Assembly (NCBI GenBank): GCA_963771275.1
Contig: CAVYSW010000003.1
Span: 992,001 to 1,056,000, forward strand
From: an uncultured Gemmatimonadales bacterium
Lineage (GTDB): Bacteria; Gemmatimonadota; Gemmatimonadetes; Gemmatimonadales; GWC2-71-9
Length of the DNA: 64,000 nt
Direction of reading: 5' to 3'
The notes below the pieces were generated by a model. That model did no database searches, was not told the DNA's origin, and saw nothing but the letters and a program-made list of their open reading frames with translations. A program made the position numbers and the translations under genes. Below are positions 1-64,000 of the stretch, piece by piece; positions within the stretch are counted from its first letter, which is position 1; every line of letters starts with the position of its first letter.

Positions 1-1
1 C

Positions 2-217
2 GGCACGATCGCGCGCAACGACGCCGGCCGGTTTCGCATCACGGACCTCAAGGTGATCCTCTCGCCCGCCGTCGCGCACGCGGACCGCGAGCGGATCCAC
101 CGCTGCGTGACGCTGTTCGAGGATTTCTGCATCGTCACCGCCTCGGTGCGCCAGGGAATCCCGGTCCACGTGGAGGTGGCGCCGACCGAGGCCCAACGGG
201 ACGCGGGGGCTGCGTGA
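2..217 (+). CDS. OsmC-family protein, C-terminal part (truncated by window edge)
   Basis: Frame 2 reads ...RIHRCVTLFEDFCIVTASVRQGIPVHVEV...*; stop overlaps next GTG start (GTGA). Confidence 0.75.
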   Translation, partial: GTIARNDAGRFRITDLKVILSPAVAHADRERIHRCVTLFEDFCIVTASVRQGIPVHVEVAPTEAQRDAGAA

Positions 218-1146
218 CGGAGCGCTCGGGGCGCCCCGTAGTCGTCGGCGTCGATGCCTCGCCCGCCGCGCGTGACGCGGCGCGCATGGGATGGGCGTTG
301 GCGCAGGCGACCGGTGCCACGTGCCGGCTGGTGCACGCGACCCCGGAAGCCTGGACGGTGCCCACGGTCCCGCACAGCTTCGCGGCGCAGCCGGACGCCG
401 TGAACGAGGCCAGCCGGCAGGCGGCGCGTGCCCTCGTGCTCGAAGTGCTCGCCGGCAACGTCCCGGACCACCTGGTGGCCGAGCTGGAGGTGCGCACCGG
501 CCGCGCAGCGGCGGCACTGCGGGACGCGGCCGCCGAGCTCGCCGCCGAAGTTGTCGTCCTGGGCGGCAAGCACCACTCCGTGCTCGGCCGGTGGGTGGTC
601 GGCAGCACCGCGCATACGCTCGTCCGCAGCCTCGACCTGCCGCTCCTGGTCACGGCGCATACGCCGCTTCCCGTCTTGCAGGTCGTGGCGGCGATCGATC
701 TCTCCGACGCGGCGGCGCCCACGATCCGCGCCGCCGAGCGCTATGCGGGGCTGTTCGGTGCCGCGCTGCACGTGCTGCACGTGGTGGAGCCGCTCCCGCT
801 GGTGCCCGACGCTCCGCTGCACTTCAACGACGAGGAGGTGTACCGGCGCTCGATCGAGCACCTGGAGCAGTACGTCTGGCCGCTCGTGACCTATCCCGGA
901 GCGACCACGGGGGTAACCCGCGGCCCGGCCCGGGACGGTATCGCGGCCGAGGTGGCCGCGCGGGAGGCCCAGCTCGTCGTGCTCGGCTCGCACGGCAAGG
1001 GCTGGGCGGACCGCATTCTGATTGGCAGCGTGACGGAGCGCGTGCTCGACATGCCCCCCTGCTCGATGCTGATCGTCCCCGTCCCCGGTCCGGTAGGCCA
1101 CCGGAAGGCGCGGGACAAGCGAGCGGACCATGGACCGGTTCTTTAG
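214..1146 (+). CDS. Tandem-domain universal stress protein
   Basis: Two USP domains: VVVGVDAS...VVVLGGKHHS...GSTA and VAAIDLS...LVVLGSHG...GSVTERVL. Confidence 0.9.
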   Translation: MTERSGRPVVVGVDASPAARDAARMGWALAQATGATCRLVHATPEAWTVPTVPHSFAAQPDAVNEASRQAARALVLEVLAGNVPDHLVAELEVRTGRAAAALRDAAAELAAEVVVLGGKHHSVLGRWVVGSTAHTLVRSLDLPLLVTAHTPLPVLQVVAAIDLSDAAAPTIRAAERYAGLFGAALHVLHVVEPLPLVPDAPLHFNDEEVYRRSIEHLEQYVWPLVTYPGATTGVTRGPARDGIAAEVAAREAQLVVLGSHGKGWADRILIGSVTERVLDMPPCSMLIVPVPGPVGHRKARDKRADHGPVL

Positions 1147-1220
1147 TCAGGGGTGGTCTTTAGGTTCTTCATTAACCAGCCCCTAGCTTCGAACCGTACC
1201 CGCAAGTAGTTTCATGGCAT

Positions 1221-2456
1221 ATGGTTGCGCGCCGGTCTCCAGCGGCAGACGCCGACCGACTCAAGCGGTTGGTTCAGGCGGGAATTCGCGTGACCGCCGA
1301 GCGCTCGCTCGATGCGGTGCTCCAGACCGTGGCGGACAGCGCGCGGGAGTTGACCGACGCGCGCTACGCGGCGTTGGGCGTGCTCGACCTCACTGGCACC
1401 GAGCTGAGCCGCTTCGTCACCAGTGGCATGCCCGCGGAGCAAGCGCGGCTGATCGGTGCGCCGCCCACCGGCAAGGGCGTGCTCGGCCTGCTCATCGGCC
1501 GACCCCGGCCGCTGCGGATCGAAGACCTCACCACGCATCCCCAGGCCCACGGCTTTCCGCCCGGGCACCCGCCGATGACGTCCTTCCTCGGCGTGCCGAT
1601 CATGGGCCGCAAGGGCCCGATCGGGAACCTCTACCTCACGGACAAGGCCTCGGCCAAGGGCTTCACCGCGGAGGACGAGACGATCGTGACGCTGCTCGCC
1701 GCGCAGGCGGCGGTCGCCCTCGAGAACGCGTCGTTGTACGAGGACAGCCAGCGGCTGATTCACGAAGTGAAGGCGATGCAGGCGGCGCGCGACCGGTTCT
1801 TCGCGATGATCAATCACGAGCTGCGGAACGCGCTCACTGCCGTGTACGGCTGGGCGGACCTGCTGCTCCGCAAGCTCGGGCCCGATGCGCCGCGCTCGGC
1901 CCGGGAGGTGTACGAGTCGGCCGAGCGGACGCTCGCCCTGCTGAACGACCTGCTCGACCTGAGCCGGCTCGAGGCGGAGCGGCTGCGTCCCGTGGTGCGC
2001 AGCACCGACGCCGGCACGCTGATGGAGGATGCGATCGCCGCGCTCGAGCCGTCGGCCGAGAAGCGCGCGATCCGCATCGAGACCGTCGGGGTGACCGACA
2101 TCGTCGCCTGCCAGACCGACCCCCAGCGGGTACGGCAGATCCTGATCAACCTGCTCAGCAACGCCGTGCGTCATAGCCCCGCCGCGGGGGTGGTCACCGT
2201 GGCGCTGCGAGCCGATGACCGGCGCCTGCGGTTCGATGTGATCGACCGGGGCCCGGGGATCCCGGCTGCCGAGCAGGCCCTGATCTTCGAAGCGTTCGCC
2301 CGCGCGGGGACGTCGGACGAGCGTGGGACCGGCCTGGGACTCACCCTCTCGCGTCAGCTCGCGCTCCTCCTGGGCGGCGATCTCCGTGTCATCAGCGAAG
2401 TTGGGACCGGCGCGACGTTCACGCTCGACATCCCTCGCTGGTACGGAACGAGTTAA
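1221..2456 (+). CDS. GAF-domain sensor histidine kinase (DosS/DevS-like GAF plus HisKA/HATPase)
   Basis: GAF motif GKGVLGLLI...HPQAHGFPPGHPPMTSFLGVPI; H-box NHELRNAL; N-box NLLSNA; G-boxes DRGPGI and GTGLGL. Confidence 0.9.
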   Translation: MVARRSPAADADRLKRLVQAGIRVTAERSLDAVLQTVADSARELTDARYAALGVLDLTGTELSRFVTSGMPAEQARLIGAPPTGKGVLGLLIGRPRPLRIEDLTTHPQAHGFPPGHPPMTSFLGVPIMGRKGPIGNLYLTDKASAKGFTAEDETIVTLLAAQAAVALENASLYEDSQRLIHEVKAMQAARDRFFAMINHELRNALTAVYGWADLLLRKLGPDAPRSAREVYESAERTLALLNDLLDLSRLEAERLRPVVRSTDAGTLMEDAIAALEPSAEKRAIRIETVGVTDIVACQTDPQRVRQILINLLSNAVRHSPAAGVVTVALRADDRRLRFDVIDRGPGIPAAEQALIFEAFARAGTSDERGTGLGLTLSRQLALLLGGDLRVISEVGTGATFTLDIPRWYGTS

Positions 2457-2515
2457 AGATCGTTTCACGGAACGTTTAAAGTCGGATCACCGAAGCCATC
2501 TACCTTAAGGAAACG

Positions 2516-3208
2516 ATGCGGATTCTCGTCGTGGAGGACGATCGTAAGGTCGCCGGCTTCATTGAAATGGGGCTGCGGGAGGAAGGCTACGCCGTCGATC
2601 TGGCGCGCGACGGCGACGAGGCCATCGTCCTGGCCCACGTGAACGACTACGACGCGATCCTGCTCGACTTGATGCTCCCCAAGAAGAACGGCCTCCAAGT
2701 CGCGGCCGAGCTGCGTCGCGAGGGTCGCACGACCCCGATCCTCATGCTCACCGCGCGTGATGCCACGGAAGACGTGGTGCGCGGGCTGGACGCGGGCGCC
2801 GACGACTATCTCGCGAAGCCGTTCAAGTTCGACGAGCTGCTGGCCCGTCTGCGGGCGCTGGTGCGCCGCGGCGGGGCGACGCGGGTCGAGCGTCTGACCG
2901 CCGGCCCGCTCGAGCTCGACCGCCTGAAACACCAGGCGTACGCCGGGGGCAAGGCGCTCGACCTCACGCCCCGGGAGTTCCAGCTGCTCGAGCATTTCAT
3001 GATGCACAAGGACGACGTCGTCCGCCGCACCGAGTTGCTCGAGAAGGTCTGGGACATGCACTTCGACCCCGAGAGCAACGTGGTGGACGTGCATGTGGGC
3101 AACTTGCGGCGCAAGCTCCGCGAAGCCGGGTTCGAGGACCTCATCAAGACCGTGCGCGGTGTGGGGTTCCGACTGAACGGCTCCGGTACGACGAGTCCCG
3201 CCTCCTGA
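2516..3208 (+). CDS. OmpR/PhoB-family response regulator
   Basis: MRILVVEDD, LLDLMLP, GADDYLAKPF, winged-helix end VVDVHVGNLRRK...TVRGVGF; AAGGA RBS. Confidence 0.93.
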   Translation: MRILVVEDDRKVAGFIEMGLREEGYAVDLARDGDEAIVLAHVNDYDAILLDLMLPKKNGLQVAAELRREGRTTPILMLTARDATEDVVRGLDAGADDYLAKPFKFDELLARLRALVRRGGATRVERLTAGPLELDRLKHQAYAGGKALDLTPREFQLLEHFMMHKDDVVRRTELLEKVWDMHFDPESNVVDVHVGNLRRKLREAGFEDLIKTVRGVGFRLNGSGTTSPAS

Positions 3209-3215
3209 GCAGCTG

Positions 3216-4616
3216 ATGCAGTCCCTGCGCCGCACGCTCTCCGTGCGGTTTTCGCTCACCATGTTCGCCGCACTCCTGGTGATCGCCCTGTGGGCGTACC
3301 TGGGAGCGCGGCGCGTGCTGCGGGAGGAGCTCGACCGCGGCCTGGCGGCGTCCGCCCACCTCGAGTCCGCGGTGCTCGCCGCCGGCTACCGCATCCCGCC
3401 GCTCTCGAGCCAGCGCGACTCCGAGGAGTTCGTGGAGGCGGTGAACCGCTACGTCGTGGTGCGCGACGCCGCGGGACGGGTGCTCGCCACCAACACGCCG
3501 CTCGCCGCCGGCCTGCCGTACGACCCGGCGAAGCTCGCCATCGCCGTGCAGGGAGGCACGGCCTGGGAGACGGCGACCTGGGGACCGGGCAGCGTGCGCT
3601 CCGTGTATCTCGGGGTCGCGCACGAGCGGGCGGGCGATGCCCGGGTAGTTCAGGTGAGCGCGTCGCTCGCGCCGATCGACACCGAGCGCCGCCAGATGCT
3701 GCTGCTCATGCTGGGCACGGTCGTGCTCGGCACCGTCGCGGCGATGCTGGGCGGGGGGTGGCTGGCGCGCTCGGCGGTGGCTCCCGTGGCCGAGATCGCC
3801 GCCCAGACGAACGCCGTCGCGGCGGGGGCGGTGGGGCAGCGCATCACGGCGCATGCGGAAGTGGAGGAGTTCAACGGGCTCGTCGCCGTGCTGAACCGCA
3901 TGCTCGAGCGGCTCGACCGTGGCCTGCTGGCCCAGCGACGGATCATCGCGGACGTGGGCCACGACCTCCGCACTCCGCTCACGGCCATGCGCGGCGAGGC
4001 CGAGGTGGCGCTGCGCAACCCGCGCTCGCCGGAGCAGTATCAGCGGATCCTCGCCAGCCTGCTCGAGGAGATCGACCACCTCGGCACGATCAGCGACACG
4101 CTGCTGCTGCTCGCGCGCATCGAGGCGGGCGACCTCGCGCTGCACTGCCTGGACACCGACGTGGGCGACCTCGTGACGCGCGCCGTCCAGCGGGTACGCC
4201 AGCGGGCGACCGATCATCCCTTCACCTACGCACCCACCACCGACGGCCTCGGGTCGGCGGCGCTCGACGGGCGGATGGTCTCGCTCGTGCTCGACCACCT
4301 GCTGGACAACGCGGTGCGGCACACGCCGCCCGGCACCCCGGTCACCGTGTCCGTGCAGGCCGACGCCGATGCGGCCAGTGTCACCGTGGAGGACGCGGGA
4401 CCGGGCGTTTCGGATGACATCCTGCCGCACCTCTTCGAGCGGTTCTACCGGGGCGACGCCGCGCGCGGGCGGGGCGCCGGGGCGGGCCTCGGTCTCACCG
4501 TGGCCGCCGCGATCGTGCACGCGCACAGCGGCACGATCTCCGCCAGCCGGGCCGAGAGCGGCGGGCTCCGGGTGACCGTCCGCCTGCCGCGCTGCGACGG
4601 GCCGGGGACGGCCTGA
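3216..4616 (+). CDS. Membrane-bound HAMP sensor histidine kinase
   Basis: Two TM helices, HAMP, H-box GHDLRTPLT, LDNAVRH, FERFYRGD, GAGLGL. Confidence 0.92.
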   Translation: MQSLRRTLSVRFSLTMFAALLVIALWAYLGARRVLREELDRGLAASAHLESAVLAAGYRIPPLSSQRDSEEFVEAVNRYVVVRDAAGRVLATNTPLAAGLPYDPAKLAIAVQGGTAWETATWGPGSVRSVYLGVAHERAGDARVVQVSASLAPIDTERRQMLLLMLGTVVLGTVAAMLGGGWLARSAVAPVAEIAAQTNAVAAGAVGQRITAHAEVEEFNGLVAVLNRMLERLDRGLLAQRRIIADVGHDLRTPLTAMRGEAEVALRNPRSPEQYQRILASLLEEIDHLGTISDTLLLLARIEAGDLALHCLDTDVGDLVTRAVQRVRQRATDHPFTYAPTTDGLGSAALDGRMVSLVLDHLLDNAVRHTPPGTPVTVSVQADADAASVTVEDAGPGVSDDILPHLFERFYRGDAARGRGAGAGLGLTVAAAIVHAHSGTISASRAESGGLRVTVRLPRCDGPGTA

Positions 4617-4623
4617 GCCCAGT

Positions 4624-4661
4624 CTTACCACTTTTTCACGGGCCCTTACTGAGGATTTCAC
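4624..4661 (+). promoter_or_regulatory. Phased YTYAC direct-repeat array, putative OmpR-family binding site
   Basis: CTTAC 4624, TTCAC 4635, CTTAC 4645, TTCAC 4657 (10-12 bp period) upstream of the cytochrome-porin cluster. Confidence 0.5.
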
Positions 4662-4707
4662 CCGGCCCGCATGAACTTGCGGGTCGACGCAGGCATTCGG
4701 AGTCCGC

Positions 4708-4935
4708 ATGGCCAGGAACGTGAGCTCGCTTGACGCGTGCATCCGCGGCATCGTCGCCGTGGGTCTCGTCGTGTTCGGCGTGGCCTCTCACGGGACCGAG
4801 ATCCTCTCGTTCGGCGCCGTGCTCGTGGGCATCGTCCTGATGGCCACGGCGCTCACGCGCGAGTGCCCGTTCTATCGCGCCTTCCGCCTCCACACCCAGC
4901 GCCCGGGCACGGCCCCGGGATCCCGCCGGGACTGA
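4708..4935 (+). CDS. DUF2892/YgaP-like small membrane protein
   Basis: RNVSSLDACIR, two TM helices, TALTRECPFY signature. Confidence 0.8.
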   Translation: MARNVSSLDACIRGIVAVGLVVFGVASHGTEILSFGAVLVGIVLMATALTRECPFYRAFRLHTQRPGTAPGSRRD

Positions 4936-4961
4936 GCCCGGCTTTCTCGCAAGGAGCCCTC

Positions 4962-6161
4962 ATGCGGACAGTGCTCATCACTGCCCTGGCCGCGGCCTCG
5001 CTCGCCGCCGCCGCGACCCCGGCACAGGCGATCCCCGCGTTCGCGCGCAAGTACGCCGTGAGCTGCAACCTGTGCCACAACCCGATCCCGCGACTGACCG
5101 CGTTCGGGCAGAGCTTCGCCGCGAACGGGTACCGCATGGCCTCGCAGGAGCCGGCGCGCGACACGGTCGATACCGGAGATCCGCTCCTCACCCTCCTGCG
5201 CAGCACGCCCATCGCCCTGCGCCTCGACGCGTACGCCCAGGCCTATACCGAGGGCAACGCGGTAACCGACTTCGCAACGCCGTACGGGTTGAAGCTGCTC
5301 TCGGGCGGCGCGATCTCGTCGCAGCTCTCCTACTACCTCTATTTCTTCCTGCTCGAGCGGGGCGAGATCGGCGGGATCGAGGACGCCTTCGTCTCCGTGA
5401 ACGACATCGGCAACATCCCGCTCGACCTCACGGTCGGCCAGTTCCAGGTATCGGACCCGATCTTCAAGCGCGAGCTGCGCCTCGAGATCGACGACTACGC
5501 GATGTACCGCGTCCACGTGGGCGCCGAGCCCACCGACCTGACGTACGACCGCGGACTACTGGGATCGGTGGACGTCGCGGGCTTCACGCTCAGCGCCGAA
5601 GTGATCAACGGCACGGGGAAACAGCCCGCGCAGGCGAACATGCGGTTCGACAACGACAACTTCAAGAACCTGTTCGGCCACCTGCGCCGCGCGATCACGC
5701 CCAGCGTCCAGCTCGGCGCCATGGGCTACTACGGCAAGACGCGCGGCACCACCGAAGGCTCTCGGGACACGATCGTCAACCGGGTGTGGATGGTGGGCGG
5801 CGACCTCACCGTCCGGGCGGGGCCCGTGGAGCTCAACGCGCAGGTGATTCACCGCGAGGACGACGCGCCGCTGTTCACCGCCGGGGACTCGACCGTGACC
5901 ACCAACGGCGGGTTCGCGGAGCTCGTCGTGACCCCGCCGCGGAGCCGCTGGTACGGCTACGCGCTGTACAACTACATTGACGCGAGCGCGCCGCTGCTCG
6001 ACGTCGGGCTCGGCGGCCCCGCCGCCCTCAAGCGCTACCAGACGGCGGCGAGCGGTCTGGGGTACCTGATGCGCCGCAACGTCCGGGTTTACGGCGAGGC
6101 AACCTACGACATCGAGCAGAAGAACGGGAGATTCAGCCTCGGGTTGACGGCCGGATTCTGA
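4962..6161 (+). CDS. Cyc2-like fused monoheme cytochrome c-outer membrane porin
   Basis: Signal peptide (AQA), IPAFARKYAVSCNLCH...PRLTAFGQSFAANGY (single CxxCH), amphipathic beta-strand C-terminus ending in F; AAGGAG RBS before ATG 4962. Confidence 0.8.
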   Translation: MRTVLITALAAASLAAAATPAQAIPAFARKYAVSCNLCHNPIPRLTAFGQSFAANGYRMASQEPARDTVDTGDPLLTLLRSTPIALRLDAYAQAYTEGNAVTDFATPYGLKLLSGGAISSQLSYYLYFFLLERGEIGGIEDAFVSVNDIGNIPLDLTVGQFQVSDPIFKRELRLEIDDYAMYRVHVGAEPTDLTYDRGLLGSVDVAGFTLSAEVINGTGKQPAQANMRFDNDNFKNLFGHLRRAITPSVQLGAMGYYGKTRGTTEGSRDTIVNRVWMVGGDLTVRAGPVELNAQVIHREDDAPLFTAGDSTVTTNGGFAELVVTPPRSRWYGYALYNYIDASAPLLDVGLGGPAALKRYQTAASGLGYLMRRNVRVYGEATYDIEQKNGRFSLGLTAGF

Positions 6162-6192
6162 CCGGCAGCAGCCACCCTGCCGGCGTCTTTCC

Positions 6193-6223
6193 AACGGGAT
6201 GGCCTCCGCGAGGCCATCCCGTT
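6193..6223 (+). terminator. Intergenic 14-bp stem-loop (terminator or mRNA-stabilising element)
   Basis: AACGGGATGGCCTC-cgc-GAGGCCATCCCGTT perfect inverted repeat. Confidence 0.65.
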
Positions 6224-6280
6224 ACATCTTCATGTTCCTGGCCGGGTGTGCCCGGCCGTTCAACCCACTCCGAGGTGATC

Positions 6281-6670
6281 ATGCGCTCGCTGGTATTCGT
6301 TCTCGTGGCCGCGCTCGCGGTACCCGTTGCCGCCGCGGCACAGGCAAAGGACTCGCTGCCGCCGGGTGTGACGTCCGCGATGCTCAAGGAAGGGAAGACG
6401 CTGTTCGCCGGCGCGGGCATCTGCGCGGCCTGCCACGGCACGGACGCCAAGGGCATGCCGGGGATGGGGGCGAATCTCACGGACAACAAGTGGCTGCACA
6501 GCGACGGCTCGTACGACGCGATCGTGAAGCAGATCATGACCGGCGTCTCCTCCAGCGAGTCCTCGTCGGGGGCCGCGATGCCGCCGAAGGGCGGCAGCGC
6601 GCTGACCGACGCGCAGGTGAAGGCGGTTGCCGCCTACGTGTGGAGCCTCAGCCACCCCGGGACGAAGTAA
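6281..6670 (+). CDS. Periplasmic monoheme c-type cytochrome (class I, CcoP-like domain)
   Basis: Signal peptide AAA-QA, CAACH, GANLTDNKWLH, distal Met in AAMPPKG; GAGGTG RBS. Confidence 0.88.
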   Translation: MRSLVFVLVAALAVPVAAAAQAKDSLPPGVTSAMLKEGKTLFAGAGICAACHGTDAKGMPGMGANLTDNKWLHSDGSYDAIVKQIMTGVSSSESSSGAAMPPKGGSALTDAQVKAVAAYVWSLSHPGTK

Positions 6671-6673
6671 CGC

Positions 6674-7780
6674 ATGATGGACGCCCGGCGGCGGCGCGTC
6701 GCGCTCACCGCGGCGCTGCTCGCCGTCTGCGCCCGACCCGCCGCGGCGCAGATCCAGCTGCCCGAAGGTGTCTCCGTGCGGCTGTCCGCGCTGCTGGAGA
6801 CCCAGTTCAACACGACATCGGTGGACTCCGCCGCCGGCGCGGCCGTGCCCGCGAGCGAGTTCGCGATCCGGCGGGCGCGCGTCACCTTCGACCTGAAGGT
6901 CGGTGACTTCCTCTCGGCGCGCTTCGAGCCCGATTACAACATCTACTCGAGCAGCACGGGCGCGGGGACCTTCTCCCTCCGCGACGGTTGGGTGCGGGCG
7001 ACGTTCGGTCCCGCGCTGCGGGCGACGCTGGGGCAGTTCAAGCGCCCGTTCGATCTCTTCCAGCTCACCGCCGCGAGTCAGCTGCTGGTGATCGAGCGCA
7101 CCGGAGCCGTGCGGGGCACGGCGTGCGGGGCGCTGCCGTCGGTGTGCTCGTTCAGCACCCTCACCGCGGGCCTGCTCTACGCCGACCGGGACGTCGGCGT
7201 CATGCTGGACGGCGAAGTGGTCGCCGGGCGAATCCGCTACGCCGCCGCGCTCACCAACGGCCGGCCGCCCAACCAGCGGGAGAACAGCAGCAACAAGTCA
7301 TACACCGGCCGAGTGTCGGTCCGCCCGGCGAAGGACGTCCTGCTGAGCGCGAACGCCGCCTACAAGGACTACGCGCACCCGACGAGTGGCGCGCAGACGT
7401 TCGCCACGGCGTGGGGCGCCGATGTTGAGCTCGGCAGCTACACTCGCGGACTGCACGTGCAGGCGGGGCTCGTGGGGGGCGACGACTGGCTGGTGGCAGC
7501 CGGTCCCCAGGACGTCGCACGGTTCTTCGCGATGCAGGCGATCGTGACGTACAAGGCGCCGGTGCGCCACAAGCGGATCACGAGCATCGAGCCGGTCGTC
7601 CGAGCGAGTTGGGCCGACCCGGACACCGACACGGCCGGCGACGACGGCTGGCTGCTCACCCCCGGGCTCAACGTGTATCTTGGGGGCCGGAACGTGCTGC
7701 TCACCGACGTCGACGTGTGGACCCCACATGTGGGGGCAACGCAGTATTCACTCAAGACGCAGTGGAATTTCTACTTCTAA
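6674..7780 (+). CDS. Outer membrane porin (OprO/OprP-like)
   Basis: Signal peptide, FAIRRAR, LRDGWV, LGQFKRPF, DRDVGVML motifs; C-terminal QWNFYF. Confidence 0.8.
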   Translation: MMDARRRRVALTAALLAVCARPAAAQIQLPEGVSVRLSALLETQFNTTSVDSAAGAAVPASEFAIRRARVTFDLKVGDFLSARFEPDYNIYSSSTGAGTFSLRDGWVRATFGPALRATLGQFKRPFDLFQLTAASQLLVIERTGAVRGTACGALPSVCSFSTLTAGLLYADRDVGVMLDGEVVAGRIRYAAALTNGRPPNQRENSSNKSYTGRVSVRPAKDVLLSANAAYKDYAHPTSGAQTFATAWGADVELGSYTRGLHVQAGLVGGDDWLVAAGPQDVARFFAMQAIVTYKAPVRHKRITSIEPVVRASWADPDTDTAGDDGWLLTPGLNVYLGGRNVLLTDVDVWTPHVGATQYSLKTQWNFYF

Positions 7781-7802
7781 CCTTCAGACGAGGCGACACA
7801 TC

Positions 7803-8252
7803 ATGAGTAGGCGCAGTCTTGCGGCATCGTCGGTCCTGCTCGCACTCGCGTTCAGTGCGTGCAAGGGTGGGGAGAAGGCTCAGGAGCAGCAGGCGGCTCC
7901 GGAAGCGGCGGCGCCATCACAGACCGCGGCCATCCCCGCCGGCGAGCTTCCGCCCGGCGTCACCCAGGCCTTGGTGGACGAGGGCAACACGCTGTTCCAC
8001 GGGGCCGGGCTCTGCGCGACGTGTCACGGCGCCGACGGCAAGGGCGTACCGGGACTCGGCGCCAATCTCACCGACAGCACGTGGCTCCACAGCGATGGCT
8101 CGTACGACGCCATCGTGAAGCAGGTCATCGAGGGCGTGCCGGCGAACGTCTCCACCTCGGGGGCCGCGATGCCGGCCAAGGGTGGCTCGAGCCTCACGGA
8201 CGACCAGGTCAAGGCGGTCGCCTCGTACGTCTGGAGCCTGAGCAAGAAGTAG
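7803..8252 (+). CDS. Lipoprotein monoheme c-type cytochrome, paralog of 6281..6670
   Basis: Lipobox AFSAC, Ala/Pro/Gln linker, CATCH, GANLTDSTWLHSDGSYDAIVKQ, AAMPAKG. Confidence 0.88.
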   Translation: MSRRSLAASSVLLALAFSACKGGEKAQEQQAAPEAAAPSQTAAIPAGELPPGVTQALVDEGNTLFHGAGLCATCHGADGKGVPGLGANLTDSTWLHSDGSYDAIVKQVIEGVPANVSTSGAAMPAKGGSSLTDDQVKAVASYVWSLSKK

Positions 8253-8273
8253 CCGTCGCCACAGCGGTCGGGC

Positions 8274-8300
8274 CGGCCGGTTGCCGCAGCGAACCGGCCG
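8274..8300. terminator. Hairpin between convergent genes
   Basis: CGGCCGGTT...AACCGGCCG inverted repeat. Confidence 0.5.
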
Positions 8301-8335
8301 ACCCTCACCGTGCGACGTGCCCGGAGCGCGCAGCG

Positions 8336-9550
8336 TCAGCTGCCGCACACCTCCGTGGCGTTGTACCGCGTGAAACCCATCGGGCCCCATTGCAGGAACA
8401 TGGCGGACCGACCACCCTCGGCGCTCCGCACGGGCAGCAGCGTCTGGACGAAGTGCCGCGACGTGCTCTCCATGCGGTGCCACAGCCTCGCCGACTGCTC
8501 TTGCCGGACGATCGCCGCCTGCGGCACGCCGCTCGGCTCGCCCGTCAGCGGATTCAGCGGCGTTACCGTGAGCCGGCCGTCGGCGCGGAAGTCGCGCCGG
8601 TACTCGCCGCTCCGCGTGAGCACGTCGGTCTGCCAGAGGCTCACCGACCCCTGGATGTCGATGTACTTGTCGCCGTTCGGATTGCAGATCGGCTTCGGCG
8701 CCACGATGTCGTACGGCAGCGTGATGCGCTGCTCGAACGCGCCCGGCTGCAGGGGCACCGCGGCGGCAACCTGCAGGATCGTGGCGTTCCCGTCGTTCGG
8801 GATCCCAACAGGATCGGTCGCGACGTACCCCGGATTCCCCGTCACGATGTACTTGAGGTCGCCGGGCAGGGCGTTGAACAGCTGCGGAATGATCGTCCGG
8901 AACGTCGGCGCATCCGTGATGGGACCCGTCCCGCCCGCGGGTCCACCAAGCCCGCCGCGGATGAAGTCGGCGAAGACCAGCGTCTCCGCCAGCTCCCAGG
9001 AGAGCACCTGGTGGTCCGCCGTGCCCGGAATCAGGATCTCGAAATGCGCGTTGCCGACGGTATGGTCGCCGGCCGGGAACAGGCGCAGGTGCACGCGTGC
9101 GGGCTGGTAGTCACCACAGCTCAGCTGGATCACCGATCCCGCCCACTTGTCGCTCGCGAACGTCACCTGCTCGTCGCCGCCGAGCGCATCCTGCCACGTA
9201 CAGGTGAACGCCGCGAGGGGCGCGAGGGCCGGATCGATGGCGCCGAGCCCGCTGCGGTCGCCGTTGAGGCTCATCAGCGCCGCGCGGATGTTCAGCGGGC
9301 CCGCGTTGCCCGTGAAGATCAGGTTGATGGGATCCTGATTGTCTGACTGATAGTGGTTGAGGGTGTAGGGAAGGAACTCGATGCCGTCTGCCATCACCAA
9401 ACCCGCGGGCGCCGGATACGTCGCCCGATGCAGCTCGGCGTCGGGCGCGTCCGTCGCCACCGGGTTGCGGTCGTCGGTACAACCGATCGAGACCGCCAAC
9501 GTCAGGCCGGCCACCACGCCGACCGCCCGTCCTGCCAGATTGCCACGCAT
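8336..9550 (-). CDS. Hypothetical lipoprotein
   Basis: Lipobox VSIGC, GGAGGAGG RBS, coding-like codon usage; no family recognised. Confidence 0.75.
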   Translation of the reverse strand: MRGNLAGRAVGVVAGLTLAVSIGCTDDRNPVATDAPDAELHRATYPAPAGLVMADGIEFLPYTLNHYQSDNQDPINLIFTGNAGPLNIRAALMSLNGDRSGLGAIDPALAPLAAFTCTWQDALGGDEQVTFASDKWAGSVIQLSCGDYQPARVHLRLFPAGDHTVGNAHFEILIPGTADHQVLSWELAETLVFADFIRGGLGGPAGGTGPITDAPTFRTIIPQLFNALPGDLKYIVTGNPGYVATDPVGIPNDGNATILQVAAAVPLQPGAFEQRITLPYDIVAPKPICNPNGDKYIDIQGSVSLWQTDVLTRSGEYRRDFRADGRLTVTPLNPLTGEPSGVPQAAIVRQEQSARLWHRMESTSRHFVQTLLPVRSAEGGRSAMFLQWGPMGFTRYNATEVCGS

Positions 9551-9594
9551 GACCGCCTCCTCCGAGAGAGTGTGCTGCCAGGGAGTCGGCGGGA

Positions 9595-9626
9595 ACGCTA
9601 CGGAAGGACCGTCAAGCGGGCGTCAA
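9595..9626 (-). promoter_or_regulatory. SARP-type promoter: heptamer repeats plus -10 element
   Basis: Minus strand TTGACGC-ccgc-TTGACGG-8 nt-TAGCGT, upstream of the lipoprotein gene and overlapping the end of the SARP gene. Confidence 0.65.
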
Positions 9627-11519
9627 GCTGGCCGCCTCCAACACCCTGCGCTTCTGGCCGGGAGTGAGCATGTCACGGGCGATCACGTCCCTCACGATCC
9701 GCGCGACGAACGTATAGCCGCGGGACTCGGCCAGCGCCCAACGCTGCCATTCCAGCTCGTCGAGCGCGTTCCGCGCGTCCTCGGCGGCAAGGGCGGTGGC
9801 CTGCCGGACGAGATCCTCGGTCACCCGGTCCGGCAGCACCGACATGGCCGCGAGGACGACCTGGGCATCGCGCGAGAGACCGCGGAAGCCCACCCGGATC
9901 GCGGCGACGACCGCATCGGGCAGGTCGCCCGGCAGCGTCTGCTCGAGCGTGCGGTACGGCGCCGGCCACGCGCCGCCCGCCTCCGCGGGCTCGAGTCCGC
10001 GCACCACGGCGTGCAGCAGCTCGACGACCAGCAACGGCACGCCCGCCGAGTCGAGCGCGACGCGACGCGCCAGCCGATCGGCGGCGTCCGCCGTGTAGTG
10101 GGGGAGCGCCCACCGCACGAGCGTCGCGATCTCCGTCCGGGTGAGCCGGTCGAGCGCGAGTGCCGTCCCATCGAGTGACCGTCCCACGTCGGCCCGCAGC
10201 TCGTTCACGATCGGGTGGTCGTACCCGGTCATCACCGCCAGCACGACCAGCACCGGCCCGTGCGCGAGATCCCGCAACACGGCCTGCAGCCCGAGCAGTG
10301 AGGCGTCGTCCAGCCATTGCGCGTCGTCGAGCGCCAGGAGCACCGGGCGCTCTTCCGCGGCGGCACCGACGATCTCGCGGAATCCGCCGCCGACGGGCGA
10401 CTCCGCGCCGGTGCGGGCGGCGGGGAAGCGATCGCCCCAGGCCGGGATGCGTCGCGCGAACGCGCTGAGCGCCTCGACCGGCGCCGAGCCGATGCCGGGC
10501 GCCTCGAGCAACCCGCCGCGGGCAAGGCCGATCAGTCCGCTGCATGGCTCGGCGGCGTCCGCGCGCACCGCCAGCGCCGCGGCCGTCGTCCAGCCGGCGA
10601 GCGCGAGCCGGCCGGCCAGCTCCTCGAGCACGCGCGTCTTGCCGATGCCCATGTCGCCCTCGATCACCGCGAGGCCGGCGCGCGGTCCCCCGGCCACGCG
10701 CTCGCACAGGCTCGCCAGATCGCCGAGCGCGCGCTCGCGGCCCACCAGCGGCGCGCGGCGCGACCAGAGATCCTGCTGCTCGGCGACCAGCCGCGGGCGC
10801 GTCGGCGCCCGGGCGCGACGGATGCGGTCGGCCAGCTCGGCGGTCCCGGGCTCGGGCTCCGCCCCGGTTTCGCGTCGCACCCGGTCGGCAAACGCGGTGA
10901 ACACCTCGAGCGCCGCCGCCCGGTCGCCCGCGAGCGCCTCCGCCTGCATCACGGTCCGGACCACGGAGTCCGACAACGGCTCCATCGCAAGGGCGCGGCG
11001 CGCAGCCTCGAGCGCTTCCCGCGTCTGGCCGATGCACAGCCGGCCCGCGGCCGCCCGCCGTAGCGCCTCGGCCGCCCGCCGGCGCCATGTGGACCGCTGC
11101 GCCGCGAGCCAGTCCTCGAACGGCGACGCGTCGGGCACCACGAAGCCTTCCATGAAGTCGCCGGCCACGAGCGCCGCCGCCTCCGGCCACCGGCCCGCGG
11201 CCACATGGTGGTCGAACTCCTCGGTGTCGAGAGTCACGGCCTCACCCACGAGGCGTACCTGCGTGCCGTCGGCGTCCACCGCCGCTTCCCCAATGCTGTG
11301 CCGCAGGATCCGGATCGCCTCGCGCACCGAATGCCGCGCCTGGGTCTCCTGCTTGTCGCCCCATAACAGCCCGACGATGTGGTCGCGGGTGCGCGCCCGC
11401 TTGGGGGAGAGCGCGAGGTAGACCAGCAGCGCGAGGTGCTTGCGCCAGAGCAGCTCGGCCGGCGCGGGCCGTCCGTCCGCGCTCACCTCGACGGGACCGA
11501 GCAGCCGGCAGGAGATCAT
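9612..11519 (-). CDS. SARP/AfsR-like transcriptional activator (wHTH + BTAD + AAA ATPase)
   Basis: CRLLGPVEV, LLVYLAL, BTAD (FEDWLAAQR, ALAMEPLSD), PLVGRE, Walker A GDMGIGKT, Walker B LDDAQWLD. Confidence 0.88.
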   Translation of the reverse strand: MISCRLLGPVEVSADGRPAPAELLWRKHLALLVYLALSPKRARTRDHIVGLLWGDKQETQARHSVREAIRILRHSIGEAAVDADGTQVRLVGEAVTLDTEEFDHHVAAGRWPEAAALVAGDFMEGFVVPDASPFEDWLAAQRSTWRRRAAEALRRAAAGRLCIGQTREALEAARRALAMEPLSDSVVRTVMQAEALAGDRAAALEVFTAFADRVRRETGAEPEPGTAELADRIRRARAPTRPRLVAEQQDLWSRRAPLVGRERALGDLASLCERVAGGPRAGLAVIEGDMGIGKTRVLEELAGRLALAGWTTAAALAVRADAAEPCSGLIGLARGGLLEAPGIGSAPVEALSAFARRIPAWGDRFPAARTGAESPVGGGFREIVGAAAEERPVLLALDDAQWLDDASLLGLQAVLRDLAHGPVLVVLAVMTGYDHPIVNELRADVGRSLDGTALALDRLTRTEIATLVRWALPHYTADAADRLARRVALDSAGVPLLVVELLHAVVRGLEPAEAGGAWPAPYRTLEQTLPGDLPDAVVAAIRVGFRGLSRDAQVVLAAMSVLPDRVTEDLVRQATALAAEDARNALDELEWQRWALAESRGYTFVARIVRDVIARDMLTPGQKRRVLEAASLTPA

Positions 11520-11520
11520 G

Positions 11521-12680
11521 TCAGAACAGCTGCCCCACGTCGATGTAGAACTGCACGCCCGCCTCCCGCCCGTACGCCACGTCGAACGTGACGATGAAGG
11601 CGTCGCCCCACGTGAGCCGCCCGCCGCCGCCGGTGCCCCAGGCCACGTTGCGGAGCGTCAGGGACTCGCCCGGCGACCACACGCGGCCGGCATCGAGGAA
11701 TGCCACGAGGCCGGGCCGCAGCCGCTGGCCGAGCAGGTCGAACCGGCCCCCGCGCCAGCGCGCTTCCAGGTTGGCAAGCCCGCGCCGCCGGTCGAGCAGG
11801 CGTCCGCGAAACACCCCGCGGAGCGTCCGCCCGCCGCCGAGCTCCGTGAGGTCGCCAAGCGACGAGCCCATGTCGGGCAGCATGGAGATCGGCATGTCGC
11901 CCGCCACGGTCTCACCGAGCACGCGGAGCGCGACGTTCAGGCCGCGCGTGAGTGGCAGATAGCCGCGGAACGTGCCGGTGAGTCGCGTGAACGTGTGGTC
12001 GCTCCCGAGCGCCGGCATGCCGCGCCATACCAGGGCATCGATCCAGACGCCGCGCTGCGGGTCACGCTCCTGGTCCCGCGTATCCAGCACCAATCCCAGC
12101 TTCACGCCCGCCGAGACCGTGATGCCGTCGGTGGCCGGGAACACGCCCGCGGCGGAATCGGCCGCGAACCGGGTCGCGGGGCTCCTCGACGAGGCGTCCA
12201 TCCGGTGCGCCGCGTATCCCACCAGCACCCGGAGCGGGCCGAGCGCGCGCCACTGCAGATCCGCGAGCCCCGTCAGGCGCTCGCGTACGTACGTGTAGTA
12301 GTTCGGCCCGAGGTCGGGGTTCGCGAGCACCGGGTCGTACGTGGTGGCATTGCCGAGGCCATAGTAGGGCAGGCAGCAGTCCTGGTCCCACAGCACGAGC
12401 CCGCTGACCCGCAGGCGGCGGTGCACCAGGTACGGGATGTCGGCAAACACCCGCAGCTCACGCCGCCCGTTCGTCGTGAAGAAGATCAGCGGCTCGACCG
12501 CCCAGTAGTACGGATCCACCGCCCCGTCGCCGTGCCCGTACACGCCGCCGATGACCCCGTAGCCGAATCCCTCGTCGGAGTTGTAGTTGAGCGCCGGGAG
12601 CGCGGACACGCGCGTGCCGGTGATGCGCTGCGCGGACGCTCCGTGCCAGCCGCCCGCGAGCGCGAGCGCCGCGATCAGTA

Positions 12681-12693
<13 letters not shown>
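11521..12693 (-). CDS. Omp85/BamA-TamA family surface-antigen beta-barrel protein
   Basis: Signal peptide from ATG 12693, ALPALNYNSDEGFGYG, DTRDQERDP, GGGRTLRG lid motif, C-terminal VGQLF. Confidence 0.8.
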
Positions 12694-15584
<2,891 letters not shown>

Positions 15585-15722
15585 CCCCGGGTTTGGGTAA
15601 TCTCCACGCTACGCCCCGGGGACGGCCCGGTCAAGCACGCGTGCCGGGCCGGCGATTCCGTTTCGCCGTCAGTATGTGCAGCTTTTGCGATGCGGGGGCG
15701 CACTATCTTCCAGGAGGCCGCC

Positions 15723-16397
15723 ATGACACTCGCGATCACGTACCTCGGTCACGCCGGCTTCATGCTCGGGGGCGGCGGCCACACCTTGCTCGTCGACCCG
15801 TTTCTCACCGGCAATCCGGTGGCGAAGCATGCGGCCCGGGACCTGCGCTGCGACTACATCGCGCTCACGCACGGCCACAGCGACCACCTCGGCGACACGG
15901 TGGCGATCGCCAAGGCCACCGGCGCCGCGGTGATCGCCGTGTTCGAGATCTGCTCGTTTCTCGAGGCGCAGGGCGTGCACCGCACCGAGCCCGGCAACAC
16001 GGGCGGCCGAATCCTGACCCCGTTCGGGTGGGTCGCGTTCACGCCCGCGTTTCACTCGTCGTCGTTCGAGGGCCACTACCTGGGCATGCCATGCGGGCTC
16101 GTGATCCACATGGGCGGCGTCACGCTCTATCACTGCGGCGACACGGGCCTGTTCGGCGACATGCGGCTGCTCGGCGAGATCTACGAGCCCGACATCGCGT
16201 GCATCCCGATCGGCGACCGGTTCACGATGGGCCCGGCGCTCGCGACCCGCGCCGCCGAGCTGATCAACCCCAAGGTCGCGATCCCGATGCACTACGACAC
16301 CTGGCCGCTGATCGCGCAGGACCCCAAGGCGTTCGCGCCGAAGGGCGTGCCGGTACGCGTCATGCGTCCAGGGGATACGTGGGAGTACACCACGTGA
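15723..16397 (+). CDS. Metal-dependent hydrolase, metallo-beta-lactamase fold (UPF0173-like)
   Basis: YLGHAG, VDPFLTGNP, THGHSDH, HCGDT, PIGDRFTMG, PMHYDTWP; AGGAGG RBS. Confidence 0.9.
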   Translation: MTLAITYLGHAGFMLGGGGHTLLVDPFLTGNPVAKHAARDLRCDYIALTHGHSDHLGDTVAIAKATGAAVIAVFEICSFLEAQGVHRTEPGNTGGRILTPFGWVAFTPAFHSSSFEGHYLGMPCGLVIHMGGVTLYHCGDTGLFGDMRLLGEIYEPDIACIPIGDRFTMGPALATRAAELINPKVAIPMHYDTWPLIAQDPKAFAPKGVPVRVMRPGDTWEYTT

Positions 16398-16410
16398 AGC
16401 GGCGGGGACG

Positions 16411-17361
16411 TTGCGCGCCGTCCTGATCGCGCACCCCGGCGGCCCCGAGGTTCTCGAGCTGCGCGACGTGCCGACGCCGCTGCCCGCGGACGGCCAGGTC
16501 CGCGTTCGCGTGCGGGCGTTCGGCATCAACCGGGCCGATCTGCTGCAGCGCCGCGGACTCTACCCGGCCCCGCCCGACGCATCACAGAACATCCCCGGAC
16601 TCGAGTTCGCGGGCGAGGAGGAACGGTCGGGAAGACGGGTCATGGGCATCGTGGGCGGCGGCGCCTACGCCGAGTACGTGATCGTTCCGGCGAACCAGTT
16701 GCTCCCGATACCCGCCGGGCTGAGCTTCGCGGAAGCGGCGGCCGTGCCCGAGGCATTCCTTACCGCCTTCGACGCGTTGGAGCGGCTGGCGGTGGGCGCC
16801 GGCGAATGGGTGCTCGTGCACGCGGTGGGGAGCGGTGTGGGAACTGCGGCCGTTCAGCTGATCCGCGCCCGCGGCGCCCGCTCGATCGGCACGTCCCGCA
16901 CGCCCGCCAAGCTCGCGCGCGCGCGTGCGCTGGGCCTCGATCACGGGGCGGATGCCACGGCGCCCGATTTCGTGGCGACGGTCCGGCGCATCACGGACGG
17001 CGGCGCGCACGCCGCGCTCGACCTGATAGGGGGGCCGCGGTTCCCGGTCACCCTCGAGGCGCTGCGCGAGCGCGGCCGGCTCGTCCTGGTCGGGCTCACC
17101 GCCGGCGCGCGTGCCGACGTGGACCTGAGCCTCATCTTGCGCCGGCGGCTCCGCATCGAAGGGACGGCGCTCAGGACCCGTGGCGCCTCGGAGAAGGCCG
17201 CGCTGGCAGCGGCGTTCCACGAGGCGGTGCTGCCGCTGTTCGAGCGCGGCGCGCTGCGGCCGGTGCTCGACCGCATCATGCCGCTCGAGCGGGTGGCGGA
17301 GGCGCACGCCTACATGGAATCCAACGCGGGCTTCGGGAAGATCGTGGTGGAGGTGCCGTGA
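16411..17361 (+). CDS. NAD(P)H-quinone oxidoreductase (zeta-crystallin/PIG3-like MDR)
   Basis: GINRADLLQRRGLYP, PGLEFAG, HAVGSGVGTAAVQL, GKIVV. Confidence 0.9.
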   Translation: MRAVLIAHPGGPEVLELRDVPTPLPADGQVRVRVRAFGINRADLLQRRGLYPAPPDASQNIPGLEFAGEEERSGRRVMGIVGGGAYAEYVIVPANQLLPIPAGLSFAEAAAVPEAFLTAFDALERLAVGAGEWVLVHAVGSGVGTAAVQLIRARGARSIGTSRTPAKLARARALGLDHGADATAPDFVATVRRITDGGAHAALDLIGGPRFPVTLEALRERGRLVLVGLTAGARADVDLSLILRRRLRIEGTALRTRGASEKAALAAAFHEAVLPLFERGALRPVLDRIMPLERVAEAHAYMESNAGFGKIVVEVP

Positions 17362-18860
17362 TCGGCATCCCGGCGGACCTGCGGCAGGCGCTGATGGAGC
17401 GCTACGACCTCGAGGAGCCGATCGGCCGCGGCGGCATGGCGACCGTGTACCGCGCGCGCGACGTGAAGCACGGCCGGTCTGTCGCGGTGAAGGTGCTGCG
17501 GCCGGATCTCGGCGAGCTGATCGGACCCGAGCGGTTCCACCGCGAGATCGAGATCGCGGCACGGCTCACGCACCCCAACATCCTGCCGCTCTACGACTCC
17601 GGCGAGGCGGCGGGCGCCTTGTACTACGTCATGCCGTTCGTCGAGGGCGAATCGCTGCGCGGCCTGCTGAGCCGCGTGGGCCTGATGGATACCGAGGGGG
17701 CGCTCGAGCTGGTGCGGCGCGTGGCCGACGCGCTCGACTACGCGCACGGCGAGGGGATCCTCCACCGCGACATCAAGCCGGAGAACATCCTGCTCCCCGG
17801 CGGTCAGGCGGTGCTCGCGGACTTCGGCATCGCCAAGGCGGTGAGCAGCGCCACGAGTCCAGGCAACCTCACGCGCACCGGCATCGCCCTCGGCACGCCG
17901 GGATACATGAGCCCGGAACAGGCCGCAGGCCTGCTCGACCTCGATGCCACAACCGACGTCTACAGCCTCGCCGTCGTGACCTACGAGATGCTGGTGGGCG
18001 GGCTTCCGGGCGCGTGGATCACGCCGGATCAGCTCGCGGCGGGCCGGTTCCTCGAGGCGACCGCCGAGCATCGTACCCAGCTCGACCGGCTCCCCGCCGG
18101 CCTGGAGCAGGCCCTGCTCCACGGGTTGGCCCTGCGGCCCGAGCAGCGGTTCCCCAGCGCGGGCGAGTTCGCCTCCGCGTTGGAGCGGCCCGAGACAGTG
18201 ACCCTCGCGCCGCGGCGCGCCGAACGGGTGGTCGCAATGGCCGCGCCCGATCCCGGGCCGTCCATGCCACGGCCGTTCGCCGCGGCACCCGTCGAGGCAC
18301 CGGCGCCCGAGAGCGCGCTGCTCGGTGCCCCGACGATGCTCCGGCTCGAGCGCGTCATCGAGGGCGAGGTCCCACCAGAGGAGTTCCCGGCGCTGGTCGA
18401 GGAGATCCGGGCGACATTTGGCGTCATGGGCCACCTCGCCACGACCGAGCGCTCCCTGCTATGGACCGGGCGCAAGCCGAAGAAGCCGTTCAACGTGCTC
18501 AACCTGTCCGAGCTGCTCGAATCCGGCACCGGCGACGGGCCCGACGCCCTCGTGCGGATCGCCCCGCGCGGGGGCCGCACGCGGATCCAGATCGAGCAGC
18601 GCCTGGGCGAGGTCGCCGGGGGTGTGTTCGGCGGCGTGTGGGGTGGCGTCGGGGGGGGTGGGCTGGGCATCGTGTTCGGCGTCGGGATCGGCGCGCTGGG
18701 GCTGCCGCTCGGGCTCGTATTCGCCGGCGCCGCCGGCACCGTCGCCGGGAGCTATGCGCTCGCCCGCGCGATCTACCGGGCGGTGGTCGGCAGCAAGCGC
18801 CGGCGCGCCGAGCTGCTGCTGGACCGGCTCGTCGAGCACTGTGAGGAAACCGCGGAGTAG
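17358..18860 (+). CDS. Ser/Thr protein kinase with C-terminal Gly-rich membrane segment
   Basis: GRGGMA, VAVK, HRDIKPEN, DFG, GTPGYMSPE; GTG start overlaps upstream stop. Confidence 0.9.
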   Translation: MIGIPADLRQALMERYDLEEPIGRGGMATVYRARDVKHGRSVAVKVLRPDLGELIGPERFHREIEIAARLTHPNILPLYDSGEAAGALYYVMPFVEGESLRGLLSRVGLMDTEGALELVRRVADALDYAHGEGILHRDIKPENILLPGGQAVLADFGIAKAVSSATSPGNLTRTGIALGTPGYMSPEQAAGLLDLDATTDVYSLAVVTYEMLVGGLPGAWITPDQLAAGRFLEATAEHRTQLDRLPAGLEQALLHGLALRPEQRFPSAGEFASALERPETVTLAPRRAERVVAMAAPDPGPSMPRPFAAAPVEAPAPESALLGAPTMLRLERVIEGEVPPEEFPALVEEIRATFGVMGHLATTERSLLWTGRKPKKPFNVLNLSELLESGTGDGPDALVRIAPRGGRTRIQIEQRLGEVAGGVFGGVWGGVGGGGLGIVFGVGIGALGLPLGLVFAGAAGTVAGSYALARAIYRAVVGSKRRRAELLLDRLVEHCEETAE

Positions 18861-18893
18861 CGAGCGAACCCCGGCCCAACCGCGCCGCCGCCG

Positions 18894-19335
18894 TTACGCC
18901 AACAGAGTGACCGGGTCGCCGACGGCGATCTCGCCGTCGTCGAGCACCTCGCCGTAGACGCCACCGCGCCCGTCGACGCCGAGCGCGTCCCTCAAGCCCG
19001 GAAACGCCTCGTCCATCCGCTCGCACGGCCGCGTCTCGCCGTTCACCCGGATGCGCACCGGCCCCACCTGTAGCACCCGCCCTCGGGCGTCGGGTAGCGC
19101 GATGCCCGACACCATGAGGTTGGCACGGCGCATCGCGGGTTCCACTCCTGCCCCCAGGGTCCGGCGCAGCTCGTCGAACACCTCGCGGGCGATGATCGTC
19201 ACCTGCCGCTGTCCTCCCTGATTGGCGTTGCCGACGAATGCCCCTCCCCGCCACGAGCGCGGCGCGCGAGGCGGAGTCCATCGGCCCGAGATGGGCCCGC
19301 TTGACCCAGATGGCGTCGAGACGCGGAGAAGGCAT
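18894..19335 (-). pseudogene. MOSC-domain protein with +1 frameshift (or sequencing error)
   Basis: N-terminus MPSPRLDAIWVKRAHLGPMD...GRG continues in another frame as IVGNANQGGQRQVT...RRANLMVSG...ETRPCERMDE; extra base at 19237-19238. Confidence 0.75.
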
Positions 19336-19419
19336 GGGGTTCTCGAGTCCGCAAGAAGGCGCTTCAGTTCCGGCTAGGAGGTACTATAACCGCGCTCCCG
19401 TGCGCCGAGCGACCTCGAG

Positions 19420-19587
19420 GTGGTGCTGATCCTCCTCCACAGGCTGGACCTCGGCACCGGCCTGATGGCCATCTGCTTCGCTCTGTTCTTCGGTGGCGTG
19501 TTCTCCGGATTGTCCGCGATCGAACGCGACGTGCGGGCGCTGCGAAGGCACTTCATGTCGACCGATCGAGGCACGGACGCCAAGTAG
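19420..19587 (+). CDS. Possible small membrane protein or gene fragment (55 aa)
   Basis: GTG-start ORF VVLILLHRLDLGTGLMAICFALFFGGVFSGLSAIERDVRALRRH...; hydrophobic segment; no clear RBS. Confidence 0.35.
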   Translation: MVLILLHRLDLGTGLMAICFALFFGGVFSGLSAIERDVRALRRHFMSTDRGTDAK

Positions 19588-19649
19588 CGAGGTGCCATTG
19601 CGTCGCGGGCGAGGACCTTCCGCGCCGCGGACCCCGTAGGGATCTTGGT

Positions 19650-20088
19650 ATGGCCATGACCGGAGTGTCCGCGTCCCCCGAGTTCCTCGCCCTGCAGGAG
19701 GCGGTGGCCGGCCGATACTCGCTCGAGCGCGAGTTGGGCCGCGGGGGCATGGGCGTCGTGTTCCTCGCCCGCGACGTGGCCCTGGACCGTCTGGTCGCGA
19801 TCAAGCTGCTCCCCCCGGACCTCGCAGCCCTCTCGGAGGTGCGCACGCGGTTCCTGCGCGAAGCGCGGACAGCCGCGGGTCTCGCTCACCCCAACATCGT
19901 GCCGATCCACAGCGTCGAGGAGACGCGCGGTCTGGTGTTCTTCGTGATGGGGTATGTGGACGGCGAGACGCTGGGCGCCCGGGTGCGGCGCGCGAGGCCG
20001 CTTCCCCCGCGCGACGTGATGCGGGTGATCCAGGAAGTGGCGTGGGATCGTGCATCGCGACGTGAAGCCCGACAACGTGCTGATCGAG

Positions 20089-20091
<3 letters not shown>
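19650..20091 (+). pseudogene. Truncated, internally deleted Ser/Thr kinase
   Basis: GRGGMG, VAIK, HPNIV in one frame; [16 protein letters not shown] in another; no DFG/APE region. Confidence 0.8.
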
Positions 20092-21327
<1,236 letters not shown>

Positions 21328-21527
21328 TCACGAACCACACGATCGCAGGACGAGTCGTCGTCATCGCCATGCCCCAAGGGATGCACCCCTGCGCCCGGGA
21401 GTTGTGAGGCGCGGGAGCTGCGGTCGAACAGCGGGCGTGGCTCCGATGCCAAGGGGCCGGGCGGATTCGATCCTGAGGCGCGAGTCGCCAGACGAGCGCC
21501 GTGGACTGAAGCGGCCCGGCGCCAACA

Positions 21528-21555
21528 CGAAGGGCCCGCATACGCGGGCCCTTCG
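21528..21555 (-). terminator. Hairpin immediately downstream of tRNA-Cys
   Basis: CGAAGGGCCCGC-atac-GCGGGCCCTTCG perfect 12-bp stem. Confidence 0.7.
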
Positions 21556-21557
21556 AG

Positions 21558-21629
<72 letters not shown>

Positions 21630-21694
21630 GTGGGCTAGGAACTTCGCCACCGCCGGCGCCGCGAGCAAGTCTTGGACCTCGAACACAGGATTCG

Positions 21695-22819
21695 TCAGGA
21701 ATCGCGCGATTCCGGCCGCGATTCGGCCGGCCCTTCGACATCCTCGCGGGGCAGCTCGGTGGCCAGGAACTCCAGTGTCTGCCGGCGGCCCACGGCGCTG
21801 CTGAGCGCCGCGACCACCGCGGGATCGAACACGCTGCCGGCCAGCTCGCGCATCTGCGCCACCGCTTCCGCCGGCGCCACGCTCCGGTGGTACGGCCGCT
21901 GCGACGTCAGGGCGTCATACGTCTCGGCCGCATGGATGATCCGGGCGCCAACCGGAATGCTCGCCCCCGCCAGGCCACCGGGATACCCCTTGCCGTCCCA
22001 CCGCTCGTGGTGGCTCCGCACGAAATCCCGGACGATCCCCAGGTGCTTCAAGGGCGCCAAGATGCGCGCGCCCACCGCGGCATGCTCTCGCACGCGCTGG
22101 AACTCCTCATCGGTGAGCCGCCCCTCCTTGCCCAGCACCGAGTCCGGCACCCCGATCATGCCGATGTCGTGCAGCCGGCCCGCCGTCCGCATCTGCTCGA
22201 TCTCGTTCTCGCCGAGTCCCATCTGCGACGCGATGGTCGCGGCGAACGCCGCCACCCGCTCCGAATGGCCCGCCCAGTACGAGCTCCGCGCCTCCAGCGC
22301 CATGACCAGCGTGGCCAGCGTGGCGACGCTCACCTCCTCGAGCTGCTGTTTGGCAAGCTCCAGCTCGCGCGTGCGCCGGGTGACCTCGCGCCTGAGCCAC
22401 GCGCCGATCTCCCGGTCCTGTGTGAGCACGTCCCGGCGCTTGAGGGCCTTCTTGATCGTCGCCTCGAGCGTGGCGAAATCGACGGGCTTCTGCAGGTAGT
22501 CGAGCGCACCGCGTTGCACGGCGGTGGCCGCCCCCACGGGATCGCCGACTCCGCTCAGCATGACGATCGCCAGGTCCGGGGCGATCTCCAGCGCACCGGG
22601 GATCATGTCCACTCCGCTCGTCCCCGGCATGTTGATGTCCAGCAACATGAGATCTGGCGCGTGGCTGCGGATCAGCTCGAGGGCCGCATCGGCCGAGGCC
22701 GCGTCGAGCACGGCGTAGTGGTTCAGCTCGAACCACTTCCGTAGGGTACGCCGGATGCCGCCCTCATCGTCCACGACGAGGACACGAATCGGATCCATCC
22801 CCGCGTTCTCTGACACCAT
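21695..22819 (-). CDS. Response regulator with HD-GYP (c-di-GMP phosphodiesterase) domain
   Basis: VLVVDDE, LLDINMPG, GHSERV, LHDIGMIG, HHERWDGKGYP. Confidence 0.9.
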   Translation of the reverse strand: MVSENAGMDPIRVLVVDDEGGIRRTLRKWFELNHYAVLDAASADAALELIRSHAPDLMLLDINMPGTSGVDMIPGALEIAPDLAIVMLSGVGDPVGAATAVQRGALDYLQKPVDFATLEATIKKALKRRDVLTQDREIGAWLRREVTRRTRELELAKQQLEEVSVATLATLVMALEARSSYWAGHSERVAAFAATIASQMGLGENEIEQMRTAGRLHDIGMIGVPDSVLGKEGRLTDEEFQRVREHAAVGARILAPLKHLGIVRDFVRSHHERWDGKGYPGGLAGASIPVGARIIHAAETYDALTSQRPYHRSVAPAEAVAQMRELAGSVFDPAVVAALSSAVGRRQTLEFLATELPREDVEGPAESRPESRDS

Positions 22820-23079
22820 GCCGCCTCGGGCGTGATCGGGGTGACGCATGGTTCGACGACGCCGTGCTGCCGCGGACGACGCACCGCGAGCTTCAACTGC
22901 TGGGTCAAGCACGTATACAGTTGACGACACCGGGCCAGGTGTCAACCTGCTACTGGTAGCAAGGGAGGATTGGTCGCGCGGCCAGCCACAGCTGGATGCG
23001 GTGCGACAGCAACGAGCCAAGTACCTGTGGCACTTGTTGTTAGCGAATCACCGCGGTGCGAAGGCGAGGATCGCCCGAC

Positions 23080-23116
23080 CCGGGTGGCAGGGCGCGGTTC
23101 GCGCCCCGCCACCCGG
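23080..23116 (-). terminator. 17-bp hairpin downstream of outer membrane protein gene
   Basis: Inverted repeat with one A/C mismatch that is a G-U pair on the minus strand. Confidence 0.6.
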
Positions 23117-23120
23117 CTTT

Positions 23121-23741
23121 TCACCCGCCGAACGGCACCCCCAGCCCAAGGTGCAGCTGGATGTCGAGCTGCCGGAGCTGCTGCGCGGTGGCCGTCGTTC
23201 CTTGATACTGCCCCGTGTAGGTGAACAGGTCAGCCCCCACATGCAGCCCGATCGGCCCGAGCCGAACCGCCGCGCCGCCGCCGAACACGCCGGAGACGTC
23301 CGTCGTGCCCGCCTCACTCGTGAACGCCACCCCGCCACGGCTCACGACCCCCACGCCGCCGTTCACGTAGAGCGACAGCGGGCTGGACGCCGGAATGAGA
23401 AACAGCACCACCTGCCCGGCACCCGTGAACAGCCGGGCCTTCTGCGAGGAGAGCGACGTGCCGCTGCTGTCGAGCTTGAAGGTGGTCGGCACATAGTTGC
23501 CGCTCAGGTCGATCCCGATCCGGTTGCCGAACCACAGGCCGACCCGGGCGCCGAACGAGAGGCCGGCCTCCAGCTTGTAGATGTCGGTCGTGGTGGCGAC
23601 GTCGTACATCGCCTTGGTCGGGACATACAGGCCGATCTGTGGCGACAGACTCAGGCGCTGGGCGTGCGCGACGCCTCCAGACGTCAGCGCCAGTACCATC
23701 CCTCCCACTACCAGCCATCCGCCGCGACGATTGACGGACAT
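23121..23741 (-). CDS. Small outer membrane beta-barrel protein
   Basis: Signal peptide AHA-Q, alternating hydrophobic strands, YVNGGVG, LGLGVPF near C-terminus. Confidence 0.75.
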   Translation of the reverse strand: MSVNRRGGWLVVGGMVLALTSGGVAHAQRLSLSPQIGLYVPTKAMYDVATTTDIYKLEAGLSFGARVGLWFGNRIGIDLSGNYVPTTFKLDSSGTSLSSQKARLFTGAGQVVLFLIPASSPLSLYVNGGVGVVSRGGVAFTSEAGTTDVSGVFGGGAAVRLGPIGLHVGADLFTYTGQYQGTTATAQQLRQLDIQLHLGLGVPFGG

Positions 23742-23848
23742 GATTCCCCCCCCGAACGCGTTTGGCGGGCGCCGCCGAATGCGGCGTCTCCTTCACGCCA
23801 ACCTAGGGACGCCGGCGGAGAGGATCGTGACCCGGGTCACGCTGCGTG

Positions 23849-24655
23849 TCAGGCGCCTCGCACGACGATGTCAAACGCGGCATCCGGAGTGGTCAAGCGG
23901 CTTGGCGTGCCGCCCTGCCGCGACGGCGGGATGATCTCGAAGCGCAGCAGGCGCGCGGCACCGGGCACCGCTCGCTCGCGGTGACCGCGCCACCAGACGT
24001 TCGCCCCGACGTGATGATGGTAGCCGTCATAGGCCAGAAACAACGCGCCGGGATAGCTCCGCACGGTGACCTCCATACCGAGCTGGCCGGCGAATAGCCG
24101 TTCCGCCACATCCAGGTCGGCGACGCTGAGGTGGATGTGCCCGACAACGGTCCCGGCGGGCAGGCCGGCCCCCGCCGGCTCGCCGTCATCCGCCGCGTCG
24201 GCGAGCAGCCCGCGCAGATCGAGTCGCTCCGTACGCATTACGAGCTCGCCATCCGATCGGCGCCACGCCGCCCGCGGCCGGTCGGCGTAGATCTCGATTC
24301 CGTGGCCGTCCGGATCGGCGAGATACAGCGCCTCGCTCACCGTATGGTCCGCGGCGCCCTGGAGCGGCCACCCGGCGGCCTGCAGCCCGGCGAGCGCCCG
24401 CGCGAGGTCGCGGCGCCGCGGCACGAGGAGGGCAACGTGATATAGCCCGGGCCCGACTCCCGCCGGTGTCGCGGCCCCTCCGGAGAGCGCCAGCAGGACC
24501 GTTCCGCCGGGCTCGGCGAGCAGCACGCGCCCGTCGTCCTGCGGTGTGGGGACCATCCCGAGAACGTCCCGGTAGAAGGCGAGCGAGCGGTCGAGATCGG
24601 TGACCGTGAGGTCTACGCGACCGATCCGACGCGCTGGGGCAGGCACAATCGACAT
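23849..24655 (-). CDS. VOC-family protein (catechol 2,3-dioxygenase/glyoxalase, CatE-like)
   Basis: SLAFYRDVLG, GLYHVALL, DHTVSEALYLADPDGHGIEIY, GHIHL, GYHHHVGAN. Confidence 0.88.
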   Translation of the reverse strand: MSIVPAPARRIGRVDLTVTDLDRSLAFYRDVLGMVPTPQDDGRVLLAEPGGTVLLALSGGAATPAGVGPGLYHVALLVPRRRDLARALAGLQAAGWPLQGAADHTVSEALYLADPDGHGIEIYADRPRAAWRRSDGELVMRTERLDLRGLLADAADDGEPAGAGLPAGTVVGHIHLSVADLDVAERLFAGQLGMEVTVRSYPGALFLAYDGYHHHVGANVWWRGHRERAVPGAARLLRFEIIPPSRQGGTPSRLTTPDAAFDIVVRGA

Positions 24656-24664
24656 GGGCGTGAT

Positions 24665-25918
24665 CTACTGCCGCAGCGCCGCCAGGCGCCGCGCGACCGC
24701 CGCGCGCCGGTCGTCCGTCGCTTCGCTGAGCGCGAGGAACTTGGCGTATTGCGCCGCGGCCCCCTCCCGGTCATCGAGCCGTTGGAGTGCGAGACCCCGT
24801 AGCAGGTAGGGCTCCGCCCAGTACGGCTCGCGCTCGAGCAGCGGCTCCAGCGTCGTGGCGGCGGCGCGGCTGTCACCGCTGCCGTAGTAGTGGTTGGCGA
24901 GCGTCAGGCGGGCCACCGCGGCGTCGGGGGCAACCTCCAGCGCCAGCTCGAGCTCCTTCCGGGCGCCGGCCGTATCGCCCGCGGCCGCCAGCAGTCTGCC
25001 AAGCCGGACGTGGGCGGGATAGAACGCAAGATCTTCGACCAGCGCCCGGCCGTACGCTTCCCGCGCGCCCGCCGTGTCGCCCGCGCTCTCCAACGCGACG
25101 CCGAGGCTGTGCTCCAGCAGCGCCTTGGATTCGTAGACCCGGATCGTCACGCTCTCGTCGCGACGCCGCAGCTCGTCGATCGCCCACTGCAACTCGACCT
25201 GGGCCGAGTCCCGGCGTCCGCTGAGGTAGAACGCGCGCCCGCGTTGTGCATGGAGCCGGCTGCGATAGTCGTGCTCGTCGCCGGGAGCCTTGCGCAGCGC
25301 TTCCGCGTAGTACCTCAGCGCGTCGGGCAACCGCCGCTCGGCATACGCCAGCCACGCTCGCCACCACGCCGCCGCCGGGGTCCTCAGGTACAACTCCACC
25401 GCGTTCTTCACCTCCTGGCGCATGCGCTCCACGTCGGACGCCAGATAGCGCTGTCGGAGGTCGGCCATCGTCCGCTCGGTCAGGTATGCCATGATGACGT
25501 CGCGCTCGAGATCCTCATAGACGAACGGATCGACCTCCAGCGCGCGCAGGCGCAGCGAGTCCAGCTGGCGTGCCTCGGGCGACTCGATGACCGACCTCGC
25601 CCCCTCCATGAAGGACACCAGCCGGTCCGGGCGCGACAGGATCAGCGCGTCCCGGCGCGCATAGAGCGGGTCGGCCCAGTCCGGCGCGAGGCGCGAGGCC
25701 CAGAAGAACGCGTCCGCGGCCACACCGGCACGGCCCGCGCGCAGGCGCTCCACGCCGAACGCGTAGTACGCCGCGGCGCTGTTCGTATCGGCTCCCTGGG
25801 AAAGGCGGGGCCGCCCGGGAGCCTGACCCTGGGCACGCACCCCGGCCGGGGTCGTGACGAGGACCGCCAACAGCAACGCCCCTCCGGCGAAGGAGCCCGA
25901 TCGAGGCAGTGACATCAT
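24665..25918 (-). CDS. Secreted TPR-repeat protein
   Basis: Signal peptide, repeated helical TPR motifs (AREAYGRALVED, ALEVAPD, EPYLLRG). Confidence 0.8.
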   Translation of the reverse strand: MMSLPRSGSFAGGALLLAVLVTTPAGVRAQGQAPGRPRLSQGADTNSAAAYYAFGVERLRAGRAGVAADAFFWASRLAPDWADPLYARRDALILSRPDRLVSFMEGARSVIESPEARQLDSLRLRALEVDPFVYEDLERDVIMAYLTERTMADLRQRYLASDVERMRQEVKNAVELYLRTPAAAWWRAWLAYAERRLPDALRYYAEALRKAPGDEHDYRSRLHAQRGRAFYLSGRRDSAQVELQWAIDELRRRDESVTIRVYESKALLEHSLGVALESAGDTAGAREAYGRALVEDLAFYPAHVRLGRLLAAAGDTAGARKELELALEVAPDAAVARLTLANHYYGSGDSRAAATTLEPLLEREPYWAEPYLLRGLALQRLDDREGAAAQYAKFLALSEATDDRRAAVARRLAALRQ

Positions 25919-25986
25919 ACCCGGTGAACGCGACACGGGCGGGAAGCTATGGCCTCCCGCCCGTGCGTCAAACCCTGTCCGGCGCG

Positions 25987-26826
25987 CTACTTCGTGAACG
26001 TCGTGATCAGTGTGCCGTCGCCAAGGCCGCCCTGATCGCCGGTCCCGTTGAACGAGCCGGTGAACGTCTGGGGCGACTTCCCCTTCACATACACCGTGAC
26101 GACGTAGTTGGTGGACGCCGCACTGCAGTTGGACCAGTAGTCCAGTCGCACGATGTACGAGCCGCTCGGCGCCGTGCCGCTGGGCCACGTGACGTTCTCG
26201 TTGCGGGGTTGATCCGTCCCGCAGGCCGCGTTCGAGTCGAGGTCGAGCTCGCCGCCGGACGCGGCAGAACTGTTCCCGTAGTAGATCTCCTCGCCGCTCG
26301 GATCCACGACGTGGAGGTCCACGTCGGCCGCGGTGTTCCACGACACGCTCACCTGGACATCGCCGGTGCCGACCGTCACCAGGGCCACGCTCTGGCTGGC
26401 ATACGCGCCGATCGTCGTGGCGCTCGCGCCCGCGGCCAGCGACAGCGTGAAGGACGCCGTCGGGATCTGCTGGGCCAAGGTGATCACGAGGTTCGCCGCG
26501 TTGGTCGCCGCCGGGAGCGTGAGCTGGTAGTAGTCCGACTGCCCGTCCACGGCAATGATCACGACCGTGAACTGATCGGCGCTCGTCAGCCCCACCTCGG
26601 AGCTGCCGCCGTTGATCGCCTGGGACGGGGCGGTGGCGCTCACCGTGGGGCCGGCCGCGGCGGTGGGCGCGTTGCCGCGCACCAGGGTCGCCGTCACGGT
26701 GCCGCCGGCCAGGGCCACTTTGGCCAGGTACTGCTGGATGCCCGTGAGGGGGGCCGTCGAATCACTGCAACTCAGCACCGCTGCCGCGCACGCGACCGCG
26801 AAGACACTGCGCACTACCGCTCGCAT
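25987..26826 (-). CDS. Lipoprotein with YfaP/DUF2135-like domain
   Basis: Lipobox VLSC; VQVSVSWNTAADVDLHVVDPSG...GGELDLDSN...ENV; AAGGAG RBS. Confidence 0.8.
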   Translation of the reverse strand: MRAVVRSVFAVACAAAVLSCSDSTAPLTGIQQYLAKVALAGGTVTATLVRGNAPTAAAGPTVSATAPSQAINGGSSEVGLTSADQFTVVIIAVDGQSDYYQLTLPAATNAANLVITLAQQIPTASFTLSLAAGASATTIGAYASQSVALVTVGTGDVQVSVSWNTAADVDLHVVDPSGEEIYYGNSSAASGGELDLDSNAACGTDQPRNENVTWPSGTAPSGSYIVRLDYWSNCSAASTNYVVTVYVKGKSPQTFTGSFNGTGDQGGLGDGTLITTFTK

Positions 26827-26954
26827 GGATGCTCTCCTTGAAGAACACTGGGGTTCCGTACGGGACCGGCCTCGAACGAGACAAGATACATACACGGCGG
26901 TGGCTGGGCGTGATCCACGTCACGCCCCGGCCCGGCCCGCTCCCGCCGCGCAGC

Positions 26955-29060
26955 TCAGCCGCCCCGCTGCCCCGGCTGGTCGATCAGCCAATGCACGAGC
27001 CACGACCGGATCCGTTCCAGCCGGTCCACCAGGAGCCACGGCTCGCCGGTCCGCGACAGCCCATGCGACGACCGCGGGTACCGCACGAGCTCGACCGGGA
27101 CCTGGCGCTTCTTGAGCGCCATGAACCACTGCTCGCCCTCGGCCATCGGTGTCCGGTAGTCGTTCTCGCCCTCGATGATCAGGGTCGGCGCGGTGACGTG
27201 CTCGACGTACGAGATCGGGGAAAGCCGGCGATAGCGCTCCCGCTCCGCCCATGGCGACCCGAAGAACGCGTAGTCGGTGAGCCCCTGCGCGTCCGATGCG
27301 CCGTACCAGCTCTCCCAGTTGGCGATCGAGCGGCTGGTGACCGCCGCGGCGAAGCGGTTGGTCGTGGCCGTGAGCCAGTTGGTCATGTACCCGCCGTAGC
27401 TCCCCCCCGAGACGCCGAGCCGCTTGGGATCGATCTCGGGGTACTTGGCCAGCGCGGCGTCCACGCCCTTGAGATAGTCCTCCGAGTCCACTTCGCCCCA
27501 CGCGCCCCGCGTCGCCCACTGGTACTTGTGACCGTATCCGGTCGAACCGCGGGGGTTGGTGTACAGCACGAACATCCCCGCCCCGGAGAGGATGTGGAAC
27601 GTGTCGAAGTAGGTGTTGCCGTAGGCGCCGTACGGCCCGCCGTGGATCTTGAGCACCATCGGGTACTTCCTGCCCGGCTGGAACCCGACCGGCTTCACCA
27701 CCCAGCCCTCGATCTCGGTTCCGTCTGCCACCCGCCAGGTGAGGCGCTCGGCGGGCATGCGGACGGTCTCGGCGAGCCAGGCGCCGTTGAACGAGGTCGC
27801 CCGCGTTTCGCCCCGCCCGTCACCCAGCGCCACGAACACCTCCGCCGGCGTCACGGCGTCGGTCGCCGTGTACGCCATGACCCGCCCGTCGCCGCTCCAC
27901 GAAACGGCGTTGAGCTGGCGGTCACCGGTCGTGATCTGTCGCACCGCCCCACCCGTCGCCGCGACTTCGAACACCTGCGCGTTGCCACCGATCCCCGCCT
28001 CCCAGTGCAGCGCCCGCGAGTCGGCGGTCCACGACGGGCTCTCGGGAATCAGGTCCCAGTCCCCCGTGAGATTCATCGGCTCGCCCGCGAAGCCCCCGTC
28101 GGCGCCGAGCGCCACGACCATGATCTCGGGCTGGCTGCCGCGCTCGGCGGTGGCGACGTAGGCCAGCATCTTCCCGTCGGGGGAGACCGCCGGCGCGGTT
28201 TCCGAGCCGGGGTTCCTCGTCAGGGCTCGGGGCTCGCCGCCCGCGACGGCGACGGCGTAGACCTGCTGCGTGTTCTCCTCGTTGTACTCGTTGTCCTGCT
28301 CGGGATTGCCGGTGAAATAGAGCGTGCGGCCGTCGCGGCTCCACACCACGCCGCCCACGTCGAACGGCAGGCTCGTGAGCTGCCGCGGCTCGCCGCCCGC
28401 GGCCGGCACCACGAACAGCTGGCTCTTCTTGCGGATCGACGGATCGGGCAGCAGTGCCAACGTGCCATCCCGCTTGTAGCGGATCGCCGTGACCACCCGG
28501 CCGTCGAACCGCTTGGCGTCGAGCGTGTGGCTGATCGCGTTGGCCGCGATCCACCCTTCTCGCTGCCCCCCTGCCTCTCTGCCCCCTTCCTGCTCGTCTT
28601 CCCCGCCCGGCGCCCGCGTGTACGCGATCCAGTTTCCGTCAGGCGACCAGACCGGCGAGCCGTTCACCCCGGCGATGTGGTACGCCTCGCCGCCCGGCGC
28701 CGTAACGCGGGCGAACCAGACGGAGTTCCGGTCGTCACCGCGCCGGGAGGAGAATGCCAGCACGGCGCCGTCCGGCGCCCAGCGTGGGGCCGACGACTCC
28801 ACGGTGGGGTCGGTGAACCGGAACGGCGCCCCGGTGGGGCGCCCGCGGTCGAGCCGCTGGAGCCAGATCTCCTGGTGCCGCCGGTTCTTGTCTTCGACCA
28901 CGGTCTGCACCGTGAACGCGACGTAGTCACCGGTGGGTGACACCTGGACGTCGCTCACGAACGTCATGCGGTAGTAGTCCTGCGGGAGGACGCCGCGGGT
29001 CTGGGCCGCGGCCGGTCCGGCCGCGCCAAACAGGAGGACGCCGAGGATGAGTCCACGCAT
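26955..29060 (-). CDS. S9-family peptidase (dipeptidyl aminopeptidase/acylaminoacyl peptidase)
   Basis: Signal peptide, WSPDG propeller repeats, IHGGP, GGSYGG nucleophile, END and SSH catalytic residues. Confidence 0.92.
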   Translation of the reverse strand: MRGLILGVLLFGAAGPAAAQTRGVLPQDYYRMTFVSDVQVSPTGDYVAFTVQTVVEDKNRRHQEIWLQRLDRGRPTGAPFRFTDPTVESSAPRWAPDGAVLAFSSRRGDDRNSVWFARVTAPGGEAYHIAGVNGSPVWSPDGNWIAYTRAPGGEDEQEGGREAGGQREGWIAANAISHTLDAKRFDGRVVTAIRYKRDGTLALLPDPSIRKKSQLFVVPAAGGEPRQLTSLPFDVGGVVWSRDGRTLYFTGNPEQDNEYNEENTQQVYAVAVAGGEPRALTRNPGSETAPAVSPDGKMLAYVATAERGSQPEIMVVALGADGGFAGEPMNLTGDWDLIPESPSWTADSRALHWEAGIGGNAQVFEVAATGGAVRQITTGDRQLNAVSWSGDGRVMAYTATDAVTPAEVFVALGDGRGETRATSFNGAWLAETVRMPAERLTWRVADGTEIEGWVVKPVGFQPGRKYPMVLKIHGGPYGAYGNTYFDTFHILSGAGMFVLYTNPRGSTGYGHKYQWATRGAWGEVDSEDYLKGVDAALAKYPEIDPKRLGVSGGSYGGYMTNWLTATTNRFAAAVTSRSIANWESWYGASDAQGLTDYAFFGSPWAERERYRRLSPISYVEHVTAPTLIIEGENDYRTPMAEGEQWFMALKKRQVPVELVRYPRSSHGLSRTGEPWLLVDRLERIRSWLVHWLIDQPGQRGG

Positions 29061-29224
29061 GCGGAAGCTCCGAGGGTCGAGAGTCGTGGCAACGGAACGG
29101 TGTAAGATGGCGGCGGCGGACGGGAGTGGCGAGGGGCGAGGCGTGCAGCGTGTAGCGTGTAGCGAGAAACGGGAAACGACGTTGTCTCGGTCGGCTCCCG
29201 TTTCCCCTTTCCCGCCTCCCCCGC

Positions 29225-29929
29225 CTATCGCCCCGGCATCTTCATCTCGCGATAGTCGCTTGGTGGGGCGAACAACCCCGGGTCGAGCGACTTCTTCTCG
29301 ACCTGGGTCGCGACCATGCTCATCTCGTTCTTGTCGGATTTCCTGAAATCCATCTTGAGAAGAAAGGCGCCGTCCTTCAACGTCTTGGCGAATTCCGCCG
29401 CGCCGGGCGGCAGGCTGCCCATCCCCGGCATCCGGCCCATCCCGCTCATCGGCCCGCCGCCCGCGGGCACGCTGAGCCCCATGAACGTGCCCATGCCCTT
29501 GGCCAGACAGAAGTCCGCCTGCGTATCGTCCTTGCTCTGCGTCATCCGGTAGTGCTCGCAGCTGATCCCGGCGATCGTCTCCTTCTGCCCCGTGGGCTCG
29601 AACTTGACGTCCGGATCCGGATGCGCGCGGTCCTGGAGATTCTGCGCCATCGCTCCCACGTTCATCGTGATGTACATCTTCTGTGCAGGCATCAGCGCCG
29701 TCATCGTGCCCGACGCGAGATCCATCAGCATGACGGCCATCTGCCCGCCCGCGTTCATCTCGACCCGCGTCTTCGCACCCTTGATGTAGTACACCGGGTC
29801 CATCGCCTGGCCGCCCTGCCCGGTCATGCGGTAGTGCACCACCCCCTCGAAGCTCCCCTGCGCGGCGAGGCCGCCGGAGCCGAGCATCAGGGCGGTCGGG
29901 ACGAGCAGGCACAACGGTGAGCGGACCAT
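29225..29929 (-). CDS. DUF4412-like secreted protein
   Basis: Signal peptide, FEGVVHY, TGQKETIAGISCEHY, LFAPPSDY. Confidence 0.75.
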   Translation of the reverse strand: MVRSPLCLLVPTALMLGSGGLAAQGSFEGVVHYRMTGQGGQAMDPVYYIKGAKTRVEMNAGGQMAVMLMDLASGTMTALMPAQKMYITMNVGAMAQNLQDRAHPDPDVKFEPTGQKETIAGISCEHYRMTQSKDDTQADFCLAKGMGTFMGLSVPAGGGPMSGMGRMPGMGSLPPGAAEFAKTLKDGAFLLKMDFRKSDKNEMSMVATQVEKKSLDPGLFAPPSDYREMKMPGR

Positions 29930-29991
29930 GTGAAGCGACTCCTTGCGAAACGTTATCGTGAATGAGGCGCGACTCCGCGTCGCACCCAGTG

Positions 29992-30471
29992 TCATGGACC
30001 CTGCCGGTTTGGCGACTGCACCCGCCGGCGCAGCCCACGGGCTTCCTCCGGCGTGTACCCCGCCGCCACGAGCCGCCGCTCCGCGTCGAGCGCCTTCACC
30101 GCGCCCTGCAGCGCGTCGAGGCCCACCGCGGCACAGCGCTCGCGAAACCCCACCACCTCCCGGCCGACCAGGTCGAGGTGCCCCTCGAGCGTCATCGCCC
30201 GCACCTCCGCCAGCGTCGGCCGCGTGCGGTTGATCCGCTGAACCAGAAGCGAGGCCGCACCTTGGCTGATGGTACAACCGCTCCCCTCGAACGCCACGGC
30301 CTCGATGTGCTCACCATCGGGCGCGACCTTGACGTGGACACTCACTACATCACCGCATCCGGGGTTGCCCGCCCCGACCACGATGTCCGCGTCCGGGATA
30401 GCGCCCCGATGGCGCGGGTGGCGCTGGTGATCCACCAAGCGCTCGATCAGCTGCTCGCGGCTCAGCGTCAT
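29992..30471 (-). CDS. SufU/IscU-like Fe-S scaffold or sulfur-acceptor protein
   Basis: HPRHRG, NPGCGD, FEGSGCTISQGAAS, RERCA (three conserved Cys). Confidence 0.88.
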   Translation of the reverse strand: MTLSREQLIERLVDHQRHPRHRGAIPDADIVVGAGNPGCGDVVSVHVKVAPDGEHIEAVAFEGSGCTISQGAASLLVQRINRTRPTLAEVRAMTLEGHLDLVGREVVGFRERCAAVGLDALQGAVKALDAERRLVAAGYTPEEARGLRRRVQSPNRQGP

Positions 30472-30478
30472 CGCGTCC

Positions 30479-31369
30479 TCACCGCTCGATCGGCGCGCGC
30501 ACCAGATTGCCCCACTCGGTCCAGGAGCCGTCGTAGTTCCGGACGTGCGCGAAGCCGAGCAGGTACGTGAGCGCGAACCACGTGTGCGACGACCGCTCGC
30601 CGATCCGGCAGTACGCGATCACGTCGTCCGTCGGCGCGAGGCCCTGTTCCGCGACGTAGATCGCCCTGAGCTCCTCGGCGGTGCGGAACACGTGCGTGTC
30701 GGGGTCGACGGCCCGGGCCCACGGGACGTTCCGCGCACCGTGAATGTGCCCGCCGCGGACGGCGCCTTCGTTGGGATAGTCCGGCATGTGCAGCCGCTCG
30801 CCGCGATACTCCTCCGGGCTCCGCACGTCCACCAGCGGCTCCCCCGCGGCAATGTGCGCGAACACGTCGTCCCGCAGCGCGCGGATCTCGCCGTCGTGGC
30901 GCGGGCCCACCACGATCGTACCACGCGGCACCGTCGGGACCTCCCGCACGAGCGGCCGCCCCTCCTGCTCCCAGCGCGCCCGCCCGCCGTCCATGATCTT
31001 CAGGTTGAACGGCCCGAACAGCCCGAAGACCCAGAACGCATAGGTCGCCCACCAGTTGTCCTTGTCGCCATAGAGGACGATCATCGTGTCCCGGTTGATG
31101 CCCTTGGCGCGGAGCAGCTCCTGGAACCGGTCGCTGTCCACGTAGTCGCGCGTCACCGGATCGTTGAGATCGCCCACCCAGTCGATCTTCAGCGCCGCCG
31201 GGATGTGGCCGATCTCGTAGAGCAACAGGTCCTCGTCCGACTCGAGCAGGCGCACCTTCCGGTCGTGCAGGTGGTCCGCGACCCACTGGGTGGACACCAG
31301 CACCTCGGGGCGCGCGTAGCCACGCCGCTCGATCGGCGCGACCGCGGGGGCCGACTGCATCCTCGCCAT
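30479..31369 (-). CDS. Tandem-rhodanese thiosulfate sulfurtransferase (SseA/CysA-like)
   Basis: [20 protein letters not shown], active site [24 protein letters not shown]. Confidence 0.93.
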
Positions 31370-31528
31370 GTGCACCTCCTCCGTCCAAGCAGCCAACATC
31401 CTGACCACGACGCCAGATGATAGACAAATATGACACGAATGGTCGGCTTTGCGATGCACCGGCTGGCGGCCCGCCGTTTCCCGCGCCACACTTTGCCGGG
31501 CAATCTCCTCGCGCGATCTGGAGCCGAC

Positions 31529-33115
31529 ATGCGACGACCCTGCATTGACCCGCGCCCAGCCCGGCGCATCCAAGCAGCCCTGCTCGTTGTGCTCGCCACC
31601 GCCGCGTGCACCGCGTGGCCCCAGGCGGCGGCCCAGCAGCGTGTCGACTTCCGGAAGCTCGACGCCTATTTCGCCCAGGCCCGCGCCGACTGGCAGGTGC
31701 CGGGCATGGCCGTCGCCATCGTCAAGGACGGCCAGGTCGTCTTCGAGCGGGGCTATGGCGTCCGCCACGCGACCGACGGCGGCCCGGTGGACGCGCACAC
31801 GCTGTTCGCCATCGCCTCGAACACCAAGGCCTTCACGGCGGCCTCCCTCGCGATCCTTGTGGACGAAGGCAAGCTCGGCTGGGACACGCGCGTCACCGAC
31901 CTGCTGCCCTACTTCCAGCTGTACGACCCGTACGTCACGCGCGAGATGCGCGTGCGCGACCTCCTGTCCCACCGCAGCGGGCTCGGCACGTACAGCGGCG
32001 ACCTGCTGTGGTACGGCACTGGCTACACCGCCGAGGAGGTCGTCACGCGCGCCCGCCACCTCGCCCCGGCGCGCGGGTTCCGCGAAGGCTACGGCTACTC
32101 GAACCTCATGTTCATCGCGGCGGGCGAGCTCATCCCCGCCGTCACCGGCTTCCGCTGGGACGCCTTCGTCACGACCCGCATCCTGGAGCCACTCGGCATG
32201 AGCGAGACCGTGACGTCGGTGAGCCAGCTCACCGGGCGCGCCAACGTCGCCAACCCCCATACGGAGAAGGACGGCCGGGTCGTCCCGGTTTCATGGTACC
32301 CGTGGGACGCCATGGGGTCCGCGGGCGGGATCATCTCCTCCGCCCACGACATGGCCAAGTGGCTCATCCTGCAGCTGGGGCGCGGCGTGGTGAACGGCAC
32401 GCGCCTGTTCAGCGAGGACCAGTCGCGGCGCATGTGGACGCCGCACATCCCCATCCCGATCGGCACCACCACCGAAAAGCGGTTTCCCTCGACCCACTTC
32501 CAGAGCTACGGGCTGGGCTGGAGCCTGCGCGACTACCGCGGCCGGAAGATCGTGCTGCACGGCGGGGCGTACGACGGCATGTTCTCGCAGGTGGTGCTGG
32601 TGCCCGAGGAGCGGCTCGGGCTCGTGATCCTCACCAACGCCACCACGAGCCTGCAGTCGGCCCTGTGGTACACGATCGTGGACGCCTACCTCGGCGCGCC
32701 GGATGCCGACTGGAGCCGGGATTTCCTCACGCGGGCACGGCAGGAACGTCGCACGGAGATCACCCGCTGGGAGGAATGGACGGCAAAGCGCGTGGCGGGC
32801 ACGGCGCCGTCACGCCGTCTCGCGGATTACGCCGGCACCTATGGCGGGCCGATGTACGGCGACGTGACCGTGACGCAGGAGCACGGCGGACTGGTGGTGC
32901 GGTTCCTGCCGGCACCTGACTTCGTGGGCGACCTCACGCACTGGCACTACGACGTGTTCCGCATCCACTGGCGGCACGCGTTCCCCTGGTTCGGCGACGG
33001 ACTCGTGCAGTTCCGGCTCGACGACCAGGGAAACGTGACCGACATGCGGATCGACGTGCCCAACGACGACTTCTGGTTCACGGAGCTCGCGCTCACGCGC
33101 CGCGCGGCGCCGTAG
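31529..33115 (+). CDS. Serine hydrolase (beta-lactamase family) with C-terminal DUF3471-like domain
   Basis: SxxK (ASNTK), LLSHRSG, YSN, HGG motifs. Confidence 0.9.
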
Positions 33116-33126
33116 CCGCCGGCCCG

Positions 33127-33888
33127 CTATTTCCCCGCCAACGCCTTGATCTCGGGTGGCAGCGCGAAGACCGAATCCGGCGGCGGCGTGGTTTCGATTG
33201 ACGTAAACGTGGTGATGATCTGCTGCATGCCCATGATGTTCTGTACCGTCTTGAACGGCATCAGCACGCCGTCCACCGGCCGCCAGTCGGACGCGGTCGT
33301 CACCACCTCGATATTCCCCTGCGGGCTCGCTTGCTGGCGGATGCCGCCGACCTGCAGCCCGGTCTCCTTCTCGAAGAACTCGGTGTACTCCTCACCCCAG
33401 GTCGTGGTGACCTTGACCTTGTAGCACAGCTTGCCTTCGAACGTCGTGTCGGCCACCGTCTCGAGGGACTTGACCACACTGTCGGGGTAGAGCATCGTCC
33501 CGTAGAAGTCGGCCGCCTGCCGCATCTGCTTGAGCAGCAGCGAGTCGAGCAGCATCGGGCCGGTCATCGGGTTGCTGGACCAACCCACCGCTCCATCGTA
33601 GCCGGTGCGCATGGTGCCGATGCCGGCGATCGTCGCATTCTGGACCATCTTGTTGGGCGCTTCGGCCCAGAGATCGATGTCCCCGGACATGCCCTGCGCC
33701 GGGATCTCCAGCTTGCCCACCACGTGGCGCGCGGTCTGGCGCATGATCGCGTCGCGCCCCCCGATGGCCGTGATGAACCGCTCGATCACCGACCGCCCGT
33801 CGGGGAGCGCCTGCTGCGCCCGGCCCACTGATGGGACCGCCGCCAGCACCAGCGCGGCGAGGGTGATGGTGCTTCGCATCCGCTTCAT
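33127..33888 (-). CDS. Secreted hypothetical protein (possible LolA-like fold)
   Basis: Signal peptide; VIERFITAIGG, GYDGAVGW, DWRPVDGVLMPF, DSVFALP. Confidence 0.7.
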   Translation of the reverse strand: MKRMRSTITLAALVLAAVPSVGRAQQALPDGRSVIERFITAIGGRDAIMRQTARHVVGKLEIPAQGMSGDIDLWAEAPNKMVQNATIAGIGTMRTGYDGAVGWSSNPMTGPMLLDSLLLKQMRQAADFYGTMLYPDSVVKSLETVADTTFEGKLCYKVKVTTTWGEEYTEFFEKETGLQVGGIRQQASPQGNIEVVTTASDWRPVDGVLMPFKTVQNIMGMQQIITTFTSIETTPPPDSVFALPPEIKALAGK

Positions 33889-35249
33889 CGTCCATTCTCC
33901 TGTTCCGGTTGGCCGCCACGGCCGTGTTCGGCGTCGATCCAGGCCAGCGCCGCGTCGAGCGCGGGATCGCGGCCGGCGAGCAGGTCCGCCCGCCTGAGGG
34001 AGACCGGCTCGTCCGGTACCACCCCTCGTCCTTCCAAGTGTACCCCGGTCGCGGTCACGAATTCCGCGATCGCGTGATACAGCACATCGCCGTTCGGCAG
34101 CCGGTCGGTGATGGCGGGCAACACGCCGCCCACCGACGTCGCCCCGAACACCCGCGCGCGCCCGACGGCCTGCATGCCGCCGGCAAACACCTCGGACGCG
34201 CTACCGCTCGCCTCATCCACCAGAATCGCCACCGGCCCCGCGTAAGGCTGGACCCGCACCCCATCCGCCCGCACCAGCCGTGGGTTGGCGCGGATTTGGA
34301 GCGTGCTGCGGCGCGTCTGGAACGTGCCCAGCAGCGCGCGCTCGGTGAAGAAATGCCCCGCCACGCCGCTGATCATCCCGCCCACACCCCCACGGTTCCC
34401 GCGCAGGTCGATCACGATGCCGTCGAGCCCGCGGAACCGGTCCACGGCGTCGTCCAGCTGCCGGAGCAGGGGCGCCATCCAGAAATTGAACCACATCCAC
34501 CCCACCGCGCGGCCGGCGGGCGTCCGGACGGTCCGCTCGGCCGCGCGCGCGAAGAACGTGGGCAGGTTGCCGAACTTGACCGGCTCGCTCGGCTGGGAGC
34601 GTCGGGTCAGGTGGACCGACCGCCCCCGGTCGCTCGCGTCGCGCATGCCCAGCGCGCAGGGTGAGCCGACCGCGCCGTTCATGCGGCCCTGCGCCCAGCT
34701 CCACAGCAGGAACGCCGGCTTGAGCCGCGACACGCGCCCACGGAAGTAGGCCAGCATGGCCGCGACCGAGTCCTTGCCGATCGTGACCACGGCCCACCCC
34801 GGCCGGACCCCGGCGCTGTCCGCCGGCCCACCAGCCTCCACGGACGTCACGACGAGCGTGTCACCGATCAGCCGGACGTCGAGGCCCACGTCCCCGATGA
34901 CCACGCCTTCCGCCTCGTTCCGCGGGTCGAGCGTATCCACCATCTCCCGTGGAAACAGCGCGAAATGCGATTGTCCGAGCCGGCCCACCATGTCACCAAT
35001 CACGGCGCGCAGGGCCTCGGTGCTCGTCGCGGCAGCCGCCCGGGGGCGCAGCTCGTCGCGCAGGGCAAGCCAGTCGACCCCGTTGAACGTCGTGTCGAAA
35101 TGGGTCTCGTAGACGATCCGCCAGGCTCGGTCGAACGTCTCGATCCCGCGGGCGGAGTCGTACGGCGGCGCCACGGGCTGCGGCGCGGGCGCCGGGTGGG
35201 CACAGCCCAGCAGCCCGGCGACGAGAACGATCCCACGGTACATCCGCAC
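33885..35249 (-). CDS. S41-family (C-terminal processing) peptidase lipoprotein with PDZ domain
   Basis: Lipobox LLGC, PDZ (GGPADSAGVRPG), IDLRGNRGG, SGSASEVF, EGRGVVPD. Confidence 0.88.
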   Translation of the reverse strand: MRMYRGIVLVAGLLGCAHPAPAPQPVAPPYDSARGIETFDRAWRIVYETHFDTTFNGVDWLALRDELRPRAAAATSTEALRAVIGDMVGRLGQSHFALFPREMVDTLDPRNEAEGVVIGDVGLDVRLIGDTLVVTSVEAGGPADSAGVRPGWAVVTIGKDSVAAMLAYFRGRVSRLKPAFLLWSWAQGRMNGAVGSPCALGMRDASDRGRSVHLTRRSQPSEPVKFGNLPTFFARAAERTVRTPAGRAVGWMWFNFWMAPLLRQLDDAVDRFRGLDGIVIDLRGNRGGVGGMISGVAGHFFTERALLGTFQTRRSTLQIRANPRLVRADGVRVQPYAGPVAILVDEASGSASEVFAGGMQAVGRARVFGATSVGGVLPAITDRLPNGDVLYHAIAEFVTATGVHLEGRGVVPDEPVSLRRADLLAGRDPALDAALAWIDAEHGRGGQPEQENGR

Positions 35250-35250
35250 G

Positions 35251-37764
35251 CTACCCCCGGTCTCCGGTTCGCTTGGAATCTGACACGTCCTGGCCCGCGG
35301 GGCCACAGCCTCCAAGCTCCGCCACCAGCTCCCCCTCGGACCCCGCGGAGAGCAGGCGCGTGCGGCGCGTGGGATCGGACAGCAGCCGGGCGACGTCCGC
35401 GAGGACGGCCAGGTGCTCTTCAGGCTGGTCGGTGGGACTGAGCAGCAGGACGACCAGCCGGGCGGGCCGCTCGATCCCCGCGAACACGGTGCCGCCCTCG
35501 CTCCGGCCGATGAACAGCTGCGGGGCCTTGAGGAAGTCGAGCCGGGCATGAACGACGACGACACCCGGGGCGATCTCCAGGGCCACGCCGCGACGACTGT
35601 GGAGCAACGCGCGGAGGATGTCGCGGCGCCCTCCCCGCACGTCGGGATACTCGCGTTCCAGGAGGGCGTCGAGCGCCGCGTGCGCCGACCGCCCGGGCAG
35701 AGACGTCACAATCCGCGCGCGGGACAGCGCGCGCGGCAGCGCCGGCTCCTCCACCGTGTGGCCGGCGCGGTCGACCCGCTCCGGCGGGTAGAGCATCAGG
35801 AAACTCTCCGGTACCAGCCCGGCGAGCCGGGCGGGCAACCGTTCGAGGTCGGGCCGCCATGACACGGTTCCGCGCCGCGCGCTGACGACCGCGACGAGGT
35901 CTTCTGCGCGCAGCGCCTCGCGCAGCACGGCCAGCGCCTCCGGCCACGAGCGGGCGGCACGCGCCGTCAGCGGGACTGGCGGCTTGAGCGCCTGGACCTG
36001 CCGCACGAGCGCCTCGCCATCGCCCTCGACGACCACGAGCAGCACGTCCGCGCTCAGCCGCCGGCTCAGTCGCTTGATCGTAGTGAACGCCTCGCCGAAC
36101 CCGGGGTGGTGATTCGCCCCCCGGGGCACGAGCGTGACCAGCCGTCGCGTGGTGTTCAACGGGTGGCCGAGCTTCGCCACGATCACGTGCTGTGTGCTCT
36201 GCTCCAGTACCTGGTCGAGCACGCTGCCGAACACCCAGCGGCGCGACGCCCGGCCGTCCCAGCCGATCACGACGGTGGTTGCGCGGGTCTCCACCGCGCC
36301 GCGCGCGATTCCGGTCGCGAAGTTCTGGTCCAGGCGCGTTACGGCGCGCACCGGGATTCCGGCGCCCACGGCGTAGGCGACCGCCTTGGACAGCATCTGC
36401 TCGGCCTCCGCGACGTACTCGGCCGAGGCGTTCTCCTCCGGCACGACCGTCAGCACGCGGATCGGCTCGCTCGAGCGCTCCTCCTGCAGCAGCAGCGCCA
36501 GGTCGAGCAGGGCCGGCGCCGTGCGGGGGTTCGCCATCGGCACGAGGAGGCGCGGCGGCCCCTCGGCTGACCGCACGGCGGGCTCGTGCTCTTCGCGCAG
36601 CGCCAGCACGCGCCCGTGCCGCTCGACGAGCCACGGCCCGAGGAAGCAGGTCGCCATCATCAGCGCGACGGCGCCGTGCTCGACCACCTGGTCGAGCAGC
36701 CCCAGCTTGAGCCCCACGAGGGCGATCGCCAGCGTGGCGGACGCGCGGGAAACCGACAGGCCGAACACCGTCCCGCGCTCCTCCCGCGCATGGCGGAACA
36801 GGCGTCCCGCCACGGCGGCCGCCAGCCACTTGCCGGCGATGCCGGCGACGAGCAGGCCCGCGATGACGAGCCACGCGCGCCCGCCGCCCGCCAGCACGCG
36901 GACGTCGACCAGCATGCCGACCCACAGCAGGAAGAACGGAATGAGGAATGCTTCGCCGACGAAATGCACGCGGTTGTTGAGCAGGCTGCCCGCCGGGATC
37001 AGGCGGTTGAGCGCCAGACCGGCGAGAAACGCGCCGACGATCGGCTCGACGCCGGCCAGATCCGCCAGCACGGCCGCCGTGAACAGCGCCGCCATGACGA
37101 ACACGAATGGCGCCGCGGCGCCCGTCGTCTCGCGCCGGAAGTACCAGCGGGCGAGGCGCGGCAGGCCGAGGAGGATTGCGCCGGCCAGCACGGCGAGCGA
37201 CACCACCAGCCGCACCCAGAACAGCGTGTCCAGCCCGCCGCTGCTGGCGGCGGCGACCACGGCGAGGACCAGCAGGGCGGCGGTATCGGCGATCATCGTG
37301 CCGCCCACCGCCGTGATGACGGCCGGGCTGCGCCCGATGTCCATGCTGAGCGCGAGAGGGTATGCGAGCAGCGTGTGCGAGGCGAGCATCGCGCCGATCA
37401 GCCACGCGCTCGCCGTCCCGAAGCCGAGCAGCCGCCCCAGCAGGAGGCCGAGGAGCAGCGGGATGGCGAACGACAGCGCGCCGAACACCACGCTCTCCGT
37501 GCGATGGCGCCGGAACCCGTGGAGATCGATCTCGACGCCGGCGAGGAACATCAGGTAGAGGAGCCCGACCGTTCCCAGCAGCACGATCGTGGCGTCGCGG
37601 TCCAGCAGGTGGAGGCCGTGGGGACCGACGATTGCGCCCGCGGCGATGATGCCGATGATGCCGGGGACCGCATAGCGCCGCATGATCAGCGGCGCCACGA
37701 GGAAGATCCCCATCGCCACGGCAAAGACCACCACCGGGTTGGTGAGGGGGAGGCGCAGATGCAC
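35251..37764 (-). CDS. Cation:proton antiporter (CPA2) fused to USP-like and PTS EIIA-like domains
   Basis: About 12 TM helices with GLLYLMFLAGVEID, SHTL, EPIVGAFLAG; USP LLVPMANP...FGSVLDQVL; C-terminal PGVVVVHAR...LVVLLLSP...HLAVLA. Confidence 0.88.
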   Translation of the reverse strand: MHLRLPLTNPVVVFAVAMGIFLVAPLIMRRYAVPGIIGIIAAGAIVGPHGLHLLDRDATIVLLGTVGLLYLMFLAGVEIDLHGFRRHRTESVVFGALSFAIPLLLGLLLGRLLGFGTASAWLIGAMLASHTLLAYPLALSMDIGRSPAVITAVGGTMIADTAALLVLAVVAAASSGGLDTLFWVRLVVSLAVLAGAILLGLPRLARWYFRRETTGAAAPFVFVMAALFTAAVLADLAGVEPIVGAFLAGLALNRLIPAGSLLNNRVHFVGEAFLIPFFLLWVGMLVDVRVLAGGGRAWLVIAGLLVAGIAGKWLAAAVAGRLFRHAREERGTVFGLSVSRASATLAIALVGLKLGLLDQVVEHGAVALMMATCFLGPWLVERHGRVLALREEHEPAVRSAEGPPRLLVPMANPRTAPALLDLALLLQEERSSEPIRVLTVVPEENASAEYVAEAEQMLSKAVAYAVGAGIPVRAVTRLDQNFATGIARGAVETRATTVVIGWDGRASRRWVFGSVLDQVLEQSTQHVIVAKLGHPLNTTRRLVTLVPRGANHHPGFGEAFTTIKRLSRRLSADVLLVVVEGDGEALVRQVQALKPPVPLTARAARSWPEALAVLREALRAEDLVAVVSARRGTVSWRPDLERLPARLAGLVPESFLMLYPPERVDRAGHTVEEPALPRALSRARIVTSLPGRSAHAALDALLEREYPDVRGGRRDILRALLHSRRGVALEIAPGVVVVHARLDFLKAPQLFIGRSEGGTVFAGIERPARLVVLLLSPTDQPEEHLAVLADVARLLSDPTRRTRLLSAGSEGELVAELGGCGPAGQDVSDSKRTGDRG

Positions 37765-37766
37765 CG

Positions 37767-39329
37767 CTAGAACTCGTACGCCTGGCCGAAGCTCACCACC
37801 CAGCGGCGTCCGGTAACGCCGTCGCCGAACTGGTAGGCCAGGTCGAGCCGGCCGACGTTGGGCCCGGTCGCCCGGGTGGCGCCGATGCGCAGCCCAATCC
37901 CCACATCGCCACCGAACCGCGGGTCCTCATCGGCGTACCAGGCGCCGCCGTAGTCGGCGAACCCCGCGAAGCCCAGGCCGAGCAGGCCGAGCAGGTCGTC
38001 GAGCACGAACACGCGATGCTCCGCGATGCCCCACACCGCGCGCGTGCCGGTGAACGCGTGCGGCTTGAAGGCGCGGGGCCCGAGGCCGTGTCCCAGATCG
38101 AACTCGCTCCCGGGATAGGGGTTCTTCTGCAGGCCCGCCTCCACGTGGAGCACCGTCGCCTGCCGCGGGATCATCCGCGACGCGAGCGTGATGCCGGCGT
38201 TCACCCGCCCCGAATCGAGGCCCGCCGAGGTCAGCAGGCCGTCGACCTGCACCCGGAGCCGCACGAAGGCGCTTGGGGTGCCCGCGCCGGTCTGCGCGTC
38301 CAGCGCGCCCCCGATTCCCGTGCGCGCGTAGCCGAACGCCGTAGGCGCCAGCAGCACCGTCATCAGCGCCCGGGTGCTCAAGTCGAAGTCCTCCTCCCGC
38401 GCGAACCCGTTGTAGTGCGTCACTTCGACGAAGCGCGGCCGCTGCGCCTCGAGCTGGAGCCCGACGACCCCCGTGATCGAGTCGGGGACCGTGAGACCCG
38501 TGTCCCGGACCGCCACGATCGCGTCGCGGCGCACGTGCCCGTACAGGCCCACCCGCACGTATCCGCCGGGGCCCGCCACCGGCGCCCAGCCGACCCAGGC
38601 CCGCTGCACCAGGCCGCGGCGCCACAGCGTGTCGCTCTCCACACCGTCCCGGAACAGCAGGATCCGCTGGTCGGCCGCGTCACCCGGCAGCCCGCCTCCC
38701 ACCCGGTCGCCGAACGCGCGGAACGGCACCTCCGGGGCCCACGCCCCCGCGCGGCCGTCGGACAGGTCGTCGTAGAAGCCGGCCACGACCGCCCGGCTGC
38801 CGAGCGCCCGGTTGAGCTGCCCGCGAAACCGCCACGCGCTGCGATCGGTCTCCTTGCGATAGCTCGCGCCCACGAGGTTCCCGGTCCCGAGCACGTTGCG
38901 CTCCGTGAGTCCGGCCGACCAGGTCACCACGTTGCCCGTGAAGCTCAGGGCGGTCTCGAGCGTCGTGGTCCAGCCGTCGTAGGTCACGATCCGGGCCACG
39001 AGCTTCCCGTCCACGCGGGTGGTGTCGATCACGACGCGCCGGAACAGGCCCAGACGCCGGAGGTTCCGCTCGGTCTCGGCCATGAGCCGCGGGTCGAGCG
39101 GCGAACCGGGGTGGAACAGGACTTCGCGCCGCACCACCCACGACTGGGTCTTCACGTGCAGCGAGTTCATCAGGCCGAACAGGAAGCTCCCCCGCGCTTC
39201 GGTCGAATCGACCATGTCGTGGGTCTCGATCGCGACGGAGTCGATCAGCGGGGGCGCCTGCGCGCGGAGGGCGGGCGGGCCGGCGGCGACGAGTGCGGCG
39301 GCGGCAATCACGAGAAGGCGACGTGTCAC
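37767..39329 (-). CDS. Omp85-superfamily outer membrane protein with POTRA domain
   Basis: Signal peptide, VVRREVLF...ETERNLRRLGLF POTRA, ERNVLGTG, GPRAF, C-terminal GQAYEF. Confidence 0.8.
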   Translation of the reverse strand: MTRRLLVIAAAALVAAGPPALRAQAPPLIDSVAIETHDMVDSTEARGSFLFGLMNSLHVKTQSWVVRREVLFHPGSPLDPRLMAETERNLRRLGLFRRVVIDTTRVDGKLVARIVTYDGWTTTLETALSFTGNVVTWSAGLTERNVLGTGNLVGASYRKETDRSAWRFRGQLNRALGSRAVVAGFYDDLSDGRAGAWAPEVPFRAFGDRVGGGLPGDAADQRILLFRDGVESDTLWRRGLVQRAWVGWAPVAGPGGYVRVGLYGHVRRDAIVAVRDTGLTVPDSITGVVGLQLEAQRPRFVEVTHYNGFAREEDFDLSTRALMTVLLAPTAFGYARTGIGGALDAQTGAGTPSAFVRLRVQVDGLLTSAGLDSGRVNAGITLASRMIPRQATVLHVEAGLQKNPYPGSEFDLGHGLGPRAFKPHAFTGTRAVWGIAEHRVFVLDDLLGLLGLGFAGFADYGGAWYADEDPRFGGDVGIGLRIGATRATGPNVGRLDLAYQFGDGVTGRRWVVSFGQAYEF

Positions 39330-39409
39330 GGCGGAAACGTAAGCGGGGAGGACCGGCGAACGGAACGACGCCGGGCCTCCCCGCCCAACACCCTGCCAGC
39401 TGCGGTCGG

Positions 39410-40807
39410 CTAGTACTTCCCCAGGTACCGGTCGATCTCCCACTGATGCACCTGCGCCGAGTACTCCAGCCACTCCTGACGCTTCGCCTCGACGAACCGC
39501 TCGACGATATGATCGCCCAGCGCGTCGCGCACCAGCCGGCTCTTCTCCATCACGTCGAGCGCCTCGTGCAGGTCGCGCGGCAGCTCGGTGATCTTGTAGC
39601 GCCGCTTCTCCCGCTCGCTCATCGTGAAGATGTTCTTGTTCACCGGGGCCGGGGGCGTGAGCTTGCGCTCGATCCCGTCGAGACCGGCGGCCAGCATCAC
39701 GCCGAGCGCCAGGTACGGGTTGGCCGACGGATCGGGCATGCGCAGCTCGCACCGGGTGCCGTGGCCGCGTCGCTCGGGAATCCGGATCAGCGGCGAGCGG
39801 TTGCGCATGCTCCAGGCGACGTTGGTCGGCGCCTCGTAGCCGGGCACCAGCCGCTTGTAGCTGTTGACCAGCGGGTTCGTGATCGCGCAGAACGCGCGCG
39901 CATGCTCGAGCAGCCCGGCGATGTAGCTCAGCCCGACCTTCGAGATCTGCCACTCCGCCTTCTCGTCGTAGAACGCGTTGTGCGACCCTTTGAACAGCGA
40001 CTGGTGGGTGTGCATCCCCGAGCCGTTCTGTCCGAAGATCGGCTTCGGCATGAACGTCGCCAGGAAGCCGTTGCGGTGCGCCACGTTGCGCACGACGTGC
40101 CGGAAGGTCGCGATGTTGTCCGCCGTCTCCAGCGCGTCGGCGTAGCGGAAATCGATCTCGTGTTGCCCGACGGCGACTTCGTGGTGCCCCGCCTCGACCT
40201 CGAACCCCATGTGCACCAGGTCCTCGATGATCAGGCGCCGGATCGGCTCGGCCTTGTCGACCGGGGCAAGATCGAAGTAGCCGCCCGTGTCGTGGGTCTT
40301 GAGGGTCGCGTTGCCCTCCGGGTCGAGATGGAAGATGAAGAACTCCGCCTCGCAGCCCGCCATCATCTGGAAGCCGAGCTTCTTCGCCCGCTCGATCGTG
40401 CGCCGGAGCGTAGTGCGGGGGCAGCCCGGGAATACCGATCCGTCGGGCAGCAGGATGTCGCAGATCAGGCGCCCCACCCGTCCGCCGTCATCTTCGTACG
40501 CGTGGATCTTGAACGTGCCGAGGTCCGGACGGAGCAGCATGTCGCTCTCCTCGATCCGCACGAACCCTTCGATCGACGAGCCGTCGAACATCACCTCCCC
40601 CGACACGGCCTTCTCGAACTGCGAGCGCGGCACCTCGACGTTCTTGTTGACGCCGGTGATGTCGGTGAACTGGAGGCGGAGGAAGTCTACCTGCAAGTCC
40701 TTGCAGAGCTTCAGGATGTCGGCCTTACCGGCACTCTTCGTATCGATCACCAGGCCGCGCAGCGGCGGCTTCTCCGTTGAGGCTGTACCACGGGGTTTCG
40801 GGGGCAC
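39410..40807 (-). CDS. glnA: Type I glutamine synthetase
   Basis: FDGSSIEG, HHEVAVGQHEI, ATFMPKP, NGSGMHTHQS, NSYKRLVPGYEAP, ELRMPDPSANPYL. Confidence 0.96.
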   Translation of the reverse strand: MPPKPRGTASTEKPPLRGLVIDTKSAGKADILKLCKDLQVDFLRLQFTDITGVNKNVEVPRSQFEKAVSGEVMFDGSSIEGFVRIEESDMLLRPDLGTFKIHAYEDDGGRVGRLICDILLPDGSVFPGCPRTTLRRTIERAKKLGFQMMAGCEAEFFIFHLDPEGNATLKTHDTGGYFDLAPVDKAEPIRRLIIEDLVHMGFEVEAGHHEVAVGQHEIDFRYADALETADNIATFRHVVRNVAHRNGFLATFMPKPIFGQNGSGMHTHQSLFKGSHNAFYDEKAEWQISKVGLSYIAGLLEHARAFCAITNPLVNSYKRLVPGYEAPTNVAWSMRNRSPLIRIPERRGHGTRCELRMPDPSANPYLALGVMLAAGLDGIERKLTPPAPVNKNIFTMSEREKRRYKITELPRDLHEALDVMEKSRLVRDALGDHIVERFVEAKRQEWLEYSAQVHQWEIDRYLGKY

Positions 40808-40849
40808 GGCACCGCTCCTGTGGGGATGGGGGGCAGATTGGGAAGCGGG

Positions 40850-40878
40850 AAGCTACCTGGGAGGAGCACCGGCGTCAA
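40850..40878 (-). promoter_or_regulatory. sigma70-type promoter of glnA
   Basis: Minus strand TTGACG-17 nt-TAGCTT. Confidence 0.6.
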
Positions 40879-41051
40879 GCGAAAACCACCGTCCGCGCAC
40901 AATTCCTACGACATTGTGCAGGATTCTCCTTGATTTCGTCGAGAATGATCAGGCAAATCTGCACATGCGGCAGATTCTTGGCCGCACTAGCAGCGGCGGC
41001 TGGATCCGGCGAGCACCACGGCTTGGCGCGACGCGATCGGGCGGTGGGCGA

Positions 41052-41339
41052 TCAGCTGAGCGAGTCGAGCAGGTTCCAGAGCTCCTGCGGTGAGAACTCG
41101 GCGAAGCGCGTTTCGATGTCCTTGGCCGACCACTCGAGGAAGATCCAGCCGGAAATGCGGTGGGTGTGTCCGGACACGAAGTGGATCCGGCCGCGCAGGC
41201 CGCCGATCTCGTCGTCGCGGGCGAACTCGATCAGCACGTCCCAGCGACTGTCGCCCCGCAGCAGCTCGCCCAGCTGCCGAGCCTGGATTTGGCTCAGCGG
41301 AGGATCGAAGCGCTTGCTCGTGCGGGGCTCGCCGCTCAT
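41052..41339 (-). CDS. Small hypothetical protein
   Basis: 95-aa ORF with coding-like composition in an otherwise empty gap. Confidence 0.65.
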   Translation of the reverse strand: MSGEPRTSKRFDPPLSQIQARQLGELLRGDSRWDVLIEFARDDEIGGLRGRIHFVSGHTHRISGWIFLEWSAKDIETRFAEFSPQELWNLLDSLS

Positions 41340-41451
41340 GGCGGCAACGTTAACGCCACCGCCACCCCACCGCCACTCGGTCCCGGCAATCTCTTGCCCC
41401 GGTTACATTTCCACTTCCCAACGGCCACCAGTCTGTCGGCGGAGCTTGCTC

Positions 41452-42210
41452 ATGAAGTGCCCCAATTGCGGCGCCAACGCGACCGGGAAGTTCTGCGCAT
41501 CATGCGGCGCCACCCTGAAGCCATTGAGCTGCGCGCGGTGCAGCGCGCCGCTCAACCCCGGCGCCAAGTTCTGCCCCACGTGCGGAGCCCCGGCGCACGG
41601 CGGGCCCGCCGGGCCCGTGGGCCGGGCGGCGAGTCCCGTGCCGTGGCTGGTCGCCGGCGGAGCGGTGATCACCCTACTGGTCGTGCTGACCATCACGCAG
41701 CTCAAGCCGGGCAGTAATCCCACGTCGCAGGCTCCGCCGGTTCCGGCGGCGGGCATGGGCGGCCCGGTGGACCTGAGCCAGATGACGCCGCGTGACGCCG
41801 CGGACCGCCTGTTCAACCGCGTGATGACGGCCTACGAGAACGGCGCGAAGGACACCGCCCAGTTCTTTGCCCCCATGGCACTCCAGGCGTACGGCATGGT
41901 GGAGTCGCTCGACGCGGACGCCCGCTACCACGTGGGCCTGCTCGACATGGTGAGCGACAACTACGACGGTGCGCTCGCCCAGGCCGACACGATCGCCCGG
42001 ACCGTGCCCGGCCACCTGTACGCGGCGGTGCTGCAGGCCGAAGCGGCTCGGGCCCGCGGCGATTCGACTGCCCTGCGCCGGGCCCAGCGCGCGTTCCTCG
42101 ACCATTATGACGCCGAAACCAAGGCGAACCGGCCGGAGTACGCCGAGCATCCGGGTCTGTTGGAGCGGTTCCGGACCGAAGCCCAGCAGGCCCTGGGCAA
42201 GACCCCGTAG
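41452..42210 (+). CDS. Double zinc-ribbon membrane protein with helical C-terminal domain
   Basis: CPNC, CASC, CARC, CPTC; one TM helix. Confidence 0.8.
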   Translation: MKCPNCGANATGKFCASCGATLKPLSCARCSAPLNPGAKFCPTCGAPAHGGPAGPVGRAASPVPWLVAGGAVITLLVVLTITQLKPGSNPTSQAPPVPAAGMGGPVDLSQMTPRDAADRLFNRVMTAYENGAKDTAQFFAPMALQAYGMVESLDADARYHVGLLDMVSDNYDGALAQADTIARTVPGHLYAAVLQAEAARARGDSTALRRAQRAFLDHYDAETKANRPEYAEHPGLLERFRTEAQQALGKTP

Positions 42211-42296
42211 CCGGCTCGGGTTGCAGGCCGGCCGATGCCGATTATCGTATCCATGCCCCGTCGCGCGGCGCATCCGTTGGAAGGAGCGCATCCGCA

Positions 42297-43373
42297 GTGA
42301 CCGCGACCCCGTCATCTGAGGCGATCAGCGCGCTCGTCGTCGACGACGAGGAGTCCCTCCGCAATGCGCTCGGTCAGTACCTGCGCTACCGCGGGTACCG
42401 CGTGCTGCTCGCCGATTCCGGGGCGGCGGCGCTGAAGCACCTACGCGAGGGGGGCGTGGACCTCATGCTGCTCGACGTTCGCATGCCCGGCATGAGCGGC
42501 GCCGATGTGGTCCCCGAGGCGCTCGACATCGACCCCGAGCTCGCGATCCTCATGCTCACGGCGGTGACCGACGCCACGACCGCGGCCCTCTGCATGCAGC
42601 GCGGGGCGTACGATTACCTCACGAAACCGATCGAGCTGAACGACCTCGGCGCCGCCATCGATCGTGCCCTGCGCCGCCGGGACACGCAGATCCAGAACCG
42701 CAACATCTCGGCGTGGCTCAAGGAGGAGGTCGCGCGTCAGACCGAGGAGCTGAGGGCGAACCAGCAGCGCCTCCAGCGCCTCACGACCGCGACGCTCGAG
42801 GCGCTGATCAACGCGCTCGAGTCCAAGAGCGAGTACCTCTCGGGCCATTCGGCGCGGGTCGCGGCGTACAGCGCCAACATCGCGCAGGAGATGGCGCTGC
42901 CCGATGAGGACGTCGAGCTGATCCGCGTGGCCGGCCGCCTCCACGACCTCGGCAAGATCGGCATCCGGGAAGAGCTGCTCCAGAAGCGCGGCCCCCTCAC
43001 CCCGGAGGAATTCCAGCACGTCACGCAGCACGTGACGATCGGCGCGCAGATTCTGGCGCCGCTGACGCATCTCGGGAAGGCCGTCGAGTACGTGCGCAGC
43101 CACCATGAGCATTGGGACGGGAGCGGCTACCCCGACGGGCTGCGCGCCGAGCGGATCCCGCTGGGCGGCCGGATCATCTGCGCGGCCGAGATCTACGACG
43201 CGCTCACGGCCCCGCGCCCTTACCAGGAGCGCCTCACCCCCGAGCAGGCCGTGGAGCGGATGCGCAAGCTGACCGGCTCGGTGCTGGATCCCACGGTGAT
43301 GGAGGCCTTCGCGGCATCGGTCGGCCGCCGCCAGACCCTGGTTTTTCTCGCCGAGGATCAGCTGGGCGCCTGA
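42297..43373 (+). CDS. Response regulator with HD-GYP domain (paralog of 21695..22819)
   Basis: LVVDDE, LLDVRMPG, GHSARV, LHDLGKIG, HHEHWDGSGYP. Confidence 0.9.
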   Translation: MTATPSSEAISALVVDDEESLRNALGQYLRYRGYRVLLADSGAAALKHLREGGVDLMLLDVRMPGMSGADVVPEALDIDPELAILMLTAVTDATTAALCMQRGAYDYLTKPIELNDLGAAIDRALRRRDTQIQNRNISAWLKEEVARQTEELRANQQRLQRLTTATLEALINALESKSEYLSGHSARVAAYSANIAQEMALPDEDVELIRVAGRLHDLGKIGIREELLQKRGPLTPEEFQHVTQHVTIGAQILAPLTHLGKAVEYVRSHHEHWDGSGYPDGLRAERIPLGGRIICAAEIYDALTAPRPYQERLTPEQAVERMRKLTGSVLDPTVMEAFAASVGRRQTLVFLAEDQLGA

Positions 43374-43377
43374 CCAG

Positions 43378-43803
43378 CTAGCGCCGCCGCATCCGTCCCA
43401 AGCGAGAGGTCGTGAGCGTGTCCGCCGCCGTGCCACGCCGGAATATCAGCGTGGTGTTGGCCACCCCCCAACCGATGCCGTTCGGCGCGATCTCGATCAC
43501 GGGCCGGGTGACCGCCAGCGCCACGCCGAGCCGTGACGGCCCCGGCCGCACGAGAAACGTCGAGTCCGTGAGCCCTTCGTACACGGCCCTGAGCGTATCG
43601 GGGCCGAACTCCAGGCGGACGCGCGTGGCGCGGAGGATCGCGGCGTAGCGCGCCGTATGGTAGAACGACATCACTTCCCAGCTGGCCTCCCGCACCGCCG
43701 CCGACTCCCGCCAGCGCGCCAACGGTGGGACGGCGATGGCCAGCAGGGTGCCCGTGACACCGAGCACCACGACCAGTTCGAGCAGCGAGAACCCGCGACG
43801 CAT
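43378..43803 (-). CDS. Type IV minor pilin/pseudopilin (FimT/GspH-like)
   Basis: Prepilin motif MRRG-FSLLELVVVL, hydrophobic helix, ARYAAI, C-terminal SRLGR. Confidence 0.85.
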   Translation of the reverse strand: MRRGFSLLELVVVLGVTGTLLAIAVPPLARWRESAAVREASWEVMSFYHTARYAAILRATRVRLEFGPDTLRAVYEGLTDSTFLVRPGPSRLGVALAVTRPVIEIAPNGIGWGVANTTLIFRRGTAADTLTTSRLGRMRRR

Positions 43804-43915
43804 GGACCGACGGTAGCGCCCGCCTGCCCTTCGTCCCGCACCGAAATCCCGCCGGGCGGCGCACCCTGCCGCAGCGGCGCTTGCCCCTCCGCGGGCCCGC
43901 GGGCATACTCTGCGC

Positions 43916-44506
43916 GTGACTGACCCCCTGCTCACCCTCCGCGACTACCGCCGGTTCGCACCGTGGAATGTGCGCGACCTCGCCGCCACGGCGGGCGCCA
44001 TCCTAGCCCGCTCGCGCGTGCGGCCGATCGCGGCGTCGGCGAGCGCCGCCCCGGCCGAGCGCACCATCCGGTTCTACGTCGCGCGGGGCTTGCTGGGCCG
44101 GCCCGAGGGGCGCGGCACGGCGGCCGCCTATTCCTACCGCCACCTGCTCCAGGTGCTGGCGATCAAGCTCCGCCAGATGGAAGGGGCCACGCTCAAGACG
44201 ATCGCGCGCGAGCTGGGCGAGTCCACGGGCGACGTGCTCGAGCGCCGCGTGGCGGCGGCCCTGGGCGACCGGCTGCCCACGCCCGACGAGTTGCCGGTGG
44301 CGGCGGCCGGTCGCGCATTCCATCAGGGCCCCGCCTCGGCGGACGCGCCGTCCCCCGGGCCCTGCTGGCGGCGCATCGAGGTGGCGCCGGGGGTCGAGCT
44401 CCATCTCAGCACGGCGTACCCGCTCGCCGCCTCCTCTGAGGTCGCCGACGCGGCCGCCGCCGCCGTGCGGACCGCGCTCGCCGCCGCCGCCCGCCGCAGC
44501 TCCTGA
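43916..44506 (+). CDS. MerR-type HTH transcriptional regulator
   Basis: ERTIRFYVARGLLGRP...YSYRHLLQV...GATLKTI; C-terminal WRRIEVAPGVELH. Confidence 0.8.
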   Translation: MTDPLLTLRDYRRFAPWNVRDLAATAGAILARSRVRPIAASASAAPAERTIRFYVARGLLGRPEGRGTAAAYSYRHLLQVLAIKLRQMEGATLKTIARELGESTGDVLERRVAAALGDRLPTPDELPVAAAGRAFHQGPASADAPSPGPCWRRIEVAPGVELHLSTAYPLAASSEVADAAAAAVRTALAAAARRSS

Positions 44507-44572
44507 CGCCCGGCTCTTGCGGCGCTGGCCGCGCCAGTCACTTTTCACGGCATCCACACTCCGGAGTCCACG

Positions 44573-45160
44573 ATGTTCTGGATCCTGTTGATCGTACTCG
44601 CGGTCGTGATTGCCTGGGCGATCGCCGCCTATAACAAGCTGATCGCCCTGAAGGGCCAGACGCTCAACGCGTGGAAGCAGATCGACGTCCAGCTCAAGCG
44701 CCGGCACGATCTGATTCCCAACCTCGTGAACGCGGTCAAGGGCGCGATGGACTTCGAGAAGGAGACCCTCGAGGCCGTCATCCAGGCGCGCAACAGCGCG
44801 CTCCGGGCGCAACAGCAGGCGACGCCGACTGGTGGGGTCCAGGCGCTCGCCCAGGCCGAGGCGCAGCTTGGCGCCGCGCTCTCGCGGCTCAACGTCGTGG
44901 TCGAGCAATACCCGCAACTCAAGGCCACGGCCAACATCGGCCAACTGCAGGAAGAGCTCACGTCGACGGAGAATCGGGTCGCGTTCGCGCGGCAGCTCTA
45001 CAACGACACCGCAACCGACTACAACGTCAAGCAGCAGCAGTTCCCGTGGAGCCTCGTCACCGGCCTCGCGAAGGCCGAGCCCGTCGAGCTGTGGGAGATT
45101 CAGGAGCCGGGTGATCGTGATCTGCCCACGGTGGATCTCTCGATGAAGCCGAAGGCGTGA
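44573..45160 (+). CDS. lemA: LemA family protein
   Basis: N-terminal TM, AWKQIDVQLKRRHDLIPNLV, EQYPQLKA, TENRVAFARQLYN. Confidence 0.93.
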   Translation: MFWILLIVLAVVIAWAIAAYNKLIALKGQTLNAWKQIDVQLKRRHDLIPNLVNAVKGAMDFEKETLEAVIQARNSALRAQQQATPTGGVQALAQAEAQLGAALSRLNVVVEQYPQLKATANIGQLQEELTSTENRVAFARQLYNDTATDYNVKQQQFPWSLVTGLAKAEPVELWEIQEPGDRDLPTVDLSMKPKA

Positions 45161-46176
45161 GCGAAGCCAGCCTTTTCGCCCAGCAGGAGCGCAATCGGCA
45201 CCGCTCGACGCTGCTCGTCGTGGTGTTCGTGCTGTTCTTCGCGTGGATCGGCTTCGGCGCCGACTACATCCTCCATCTGAGCACGGCCGATGCGCCGCCG
45301 AACGCCTACCACCACCGCATTCCGTTCGCCGGCCTCGCCGCCTGCGCGCTCGCCCTGGGGATGGCGTGGTTCAGCTGGCGGCGCGGGGCGCAGCAGGTGC
45401 TCTGGTCGACGCGCGCCTGGGAGCTGGTGAACGCGTCGACGCCCGAAGAGCAGCAGCTCGTCAACGTCGTGGAGGAGATGGCGATCGCGTCGGGACTGCC
45501 GAAGCCGAAGATCTGGATCGTGCCGGACGACGATCCCAACGCGTTCGCCACCGGCACCGACGAGCGTCACGCGCACCTCGCCGTGACCCAGGGGTTGCTC
45601 ACGACGCTGAGCCGTGACGAGCTGCAGGGCGTCGTGGCGCATGAGATGGCGCACATCAAGAACTACGACGTGCGCCTGATGACCTTGCTCGCGGCGCTGG
45701 TGGGGGTGCTGGCGCTGATTTCCGACGCCACGATGCGGTTCCTCTGGTTCGGCGGTGGCCGGGGCCGGGGCGGCGGCTCGAAGAAGGGCGGCAGCGGGCC
45801 GCTGCTGGCCATCCTGCTCGTCGTCTGGCTCATCACGGTGCTCCTGGCGCCCGTCGTCTCGCGGCTGCTCGCAATGGCCGTGAGCCGGAAGCGCGAGTAC
45901 CTCGCCGACGCCACCGGTGCGCAGTTCACCCGCAATCCCGGCGGTCTCGCCGGCGCGCTCGAGAAGATCGACGCCGCGGTAGCACCCACCAAGTCCATCA
46001 AGTGGGGCACCGCCCACCTCTGCATCACCGATCCGCTCGGCCGCCGGATCAACGCCAGGCAGGGCGCCGTCGCGAACCTGCTCGCCACGCATCCCCCGAT
46101 GGCCGTGCGGATCGCGCGGCTCAAGCAGATGGCCTACCAGTACCAGAAGACGGGGGTGCTGCCGGACGAGGGCTGA
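45157..46176 (+). CDS. htpX: HtpX-like M48 zinc metalloprotease
   Basis: PNAFATG, HEMAH, SRKREYLAD, THPP; translationally coupled to lemA. Confidence 0.9.
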   Translation: MSEASLFAQQERNRHRSTLLVVVFVLFFAWIGFGADYILHLSTADAPPNAYHHRIPFAGLAACALALGMAWFSWRRGAQQVLWSTRAWELVNASTPEEQQLVNVVEEMAIASGLPKPKIWIVPDDDPNAFATGTDERHAHLAVTQGLLTTLSRDELQGVVAHEMAHIKNYDVRLMTLLAALVGVLALISDATMRFLWFGGGRGRGGGSKKGGSGPLLAILLVVWLITVLLAPVVSRLLAMAVSRKREYLADATGAQFTRNPGGLAGALEKIDAAVAPTKSIKWGTAHLCITDPLGRRINARQGAVANLLATHPPMAVRIARLKQMAYQYQKTGVLPDEG

Positions 46177-46208
46177 GCGGGGGGGGAGCCATGGCTGTTG
46201 AGCTAATG

Positions 46209-46249
46209 TGTTGCTATTATTGATATTATATCATAAGCCGCTTATGATA
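46209..46249. other. AT-rich dif-like 28-mer overlapping a 10-bp palindrome
   Basis: TGTTGCTATTA-TTGATA-TTATATCATAA (11-6-11) and TATCATAAGC-c-GCTTATGATA. Confidence 0.4.
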
Positions 46250-46570
46250 CTGCGTGCGCGAAGGTTCCAGCGCGCGCTGCGCGCCACCCTCGCGGCGACG
46301 CCCAACGACGAGCGCTACCTCGTGGGGGCCGCCATGCATTTCGCCCCCACTTCGACCCGCTACAGCGACGCCAAGCACACGTGGGGCGACCAGCCCGTGA
46401 TGCCACGTGGCCATGAGAGCCTCACTGCCCAGGGTGTCGTGCCGCACTACGGCGCGCCAGGCGGCGTGCTGTCACGCGTCGCCGACGCACCCGTCGAACG
46501 GCCCCACGAGGGCGGGTAGCCCGCTCCCCGCACCATTGCCCCCCCATCGATCGGCGCGCACACTATCCGC

Positions 46571-48055
46571 GTGACCCCGCTCGACTGGGTGCTCCTGGCC
46601 ACGGCCGCCTTGCTCGCCGCCGGCCTCTCGCTCTGGCTCGTGCGGCGCACCCGCGAGGCGATCCGGGCCTGGTTCCGTCGGGCCGTGCTGCGCGTCGTGC
46701 ACCGCTTCCGCGTACGGCTCGACCGCTACAAGCTGGTGCGCCGGCAGACGGTGCGGGACGAGCTGCTGCTCGACGACCAAGTCCACGCCGCCATCCGGGA
46801 GCACTGCCGGACGCACGGCCTGTCCGAGGTCGAGGTGCGGGCCCGGGTCGAGGCGTACATCCACGAGATCGTCCCGTTCTTCAACGTCCTGTCGTACTAT
46901 CGGATCGGCTACAACCTCGCCCGCCTGCTGATCAACCTGCTCTACCGGGTGAGCGTCGCGCACGCCGACCGCCGGGCCCTCGACAACATCCCGCGCCGCG
47001 ACGTGGTCGTCTACCTGATGAACCACCGCTCGAACGCGGACTACGTCGTGCTGGCCTATGTGCTGGCCGAAGGGGTGAGCATCAGCTACGCCGTCGGCGA
47101 ATGGGCGCGGGTCTGGCCCCTGGAGTACGTGTTCAAGTCGTTCGGCTCCTATTTCATCCGCCGCCGCTACCGCGAGCCGCTGTACCACGCGGTGCTCGAG
47201 CGCTACGTGGAGCTGATCACGCGGAACGGGGTGACGCAGGGCGTCTTCCTCGAGGGCGGCCTGAGCAGGGACGGCGCGCTCCGCCCCGCGAAGATCGGGC
47301 TGCTCGACTACATCGCCCGCACGCTGCGGGAAGATGAGTTCGACCGCGATATCTGGCTGGTGCCGGTCGCGCTCAACTACGACCGCGTGCTCGAGGACCG
47401 CTCGCTCATCCGGGAGCTCGCCGAGGGCGTCGAGCGAACGGGCCGGGCGCGCCGGCTCGGCGGCGTCGCGCACTACTTCGGCTGGAACGTCCTCCGGCTG
47501 CTGACCGGCCGGCTGCAGCGCTATGGACGCGCGGCGGTGAACTTCGGGACGCCGCTCTCGGTGCGCGCCTGGGTCGCCGGCCGGCCGGGTGTGCTCGACC
47601 TCAAGCGCGAGGAGCGCCTGCCACAGATCCAGCACCTGGCCGATACGATGCTCGCCCGGATCGCCGACATCGTGCCGGTCACCGCCGTGCCGCTCACGGC
47701 CGCCGCGCTGCTCGCGTTCGGTGAGACTGCCGTGCGGCATGGTGACCTCGTCGCCAAGATCGCCACCTACCGCGACCACCTGCTGGAACGCGACGCCAAG
47801 CTGGTCCACGCGGAGCAGGATGCGACGGCGATCCTCGACCGGGCGTGGCGCACGTTCCGCATGCGCCGCCTGGTCGTGCGGGACGGCGACACCTACGTCA
47901 TCCTGCCGTCCCACCGACCGCTGCTCGAGTACTACGCCAACACGATTCGCCACCTGCTGCCGCGCGAGCGGCGCGTGAGCGAGCCACATCCGGCGCGGGA
48001 GATGGACGAGTCGCTGCCCAGACTGCGCCGGTCGGAGGACGGCCTGAAGGCGTGA
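46571..48055 (+). CDS. Glycerol-3-phosphate acyltransferase (PlsB-like)
   Basis: HX4D motif NHRSNAD, FIRR, FLEGGLSRDG, VPVALNYD. Confidence 0.88.
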   Translation: MTPLDWVLLATAALLAAGLSLWLVRRTREAIRAWFRRAVLRVVHRFRVRLDRYKLVRRQTVRDELLLDDQVHAAIREHCRTHGLSEVEVRARVEAYIHEIVPFFNVLSYYRIGYNLARLLINLLYRVSVAHADRRALDNIPRRDVVVYLMNHRSNADYVVLAYVLAEGVSISYAVGEWARVWPLEYVFKSFGSYFIRRRYREPLYHAVLERYVELITRNGVTQGVFLEGGLSRDGALRPAKIGLLDYIARTLREDEFDRDIWLVPVALNYDRVLEDRSLIRELAEGVERTGRARRLGGVAHYFGWNVLRLLTGRLQRYGRAAVNFGTPLSVRAWVAGRPGVLDLKREERLPQIQHLADTMLARIADIVPVTAVPLTAAALLAFGETAVRHGDLVAKIATYRDHLLERDAKLVHAEQDATAILDRAWRTFRMRRLVVRDGDTYVILPSHRPLLEYYANTIRHLLPRERRVSEPHPAREMDESLPRLRRSEDGLKA

Positions 48056-48166
48056 CGCGTCGTTTTGCACCGGCGTGCATCCATCCCGTACGCTCGACCG
48101 GAGCGGCGCCTCGTAGGTTGCTCCATCCCGTTATCCCGTGATCCCACCATCGCCTATCTTCCTGCC

Positions 48167-49150
48167 ATGTCCACTCCCGTGAACATCCCGGCTCTCACCG
48201 TCGGTGAGCGGGTCCAGGGCGCGTTTCTGGTGCTTGACGTGGAACAGCACACACCGGAAACCGCCAATCCGTTCACCGTGCTCCGGCTCGGCAACCACAC
48301 GGGCGCGATCCCAAGTGAGCCCTTCTGGCTCGAGCGCGCCGCCGAGATCGCGGGGCTGCGCCGCGGGCATGTGGTGCAGGTGATCGGCGAGGTCGCGGAG
48401 TATCGCGAGCGCAAGCAGCTCAAGGTGACCTCGATCCGCGCGCTTCCCGCGGGCATGGTGGAGCTGGCCACGCTGCTGCCGTCGGTGGGTCCTGTCGAGC
48501 GCTACTGGGAGACGCTGGACGGCTGGCGGCGCGAGATCGCCAAGCCACGGCTCGCGCACGTGCTCGCCCTGTTCTACGAGGACGGTGACTTCCGCCGCGC
48601 CTACGAGCAGTGCCCGGCGGCGGTGCACGGGCACCACGCCGTCCTGGGCGGCTTGCTCAAGCACACCATCGAGGTGGCGGCGATCGCCCGCACGATCGCA
48701 CGGGCCTGCGGCGCGGACTGGGACCTCGTGCTTGCCGGCACGCTGCTGCACGACATCGGCAAGATCGAGGCGTACCGTTGGGACGGGCTGTTCGACCACA
48801 CCGCCGTCGGACGCCTGCTGGGGCACGTGGTGCTCGGCGCGTTGATGCTCGATCGGCGGCTGCACGAGGTGCGCGAGCCCCCCTGCACCATGCTGGAGCG
48901 CGACCTCCTGCTGCACATCGTCCTGGCGCACCACGGCCGGCTCGAGTTCGGCAGTCCCGTGCAGCCCATGCTGCTGGAGGCCGAGGTGATCCACTGGGCC
49001 GACAACGCGAGCGCCAAGACCGCGAGCTTTGCCGAAGCGCTGGCCGACGTGGAGGAGTTCCCCGATGGCCTGCTCTCGAGACCGGTGTGGGCGCTCGATC
49101 GACGGCGGGTTTTCAGGGGGACGAGCGACTGGGGGGGCCCGGGGGGGTGA
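48167..49150 (+). CDS. YhaM/Cbf1-like 3'-5' exoribonuclease (OB-fold + HD domain)
   Basis: N-terminal OB fold, PAAVHGHH...GGLLKHT, LLHDIGKI, LGHV, AHHGRLEFGSPVQP, HWADN. Confidence 0.87.
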   Translation: MSTPVNIPALTVGERVQGAFLVLDVEQHTPETANPFTVLRLGNHTGAIPSEPFWLERAAEIAGLRRGHVVQVIGEVAEYRERKQLKVTSIRALPAGMVELATLLPSVGPVERYWETLDGWRREIAKPRLAHVLALFYEDGDFRRAYEQCPAAVHGHHAVLGGLLKHTIEVAAIARTIARACGADWDLVLAGTLLHDIGKIEAYRWDGLFDHTAVGRLLGHVVLGALMLDRRLHEVREPPCTMLERDLLLHIVLAHHGRLEFGSPVQPMLLEAEVIHWADNASAKTASFAEALADVEEFPDGLLSRPVWALDRRRVFRGTSDWGGPGG

Positions 49151-49355
49151 CCTCAGCCGCCAACCGTTCTACGGCCCGCTCACCCCGGGTCACGGCCCGC
49201 AGGATGGCCAGGCCGAGCGGCTTGGCGGGCGGTGCTGCATCGCGCAGCAGCAGCTGCACGGCACAGCGGATCGCCGACAACGCCGCTCGCAGCTCCGCCA
49301 GCGCCGCGCGGCGCATGGCCACTCTGCCTTTCGGCATCAAGTACCGGGGTCCCAT
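49113..49355 (-). CDS. Possible small helical protein resembling a His-less HisKA/DHp domain
   Basis: ALAELRAALSAIRCAVQLL...AILRAVTRGERAVERL; extended -10 TGnTACCAT 6 nt before ATG 49355; overlaps the end of the YhaM-like gene. Confidence 0.4.
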   Translation of the reverse strand: MGPRYLMPKGRVAMRRAALAELRAALSAIRCAVQLLLRDAAPPAKPLGLAILRAVTRGERAVERLAAEVTPPGPPSRSSP

Positions 49356-49438
49356 GTCACGATGGTAACAGGCGGCCAACAGCCGCACGCCATCGTTCCT
49401 TCGCGGCGCGCAGCACTCGATCACACGGGGTTCACCAC

Positions 49439-49479
49439 AAAACGAAACGGCGGGCCGACCCTTGCGGGCTGCCCGCCGT
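49439..49479 (-). terminator. Intrinsic terminator of the candidate ncRNA
   Basis: ACGGCGGGC...GCCCGCCGT stem followed by TTCGTTTT on the minus strand. Confidence 0.75.
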
Positions 49480-49867
49480 CTCCGCACCAGTTACCCGGAG
49501 TCAGGGGATTCACTCCCTCTGTTCTTCTCCCCGTCGCCGCCGCGTGGACTGATGCGTCTGCGGTTGAGCGTCCGGGGGCTCCGGCTTCCATCCCCAAGCA
49601 GCCTGGCCGGGCCGCGAGGTTCGCCGGTGCGAGCGCTGCGAGTCGGATCGCGTCGCGGAGCGACCCTTCGCACTGCACGCCGAGGCGCCGCGTCGGCGTG
49701 GATGAGGCACGCGACTGGCCTCACCTGCCCGGGTCGGAGTCGCCACCCGGATCATCGGACGCCTGAGCCCTTGATTGCGTCGGCGCCCTCCCCGGAATTC
49801 CCGCCCGAGCCGTCACATAGGGCGTAATCGAGATAGAGAATCCCGACCCTTCCCCCGTGCAACCGCA
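49439..49867 (-). ncRNA. Large structured non-coding RNA candidate (raiA-motif-like)
   Basis: No credible ORF; promoter upstream and intrinsic terminator downstream; multiple perfect hairpins, long-range helices and loop-loop complementarity. Confidence 0.65.
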
Positions 49868-49871
49868 TGCC

Positions 49872-49899
49872 AATATAGGGGCGCGCCCGGACCCCGCAA
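49872..49899 (-). promoter_or_regulatory. sigma70-like promoter of the candidate ncRNA
   Basis: Minus strand TTGCGG-16 nt-TATATT. Confidence 0.5.
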
Positions 49900-49931
49900 G
49901 CGCCGCTGTTCCTTCGGTTTACGCCGCTTCA

Positions 49932-50049
49932 TGTGCATAAGATGTTGATCGCTAAACACCACGGCTCCGCGTGGTTGTGCCGCCTGTCCACAGGCTGTGG
50001 ACTTGTCGAGAACGGGCTGCTGGGGCCGTCAACATGATGTCGTGGACAA
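49932..50049. promoter_or_regulatory. Cluster of DnaA-box-like 9-mers
   Basis: TTATGCACA (minus, 49932-49940), CTGTCCACA (plus, 49984-49992), AAGTCCACA (minus, 49996-50004), TTGTCCACG (minus, 50041-50049). Confidence 0.45.
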
Positions 50050-50090
50050 CCTGGCGTCCCGACCTGGAAGGACCGGGCTGCAGAGCCGGT

Positions 50091-50636
50091 TTACTGGGTC
50101 ACGACGGGCAGTTTGAAGCCCATGGCGGCGGCGAAGCGCGCGGCAGCGGATTGGTACACGGCGAGCAGATGCTGCACTTGGGCGGTGCGGTAGCGAGCCC
50201 ACTCGCGCACCGTGTCGGCTTGGGCCCCCGGCCCCGCTGGGCCAAGCCCGCGCACGCACTCTTGATCGAGGCCGGTGTCGAGTGCGCGAATCGCCATCCC
50301 GAGCGAGTCCCTCGCCGCGGCAAGTCGGACGCCTCCGCGCGCGCGCGCGAGGGCGGGGAGCGCCTCACGCAGCGGCGGGCGCGCCGCGGCGCAGGTGCGG
50401 GACAGGCGCTCCGCCTTCGCCAGCACCGTCGCGTCTCCCGCGGTCTGCAGGTCGCGTCGCAGCTCGTTGGCGCTGGTGGAGACGGCGTTCAATGCGTCGC
50501 GCAGCCCCTCGAGCATCCCGCGGTAGTACTGCGCCGCGCTGTCGAGTGGGGGGTCCTGCCTGGGGGGCGTCACCACCTGCAGCGCCTGCGACGAGGCCGG
50601 CCCGAGCACCGCGAGCAACAGGACCCAGGGCCTCAC
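50091..50636 (-). CDS. Secreted hypothetical helical protein
   Basis: Signal peptide, two Cys, start overlaps upstream stop (GTGA). Confidence 0.7.
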   Translation of the reverse strand: MRPWVLLLAVLGPASSQALQVVTPPRQDPPLDSAAQYYRGMLEGLRDALNAVSTSANELRRDLQTAGDATVLAKAERLSRTCAAARPPLREALPALARARGGVRLAAARDSLGMAIRALDTGLDQECVRGLGPAGPGAQADTVREWARYRTAQVQHLLAVYQSAAARFAAAMGFKLPVVTQ

Positions 50637-51250
50637 GTCTCGCCGCCCACTTCCTCGTACACGAACGGATCACCGCCGCGGCGCGGCGCGAACAGCATGC
50701 CGGCGGCGCTGACCGCGAACCAGCCGGCGATCAGTTGATTGGAGACCTGCGGTGGCTGTCCGTGAAACAGGGCGGCGAGCCAGCGTCTGACGTGGCGCAG
50801 CTCGGGCGCGCGCTTCGACAGCGCCGAAAGAACGGCCCCGCCGCCTTGAGTAGCCCGGAGGAAGTGGGCCAGCGCGTGTGCCCGCTGCGCGAACTCGAAC
50901 GCCCGGACGCCGGGCTCGTCATACAACAGGCTGCCTTCGTAGGGATCGGCGGGCGGTGCGTCCATCCGGGGCCCGATGTAGACGAACACCCGCCGGCCAT
51001 CGCGGCGTCGCTCGACCATCGCCGCGGCGGTCTCTCCGAGACGGGCCGCATGGACGTGGTCGTCCTCATTGAGGATCCCGACTGCCAGGGTCCACTCCAG
51101 CACGGCCAGCGCGTTATGCAGGGGACAGCCGACCTCGTCGTCGTACGCCACCAAGCGCGGCGCCTCTCCGGCCCGCTGGAAAAAATGCCCCAGCGCGTCC
51201 CCCCGATCGGTGAAGGTGAGCGTCGTGCGTGTCGCGGCTGGTACGGTCAT
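50633..51250 (-). CDS. Hypothetical protein with internal duplication
   Basis: ATG 51250; FTDRGDALGHFF / FAQRAHALAHFL repeat. Confidence 0.75.
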   Translation of the reverse strand: MTVPAATRTTLTFTDRGDALGHFFQRAGEAPRLVAYDDEVGCPLHNALAVLEWTLAVGILNEDDHVHAARLGETAAAMVERRRDGRRVFVYIGPRMDAPPADPYEGSLLYDEPGVRAFEFAQRAHALAHFLRATQGGGAVLSALSKRAPELRHVRRWLAALFHGQPPQVSNQLIAGWFAVSAAGMLFAPRRGGDPFVYEEVGGET

Positions 51251-51343
51251 GGCCCGAACAACATAACTACCCCTACCCCCCACCAGTAGATCGACCGGCC
51301 GCTCCGCGTGGACGCCGTGTTCCGGGCGCGATAGCTTGAGTGC

Positions 51344-51928
51344 ATGCGCCCGCTGCTCCTGCTCGGCCTGCTCGTGCTGGCCGGTGGCCGCCCCCTCCTC
51401 GCACAGCGCGACTCCGTGCTCGCGCACCGCTGGGTGGGCCTCCATCTCCGGCAGCCCCTCGAGTTCGAGTTCTACGGTGACACGATGCTCGTGGTGAACG
51501 ACGAGCACGTGCTCAACTTCCGGCTCACGAACGACTCGCTCATCGCCACCGGTGACACGTCGGTGATCGGTCGCTACCGGCTCGTGCTCAGCCGCCTGCT
51601 GTTCGAGACGTCCGAGGAGTTGGTGACGATGGCGATGCAGAGCCCGCTCGCCCGGCCCCTCACCGGCCACTGGACCGGTCCGCTCGGCACCAGCACCGCG
51701 AACGACGCGGAGCTGATCATCTTCACCTCGGGAATCGCCCGCTGGCGGCAGCTCCCCAACGGGCGATGGACGGACGGGGAGTGGGACCGGGAAACGCGCC
51801 TGATCACGTTCACGTGGGCCGACAGCACCGAATGGCACGGGCAGTACGATCCGGTCGGCAACGCGATCCTGTTCGAGCGGACCGTCGAGGGAGGCGAGAG
51901 CACGATCCTGCGCCGCTTCTTCCGCTAG
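51344..51928 (+). CDS. Secreted hypothetical beta-rich protein
   Basis: Signal peptide; two W-x-G-initiated beta modules. Confidence 0.72.
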   Translation: MRPLLLLGLLVLAGGRPLLAQRDSVLAHRWVGLHLRQPLEFEFYGDTMLVVNDEHVLNFRLTNDSLIATGDTSVIGRYRLVLSRLLFETSEELVTMAMQSPLARPLTGHWTGPLGTSTANDAELIIFTSGIARWRQLPNGRWTDGEWDRETRLITFTWADSTEWHGQYDPVGNAILFERTVEGGESTILRRFFR

Positions 51929-52013
51929 CCACACGATTTCCCGCATTGCCTCCGCGCCGCCCGCAGGCTAATCTTGCCTCGCCCGCCCCGCATCTGACTG
52001 GGAGACCGCCGTC

Positions 52014-53147
52014 GTGTCGCTCGCTTCCCGCCTGATCGTTCCCGCCCTGTTGGCGTGCGGCGCCCTCAGCACGGGATGCAGCGGCGAGCGCGGGGCCATC
52101 CGGCTCGGGCTCGCCGGACCGTTTGCCGAGCCGCGTGGCCGGTCCATGCGGCTCGCCGCCGAGCTCGCGGTGGGCGAGATCAACGCCGCCGGTGGCGTCC
52201 GGGGTCGCGCGCTCGAGCTCGTTGTCCTCGACGACCAGGCCGATGCGGTGCGGGCCGTCAGCGTCGCCCGCCAGCTGTCCGATGATCCCTCCGTCGTCGC
52301 GGTGATCGGGCACCTCACCAGCGGGGCGACGATCGCGGCCAGCGCGGTCTACAACATGGGCCTCCACCCCGTCCCGGTGATTTCCCCGTCCGCGTCGAGT
52401 CCGCTGCTGAGCGGGGCCGGGCCCTACACGTTCCGCACCTGTCCGACCGATCTGGCCCACGGCACACGACTGGCGCAATGGGCCGTCGACCGGCTCCACG
52501 CCCAGCGTGCCGCCATCCTGTTTCTCAACGACGAGTACGGCCGCGGCGTGCGGGGGGTGTTCGCGCAGCAGTTCACGGGCCGCGGCGGACGGATCGTGGC
52601 CGACGACCCGTACCTCGACGAGTTGCCGAGCTTCGAGCCGTATCTCGAACGGATCCGGCGGCGCGGCGGCACGGATGTCCTGCTGATCGCGGGCACACGA
52701 CCGGGCACGGAACGCATCCTCCAGGCGCTTCACGCAGTGGGGTTGCGGCCGGCCGTGCTCGCGGGCGACGGCATTGCCGGCATCGAAGCGACCGGCCCGC
52801 TCGCGGAGGGGACGTTCGTTTCGGCGGCATACCTCCCCGACCAGCCTGGGCAGGCGAACGCCGAGTTCGTCCGCGCGTACCGGGCCGCCTACAACGGCCA
52901 GGAGCCCGACCACCGTGGCGCGGGGGCCTACGACATCGTGCAGCTGCTCGCCCGCGCGATTCGGGAGGTGGGACCTGATCGCGCGAAGCTGCGAGACTAC
53001 CTCGCGGGCGTGGGGTCCGCGACGGAAGCGTACGACGGCGTGACGGGGCGGATCGCGTTCGACGCCCACGGCGACGTGCCGGGCAGGGACGTGGTGATCG
53101 GCGTGGTGCGCGGCGGGCGCCTGGTATCCGCGCAGGACCGGCCGTGA
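52014..53147 (+). CDS. Branched-chain amino acid-type substrate-binding lipoprotein (LivK-like)
   Basis: Lipobox-like [45 protein letters not shown]. Confidence 0.88.
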
Positions 53148-54856
53148 CGGGACCGTTCGCCGCCCTCAACACGATCCGCGGCCGGATCGTGATCGCCGGA
53201 GCCGCCGTCGCGGCGGGACTGGTGCCCATTGCGGTGATCGGCATCGGAGCCCTGTCCACGATCAGCTCGACGATCGGCACGGAGCTGGCGCTGCTGCAGC
53301 GGGTCTCGGGGCTCAGCAGCGCGCTCGCCGCGAACGTGTCGGACGAGATCCGCAGTGCCGAGCAGTACCTCACGGCGCGCGATCCGGAAACGGAGCAGCG
53401 ATTCCGCGAGGCCGCGACGGCGGTGTACGAGCTGCAGCACAGCCTGGCCGGGATCGCCGAGCTGGCCCCCGCCGAGCGGCGCGCCGCGACCCGCATTGGG
53501 ACGCTGCAGGCGCAGGCCGAGGTGCGCTACGAATACGCCCACGCGCTCACCGATCTCGGGCGGCCCGGCGAGGCGGTGGCCGCCGCCGCCAATGCCCGAG
53601 AGCCGGCCGACCGACTGGTCCAGGAAGCGCGGACCATCAGTGCAGCCCAGGCGCTCCGCTCCCAGTCTGCGGGCGAGCGGCTCGCGGCGGCGGCCGACGG
53701 GCGGCTCCAGGTGGTGCTCGCCGTCCTGGTGGTGACCGCACTCATCGGCGGTGGGATTGCCGTGGCATTGTACCGGTCCATCGACCGACCCCTGCGGCAG
53801 GTGGTTGACGTCGCCCATCGGTTCGGCGACGGCGATCTCCGACCGATGCCGATCGAGGCCGCCGCGATGCCTCGCGAGCTCGCCGACCTTGCGGGGGCGA
53901 TCGAGCGGGTCGGGAACCGGCTGCGCACGATGGTAGGCGGGCTAATCGCTGAAAGCGACCGGATGTCCGCGGCGGCGGGCGATCTGTCGGCCGTGAGCGA
54001 ACAGCTCGCCGCCTCGGCCAGCGAAGTGACGACCTCCATGATGGAGGTGACTGGGGGCGCCGAGCGCCAGGCGGCGGGACTCGATCGGGGGATGGCCCAG
54101 ATGGAACGGCTGGCGGCGGCGGCGGCGGCCAACGCGGAGCTGGCTCGGCTGGTGGCCCGTCAGGGCGCCGAGATCCACCGGTTGGCGGCAATCCACCAGC
54201 GCGATATCGCCGGGGCGGCAACCACCCTCGGCGAGGTCCAGGCGGTGGTCGAGCATAGCGCGACGCAGGTGGAGCATCTCGAGCGGCTCTCGGTGGCGAT
54301 CGACGACTTCGTCGACTTGATCAAGCGCATCTCGTCGCAGACGAACCTGCTGGCCCTCAACGCCGCCATCGAGGCCGCGCGCGCAGGCGAGCGGGGATCG
54401 GGATTCGCGGTGGTAGCTGAGGAAGTCCGCGAGCTCGCCGATTCGAGCCAGCAGGCGGCCGAGGAGGTCACCGCCACCATCCGCACCGTGCGCCAGCAGA
54501 CCGCGGAAGTCGCCAACACCATGGCGGTCGGCCGCACCAAGGTGTCGGGTATCGGACACGTTGCCACGGGAGCCGCCAAAGCGCTCGACCAGATGCTCAC
54601 GGGCATCCAGGAGATTGAGCAGGCCGCTCAGCGCGTGACGACCGAAGCGGAGACCAACCTCGCGGCCGCGCGCGAGGTGAGCGGCGTGCTCCGGTCGGTG
54701 TCCGAGGCCGCGAGCCAGCATGCCGCCGCCGCGGAGCAGGTCACAGCCGCCGCGGAGGAACAGGGCGCTTCGACCGAGGAAATGGCGGCCCAGGCGAACG
54801 AGCTGAGCCAGGTCGCCGAGCGGCTGCGCAAGCTGGTGGAGGGATTTACCGTCTAG
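53144..54856 (+). CDS. Methyl-accepting chemotaxis protein
   Basis: Two [43 protein letters not shown]. Confidence 0.95.
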
Positions 54857-55258
54857 CTAGCGGTGCTTCTTGGCGGGCTTGGCCCCGGCCTTCTTAACGG
54901 GTCTCCGCTGTGCGGCCTTCCGGGCCCGCGGCCTGCGACCCGGCCCCGTTCGCGGGGTCGCCTTCTGACCCTGCTGCCTAGCCGCCTTCTTCTCCGCCCG
55001 GGCCCGCCGACGCGCTTCGCCTTCGGCACCTCGGACATCCGCGAGCACCTGCTCACCTTCGGTGGCTCCAATGAGGCCCCGGCGGACCGAGTACTGGACC
55101 AACTCATCCGCCTCGGCGTACGCGAACGGCCGCAGTTGCGCCCCCGCGCGGATCATGTTCACCATGGCATCAGCCACCGGCGACCGCAGGACGTTGCGGA
55201 TGCCGGGCACACTCTCGAGGAGCGCGGAAATCTGTGACCCGCCTAGGTCGGCCGCCAT
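54857..55258 (-). CDS. Hypothetical protein with Lys/Arg/Ala/Pro-rich histone-like tail
   Basis: AAGGAG RBS; C-terminus ...ARKAAQRRPVKKAGAKPAKKHR. Confidence 0.75.
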   Translation of the reverse strand: MAADLGGSQISALLESVPGIRNVLRSPVADAMVNMIRAGAQLRPFAYAEADELVQYSVRRGLIGATEGEQVLADVRGAEGEARRRARAEKKAARQQGQKATPRTGPGRRPRARKAAQRRPVKKAGAKPAKKHR

Positions 55259-55303
55259 GCAGGCTCCTTCTCAGCCACGGCGAAGGACTTAATTCGAGGC
55301 GCC

Positions 55304-55332
55304 AACCTAGTCGGTCCGGGAGGCTACGTCAA
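55304..55332 (-). promoter_or_regulatory. sigma70-type promoter
   Basis: Minus strand TTGACG-17 nt-TAGGTT. Confidence 0.55.
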
Positions 55333-55381
55333 GCCGGACGTTTTCGGCGGACATATCGCTAATAAATTGCAGGTCAATCAG

Positions 55382-55681
55382 TTACGTGCTGTCGGACTGG
55401 CCGACTGCGCGGGGGCGCCGCGACCGAGTCCGGTGCACCGGCCTGGGGCCAGGGGACGTGGCGCGCCGAGCGATCCGCCATTCCGACTGCGCCAGTAGCC
55501 CCGCCAGGACGCGCCGTGTGCGCAGATCGACCGGCAGGTCCAGATGCAGATCGAGCCGGTAGTCGGCACCGTCTGCGCCACGTCCGTCGAGCACGAACCC
55601 CGATGGGCTCGGCAGGACCGTATCCACTTCCACTTCGGCGACTGGCACGAAGGGTGGTGTGCCGTCTTCGCGGTTCTCCAT
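55382..55681 (-). CDS. Small hypothetical protein
   Basis: AGGAG RBS; TTGACG...TATATC promoter-like element upstream. Confidence 0.7.
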   Translation of the reverse strand: MENREDGTPPFVPVAEVEVDTVLPSPSGFVLDGRGADGADYRLDLHLDLPVDLRTRRVLAGLLAQSEWRIARRATSPGPRPVHRTRSRRPRAVGQSDST

Positions 55682-55809
55682 GGCGTCGCTCCTGCGCGGG
55701 AGGACTCGCCGGGGATATACGCCTTAGCGGCGGTACGTCAAGGGGATAGCTCGATCTAGCGGTTTGCCCCGACCTGCCTCGCGGGATAGATTGGGTCGTC
55801 CGACCGCGT

Positions 55810-56097
55810 ATGGTTCCACTGTCGAAGGAGTCTCCCGTGGGACGTCGTGGCATCAAGGAGTATCGCGCCCCCGAGGCGCTGCAGCTGATCCTCGCAGACC
55901 GTGATCGCCTGCCGTTGATCTGCCCGTCGTGTGGCGAGGATTCAATCGAACGAACCCCGAAACGCCGTTCACGCCCGCTGGGGTGGGGGATTGACCGGCA
56001 CCAGGTCTCCCTGCGGTGCACCGCCTGCGGGCGTCACGCAGCGTACGTGCCCGAGGCGGTGACGCAGCCTTCGGAGCTGGAGCTCAGCACGTTGTAG
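55810..56097 (+). CDS. Small zinc-ribbon protein
   Basis: CPSC...CTAC; alternative GTG start at 55837 preceded by AAGGAG. Confidence 0.65.
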   Translation: MVPLSKESPVGRRGIKEYRAPEALQLILADRDRLPLICPSCGEDSIERTPKRRSRPLGWGIDRHQVSLRCTACGRHAAYVPEAVTQPSELELSTL

Positions 56098-56147
56098 GCT
56101 GTGGCGGGGGGTGTCCGGGCGCCGGCTCCCGGCGTCCGGTTATCAGG

Positions 56148-56864
56148 TCATTCCGGTATTGAGAGAATCCGCTTCCAGCGCACGGCTGTGAGGAACGGTA
56201 GCGGGAGCGGTCCGTTCCGGTCATAGCTGTAGTAGACGAGAAACGGGTGGCCCCGAATGCGATCGCGGCCGAGGAACCCCCAATACCTGGAGTCGTAGGA
56301 GTCGTCGCGGTTGTCCCCCATGACGAAGAAGGAGTCGGGCGGCACGACGACCGGGCCCCAGGTCTTGAGGCTCGGGTGGTAGCCGGCCGCGTCGGCCCCG
56401 ACATAGTACGGCAGCTGCCACGCCCGCATGGCGGGGTCCGCCGGGTCCAGATCGGGGTTGCGTCGCTCGACGTACGGCTCCTCGACGGCGACCCCGTTGC
56501 GCCGGAGGACGTTGGCCCGCATCGCCAGGGTGTCACCGGCCACGCCGACGACGCGCTTCACGACCGTCAGGCCGGGATCCTCGACCGAGGCGAAGACCAC
56601 GAGGTCGCCGCGTTGCGGATCGCGAAGGGCCGGGAGGTGCTTCCGGACGACGGGGATCTCGGCGCCGTACAGGGCCTTGTTCACGAACAGGAAATCCCCG
56701 ATCAGCAGGGTCCGCTCCATGCTGCCGGACGGCCAGATGTGGAAGCCTTCGATCACGAACGTCCGCAGCACGAGGAACAGCGCCAGCGGCCCGATCAGCG
56801 ACCGCAGCAGCCGGCCGAGTCGCCGCAGAGCGCCTGCCGGGTGACCGGGCCGCCGCCGCGTCAC
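56148..56864 (-). CDS. lepB: Signal peptidase I (second tandem copy)
   Basis: PSGSMERTL, GDFLFVNK, VKRVVG, MGDNRDDSYDSRYWG. Confidence 0.9.
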   Translation of the reverse strand: MTRRRPGHPAGALRRLGRLLRSLIGPLALFLVLRTFVIEGFHIWPSGSMERTLLIGDFLFVNKALYGAEIPVVRKHLPALRDPQRGDLVVFASVEDPGLTVVKRVVGVAGDTLAMRANVLRRNGVAVEEPYVERRNPDLDPADPAMRAWQLPYYVGADAAGYHPSLKTWGPVVVPPDSFFVMGDNRDDSYDSRYWGFLGRDRIRGHPFLVYYSYDRNGPLPLPFLTAVRWKRILSIPE

Positions 56865-57583
56865 GACGGTCGGTGGAGCAGGCGTCGCCACCGGATCGCC
56901 GTAAGGAACGGCAGCGGAAGAACGCCGTCGGGGTCGTAGCTGAAGTAGATGATCAGCGGGCGGCCGCGGATCCGGTCGCGCCCCAGGAAGCCCCAGTAGC
57001 GGCTGTCGTAGGAGCTGTCTCGATTGTCGCCCATCACGAGGAACGAATCGGGCGGCACGACGATCGGGCCCCAGTTCTTCAGCGTGGGCCGATAGGTGGC
57101 CGGATCCCGGTCCCGCGTCAGGTAGCGGATCTGCCACGCGCGCATCTTCGGGTCCTCGTGGTCCGCGAGGGGATCGGTCCGGATCACCCACGGCTCGTCC
57201 GCGCGCTTGGCGTTCACGAGGAGCTGGTTGTCCTCCATGGACAGCGTGTCGCCAGGCATGCCGACGACCCGCTTCACCACGGTGAGCCGCGGCTCCTCGA
57301 CCGACTTGAAGATCACGAGGTCATTGCGCCGCGGGTTGCGGAACGCGGGCAGGTGCACGCCGGTGAAGGGAATCTCCGCCCCGTACAGCGCCTTGTTCAC
57401 GAACAGCCAGTCGCCGATCAGCAACGTGTTCTCCATGCTGCCCGACGGGATCCGGAAGCCCTCAATCAGGAACGTTCGCACCACGAGGAAGATCGCCACC
57501 GCGATCGCCACGGACTTGATCCACTCCTTGAGCTTGGAGGGCTGGTCGCCGCCCTGTTCCGTCGCTGCCGTGCGTTTTGTCAT
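56861..57583 (-). CDS. lepB: Signal peptidase I
   Basis: IPSGSMENTL, VKRVVGMPGD, MGDNRDSSYDSRYWG. Confidence 0.93.
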   Translation of the reverse strand: MTKRTAATEQGGDQPSKLKEWIKSVAIAVAIFLVVRTFLIEGFRIPSGSMENTLLIGDWLFVNKALYGAEIPFTGVHLPAFRNPRRNDLVIFKSVEEPRLTVVKRVVGMPGDTLSMEDNQLLVNAKRADEPWVIRTDPLADHEDPKMRAWQIRYLTRDRDPATYRPTLKNWGPIVVPPDSFLVMGDNRDSSYDSRYWGFLGRDRIRGRPLIIYFSYDPDGVLPLPFLTAIRWRRLLHRPS

Positions 57584-57592
57584 GATCAGCCG

Positions 57593-58681
57593 TCACTGCC
57601 CCTGCGGGTGTTCCACCCAGTCGGCGATGAAGATGTTCGTTTCCCCTGGCACCGATCCATAACGGTTCGACGCGAATACGAGTTTCGTCCCGTCGGGAGA
57701 GAAGATCGGGAATCCGTCGAAGTCGGGGTGGGTGGTGATCTGCGTGACGCCCGTGCCATCGAGATTCACCAGGAACAGGTCGAAGTTGCGGCCCTGCGGG
57801 TCGCGGTGATTGGACGCGAAGATGATCCGCTTGCCGTCGGGGTGGAAATACGGCGCGAAATTCGCGCCGCCCAGCGACGTCACCTGCCGCTGGTCGGACC
57901 CGTCCGCGTTCATCACCCAGATCTCCAGATCGGTCGGCCGGACCAGGCCCTGGGCGAGCAGTGCTCGGTACTGCGCCACCTCCGCGTCGGTCGTGGGGCG
58001 CTGCGAGCGGTACACGATCAGCCGGCCGTCGGGCGAGTAGAACGGCCCGCCGTCGTAGCCCACGCTGGTGGTGAGCCGCCGCACGTCGCTGCCGTCCACG
58101 TTCATCGTGTAGATGTCGAGGTCGCCGTCGCGGGTCGACGTGAACACGATCCGGGAGCCGTCGGGCGACAGCGTGGCTTCCGCGTCGTAGCCCGGGCTGT
58201 CCGTGAGTCGCTGGAGGTCGCTGCCGTCGGGCTTGGCGGTGTAGATGTCGAAGTCCGGGATCGCCCACACGTAGCCCTTCGAGTAGTCGGGCCGGGGCGG
58301 GCACGCGGGACTCAGGTTGAACGTGGAGGAATACAGGACGCGCGCGCCGCCGTCGTAGAAGTAGCCGCAGGTCGTCCGCCCGAGACCGTTGGAGATGCGG
58401 TGCAGTCCGGTCCCGTCGACGTTCATGATGTATTCCTGATCGCAGCTGGAGTCGGACTCGGTGCGTTGGAGGATCAGCCGTTTCCCGTCGGGCGAGAAGT
58501 ACGCCTCGGCGTTCTGGCCGCCGGCCGTGAGCTGGCGCAGGTTGGCGAGGTGGGTCTCGCCCGGCTCCGCCGCGCGCGCGACGGCCACTGCGGTCTCGGC
58601 CGCCGGCCGATGCCCGCAGGCGAGCACGCCGATCATGATCGCCGGCGCCAGCCGCCGGCCGAGTCTTCCAATGCGTGTCAC
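57593..58681 (-). CDS. TolB-like PD40 beta-propeller lipoprotein
   Basis: Lipobox VLAC, NAEAYFSPDG, repeated SPDG motifs, GYDAEAT. Confidence 0.85.
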   Translation of the reverse strand: MTRIGRLGRRLAPAIMIGVLACGHRPAAETAVAVARAAEPGETHLANLRQLTAGGQNAEAYFSPDGKRLILQRTESDSSCDQEYIMNVDGTGLHRISNGLGRTTCGYFYDGGARVLYSSTFNLSPACPPRPDYSKGYVWAIPDFDIYTAKPDGSDLQRLTDSPGYDAEATLSPDGSRIVFTSTRDGDLDIYTMNVDGSDVRRLTTSVGYDGGPFYSPDGRLIVYRSQRPTTDAEVAQYRALLAQGLVRPTDLEIWVMNADGSDQRQVTSLGGANFAPYFHPDGKRIIFASNHRDPQGRNFDLFLVNLDGTGVTQITTHPDFDGFPIFSPDGTKLVFASNRYGSVPGETNIFIADWVEHPQGQ

Positions 58682-58775
58682 GGGAAACGTCCTTCCTCCG
58701 GGTGCCGGGCAGGGGGCGGCCGACAGAAGTATAACCGCGACCCGCACGAGGAGGACTCCGGGATTTCCCGGAGTC

Positions 58776-59690
58776 TCACAACAGCGTTTTGTCGAGCGCC
58801 AGGAGGCCGAGCACCACGGGCAGATAGGCGATCGAGACGACGAACAGGCGGCGGGCGGCGGGAACGCTGTGGCGCCGGGCGGCGGCGAGCGCGGCGCCGA
58901 GGAACCAGCCGCCGGCGAGCACCGCGCCTGCAAAATAGACCGGCCCGGCCAGTCCCAGCAGCGTGGGAAGCAGGCTCACCGGAAGCAGGGCCGCGGCGTA
59001 GAGCGCCGCCTGCCCGAACGTGCGCGTGCCGTCGGGATCGTCCGCGGTCAGCATCCGCAGGCCGGCTCGATGGTAGTCGTCGCGGTACAGCCAGGCGAGC
59101 GCCAGGAAATGGGGCAGCTGCCACAGAAACAGCATCCAGAACAAGGTCCAGGCCGGCAGGACGAGCGGGCTTCCCGATGCCGTCCAGCCGCCGAGGATCG
59201 GCAGCGCGCCGGGGACCGCCCCGATCAGCGTGTTGAGCGACGAGCGCTTCTTGAGCGGCGTGTAGAGGAGCACATACGAGAGCAGCGTCAGGGCGGCGAG
59301 CGCGGCGGTCACGGGGTTCACCAGTACGGCGAGGTACGCCGTCCCGCCAACGCCGAGCGCCGTGGCGAACACGGCTCCGGCACGCCGGCCCAGGCGGCCC
59401 GCCGGGATCGGGCGCGCCGCCGTGCGGCGCATCTGCCCGTCCACGTCCGACTCGGCCACCTGATTGAGCGCACCCGCCCCGGCTGCGACCAGCAGGGTGC
59501 CCACCAGCGTATGGAGCAACACGACCGGGCCGGCCCCACCCGGCACGGCGACGTAGAAGCCCACGGCCGTCGTCAGGGTGACGAGCAGCGCGATCCGCGG
59601 CTTCGTGAGCGCGAAGAAATCGGAGGCGCGCCCGACGCGCGCCGGCAGGGCGGGGCCGGTGGGCGGCGGGGCCACCCCGCCACCCGCCAC
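58776..59690 (-). CDS. cyoE: Heme O synthase (protoheme IX farnesyltransferase)
   Basis: LTKPRI, NQVAESDVDGQMRRTAARPIPAG, YTPLKK, WQLPHF, YRDDY. Confidence 0.93.
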   Translation of the reverse strand: MAGGGVAPPPTGPALPARVGRASDFFALTKPRIALLVTLTTAVGFYVAVPGGAGPVVLLHTLVGTLLVAAGAGALNQVAESDVDGQMRRTAARPIPAGRLGRRAGAVFATALGVGGTAYLAVLVNPVTAALAALTLLSYVLLYTPLKKRSSLNTLIGAVPGALPILGGWTASGSPLVLPAWTLFWMLFLWQLPHFLALAWLYRDDYHRAGLRMLTADDPDGTRTFGQAALYAAALLPVSLLPTLLGLAGPVYFAGAVLAGGWFLGAALAAARRHSVPAARRLFVVSIAYLPVVLGLLALDKTLL

Positions 59691-59703
59691 ACCCTCGACG
59701 CGG

Positions 59704-61332
59704 TCACTCAGCGTCTTGATAGGGATACCGGTACTCCGTGGCCGGGCCGAAGTTCTCCTTGATGGAGCGCGCCGACACCCAGCGCACGATGTTCAGCATC
59801 GAGCCGGCCTTGTCGTTGGTCCCGCTCGCCCTGGCGCCGCCGAACGGCTGCTGCCCCACCACGGCGCCCGTCGGCTTGTCGTTGATGTAGAAGTTGCCGG
59901 CGGCGAACCGCAGCGCGTTGGCCGCCTCGCGGATGGCGCGCCGGTCGTTCGCAAACACCGCGCCCGTGAGCGCGTACGGCGACGTCTCGTTCACCAGCCG
60001 CAGCGTCTCCGCCCACTGGCGCTCCGGGTACACGTACAGCGTGAGCACCGGCCCGAAGATCTCCTCACACATGGTCCGGTAACCCGGCGCCTTCGCCTGG
60101 ATCAGCGTCGGACGGATGAAGTAGCCCTCGGACGCATCCGCCTCCCCACCCACGAGAATCTCCGCGTCCGGGGAGCGGCGTGCCCCGTCGATGTACTCGA
60201 CGATCGAGTCGAAGGCGGGCTTGTCGATCACCGCTCCCATGAAGTTGGAGAAGTCGGCGATGTCGCCCATCGGGATCGCGGCGATCTTGTCGAGCAGCTC
60301 TCCCTTGATCGCCTGCCACATGGTATCCGGCACGTACAGCCGCGACGCCGCGCTGCACTTCTGACCCTGGTACTCGTAGGCGCCCCGGATGATCGCCGTC
60401 ACGAGCGCGGCCCGATCGGCGCTGGCGTGGGCGACGATGAAGTCCTTCCCTCCGGTCTCGCCAACCAGGCGTGGGTAGACGCGGTAGTTGGCGATGTTCT
60501 CCCCCACGGTGCGCCACATGCCCTGGAACACGCCGGTGGACCCGGTGAAGTGGATCCCGGCGAGATCGGGATCGCTCAGCACGGCGCTCGAGATCGCGCC
60601 GGCGTCGCCCGGCAGGAAGTTGATCACCCCCGGTGGCAGCCCGGCCGCCTCGAGCAGCCGGAAGTTGTAGTACGAGCTCAGAACGGCGGTCGAGGCTGGC
60701 TTCCACACCACGGTGTTGCCGACGATCGCCGGGGCGGTGGGCAGGTTGGCACCGATCGACGTGAAATTGAACGGCGTGACCGCCCACACGAACCCCTCGA
60801 GCGGACGGTACTCGATGCGGTTCCAGATCCCGCGATCCGAGACCGGCTGGTCCTTGAACAGCCGCTCGGCGAAGTACACGTTGAAGCGCCAGAAGTCGAT
60901 CACTTCGGCGGCCGCGTCGATCTCGGCCTGGTGCGCGGTCTTGCTCTGCCCCAGCATCGTCGCGGCGTTCAGCGTCTGGCGCCACGAGGTGGACAGCAGC
61001 TCGGCCGCCCGCAGGAACACCGCCACGCGGTCCTGCCAGCGCCACGAGGACCACTCGCGATGGGCTTCCCTGGCCGCGGCGATGGCCTGCTTGGCTTCCT
61101 CCACGCCAGCGCGATGCCAGGTGGCGAGCACGTGCCCGTGGCGGTGCGGCATGACGACCTGCTTGGTGCGGCCGGTGCGGATCTCCCGGCCACCGATGAT
61201 CACGGGAATCTCGATGGCGCTGGCGGCCATCCGGGCGAGCGTATCCTTCAGGGCGGCCCGTTCGGGACTGCAGGGGGCGTACGAATAGACCGGCTCGTTC
61301 GCCGGCTTCGGGATCCTGTATGCTCCACTCAT
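59704..61332 (-). CDS. pruA: L-glutamate gamma-semialdehyde (P5C) dehydrogenase
   Basis: PANEPV, PFNFTSIG, FTGSTG, GETGGKD, YQGQKCSA, EEIFGP, QQPFGGARASGTNDKAG. Confidence 0.95.
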   Translation of the reverse strand: MSGAYRIPKPANEPVYSYAPCSPERAALKDTLARMAASAIEIPVIIGGREIRTGRTKQVVMPHRHGHVLATWHRAGVEEAKQAIAAAREAHREWSSWRWQDRVAVFLRAAELLSTSWRQTLNAATMLGQSKTAHQAEIDAAAEVIDFWRFNVYFAERLFKDQPVSDRGIWNRIEYRPLEGFVWAVTPFNFTSIGANLPTAPAIVGNTVVWKPASTAVLSSYYNFRLLEAAGLPPGVINFLPGDAGAISSAVLSDPDLAGIHFTGSTGVFQGMWRTVGENIANYRVYPRLVGETGGKDFIVAHASADRAALVTAIIRGAYEYQGQKCSAASRLYVPDTMWQAIKGELLDKIAAIPMGDIADFSNFMGAVIDKPAFDSIVEYIDGARRSPDAEILVGGEADASEGYFIRPTLIQAKAPGYRTMCEEIFGPVLTLYVYPERQWAETLRLVNETSPYALTGAVFANDRRAIREAANALRFAAGNFYINDKPTGAVVGQQPFGGARASGTNDKAGSMLNIVRWVSARSIKENFGPATEYRYPYQDAE

Positions 61333-61411
61333 CAGAGGGCTCCTGGTTGGCTCCCGGAATCTACAGGCGGGACTCCGGAAGCCAACGGCGTCCCTGTGCG
61401 GGCCCGGTGGG

Positions 61412-62125
61412 TCAGGCCGCGCGCACCGCCTGCACCTGCACCGGTCCCGCAACCGGCGCCCGCACGTTCCACCGATACCCGGCCCAGATCAGGGCAAGGC
61501 CGAGAAACTCGGTGACGTACAGCACCTCCGTGTACCCCAGGCGGGTGGCCGTCCCGCCGATCCCCGGCAGCAGCGCGCCGACGGCGATCAGCACGTTGCC
61601 CACGAACCGGTGGTGCGTCTCGCGGCGGCGTGAGTACCGTACCGCGGAGGCAATCGCACCTCCGATGAGGAACACGACCGCGTAGGTGTTGATGAACGGG
61701 CTGAACAACCGGACCCACTGCCAGGCGAGCACCTTTCCCGTGAGGCGGTACGGCTCGACCAGCGCGGTGTCGACCGGCGACAACACGGCGGCGAGCGCCG
61801 CGACGGCGATGAACGTGACGAGCACCACCGACAGGCGGTTCGCCGTGCGCCGCGCGCACAGCAGGTAGACGGTGCCCTGCGCGAGCGGCGCCCCGCCGAG
61901 CAGCGCCCCCGTGATATACCAAGCCTTGAACAGCGCCAGGTGCCACCCGAACAGCGTGACCGACGCCTCGGTGAGGGTTCCCGCCGCGAAGGTGAGCACC
62001 CCCGCCGCCCACCACAGCAGGTGGGGGCCGGACCGGCGCTGGCGGTAGCGCTGGGCGATCACCAGCGCGAACGCCAGCGCCATCAGGCTGGTCCCGATCG
62101 GGATGTAGTCGACCAGTGGGCGCAT
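61412..62125 (-). CDS. Multi-pass membrane hypothetical protein
   Basis: About 7 hydrophobic helices; GPHLLWWAAG, LAQGTVYLL. Confidence 0.8.
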   Translation of the reverse strand: MRPLVDYIPIGTSLMALAFALVIAQRYRQRRSGPHLLWWAAGVLTFAAGTLTEASVTLFGWHLALFKAWYITGALLGGAPLAQGTVYLLCARRTANRLSVVLVTFIAVAALAAVLSPVDTALVEPYRLTGKVLAWQWVRLFSPFINTYAVVFLIGGAIASAVRYSRRRETHHRFVGNVLIAVGALLPGIGGTATRLGYTEVLYVTEFLGLALIWAGYRWNVRAPVAGPVQVQAVRAA

Positions 62126-62128
62126 GGT

Positions 62129-64000
62129 CTAGAACGTCACGTCGTAGGTGACGACGAGGCTGCGCTTGGGCTCCGGCCGGAAGAAGCTCACGTTCGAGAA
62201 TTCGGCGTAGAGCGCGTTGGTCAGGTTCGTGACGCCCAGGGAAAGGCGGTGCGCGAGCGTGCCGCGTCGCAGGACCGTCATGCCGGCGCGGATCGACATC
62301 GTCGTGAACGCCGGCAGCGTCGTGCCGATCGGGTTGCCCGGCGCGATCTCGGGATCCTTCCGCTCGAAGTTGTGCCGCGCGCGGTACTCAGCGAAGAACC
62401 GGTCGCTCGCGTCCTCGAACCGCACGAACCCCACGATCTGTGAGGAAAACGCGTCGCCGATCGGGTTGTTCTGGTCCTGGGTCACGTCCTTGGTGGCGAG
62501 GTGCGTGAAGTTGCCTCCCAGCGTGACCCCGACCGGCAGGCGCAGATCGCCGTTCAGCTCGATACCGCGTGCGCGCAGCCGGTCCACGTTGACGTTCTGG
62601 TAGACCGGCAGACCACCGATCACCGAGTCCGGCACCGCCTCGATCCGGATCCCGTTGGCGATCTGGTTCTGGAACACGAACCCCTCCACGAACACGAGCC
62701 GGTCGCGGTAGCGCAGGCCCAGGTCTCCATTGAGGCTCGTTTCGGCCTTGAGGCTCGTGTTCGGGATCTCGTAGCCGAACCCCTCGGGGGTCGGGCCGTT
62801 GAAGAACCGCTCGATCAGGTTGGGTGATCGGAACGCGCGCCCGAAGGATCCCACGAGACTCACCCGATCGGTGATGCCGACGATCGCGTTGACCGAGCCG
62901 ACGAGGGTCCGGTCGGTGGCGCTGACGGCGGAGCCGGTGACGCCGGGCGTCGAATCGGCGTGCGCGTGCACGTCCTGGTAGCGCGCGCCCACGATGAGCG
63001 AGGCGCGGTCGGCCAGACGGAACTCGCTCTGCGCGAACAGGCCCACGCTGCGGAAGCGCGCCCGCGGTACCAGCGGCGCCGTCGACGAATCGGTCATCAG
63101 CGGGCCGAAGCCGTACATCGTCGTCAAGTTGGTGTCGCTGTTCTGCGAGGCGTCACGGAAGATGTCGCCGCCGTACGTGAGCGCGACGCGGGAGCCCAGC
63201 AGCTTCTTCGCCTCCAGTCGGCCGCCGAGCGTCGCGATGTCGGTGAAGTTGCGCTGCGTGACGAGCAGGCCCGACGCCGTGTCGAACGGGATCCCGATAT
63301 CGAGCGACAGGCGCCGCCGGTTGGTCTGGCGGTAGCCGATCACCTCCACGCGGTCGGCGATCGGCAGCTCCAGGCTCACCCCGGTGTACCCGGCGGTCAC
63401 CTTGGTGAAGCGCTGGTAGGGATAGCGAATCTGGATGTCCGGCTCACCGGGAGCGTACGCCGCCGGATCCACGTATCCGAACGCCGCCGAGTCGGCGGCG
63501 TACCGCTCGTAGCGCACATACAGATCCTGCCCGCGCCCCAGCCGATACCCCAGGTACCCTTCTCCGCTGTAATCCCGGAGGCCGGTGTCGTTCACTCGCG
63601 TGTCGTTCGCGAGCGTAATGTCTCCAAAGCTCCCGGCCGGGGCGAAGTAGGGCGCCGTGTGCCGGAAGGCGCCCCGCCCGAGCAACGAAACGGCGCCGAA
63701 CCGCGCCGTGACGGCACCGCGAACGTTCTGCTGATCGTCGTCCGTGCTGTAGCGGTAGCCCGCCGTCCCGTGGAGGCCCTCGAGCTGCGGCCGCTGCGTG
63801 ATGATGTTCACCACGCCCCCGATCGCGTCGCTTCCGTAGAGTACCGACGCCGGCCCGCGGACGATCTCCACCCGGTCCACGCTGGCGATGTCGACCAGGC
63901 CGGGGATCTCGCCGAAGTCCGACTGGCGGCGGCTGTTGTTGAGCCGCAGCCCGTCTTCGAGCAGGAGCACGCGCTGCCCGCTCTGGCCGCGGATCACCGG
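62129..64000 (-). CDS. TonB-dependent receptor (5' end outside window)
   Basis: Plug motif IRG...LLLEDG...RVEIVRGPASVLYGSDAIGGVVNIIT; AFRSPN, LKAETS, NLTN, C-terminal F. Confidence 0.93.
   Translation of the reverse strand, partial: PVIRGQSGQRVLLLEDGLRLNNSRRQSDFGEIPGLVDIASVDRVEIVRGPASVLYGSDAIGGVVNIITQRPQLEGLHGTAGYRYSTDDDQQNVRGAVTARFGAVSLLGRGAFRHTAPYFAPAGSFGDITLANDTRVNDTGLRDYSGEGYLGYRLGRGQDLYVRYERYAADSAAFGYVDPAAYAPGEPDIQIRYPYQRFTKVTAGYTGVSLELPIADRVEVIGYRQTNRRRLSLDIGIPFDTASGLLVTQRNFTDIATLGGRLEAKKLLGSRVALTYGGDIFRDASQNSDTNLTTMYGFGPLMTDSSTAPLVPRARFRSVGLFAQSEFRLADRASLIVGARYQDVHAHADSTPGVTGSAVSATDRTLVGSVNAIVGITDRVSLVGSFGRAFRSPNLIERFFNGPTPEGFGYEIPNTSLKAETSLNGDLGLRYRDRLVFVEGFVFQNQIANGIRIEAVPDSVIGGLPVYQNVNVDRLRARGIELNGDLRLPVGVTLGGNFTHLATKDVTQDQNNPIGDAFSSQIVGFVRFEDASDRFFAEYRARHNFERKDPEIAPGNPIGTTLPAFTTMSIRAGMTVLRRGTLAHRLSLGVTNLTNALYAEFSNVSFFRPEPKRSLVVTYDVTF

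Follow-up and report, generated by a model that had tools for sequence, protein, structure and literature searches.

A Cyc2-family cytochrome-porin in a candidate low-oxygen respiratory cassette of an uncultured Gemmatimonadales bacterium

The window, a 64,000-nucleotide stretch of genomic DNA from an uncultured Gemmatimonadales bacterium, carries a five-gene cassette whose second gene encodes P0002, which by its sequence and structural model truly belongs to the established Cyc2 family. Proteins of this family are outer-membrane pores fused to a single haem, and iron oxidisers use them to draw electrons from dissolved iron. We consider it an even chance (probability about 0.5) that the cassette serves low-oxygen electron uptake through Cyc2 into the terminal respiratory enzymes of a heterotroph. 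P0002, with a 16-strand pore and a one-haem plug, would take electrons from a small soluble extracellular reductant, most plausibly dissolved Fe(II). Electrons would then pass to the adjacent soluble cytochrome cytA and, directly or via its membrane-anchored paralogue cytB, to a terminal enzyme. In this genome that would be a caa3-type oxidase or an NO reductase, whereas relatives would use a small-subunit haem-copper oxidase or a clade II N2O reductase. An OmpR-type repeat-box promoter would drive the cassette, which would probably be induced at low oxygen by a haem-GAF kinase and a response regulator. The gain would be extra respiratory energy for a heterotroph at redox boundaries, not autotrophic iron lithotrophy. 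A preliminary description had placed the module in a lineage not known for cultured iron oxidisers, a claim weaker than stated, as passages in two papers report cyc2 from Gemmatimonadota MAGs (PMC11316326, PMC10367259); Cyc2 is thus already known in the phylum, and the novelty here is its regulatory and gene context.

The cassette and its Cyc2-family protein

The five co-oriented reading frames of the preliminary description are real:

4708..4935, + strand: YgaP-like (DUF2892) small membrane protein, 75 aa, first cassette gene (PF11127, E 9e-15)
4962..6161, + strand: P0002, Cyc2-family fused monohaem cytochrome c and 16-strand porin, 399 aa
6281..6670, + strand: cytA, soluble periplasmic class I monohaem cytochrome c, 129 aa (PF00034)
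6674..7780, + strand: porin2, OprO/P-type anion porin, 368 aa (Porin_O_P, PF07396, E 5.7e-8)
7803..8252, + strand: cytB, lipoprotein monohaem cytochrome c, 149 aa (PF00034; lipobox-like Cys, by eye)

The sequence AAGGAG lies 7 nt 5' of the P0002 ATG, and in the four larger genes divergence from genus relatives is highest at third codon positions (0.40–0.53 vs 0.17–0.33). A search for a plasmid match found none. For comparison we used 44 phylum loci, from the 48 orthologue-bearing genomes minus G069, G081, G082 and G330; the low-GC loci L033, L034, L139, L145–L150 and L152 were excluded from counts.

Published criteria for Cyc2 are a signal peptide, AXPXFAR[Q/K][T/Y], a single CXXCH, PXL, more than 365 aa and a 16-strand OprO/P-like barrel (PMC8406198). 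P0002 carries the strict consensus upstream of its single CXXCH, at which one haem would be attached, and PXL after it; its leader is hydrophobic and ends in AQA (by eye), and its 399 residues exceed the minimum of 365–375. The previously noted signature PAFARK..CNLCH..PRL..G..F..GY with a C-terminal Phe was confirmed. Motif, length, single haem and OprP-like barrel support the family assignment. All 119 top homologues have a single CxxCH and end in F or Y; the strict consensus occurs in 28 of them, rising to 113 with Arg allowed and no leading Ala. One CxxCH is likewise present in 45 of 46 full-length distant representatives. In relaxed form the consensus is found in 2 of the 3502 genes called in the genome and in none over 20 rounds of shuffled proteins.

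The AF2 model of P0002 (pLDDT 92.4) has 16 strands by count, and its fold suggests an outer-membrane location. In a fold search of 48,161 chains OprP ranked top (Z 24.7, next 23.5; rmsd 3.2 over 296 residues), and Foldseek placed OmpT first and OprP second; no solved Cyc2 structure was among the matches of either search. By sequence, neither P0002 nor the second genome copy, P0125, matched any Pfam or NCBIfam model (E<=0.1 for P0002), and the PDB yielded one weak match (6qvm, E 0.06). Profile-profile alignment of P0002 with P0125 covers only the first 107 residues (probability 98.5), and the two therefore belong to distant subfamilies. Conserved lumen-facing positions number 12 acidic and 6 basic by a rough strand-parity estimate, not from coordinates, in line with a cation-friendly pore. 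Apparent 720-aa fusions at L052, L056 and L088 were rejected: the usual signal peptide lies inside the open reading frame, and the added stretch coincides with a LysR-type gene that sister loci carry on the opposite strand.

Members of the P0002 subfamily are also known from clusters of Aminicenantota and Bacteroidota and from records of Krumholzibacteria and Calditrichaceae; cyc2 calls made by FeGenie have been reported for Aminicenantes and Krumholzibacteria MAGs. The N-terminal motif suggests membership of Cyc2 cluster 3, whose function Keffer et al. describe as the most uncertain (PMC8406198). Excerpts of the FeGenie paper give this cluster as probable oxidation and possible reduction and place it in iron reducers (PMC7005843). 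E. coli cells expressing a cluster 3 Cyc2 from a different lineage are reported to have oxidised Fe(II) (PMC13647500), and PMC13741234 describes Cyt572 as a validated cluster 3 iron oxidase with an Edman-sequenced mature start, which the predicted mature N-terminus of P0002, x-P-x-F-A-R-K-Y, matches.

Terminal enzymes and the direction of electron flow

The genome holds a caa3-type oxidase and an NO reductase, without a match to nosZ. A search for carbon fixation that covered the RuBisCO large chain and CdhC gave no match in this 96.7% complete genome. Reductive genes scoring above cut-off comprise DsrAB, AprAB, QmoC and DsrMK, and there are large multihaem clusters.

Because Cyc2 redox potentials range from -130 to +560 mV, family membership gives no electron direction. 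The principal alternative to uptake is export, in which under anoxia cytA would feed P0002, and P0002 would reduce humic quinones, metal oxyanions or soluble chelates of Fe(III) outside the cell. In its favour, the host is facultatively anaerobic, with Dsr/Apr/Qmo genes and numerous multihaem proteins; the reading draws further on the orthologues lying among multihaem and cytochrome b genes in G079, G061 and G076, on the known cluster 3 cyc2 of iron reducers and on the one Cyc2 potential of -130 mV. We nevertheless regard export as unlikely: Cyc2 is usually partnered by a class I cytochrome of the His/Met type with kinship to oxidase donors, the cassette adjoins terminal acceptor enzymes in several relatives, and the Cyc2 proteins tested in the literature compared here oxidise Fe(II).

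Few groups carry clade II nosZ as commonly as Gemmatimonadales do. In two relatives (G307 and G164) one gene run reads COX1 (with COX2), GAF kinase, regulator, kinase, Cyc2, cytA, a lipoprotein cytochrome, nosZ and nosD. Such a run of Cyc2 with nosZ is confined to these 2 of the 44 loci, and under an N2O reading the present genome would end on O2 or NO. Elsewhere a Cyc2-less cytA cassette lies 5' of nosZ (G189, G371, G100, G014, G321). At genome level nosZ occurs in 34 of 48 Cyc2-bearing genomes and 129 of 352 others, or within the family in 26 of 31 and 64 of 134, counts in which kin are not independent. Of the 44 loci, 18 have a gene for Usp, CBS, Hsp20, MgtC, RtcB, COX or nosZ within 8 kb, and the other 26 have none. 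It is a tentative and rather doubtful extension that in Gemmatimonadales a DosS-like haem sensor controls a cassette of Cyc2 and cytochrome c that feeds electrons from extracellular Fe(II) to both N2O reductase and a high-affinity oxidase; if true, these bacteria would oxidise iron as heterotrophs and consume N2O where redox zones meet. Literature searches found nothing on cyc2 with N2O reduction, Fe(II) oxidation and clade II, where the punctuation of Fe(II) may hamper retrieval, nor on cluster 3 cyc2 in heterotrophs that do not oxidise iron.

The upstream sensor, regulators and promoter box

The cassette follows a block of sensory and regulatory genes:

214..1146, + strand: tandem universal stress protein (Usp; PF00582, E 1e-39), in the same place in genus relatives
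1221..2456, + strand: DevS/DosS-like GAF histidine kinase (GAF matches 2vzw, E 5e-40, and DevS 2w3d, E 6e-38)
2462..2490, + strand: weaker promoter-box copy (PWM score 17.8), 54 nt 5' of the response-regulator start
2516..3208, + strand: OmpR-family response regulator (PF00072 and PF00486; best NCBIfam the heavy-metal regulator TIGR01387, 230 bits, below the 279 cut-off)
3216..4616, + strand: membrane HAMP histidine kinase (best NCBIfam TIGR01386, 216 bits, below the 293 cut-off)
4625..4661, + strand: promoter box TTCAC-N6-TTnC-N7-TTCAC (4635–4661, extra repeat at 4625), direct repeats with an 11-bp period

The Usp gene belongs to a surrounding stress and low-oxygen island. The GAF domain of the first kinase has the DevS/DosS-type aligned His within a retained GFPxxHP.M motif, a residue we take to be the DevS haem ligand, and the kinase is likely a haem-based O2 or redox sensor; the strict motif is present in 10 of the 19 Cyc2 loci tested. 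A cassette lying beside an oxygen-sensor-like kinase points to extra respiration at low oxygen, and these haem-sensor and regulator genes, together with the box, would tie it to that condition.

The box probably serves the five-gene cassette as a binding site of the OmpR/PhoB type, presumably bound by the response regulator, and its weaker copy makes autoregulation of that gene possible. The pattern is present in 25 of 27 post-kinase regions (the cassette promoters), against a mean of 0.14 and a maximum of 2 in 500 dinucleotide shuffles, and the cassette copy is the top PWM match of the genome. Directly 5' of Cyc2, no more than 4 of the 41 genomes outside the training set reached a score of at least 15, compared with 12 of 646 controls. 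Among the other matches in the genome are an 8-haem/NrfD operon and genes for a Tll0287 haem protein, a CBS protein and a thioredoxin; the norC and coxB promoters of this genome lack the box. A pho-regulon reading is not favoured, the pstS promoter scoring -2.4, and a sigma-70 promoter scan of window positions 1–9600 found none.

These regulators bear on a second alternative, namely that P0002 is a redox pore that oxidises or reduces Cu, Mn or Fe so that the metal can be taken up or detoxified. A two-component pair that senses metals would control it, and it would serve the copper enzymes nearby. The response regulator and second kinase do score best against heavy-metal families, NosZ and the oxidases require copper, and a P-type ATPase (5 of 44 loci), TerC (4) or a DtxR-type regulator (1) lies within 8 kb of orthologues. 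Both family scores are nonetheless under their cut-offs, no metal efflux gene is among the annotated PWM targets in the genome, and the haem-GAF kinase belongs to the unit; we judge metal handling distinctly unlikely.

Partner cytochromes, the second porin and known systems

The sole recurring partner of Cyc2 is cytA, adjacent to it in 19 of 42 phylum loci. Its AF2 model has a pLDDT of 89.6, its closest solved relative is CcoP (E 1e-15), and a Met is invariant across 36 Cyc2-adjacent homologues; His/Met haem ligation is likely, and the Met suits a carrier to oxidases. Complex prediction for Cyc2, two haems and cytA scored 0.16 against a mark of 0.32 and carries no weight either way. We take cytA as the probable electron acceptor of Cyc2. 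Against this, its family is much more widespread than the Cyc2 orthologue (220 vs 49 of 401 genomes), and 23 of 42 loci lack a neighbouring cytA.

It is also conceivable that P0002 works without a dedicated partner, as a redox buffer or a channel gated by haem, and was inserted in an existing cytA respiratory cassette with which it is only co-regulated. In many genomes kinase, YgaP and cytA genes form a cassette that has no Cyc2, the DUF2892 gene following the kinase in either case. The absence of a neighbouring cytA at 23 of 42 orthologues fits this reading too, as does the lack of a second conserved His or Met among diverse homologues. Yet Cyc2-cytA adjacency recurs in three families (f1, f2 and f4) in varied surroundings, often without regulator genes, and distant orthologues recruit a different cytochrome, with 4–5 haems, to the adjacent slot, so that co-regulation alone seems to us quite improbable.

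The preliminary description had joined all five genes in one surface-to-periplasm relay. What stands is a likely hand-off from Cyc2 to the adjacent periplasmic cytochrome; a dedicated five-part conduit does not. Its two cytochromes are paralogues, cytB being 74% identical to cytA over 99 aa, and sister genera have a different, 3cp5-like lipoprotein cytochrome in the cytB slot (E 8e-18). Within 8 kb of a Cyc2 orthologue porin2 appears in only 2 of 44 phylum loci. Its family is present in 124 of 401 genomes and travels with the cytochrome without Cyc2; close relatives sit in pst operons, whose copies share its anion-channel motifs RR and GQFK, cassette copies are not one clade (in a tree with a weak backbone), and in G005 it is a 78-aa remnant. 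A single relay with two porins, and cytB possibly on the cell surface, is hence very improbable, despite gene order kept in genus g1 (porin2 after cytA in 4 of 4 other orthologue-bearing genomes, cytB in 3). Since porin2 adjoins cytA in 7 further genomes without adjacent Cyc2, some link to the cassette is real, and porin2 is probably a co-regulated accessory outside the electron path.

Beyond the known iron oxidisers, most Cyc2 homologues lack an assigned function, and such homologues are widely used as iron-oxidation markers in metagenomes. The P0002 subfamily now has candidates for its partner cytochrome, its promoter box and its sensor, and some relatives encode a terminal reductase within one run with it; direction, donor and inducing signal are therefore testable. 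Should the link to N2O reductase hold, a phylum widespread in soils and sediments would join iron cycling to the removal of a greenhouse gas; should it fail, that would caution against reading such genes as iron oxidases.

P0002 shares its sequence features and barrel with Cyc2 of Acidithiobacillus ferrooxidans (cluster 2) and of Mariprofundus PV-1 and Ghiorsea TAG-1 (cluster 1), systems that also have an adjacent periplasmic cytochrome as presumed acceptor. In contrast to them, its partner is monohaem and not the dihaem Cyc1, it stands behind a haem-GAF/OmpR regulatory unit, its host has sulfate-reduction genes and no RuBisCO or CdhC match, and its subfamily, known here from sequence and model, is compact (~400 aa). 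With Cyt572 of Leptospirillum it shares x-P-x-F-A-R-K-Y directly after the signal peptidase site; P0002 is much shorter (399 vs 570 aa) and its host is a neutrophile. Unlike MtrCAB/Pcc conduits, the cassette has three cytochromes with one CxxCH each and no membrane-spanning multihaem cytochrome, with P0002 a predicted 16-strand barrel and porin2 of the OprO/P family. Porin2 resembles the phosphate porins OprO/OprP in matching PF07396 and, weakly, Geobacter ExtI (NF040900, 35 bits; cut-off 150), but is located in a respiratory cassette. Clade II (Sec-dependent) nos clusters with a cytochrome c 5' of them have a counterpart in the relatives, where a 3cp5-type lipoprotein cytochrome lies 5' of nosZ and nosD; G164 and G307 differ in carrying Cyc2 and cytA in the same run, and this genome in having a cytA duplicate in the lipoprotein slot, with nosZ not found. 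Finally, the GAF domain matches solved domains of the mycobacterial DevS/DosS-DosT family (E 5e-40 to 6e-38), and neighbours here include Usp, CBS, Hsp20 and phosphoribosyltransferase, typical content of the DosR hypoxia regulon. DosR is a NarL-type regulator, whereas here one GAF is fused to a HisKA kinase, the regulator is OmpR-type, the box is a direct repeat and the targets include outer-membrane and periplasmic cytochromes.

P0002 as a Cyc2-family protein

All five genes named in the preliminary description were recovered, and a further gene converges on them:

4708-4935, YgaP-like membrane protein
4962-6161, P0002, 399-aa Cyc2-family protein
6281-6670, cytA, soluble monohaem cytochrome
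6674-7780, porin2, OprO/P-family porin
7803-8252, cytB, lipoprotein monohaem cytochrome
8336-9550, minus strand, putative lipoprotein of 404 aa, convergent with the cassette

The last also adjoins the cassette in the relative G002 and found no match in Pfam or NCBIfam. Named homologues come from Gemmatimonadales/Gemmatimonadota. The source genome is 3.86 Mb (completeness 96.7%).

Keffer et al. (PMC8406198) define Cyc2 by a signal peptide, AXPXFAR[Q/K][T/Y], one CXXCH, PXL, a length of 365 aa or more and a barrel of 16 strands resembling OprO/P, for which they name OprP as template. P0002 carries the strict AXPXFAR[Q/K][T/Y] consensus; its 119 top homologues all have a single CxxCH and a C-terminal Phe or Tyr, and the CxxCH is kept in 45 of 46 full-length distant representatives. 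The AlphaFold2 model (pLDDT 92.4, pTM 0.90) shows 16 strands and, at the N-terminus, a short helical domain, with OprP as the best structural match among 48,161 chains (Z 24.7, rmsd 3.2, 296 residues). Two of the genome's 3502 called genes carry the relaxed motif, which was absent from all 20 shuffled sets. The family is large: 2336 matches came from 8000 scored candidates, and 768 representatives at 50% identity reach E ≤ 1e-10. P0002 likely belongs to cluster 3, because its predicted mature start agrees with the sequenced start of Cyt572 (PMC13741234); Keffer et al. (PMC8406198) consider this the cluster of most uncertain function. P0002 is a real, well-supported new family member in a phylum where Cyc2 is not new: cyc2 has been reported from Gemmatimonadota MAGs, with oxidation and reduction indistinguishable (PMC11316326, PMC10367259). 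Its orthologues are patchy, occurring in 49 of 401 phylum genomes (E ≤ 1e-40).

The Cyc2 motif begins exactly at the predicted signal-peptidase cut (window 5031-5060), where Ala occupies position -1 in 68 of 84 distant homologues and in 57 of the 118 close ones, and a search across distant homologues for a second conserved His or Met found none. In cytochrome f the free N-terminal amine is the sixth haem ligand, and by analogy that of P0002 could serve likewise; against this, many close homologues have extra residues at that site. Published Cyc2 models have one haem ligand and EPR indicates two (PMC13692758, PMC13741234).

The genome encodes a second Cyc2, P0125 (G000:C3:644700-646106; L036:8701-10107; minus strand), of 469 aa with a FARQT-type motif. 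It has no cytochrome neighbour, being flanked by M16 peptidases on one side and a peptidase fragment on the other. Of 8000 scored candidates, 5258 are homologues of P0125 at E ≤ 1e-10, and its alignment with P0002 is confined to the N-terminal 107 residues; we take it to be closer to the cluster 2 type. A secreted 357-aa protein with one N-terminal CxxCH (G000:C9:109740-110810; L161:9741-10811; minus strand), without a match in Pfam or NCBIfam searches, may be a third, different cytochrome-barrel fusion.

Modularity of the cassette

Neighbourhoods were compared in 44 of the 48 further genomes that carry the orthologue. cytA lies directly 3′ of Cyc2 in 19 of 42 loci with downstream sequence, spread over three families, and porin2 within 8 kb of the orthologue in 2 of 44; the cytA (220/401 genomes) and porin (124/401) families are both much commoner than the orthologue. 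The five genes, proposed as one surface-to-periplasm relay, are therefore modular. What recurs is thus the pair of Cyc2 and cytA, embedded in a larger cassette, kinase-YgaP-[Cyc2]-cytA-[porin]-[lipoprotein cytochrome].

Within the genus the full five-gene order is conserved: all four other orthologue carriers have porin2 after cytA (one copy a 78-aa remnant). Among the best 30 porin loci, eight adjoin pst genes (PstS confirmed for three, the others judged from sequence likeness) and seven adjoin cytA without neighbouring Cyc2. A tree of 33 porins, weak in its backbone, splits the cassette copies between two or more supported clades, and pst and dnaK-locus copies group with one of these; the anion-channel motifs RR and GQFK are retained nearly throughout. 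cytB is 74% identical to cytA, and in sister genera its position is occupied by an unrelated lipoprotein cytochrome (3cp5-like).

Distant orthologues in family f10 (L255, L262, L263) and at L032, L136 and L142-L144 lie immediately 3′ of a 4-5-haem cytochrome, followed in f10 by genes for 11-23-haem proteins and Rieske/cytochrome b. In genus g13 (L232, L233, L236, L238, L249) the orthologue stands without adjacent cytA; its neighbours are TerC, LysR, RtcB and a tandem rhodanese gene, and a weaker promoter-box form lies ~82 nt upstream.

Candidate regulon and terminal enzymes

Upstream of the cassette are genes for Usp, a GAF histidine kinase, an OmpR-type regulator and a second kinase, and immediately beyond the window OsmC, archease, RtcB, CBS and MgtC/DUF4010 genes. 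The GAF domain resembles the haem sensors of the DevS family (E 5e-40 to 6e-38) and retains the His that ligates haem in DevS; of 19 loci tested, 10 have the strict motif containing this His. A triple direct repeat, TTCAC-N6-TTnC-N7-TTCA, with an 11-bp period separates the second kinase from YgaP, a layout typical of OmpR/PhoB boxes. It is found in 25 of 27 kinase-YgaP regions, some of them close kin or the same genome twice (shuffle mean 0.14). A genome scan with the derived matrix gave 32 matches, 26 intergenic, with the window site ranking first. Other sites lie upstream of the OmpR-type regulator's own gene and of an 8-haem/4Fe-4S/NrfD operon, as well as of genes for a Tll0287 haem protein, a CBS protein and thioredoxin; the pstS, norC and coxB promoters gave no match. 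Directly upstream of Cyc2, scores of at least 15 occur in 4 of 41 non-training genomes versus 12 of 646 controls. The OmpR-type regulator probably binds the candidate box, and the signal may be O2 or a metal.

In the relatives G307 and G164, one gene run starts from a haem-copper oxidase (short subunit II, probably ba3-like) and the regulatory genes, continues with Cyc2, cytA and a lipoprotein cytochrome, and also takes in Sec-type nosZ and nosD; in five more genomes the cassette without Cyc2 lies upstream of nosZ. nosZ occurs in 34 of 48 orthologue carriers versus 129 of 352 others, and among genomes of the family in 26 of 31 versus 64 of 134, although kin within these counts are not independent. 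No description of the candidate regulon, or of the tie to N2O and O2 reductases in relatives, was found in the literature searched, including the accessible text of PMC7029218 and 10.1101/2020.09.22.307553; these are what the locus adds.

The source genome gave no match to nosZ, RuBisCO or CdhC, and encodes a caa3-type oxidase, a NorBC-like pair, an alternative-complex-III-like operon and several multihaem clusters. A large cluster of multihaem, cytochrome b and beta-barrel genes occupies G000:C3:268000-300500 (L153, L154). A dissimilatory sulfate-reduction cluster with DsrAB, DsrMK, AprAB and QmoC above cut-off (G000:C3:1360000-1399999; L158, L159) coexists with the caa3-type oxidase; dsrA occurs in four of seven genus genomes.

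Proposed electron path and alternatives

On the most likely reading, with a probability of about 0.5, a soluble donor from outside, probably Fe(II), would enter the P0002 pore and reduce its haem. Under oxygen scarcity cytA, perhaps together with cytB, would then pass the electron on to a terminal enzyme containing copper or haem. Against uptake, over half of the orthologues have no neighbouring cytA and low-oxygen markers are absent at 26 of 44 loci; Cyc2-family potentials span -130 to +560 mV (PMC13692758), and cluster 3 genes are found in iron reducers (PMC7005843). Electron export through P0002 is unlikely. Metal handling by P0002 is somewhat less probable still; the regulator and second kinase score best against heavy-metal families, below cut-off. 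Mere co-regulation of the cassette genes is about as doubtful or slightly more so, and the two-porin relay of the preliminary description, with porin2 so seldom near the orthologue, is improbable. In favour of electron uptake from Fe(II), a Nitrospirota cluster 3 Cyc2 was able to oxidise Fe(II) when expressed in E. coli (PMC13647500), and the P0002 lumen, with 12 conserved acidic and 6 basic positions in a rough parity count, resembles that of Ghiorsea Cyc2, whose cavity is acidic in the published model (PMC13692758).

Follow-up and report, generated by a model that had tools for sequence, protein, structure and literature searches.

A discrete gene on the minus strand

The question raised by positions 49439-49899 of the window (the whole 64,000-nt stretch analysed here, from an uncultured Gemmatimonadales bacterium) is whether its minus strand encodes a free-standing structured RNA and, if so, which family that RNA belongs to and what it works with. 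A preliminary description, made from this one sequence, had proposed a minus-strand unit of ~430 nt that was either a divergent relative of the raiA motif or a new class of large noncoding RNA. We find that the unit is a discrete, independent gene for a structured RNA of ~425 nt that runs from promoter to terminator, so the unit itself was borne out. The observation as a whole was partly confirmed, with the gene and its signals upheld and several of the proposed helices replaced by others.

The promoter (49872..49899, minus strand) consists of a -35 element TTGCGG at 49899-49894, a 16-nt spacer and a -10 element TATATT at 49877-49872, as had been described, and the arrangement is kept across most of the 28 loci that we inspected by eye, where CTTGCG is followed after ~17 nt by TAnAnT upstream of the RNA with a spacer of varying length. 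Judged from the position of this promoter, transcription would start at about 49865. A consensus promoter and terminator scan called no promoter and no minus-strand terminator at the locus; its silence on the promoter is explained by the -35 element, which agrees at just three of six positions. Immediately upstream, at 49900..49945 on the minus strand, an element of the form GTAAnCCGAAG...CGGCnC, with a small inverted repeat farther up, is kept in most of the 28 loci. Within this genome the extended upstream motif is well matched at this locus only, and the element lies outside the coverage of RNA contigs; it may serve as an UP element or bind a regulator.

At the other end, an intrinsic terminator (49439..49481, minus strand) is formed by a G+C-rich hairpin followed by UUUCGUUUU, with hairpin and U-run spanning ~49480-49439. 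Its stem shows compensatory changes between genomes, and 77 of 104 homologues end in a terminator-like structure, compared with 0/104 at an internal control position and 2/104 on the reverse complement. The terminator proposed earlier is present here and has counterparts in most of these homologues. A weak partial match to NrrF (22.6 bits, plus strand) is this same terminator hairpin read on the opposite strand.

Comparison with catalogued RNA families

We compared the locus with the 4227 covariance models of Rfam 15, among which raiA (RF03072) has a gathering score of 101.3 bits. At the gathering threshold, the whole window yielded only a tRNA at 21558-21629. An all-family cmscan of 1201 nt around the locus gave no matches at E<=10, and the same scan on 461 nt gave four partial matches at chance level, none of them to raiA. 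The raiA model, searched against the whole genome at E<=10, found nothing at the locus, and its best scores elsewhere were 15.5 and 12.7 bits. OLE, ROOL, GOLLD, HEARO, 6S and the rest of Rfam 15 were likewise rejected as identities, since no model matched. A hit to a standard family, which would have removed the novelty, was therefore not obtained.

The genome encodes its RNase P RNA (RF00010) at C3:1091269-1091631 (271.6 bits) and its tmRNA (RF00023) on contig C10 (153.2 bits), both above cut-off, in agreement with the earlier remark that hallmarks of these two RNAs are absent from the locus. The 6S model matched in none of 41 genomes of the order, carriers and non-carriers of the RNA alike, and therefore does not discriminate between them or show a complementary distribution. 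A search of open-access papers and preprints found no earlier description of the RNA.

A conserved fold supported by covariation

Of 41 relatives, 32 carry DNA homologues, with identities of 69-85%. Across an alignment of 28 homologues, our fold of 18 helices and 120 pairs is 89.7% paired, versus 38-47% when the partners are slid; 83 of the 120 pairs show compensatory double changes and none of 500 shuffles reaches the model. For the core of the model the corresponding values are 95.9% and 32-41%, and RNAalifold returned 94 pairs, 65 with compensatory changes. G:U pairs are common (for example, U:G at one pair in 27 of 28 sequences), a pattern that fits the minus strand only. The unit is non-coding: codon periodicity is absent, with 32/47, 31/48 and 32/47 variable columns by position mod 3. 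The folding energy of the single sequence is unexceptional (z = -1.72; 4 of 100 shuffles fold equally well). Because this value is modest and the consensus scan flags neither promoter nor terminator, support comes from comparison between genomes and not from this sequence alone.

All helices lie on the minus strand. The 5' hairpin domain P0 (49812..49863) has an outer stem, 49863-49853/49822-49812, and an inner stem, 49847-49840/49834-49827, and carries the conserved sequences GGGGAAGG and ACGCC. Its stems are 62% (outer) and 77% (inner) paired, with double changes at 8/10 and 7/8 pairs, in a region where the alignment is poor. One subgroup of homologues has a different 5' hairpin. P0 is followed by a long arm (49727..49810) of four helices, A (49810-04/49733-27), B (49802-00/49738-36), C (49797-91/49751-45) and D (49788-82/49763-57), which are 88-94% paired with changes on both sides in 22 of 24 pairs. 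The loop of helix D (49781-49764) holds a conserved CAAGGGC. The AGGGC of this loop could also pair with GCCCU at 49569-49565, a segment that overlaps helix K2; both sides are almost invariant.

Three tandem hairpins come next: E (49701..49725; 99.1% paired, compensatory changes in 5/8 pairs), F (49676..49700; 98.7% paired, compensatory changes in 4/8 pairs, with the conserved loop GCGGCGCC) and G (49639..49670; 96-100% paired). The loop of E, GUCGCG (49715-49710), and the loop of G, CGCGAC (49657-49652), are the 5' and 3' halves of a loop-loop pseudoknot of 6 bp that is 98.8% paired. A single position of the E loop varies, and it does so in step with its partner, the pair being G:C in 20/28 and A:U in 7/28 sequences. 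The A:U form is seen too in a second copy of the RNA.

The 3' domain (49483..49631) is closed by the long-range helix H (49631-23/49491-83), which is 93.6% paired with compensatory changes in all nine of its pairs. Within it lie hairpin I (49619-10/49603-594), helix J (49584-79/49500-495; 98% paired), arm K (49577-56/49549-29; 80-95%) and hairpin L (49521-14/49508-02; 91%). The consensus scan also marked two terminator-like sites on the plus strand (49502-49521), which are helix L read from the opposite strand. Conserved stretches of the 3' domain, GGGGAUGGAAG (49595-85) and GAGAAGAAC (49528-21), are unpaired. Taken with the pseudoknot and junctions that they surround, the invariant unpaired nucleotides of the RNA would form a tertiary core and may mark a functional site for binding or catalysis.

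This fold agrees only in part with the one first proposed. Hairpins placed at 49703-49723, 49676-49700 and 49637-49672 correspond to E, F and G, where pairing is 96-100% and compensatory changes occur. A fourth, at 49729-49750, is 81% paired and is outdone by two long-range helices, A and C, which reach 88-91% with double changes at many pairs. The 8-bp contact between the 5' end and a segment far downstream (49860-49867 with 49559-49566) is 34% paired across the alignment, and a 7-bp enclosing helix (49756-49762/49568-49574) reaches 66% and competes with the covarying helix D. A kissing interaction between GCGACU and AGUCGC gave way as well: pairing is 32-35%, the loop that holds its 5' partner is variable, and the conserved, covarying loop-loop contact is the one between E and G. 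For a crossing 6-bp helix (49765-49770/49576-49581), the first 4 bp survive at 95% paired, but the changes there are mostly G:C to G:U and the helix overlaps the covarying J and K.

Related transcripts in environmental RNA libraries

Contigs from four RNA runs in three studies lie only within ~49490-49854, leaving the flanks uncovered; they end at 49841-49854 and none extends past 49880. Single contigs reach 2,000-7,400 depth in one soil run, figures that belong to assembled contigs from relatives of at least 82% identity and carry no strand, exact ends or true abundance, and just 3% of the contigs from that run continue into unlike sequence. Carry-over of DNA into RNA libraries remains formally possible for contigs of this kind. 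Transcripts related to this RNA are abundant in libraries of environmental RNA. The features expected of an independent structured noncoding RNA gene (promoter, terminator, covariation, non-coding character and RNA contigs) are all found at this locus.

Distribution and co-inheritance with a 205-aa protein

The RNA occurs in two of the three Gemmatimonadales families (f1 and f3). It was found in 60/61 genomes of f1, 0/62 of f2 and 24/27 of f3 in the order sample; in 28/28 genomes of f1 and 0/122 of other families in the class sample; and in 72/73 of f1, 3/3 of f3 and 0/74 of other families in the phylum sample, with no occurrence in the other sampled families of the phylum. All 80 of the matches listed by a pattern scan come from MAGs with names beginning in Gemmatimonad, and viral contigs gave no match. 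Some genomes have two or three copies, up to three per genome; the extra copies, present in about a quarter of RNA-bearing genomes, lie away from the single-copy protein gene described next and do not have the conserved promoter.

Co-inherited with the RNA, and its candidate partner, is the product of a neighbouring gene for a 205-aa protein (P0002; 50633..51250, minus strand). The gene adjoins the RNA in 56 of the 57 loci with a tblastn match, the 57th being a truncated duplicate of the locus in the window, and an additional set of 80 loci shows the adjacency in 68. Tallies for the RNA and the protein are identical by family and genus (85/151 each in the order sample, 29/151 each in the class sample), and the rare f1 and f3 genomes that lack the RNA also lack the protein. 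Adjacency is kept despite a change of orientation, the two genes being in tandem in f1 and convergent in f3, at a distance of ~180 to ~770 nt. Because kin are not independent, part of this co-occurrence in two related families could stem from shared ancestry.

The protein has no Pfam or NCBIfam match, and its 1100 homologues (~206 aa) are all unnamed or 'hypothetical'. Its predicted structure (pLDDT 81) matches no fold (best Z 5.0; Foldseek E 0.016), with nothing above noise in searches by PDB profile, Foldseek, VIA-align in two modes and the ESM Atlas. Chains of the triphosphate tunnel (CYTH/TTM) fold, of which an EXEXK motif is the mark, scored Z 3.6-4.8 over 57-70 aligned residues, no better than the unrelated folds listed, and an EXEXK-type motif is not evident in the alignment. 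The family is acidic (median pI 5.5, range 5.0-6.3, n = 36), which is unusual for an RNA-binding protein.

On the other side, a gene for a YhaM-like 3'-5' exoribonuclease with OB-fold and HD domain (48065..49150, plus strand; Pfam HD 1.2e-16; NCBIfam YhaM 1.9e-38, below cut-off) is convergent with the RNA. It lies near the RNA in 13/30 and 21/80 loci and was found in 12/20 genomes of f1, 12/20 of the RNA-less f2 and 11/20 of f3. We rejected it as an obligatory partner because f2 has the gene without the RNA and many genomes with the RNA do not have the gene.

Interpretation and alternative explanations

Because no catalogued family fits and the RNA is co-inherited with a protein that has no recognisable fold, it appears to represent a new RNA class. 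The reading that we favour, and consider probable, is a new large trans-acting noncoding RNA class, outside Rfam 15, that works with the 205-aa protein. The RNA, of ~425 nt, has its own sigma-70-type promoter and intrinsic terminator and folds into a 5' hairpin, a four-helix long arm, three tandem hairpins and a multi-helix 3' domain closed by a long-range helix; of the tandem hairpins, the first and the third pair with each other through their loops (GUCGCG with CGCGAC). From its gene neighbourhood and distribution, the RNA would act together with the protein, whether joined to it in a ribonucleoprotein or simply as one half of a dedicated pair. We regard as distinctly unlikely, on present evidence, the more specific proposal that the two form a previously undescribed ribonucleoprotein of two Gemmatimonadales families, with housekeeping-like abundance and a pseudoknotted core that is active as a ribozyme or as a binder of a ligand or macromolecule.

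Somewhat unlikely is the alternative that the RNA works alone, as a ribozyme, a sponge for another protein or a ligand sensor, and that the 205-aa gene is a regulator, a biogenesis factor or simply a conserved neighbour. The acidic pI of ~5.5, the lack of a recognisable RNA-binding fold and the extra RNA copies far from the protein gene would all suit it, as would the comparable raiA RNA, for which no protein partner is evident from gene context (PMC10861870). It is opposed by the identical presence and absence of RNA and protein in 151 genomes, including the rare double absences in f1 and f3, and by an adjacency that survives a change of orientation between families. That same adjacency, with the RNA downstream of the protein gene on the same strand in f1, could instead point to a cis-acting element of the neighbour, such as a long leader, a 3' UTR or an antisense regulator. 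We consider this highly improbable given the RNA's own conserved promoter and terminator, RNA contigs that cover the RNA alone and not its flanks, a distance to the protein gene that varies from ~180 to ~770 nt, and the arrangement of genes, since the downstream gene in the window is convergent with the RNA and in f3 so is the protein gene. Least probable of all is that the RNA serves a mobile or defence element, for example as a guide, retron or intron RNA: genomes with two or three copies and a neighbour without assigned function would be compatible with it, but the neighbours include no reverse transcriptase, nuclease or transposase family, synteny is stable over two families, viral contigs are unmatched, and within f1 and f3 nearly all genomes carry the RNA, in a vertical pattern.

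The remaining alternative, a divergent raiA member with extra 5' and 3' domains, is very unlikely. The raiA motif is an RNA of ~200 nt from Bacillota and Actinomycetota (PMC12968392, PMC10861870), single copy per genome, with 51 highly conserved nucleotide positions in its consensus and no associated terminator (PMC10861870); its P1 helix joins the 5' and 3' ends and closes the whole RNA, its PK1 pairs the apical loop of P3b with the P5-P6 linker, and its PK2 pairs the same linker with the P4-P1 linker (PMC12968392). The two have likenesses: both are abundant, highly conserved bacterial noncoding RNAs that are rich in helices and keep unpaired nucleotides invariant, each has a 6-bp pseudoknot in which a hairpin loop takes part (PK1 in raiA; PMC12968392), and similar ordered motifs were suggested in the preliminary description. 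However, the raiA model is silent at the locus in the genome search and in both the 1201-nt and 461-nt scans, and the architecture differs. The sole proposed candidate for a helix of the P1 type is 34% paired across the 28 homologues, with no other supported one proposed by RNAalifold, and no equivalent of PK2 was identified. In the 6-bp pseudoknot here, the partner of the hairpin loop is a second hairpin loop and not a linker. At ~425 nt, the Gemmatimonadales RNA is also double the length of raiA, reaches three copies per genome, carries its own terminator, belongs to another phylum and has a protein gene in strict linkage, for which raiA has no counterpart (PMC10861870). The preliminary interpretation was therefore partly supported: the raiA relationship falls away, and strong covariation, no Rfam match and no description among open-access papers and preprints uphold a new large noncoding RNA class.

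Significance and relation to known large RNAs

To our knowledge, only a few bacterial RNAs exceed 400 nt, are highly conserved and remain functionally mysterious (OLE, GOLLD and ROOL, with raiA as a smaller case). RNAs of such size and conservation have so far proved to be ribozymes or the cores of ribonucleoproteins, hence the effort spent on them. The present family has been missed by current annotation (Rfam 15) in hundreds of genomes, and our search of open-access papers and preprints found no structured noncoding RNA described for Gemmatimonadota, a phylum listed among the ten most abundant in soil (PMC8547001). If the RNA does belong to a new ribonucleoprotein, some of the commonest soil bacteria would contain a natural ribozyme or specific binder. 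Experiments have a handle in the one protein gene with an exactly matching distribution and in relatives of the RNA that are very deep in a soil metatranscriptome; because the protein shares the RNA's distribution and the relatives reach such depth, the function of the RNA is directly testable.

Among known systems, the housekeeping RNAs (RNase P RNA, tmRNA and 6S) resemble the Gemmatimonadales RNA in having a stand-alone gene, a strong conserved promoter and high expression, and the first two are also similar in size. The fold of 6S RNA is a rod, whereas the fold described here is branched. ROOL and GOLLD, which are often phage-associated, share with it the character of large structured RNAs without coding capacity, but no model matches and the Gemmatimonadales RNA is chromosomal, stable in synteny and unmatched in viral contigs. 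A further parallel is OLE, a large, ornate, lineage-restricted noncoding RNA with dedicated partner Oap proteins. ROOL and GOLLD form RNA-only assemblies (PMC12286853), and the OLE gene adjoins protein genes (PMC10861870). The present RNA differs from OLE in showing no sequence or model match, in its lineage and in its partner candidate, a soluble-looking acidic 205-aa protein without a known fold. In being large, ornate, restricted to a lineage and encoded beside a protein gene, it resembles OLE, which is the working model that we adopt here.

Transcription unit

The RNA unit lies on the minus strand (49439-49899) in a ~940-bp gap between the end of a plus-strand gene at 49150 and the end of a minus-strand ORF at 50091, within a window of 70% G+C. 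The outline given in the preliminary description, a minus-strand promoter, RNA body and terminator, is present in the sequence: a -35 hexamer, TTGCGG (49899-49894), is followed after a 16-nt spacer by a -10 hexamer, TATATT (49877-49872), and a G+C-rich body of ~420 nt extends from there to a strong hairpin and then UUUCGUUUU (~49480-49439). Taken alone, the RNA sequence is unremarkable, with a minimum free energy z of -1.72 relative to dinucleotide shuffles, 4 of 100 of which fold equally well. A simple consensus scan returned zero promoters within 49000-50300 and two terminator-like sites, both on the plus strand and equivalent to the complement of an internal hairpin.

Comparison among homologues revealed the control signals more clearly. 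Read by eye, CTTGCG, ~17 nt and TAnAnT occur upstream of most of 28 homologous loci; because the hexamers are conserved and the spacer varies, they form a promoter signature rather than RNA structure. Terminators were called as hairpins of -12 kcal/mol or better, at most 3 nt from a run with at least five U in nine, and were found at the expected 3' end of 77 of 104 homologues, compared with none of 104 internal stretches of equal length and two of 104 reverse complements of the 3' end. Further upstream, the element GTAAnCCGAAG...CGGCnC (~49900-49945, minus strand) is conserved among homologues and is followed further up by a small inverted repeat (CAC-AUnGAA-GUG type) whose arms change together between genomes. 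In the source genome, the extended motif is well matched at the RNA locus only. RNA contigs give no cover over ~49900-49945, and the element could act as a regulator site or belong to a short-lived precursor.

Public sequencing runs containing part of the stretch numbered 20, from 13 studies, with 14 recorded as RNA. We aligned the contigs of four RNA runs (three studies) to 49200-50200 at ≥82% identity, and all cover fell inside about 49490-49854, with none over 49200-49471 or past 49880. In a soil run, 154 contigs aligned, with single-contig depths of 2,284, 6,880 and 7,427, and only 3% of aligned material ran on into unlike sequence, as contigs of contaminating DNA from relatives should do. 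A second run supplied one 320-nt contig that matched 49490-49805 with eight differences. RNA libraries thus contain RNAs of this family as discrete and abundant species, on evidence from contigs, mostly of relatives, whose reach does not extend to strand, exact ends or level in the source organism.

Conserved fold and pseudoknot

Homologous DNA was found in 32 of 41 related genomes at 69-85% identity, divided by family within the Gemmatimonadales as f1, 23/24; f3, 8/8; and f2, 0/8; the conserved part spans ~49811 to 49475, and the source genome carries one copy. An alignment of 28 homologues (A1; 495 columns, mean column identity 67%) contains stretches invariant in both families, which alternate with helices whose two strands co-vary. 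RNAalifold predicted 94 pairs on A1, including 65 with at least one double change. The assembled model comprises 120 pairs in 18 helices, arranged as a 5' domain with hairpin P0, a long arm A-B-C-D, a central tandem of hairpins E, F and G, and a 3' domain in which the long-range helix H encloses I, J, K1-K4 and L.

Overall, 89.7% of A1 cells are paired under this model, versus 38-47% when the 3' partners are slid by 1-3 columns; 83 pairs change on both sides, and none of 500 column shuffles matched the observed values. The central 146 columns (A2) are better still, with 95.9% paired versus 32-41% when slid. P0 is the weakest part (62-77% paired), with poor alignment there and a different hairpin in one subgroup. 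G:U pairs are frequent, one pair being U:G in 27 of 28 sequences, and since these turn into mismatches on the opposite strand, the RNA strand is minus. In the core, each codon position has an even share of the variable columns (32/47, 31/48 and 32/47), so there is neither codon periodicity nor a coding signal. The small variable hairpin that separates helix C from helix B (A1 columns ~163-177; window ~49747-49737) contains, in some genomes, a palindrome of the GGUGAUCACC type; judged from its sequence, this self-complementary loop could mediate RNA dimerisation.

When the pairings of the preliminary description were tested on A1, its hairpins at 49703-49723, 49676-49700 and 49637-49672 were recovered as helices E, F and G. 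The 8-bp pairing of the 5' end with 49559-49566 is not conserved (34% paired); the 7-bp enclosing helix (49756-49762/49568-49574) is 66% paired and takes a strand of the covarying helix D; and the hairpin at 49729-49750, at 81%, is weaker than the covarying helices A and C on the same bases. The proposed kissing loop GCGACU/AGUCGC is only 32-35% paired, with a variable loop on the GCGACU side. For the 6-bp helix 49765-49770/49576-49581, once read as a pseudoknot or alternative fold, the first four pairs are 95% paired, but the changes are mostly G:C to G:U and the helix overlaps J and K, both of which have true double changes; it is possible as a tertiary contact. The conserved loop-loop pairing instead joins the E loop GUCGCG (49715-49710) to the G loop CGCGAC (49657-49652) over 6 bp and is 98.8% paired (A1/A2). 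Of the 28 sequences, 20 have G:C and 7 have A:U at the outer pair of this pseudoknot, and the A:U form was seen again in a second RNA copy of another genome.

Distribution and a co-inherited protein

We searched larger genome samples with R1, a covariance model of the RNA core only (142 positions, 35 pairs). Matches were confined to f1 and f3 in samples of 151 genomes each from the class (f1, 28/28; eight other families, 0/122), the order (f1, 60/61; f3, 24/27; f2, 0/62) and the phylum (completeness ≥90%; f1, 72/73; f3, 3/3; f2, 0/31; nine other families, 0/43). Scanning one genome per GTDB species with a degenerate pattern identified at least 118 loci; among the matches listed, 80 of 80 titles were Gemmatimonadales or Gemmatimonadota MAGs, and the same pattern had no match in viral contigs. 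Two or three core matches occurred in about a quarter of RNA-bearing genomes of the order sample, where the extra copies lie away from the single-copy protein gene described below. One second copy (locus L068, genome G158) retains the core, 3' domain, terminator and pseudoknot, the last in its A:U form; it lacks the conserved promoter, its 5' arm is diverged and its K arm is shorter.

Of the adjacent ORF (50633-51946, minus strand, 437 aa), just the final 205 codons (50633-51250; P0002) are genuine: conservation is confined to them and homologues are ~206 aa long. The upstream 232 codons are not conserved and resemble the spurious open frames that high-G+C DNA often contains. The P0002 gene adjoins the RNA in 56 of 57 fetched loci with a tblastn match; the exception duplicates the locus in the window and is cut within the gene. 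Of 80 further loci, some of which are truncated by contig ends, 68 have the gene ≤2.5 kb away. In f1 the gene precedes the RNA, on the same strand and ~180 to ~770 nt away, and in f3 the two are convergent. RNA and P0002 were each found in 29 of 151 genomes of the class sample and 85 of 151 of the order sample, with identical family and genus tallies, although these are matches among kin genomes and not 85 independent events. Genomes G227 (f1) and G181 (f3) have neither. Such joint loss, together with adjacency maintained through rearrangement, argues for a functional tie, and the RNA is strictly co-inherited with this one protein.

P0002 had no match in Pfam or NCBIfam, alone or over 36 family members, and its 1,100 homologues are all unnamed or 'hypothetical', those carrying a name being from Gemmatimonadota. 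Its AlphaFold2 model (pLDDT 81.2, pTM 0.77) is mixed alpha/beta, with no convincing structural relatives (Foldseek best E 0.016; VIA-align best Z 5.0 in both modes), no meaningful match in a PDB profile search and no useful lead in the ESM Atlas. The family is acidic (median pI 5.5), which counts against a simple RNA-coating role.

A 181-aa ORF without family (50091-50636, minus strand) lies between the P0002 gene and the RNA; present in just seven of 29 related loci (tblastn), it may not be a gene and has the look of an insertion specific to the lineage. On the other side, the gene at 48065-49150 (plus strand) encodes an OB-fold and HD-domain protein (Pfam HD, 1.2e-16) resembling the YhaM exoribonuclease (NCBIfam, 1.9e-38, under that model's cut-off). 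This gene lies close to the RNA in two sets of loci (13 of 30 and 21 of 80) and was rejected as more than a frequent neighbour, since it occurs in RNA-less f2 (12/20; f1, 12/20; f3, 11/20) and many RNA-bearing genomes lack it. Many of its matches in f3 and f2 contain one in-frame TGA, sometimes TAA or TAG, in the aligned range, which could reflect alignment overrunning the gene start or something else.

Interpretation and comparison with known RNAs

The locus almost certainly contains a genuine structured ncRNA gene with its own transcription and termination, whose product is abundant and folds intricately, with a conserved loop-loop pseudoknot. The RNA would act in trans, as there is no downstream gene to control. 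Its long invariant unpaired stretches (GGGGAUGGAAG, GAGAAGAAC, GGGUAAC, CAAGGGC and the E/G loops) suggest that invariant junctions and pseudoknot may form a tertiary core serving as the functional site, with catalysis, sequestration and sensing as candidate activities. It probably works with P0002, as a ribonucleoprotein or a dedicated pair; that P0002 itself binds the RNA we propose tentatively, at slightly less than an even chance.

The RNA very probably represents a class so far uncatalogued. Full-text searches of open-access papers and preprints returned no description of such an RNA, and on that basis we regard the class as new; large bacterial ncRNAs without a known function are already a recognised type of discovery. 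At gathering thresholds, Rfam 15 matched nothing in the whole window but a tRNA gene (21558-21629, minus strand, 68.1 bits). At E≤10 there were zero matches for 49000-50200 and four partial, chance-level matches for 49440-49900, the best of which, NrrF (22.6 bits), covers the terminator part only, on the opposite strand, and was rejected. The genes for tmRNA and RNase P RNA, whose hallmarks the preliminary description had noted as absent, are elsewhere in the genome (153.2 and 271.6 bits). The 6S model had zero matches in 41 genomes of the order, RNA-bearing or not, and therefore says nothing either way; 6S RNA is either too divergent there for the Rfam model or missing.

The preliminary description had likened the RNA to the raiA motif, but RF03072 at E≤10 matched two other places in the genome (15.5 and 12.7 bits) and not this locus. 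As described in two papers (PMC12968392, PMC10861870), raiA is an RNA of about 200 nt, single-copy, from Bacillota and Actinomycetota, closed by a helix P1 that joins both ends, with a pseudoknot PK1 in which the P3b loop pairs with the P5-P6 linker and a further pseudoknot PK2; a terminator is typically absent and a protein partner not evident. At most, a very remote kinship in three-dimensional structure is conceivable. Compared by covariance model and with that description, the Gemmatimonadales RNA differs from raiA in every testable respect listed.
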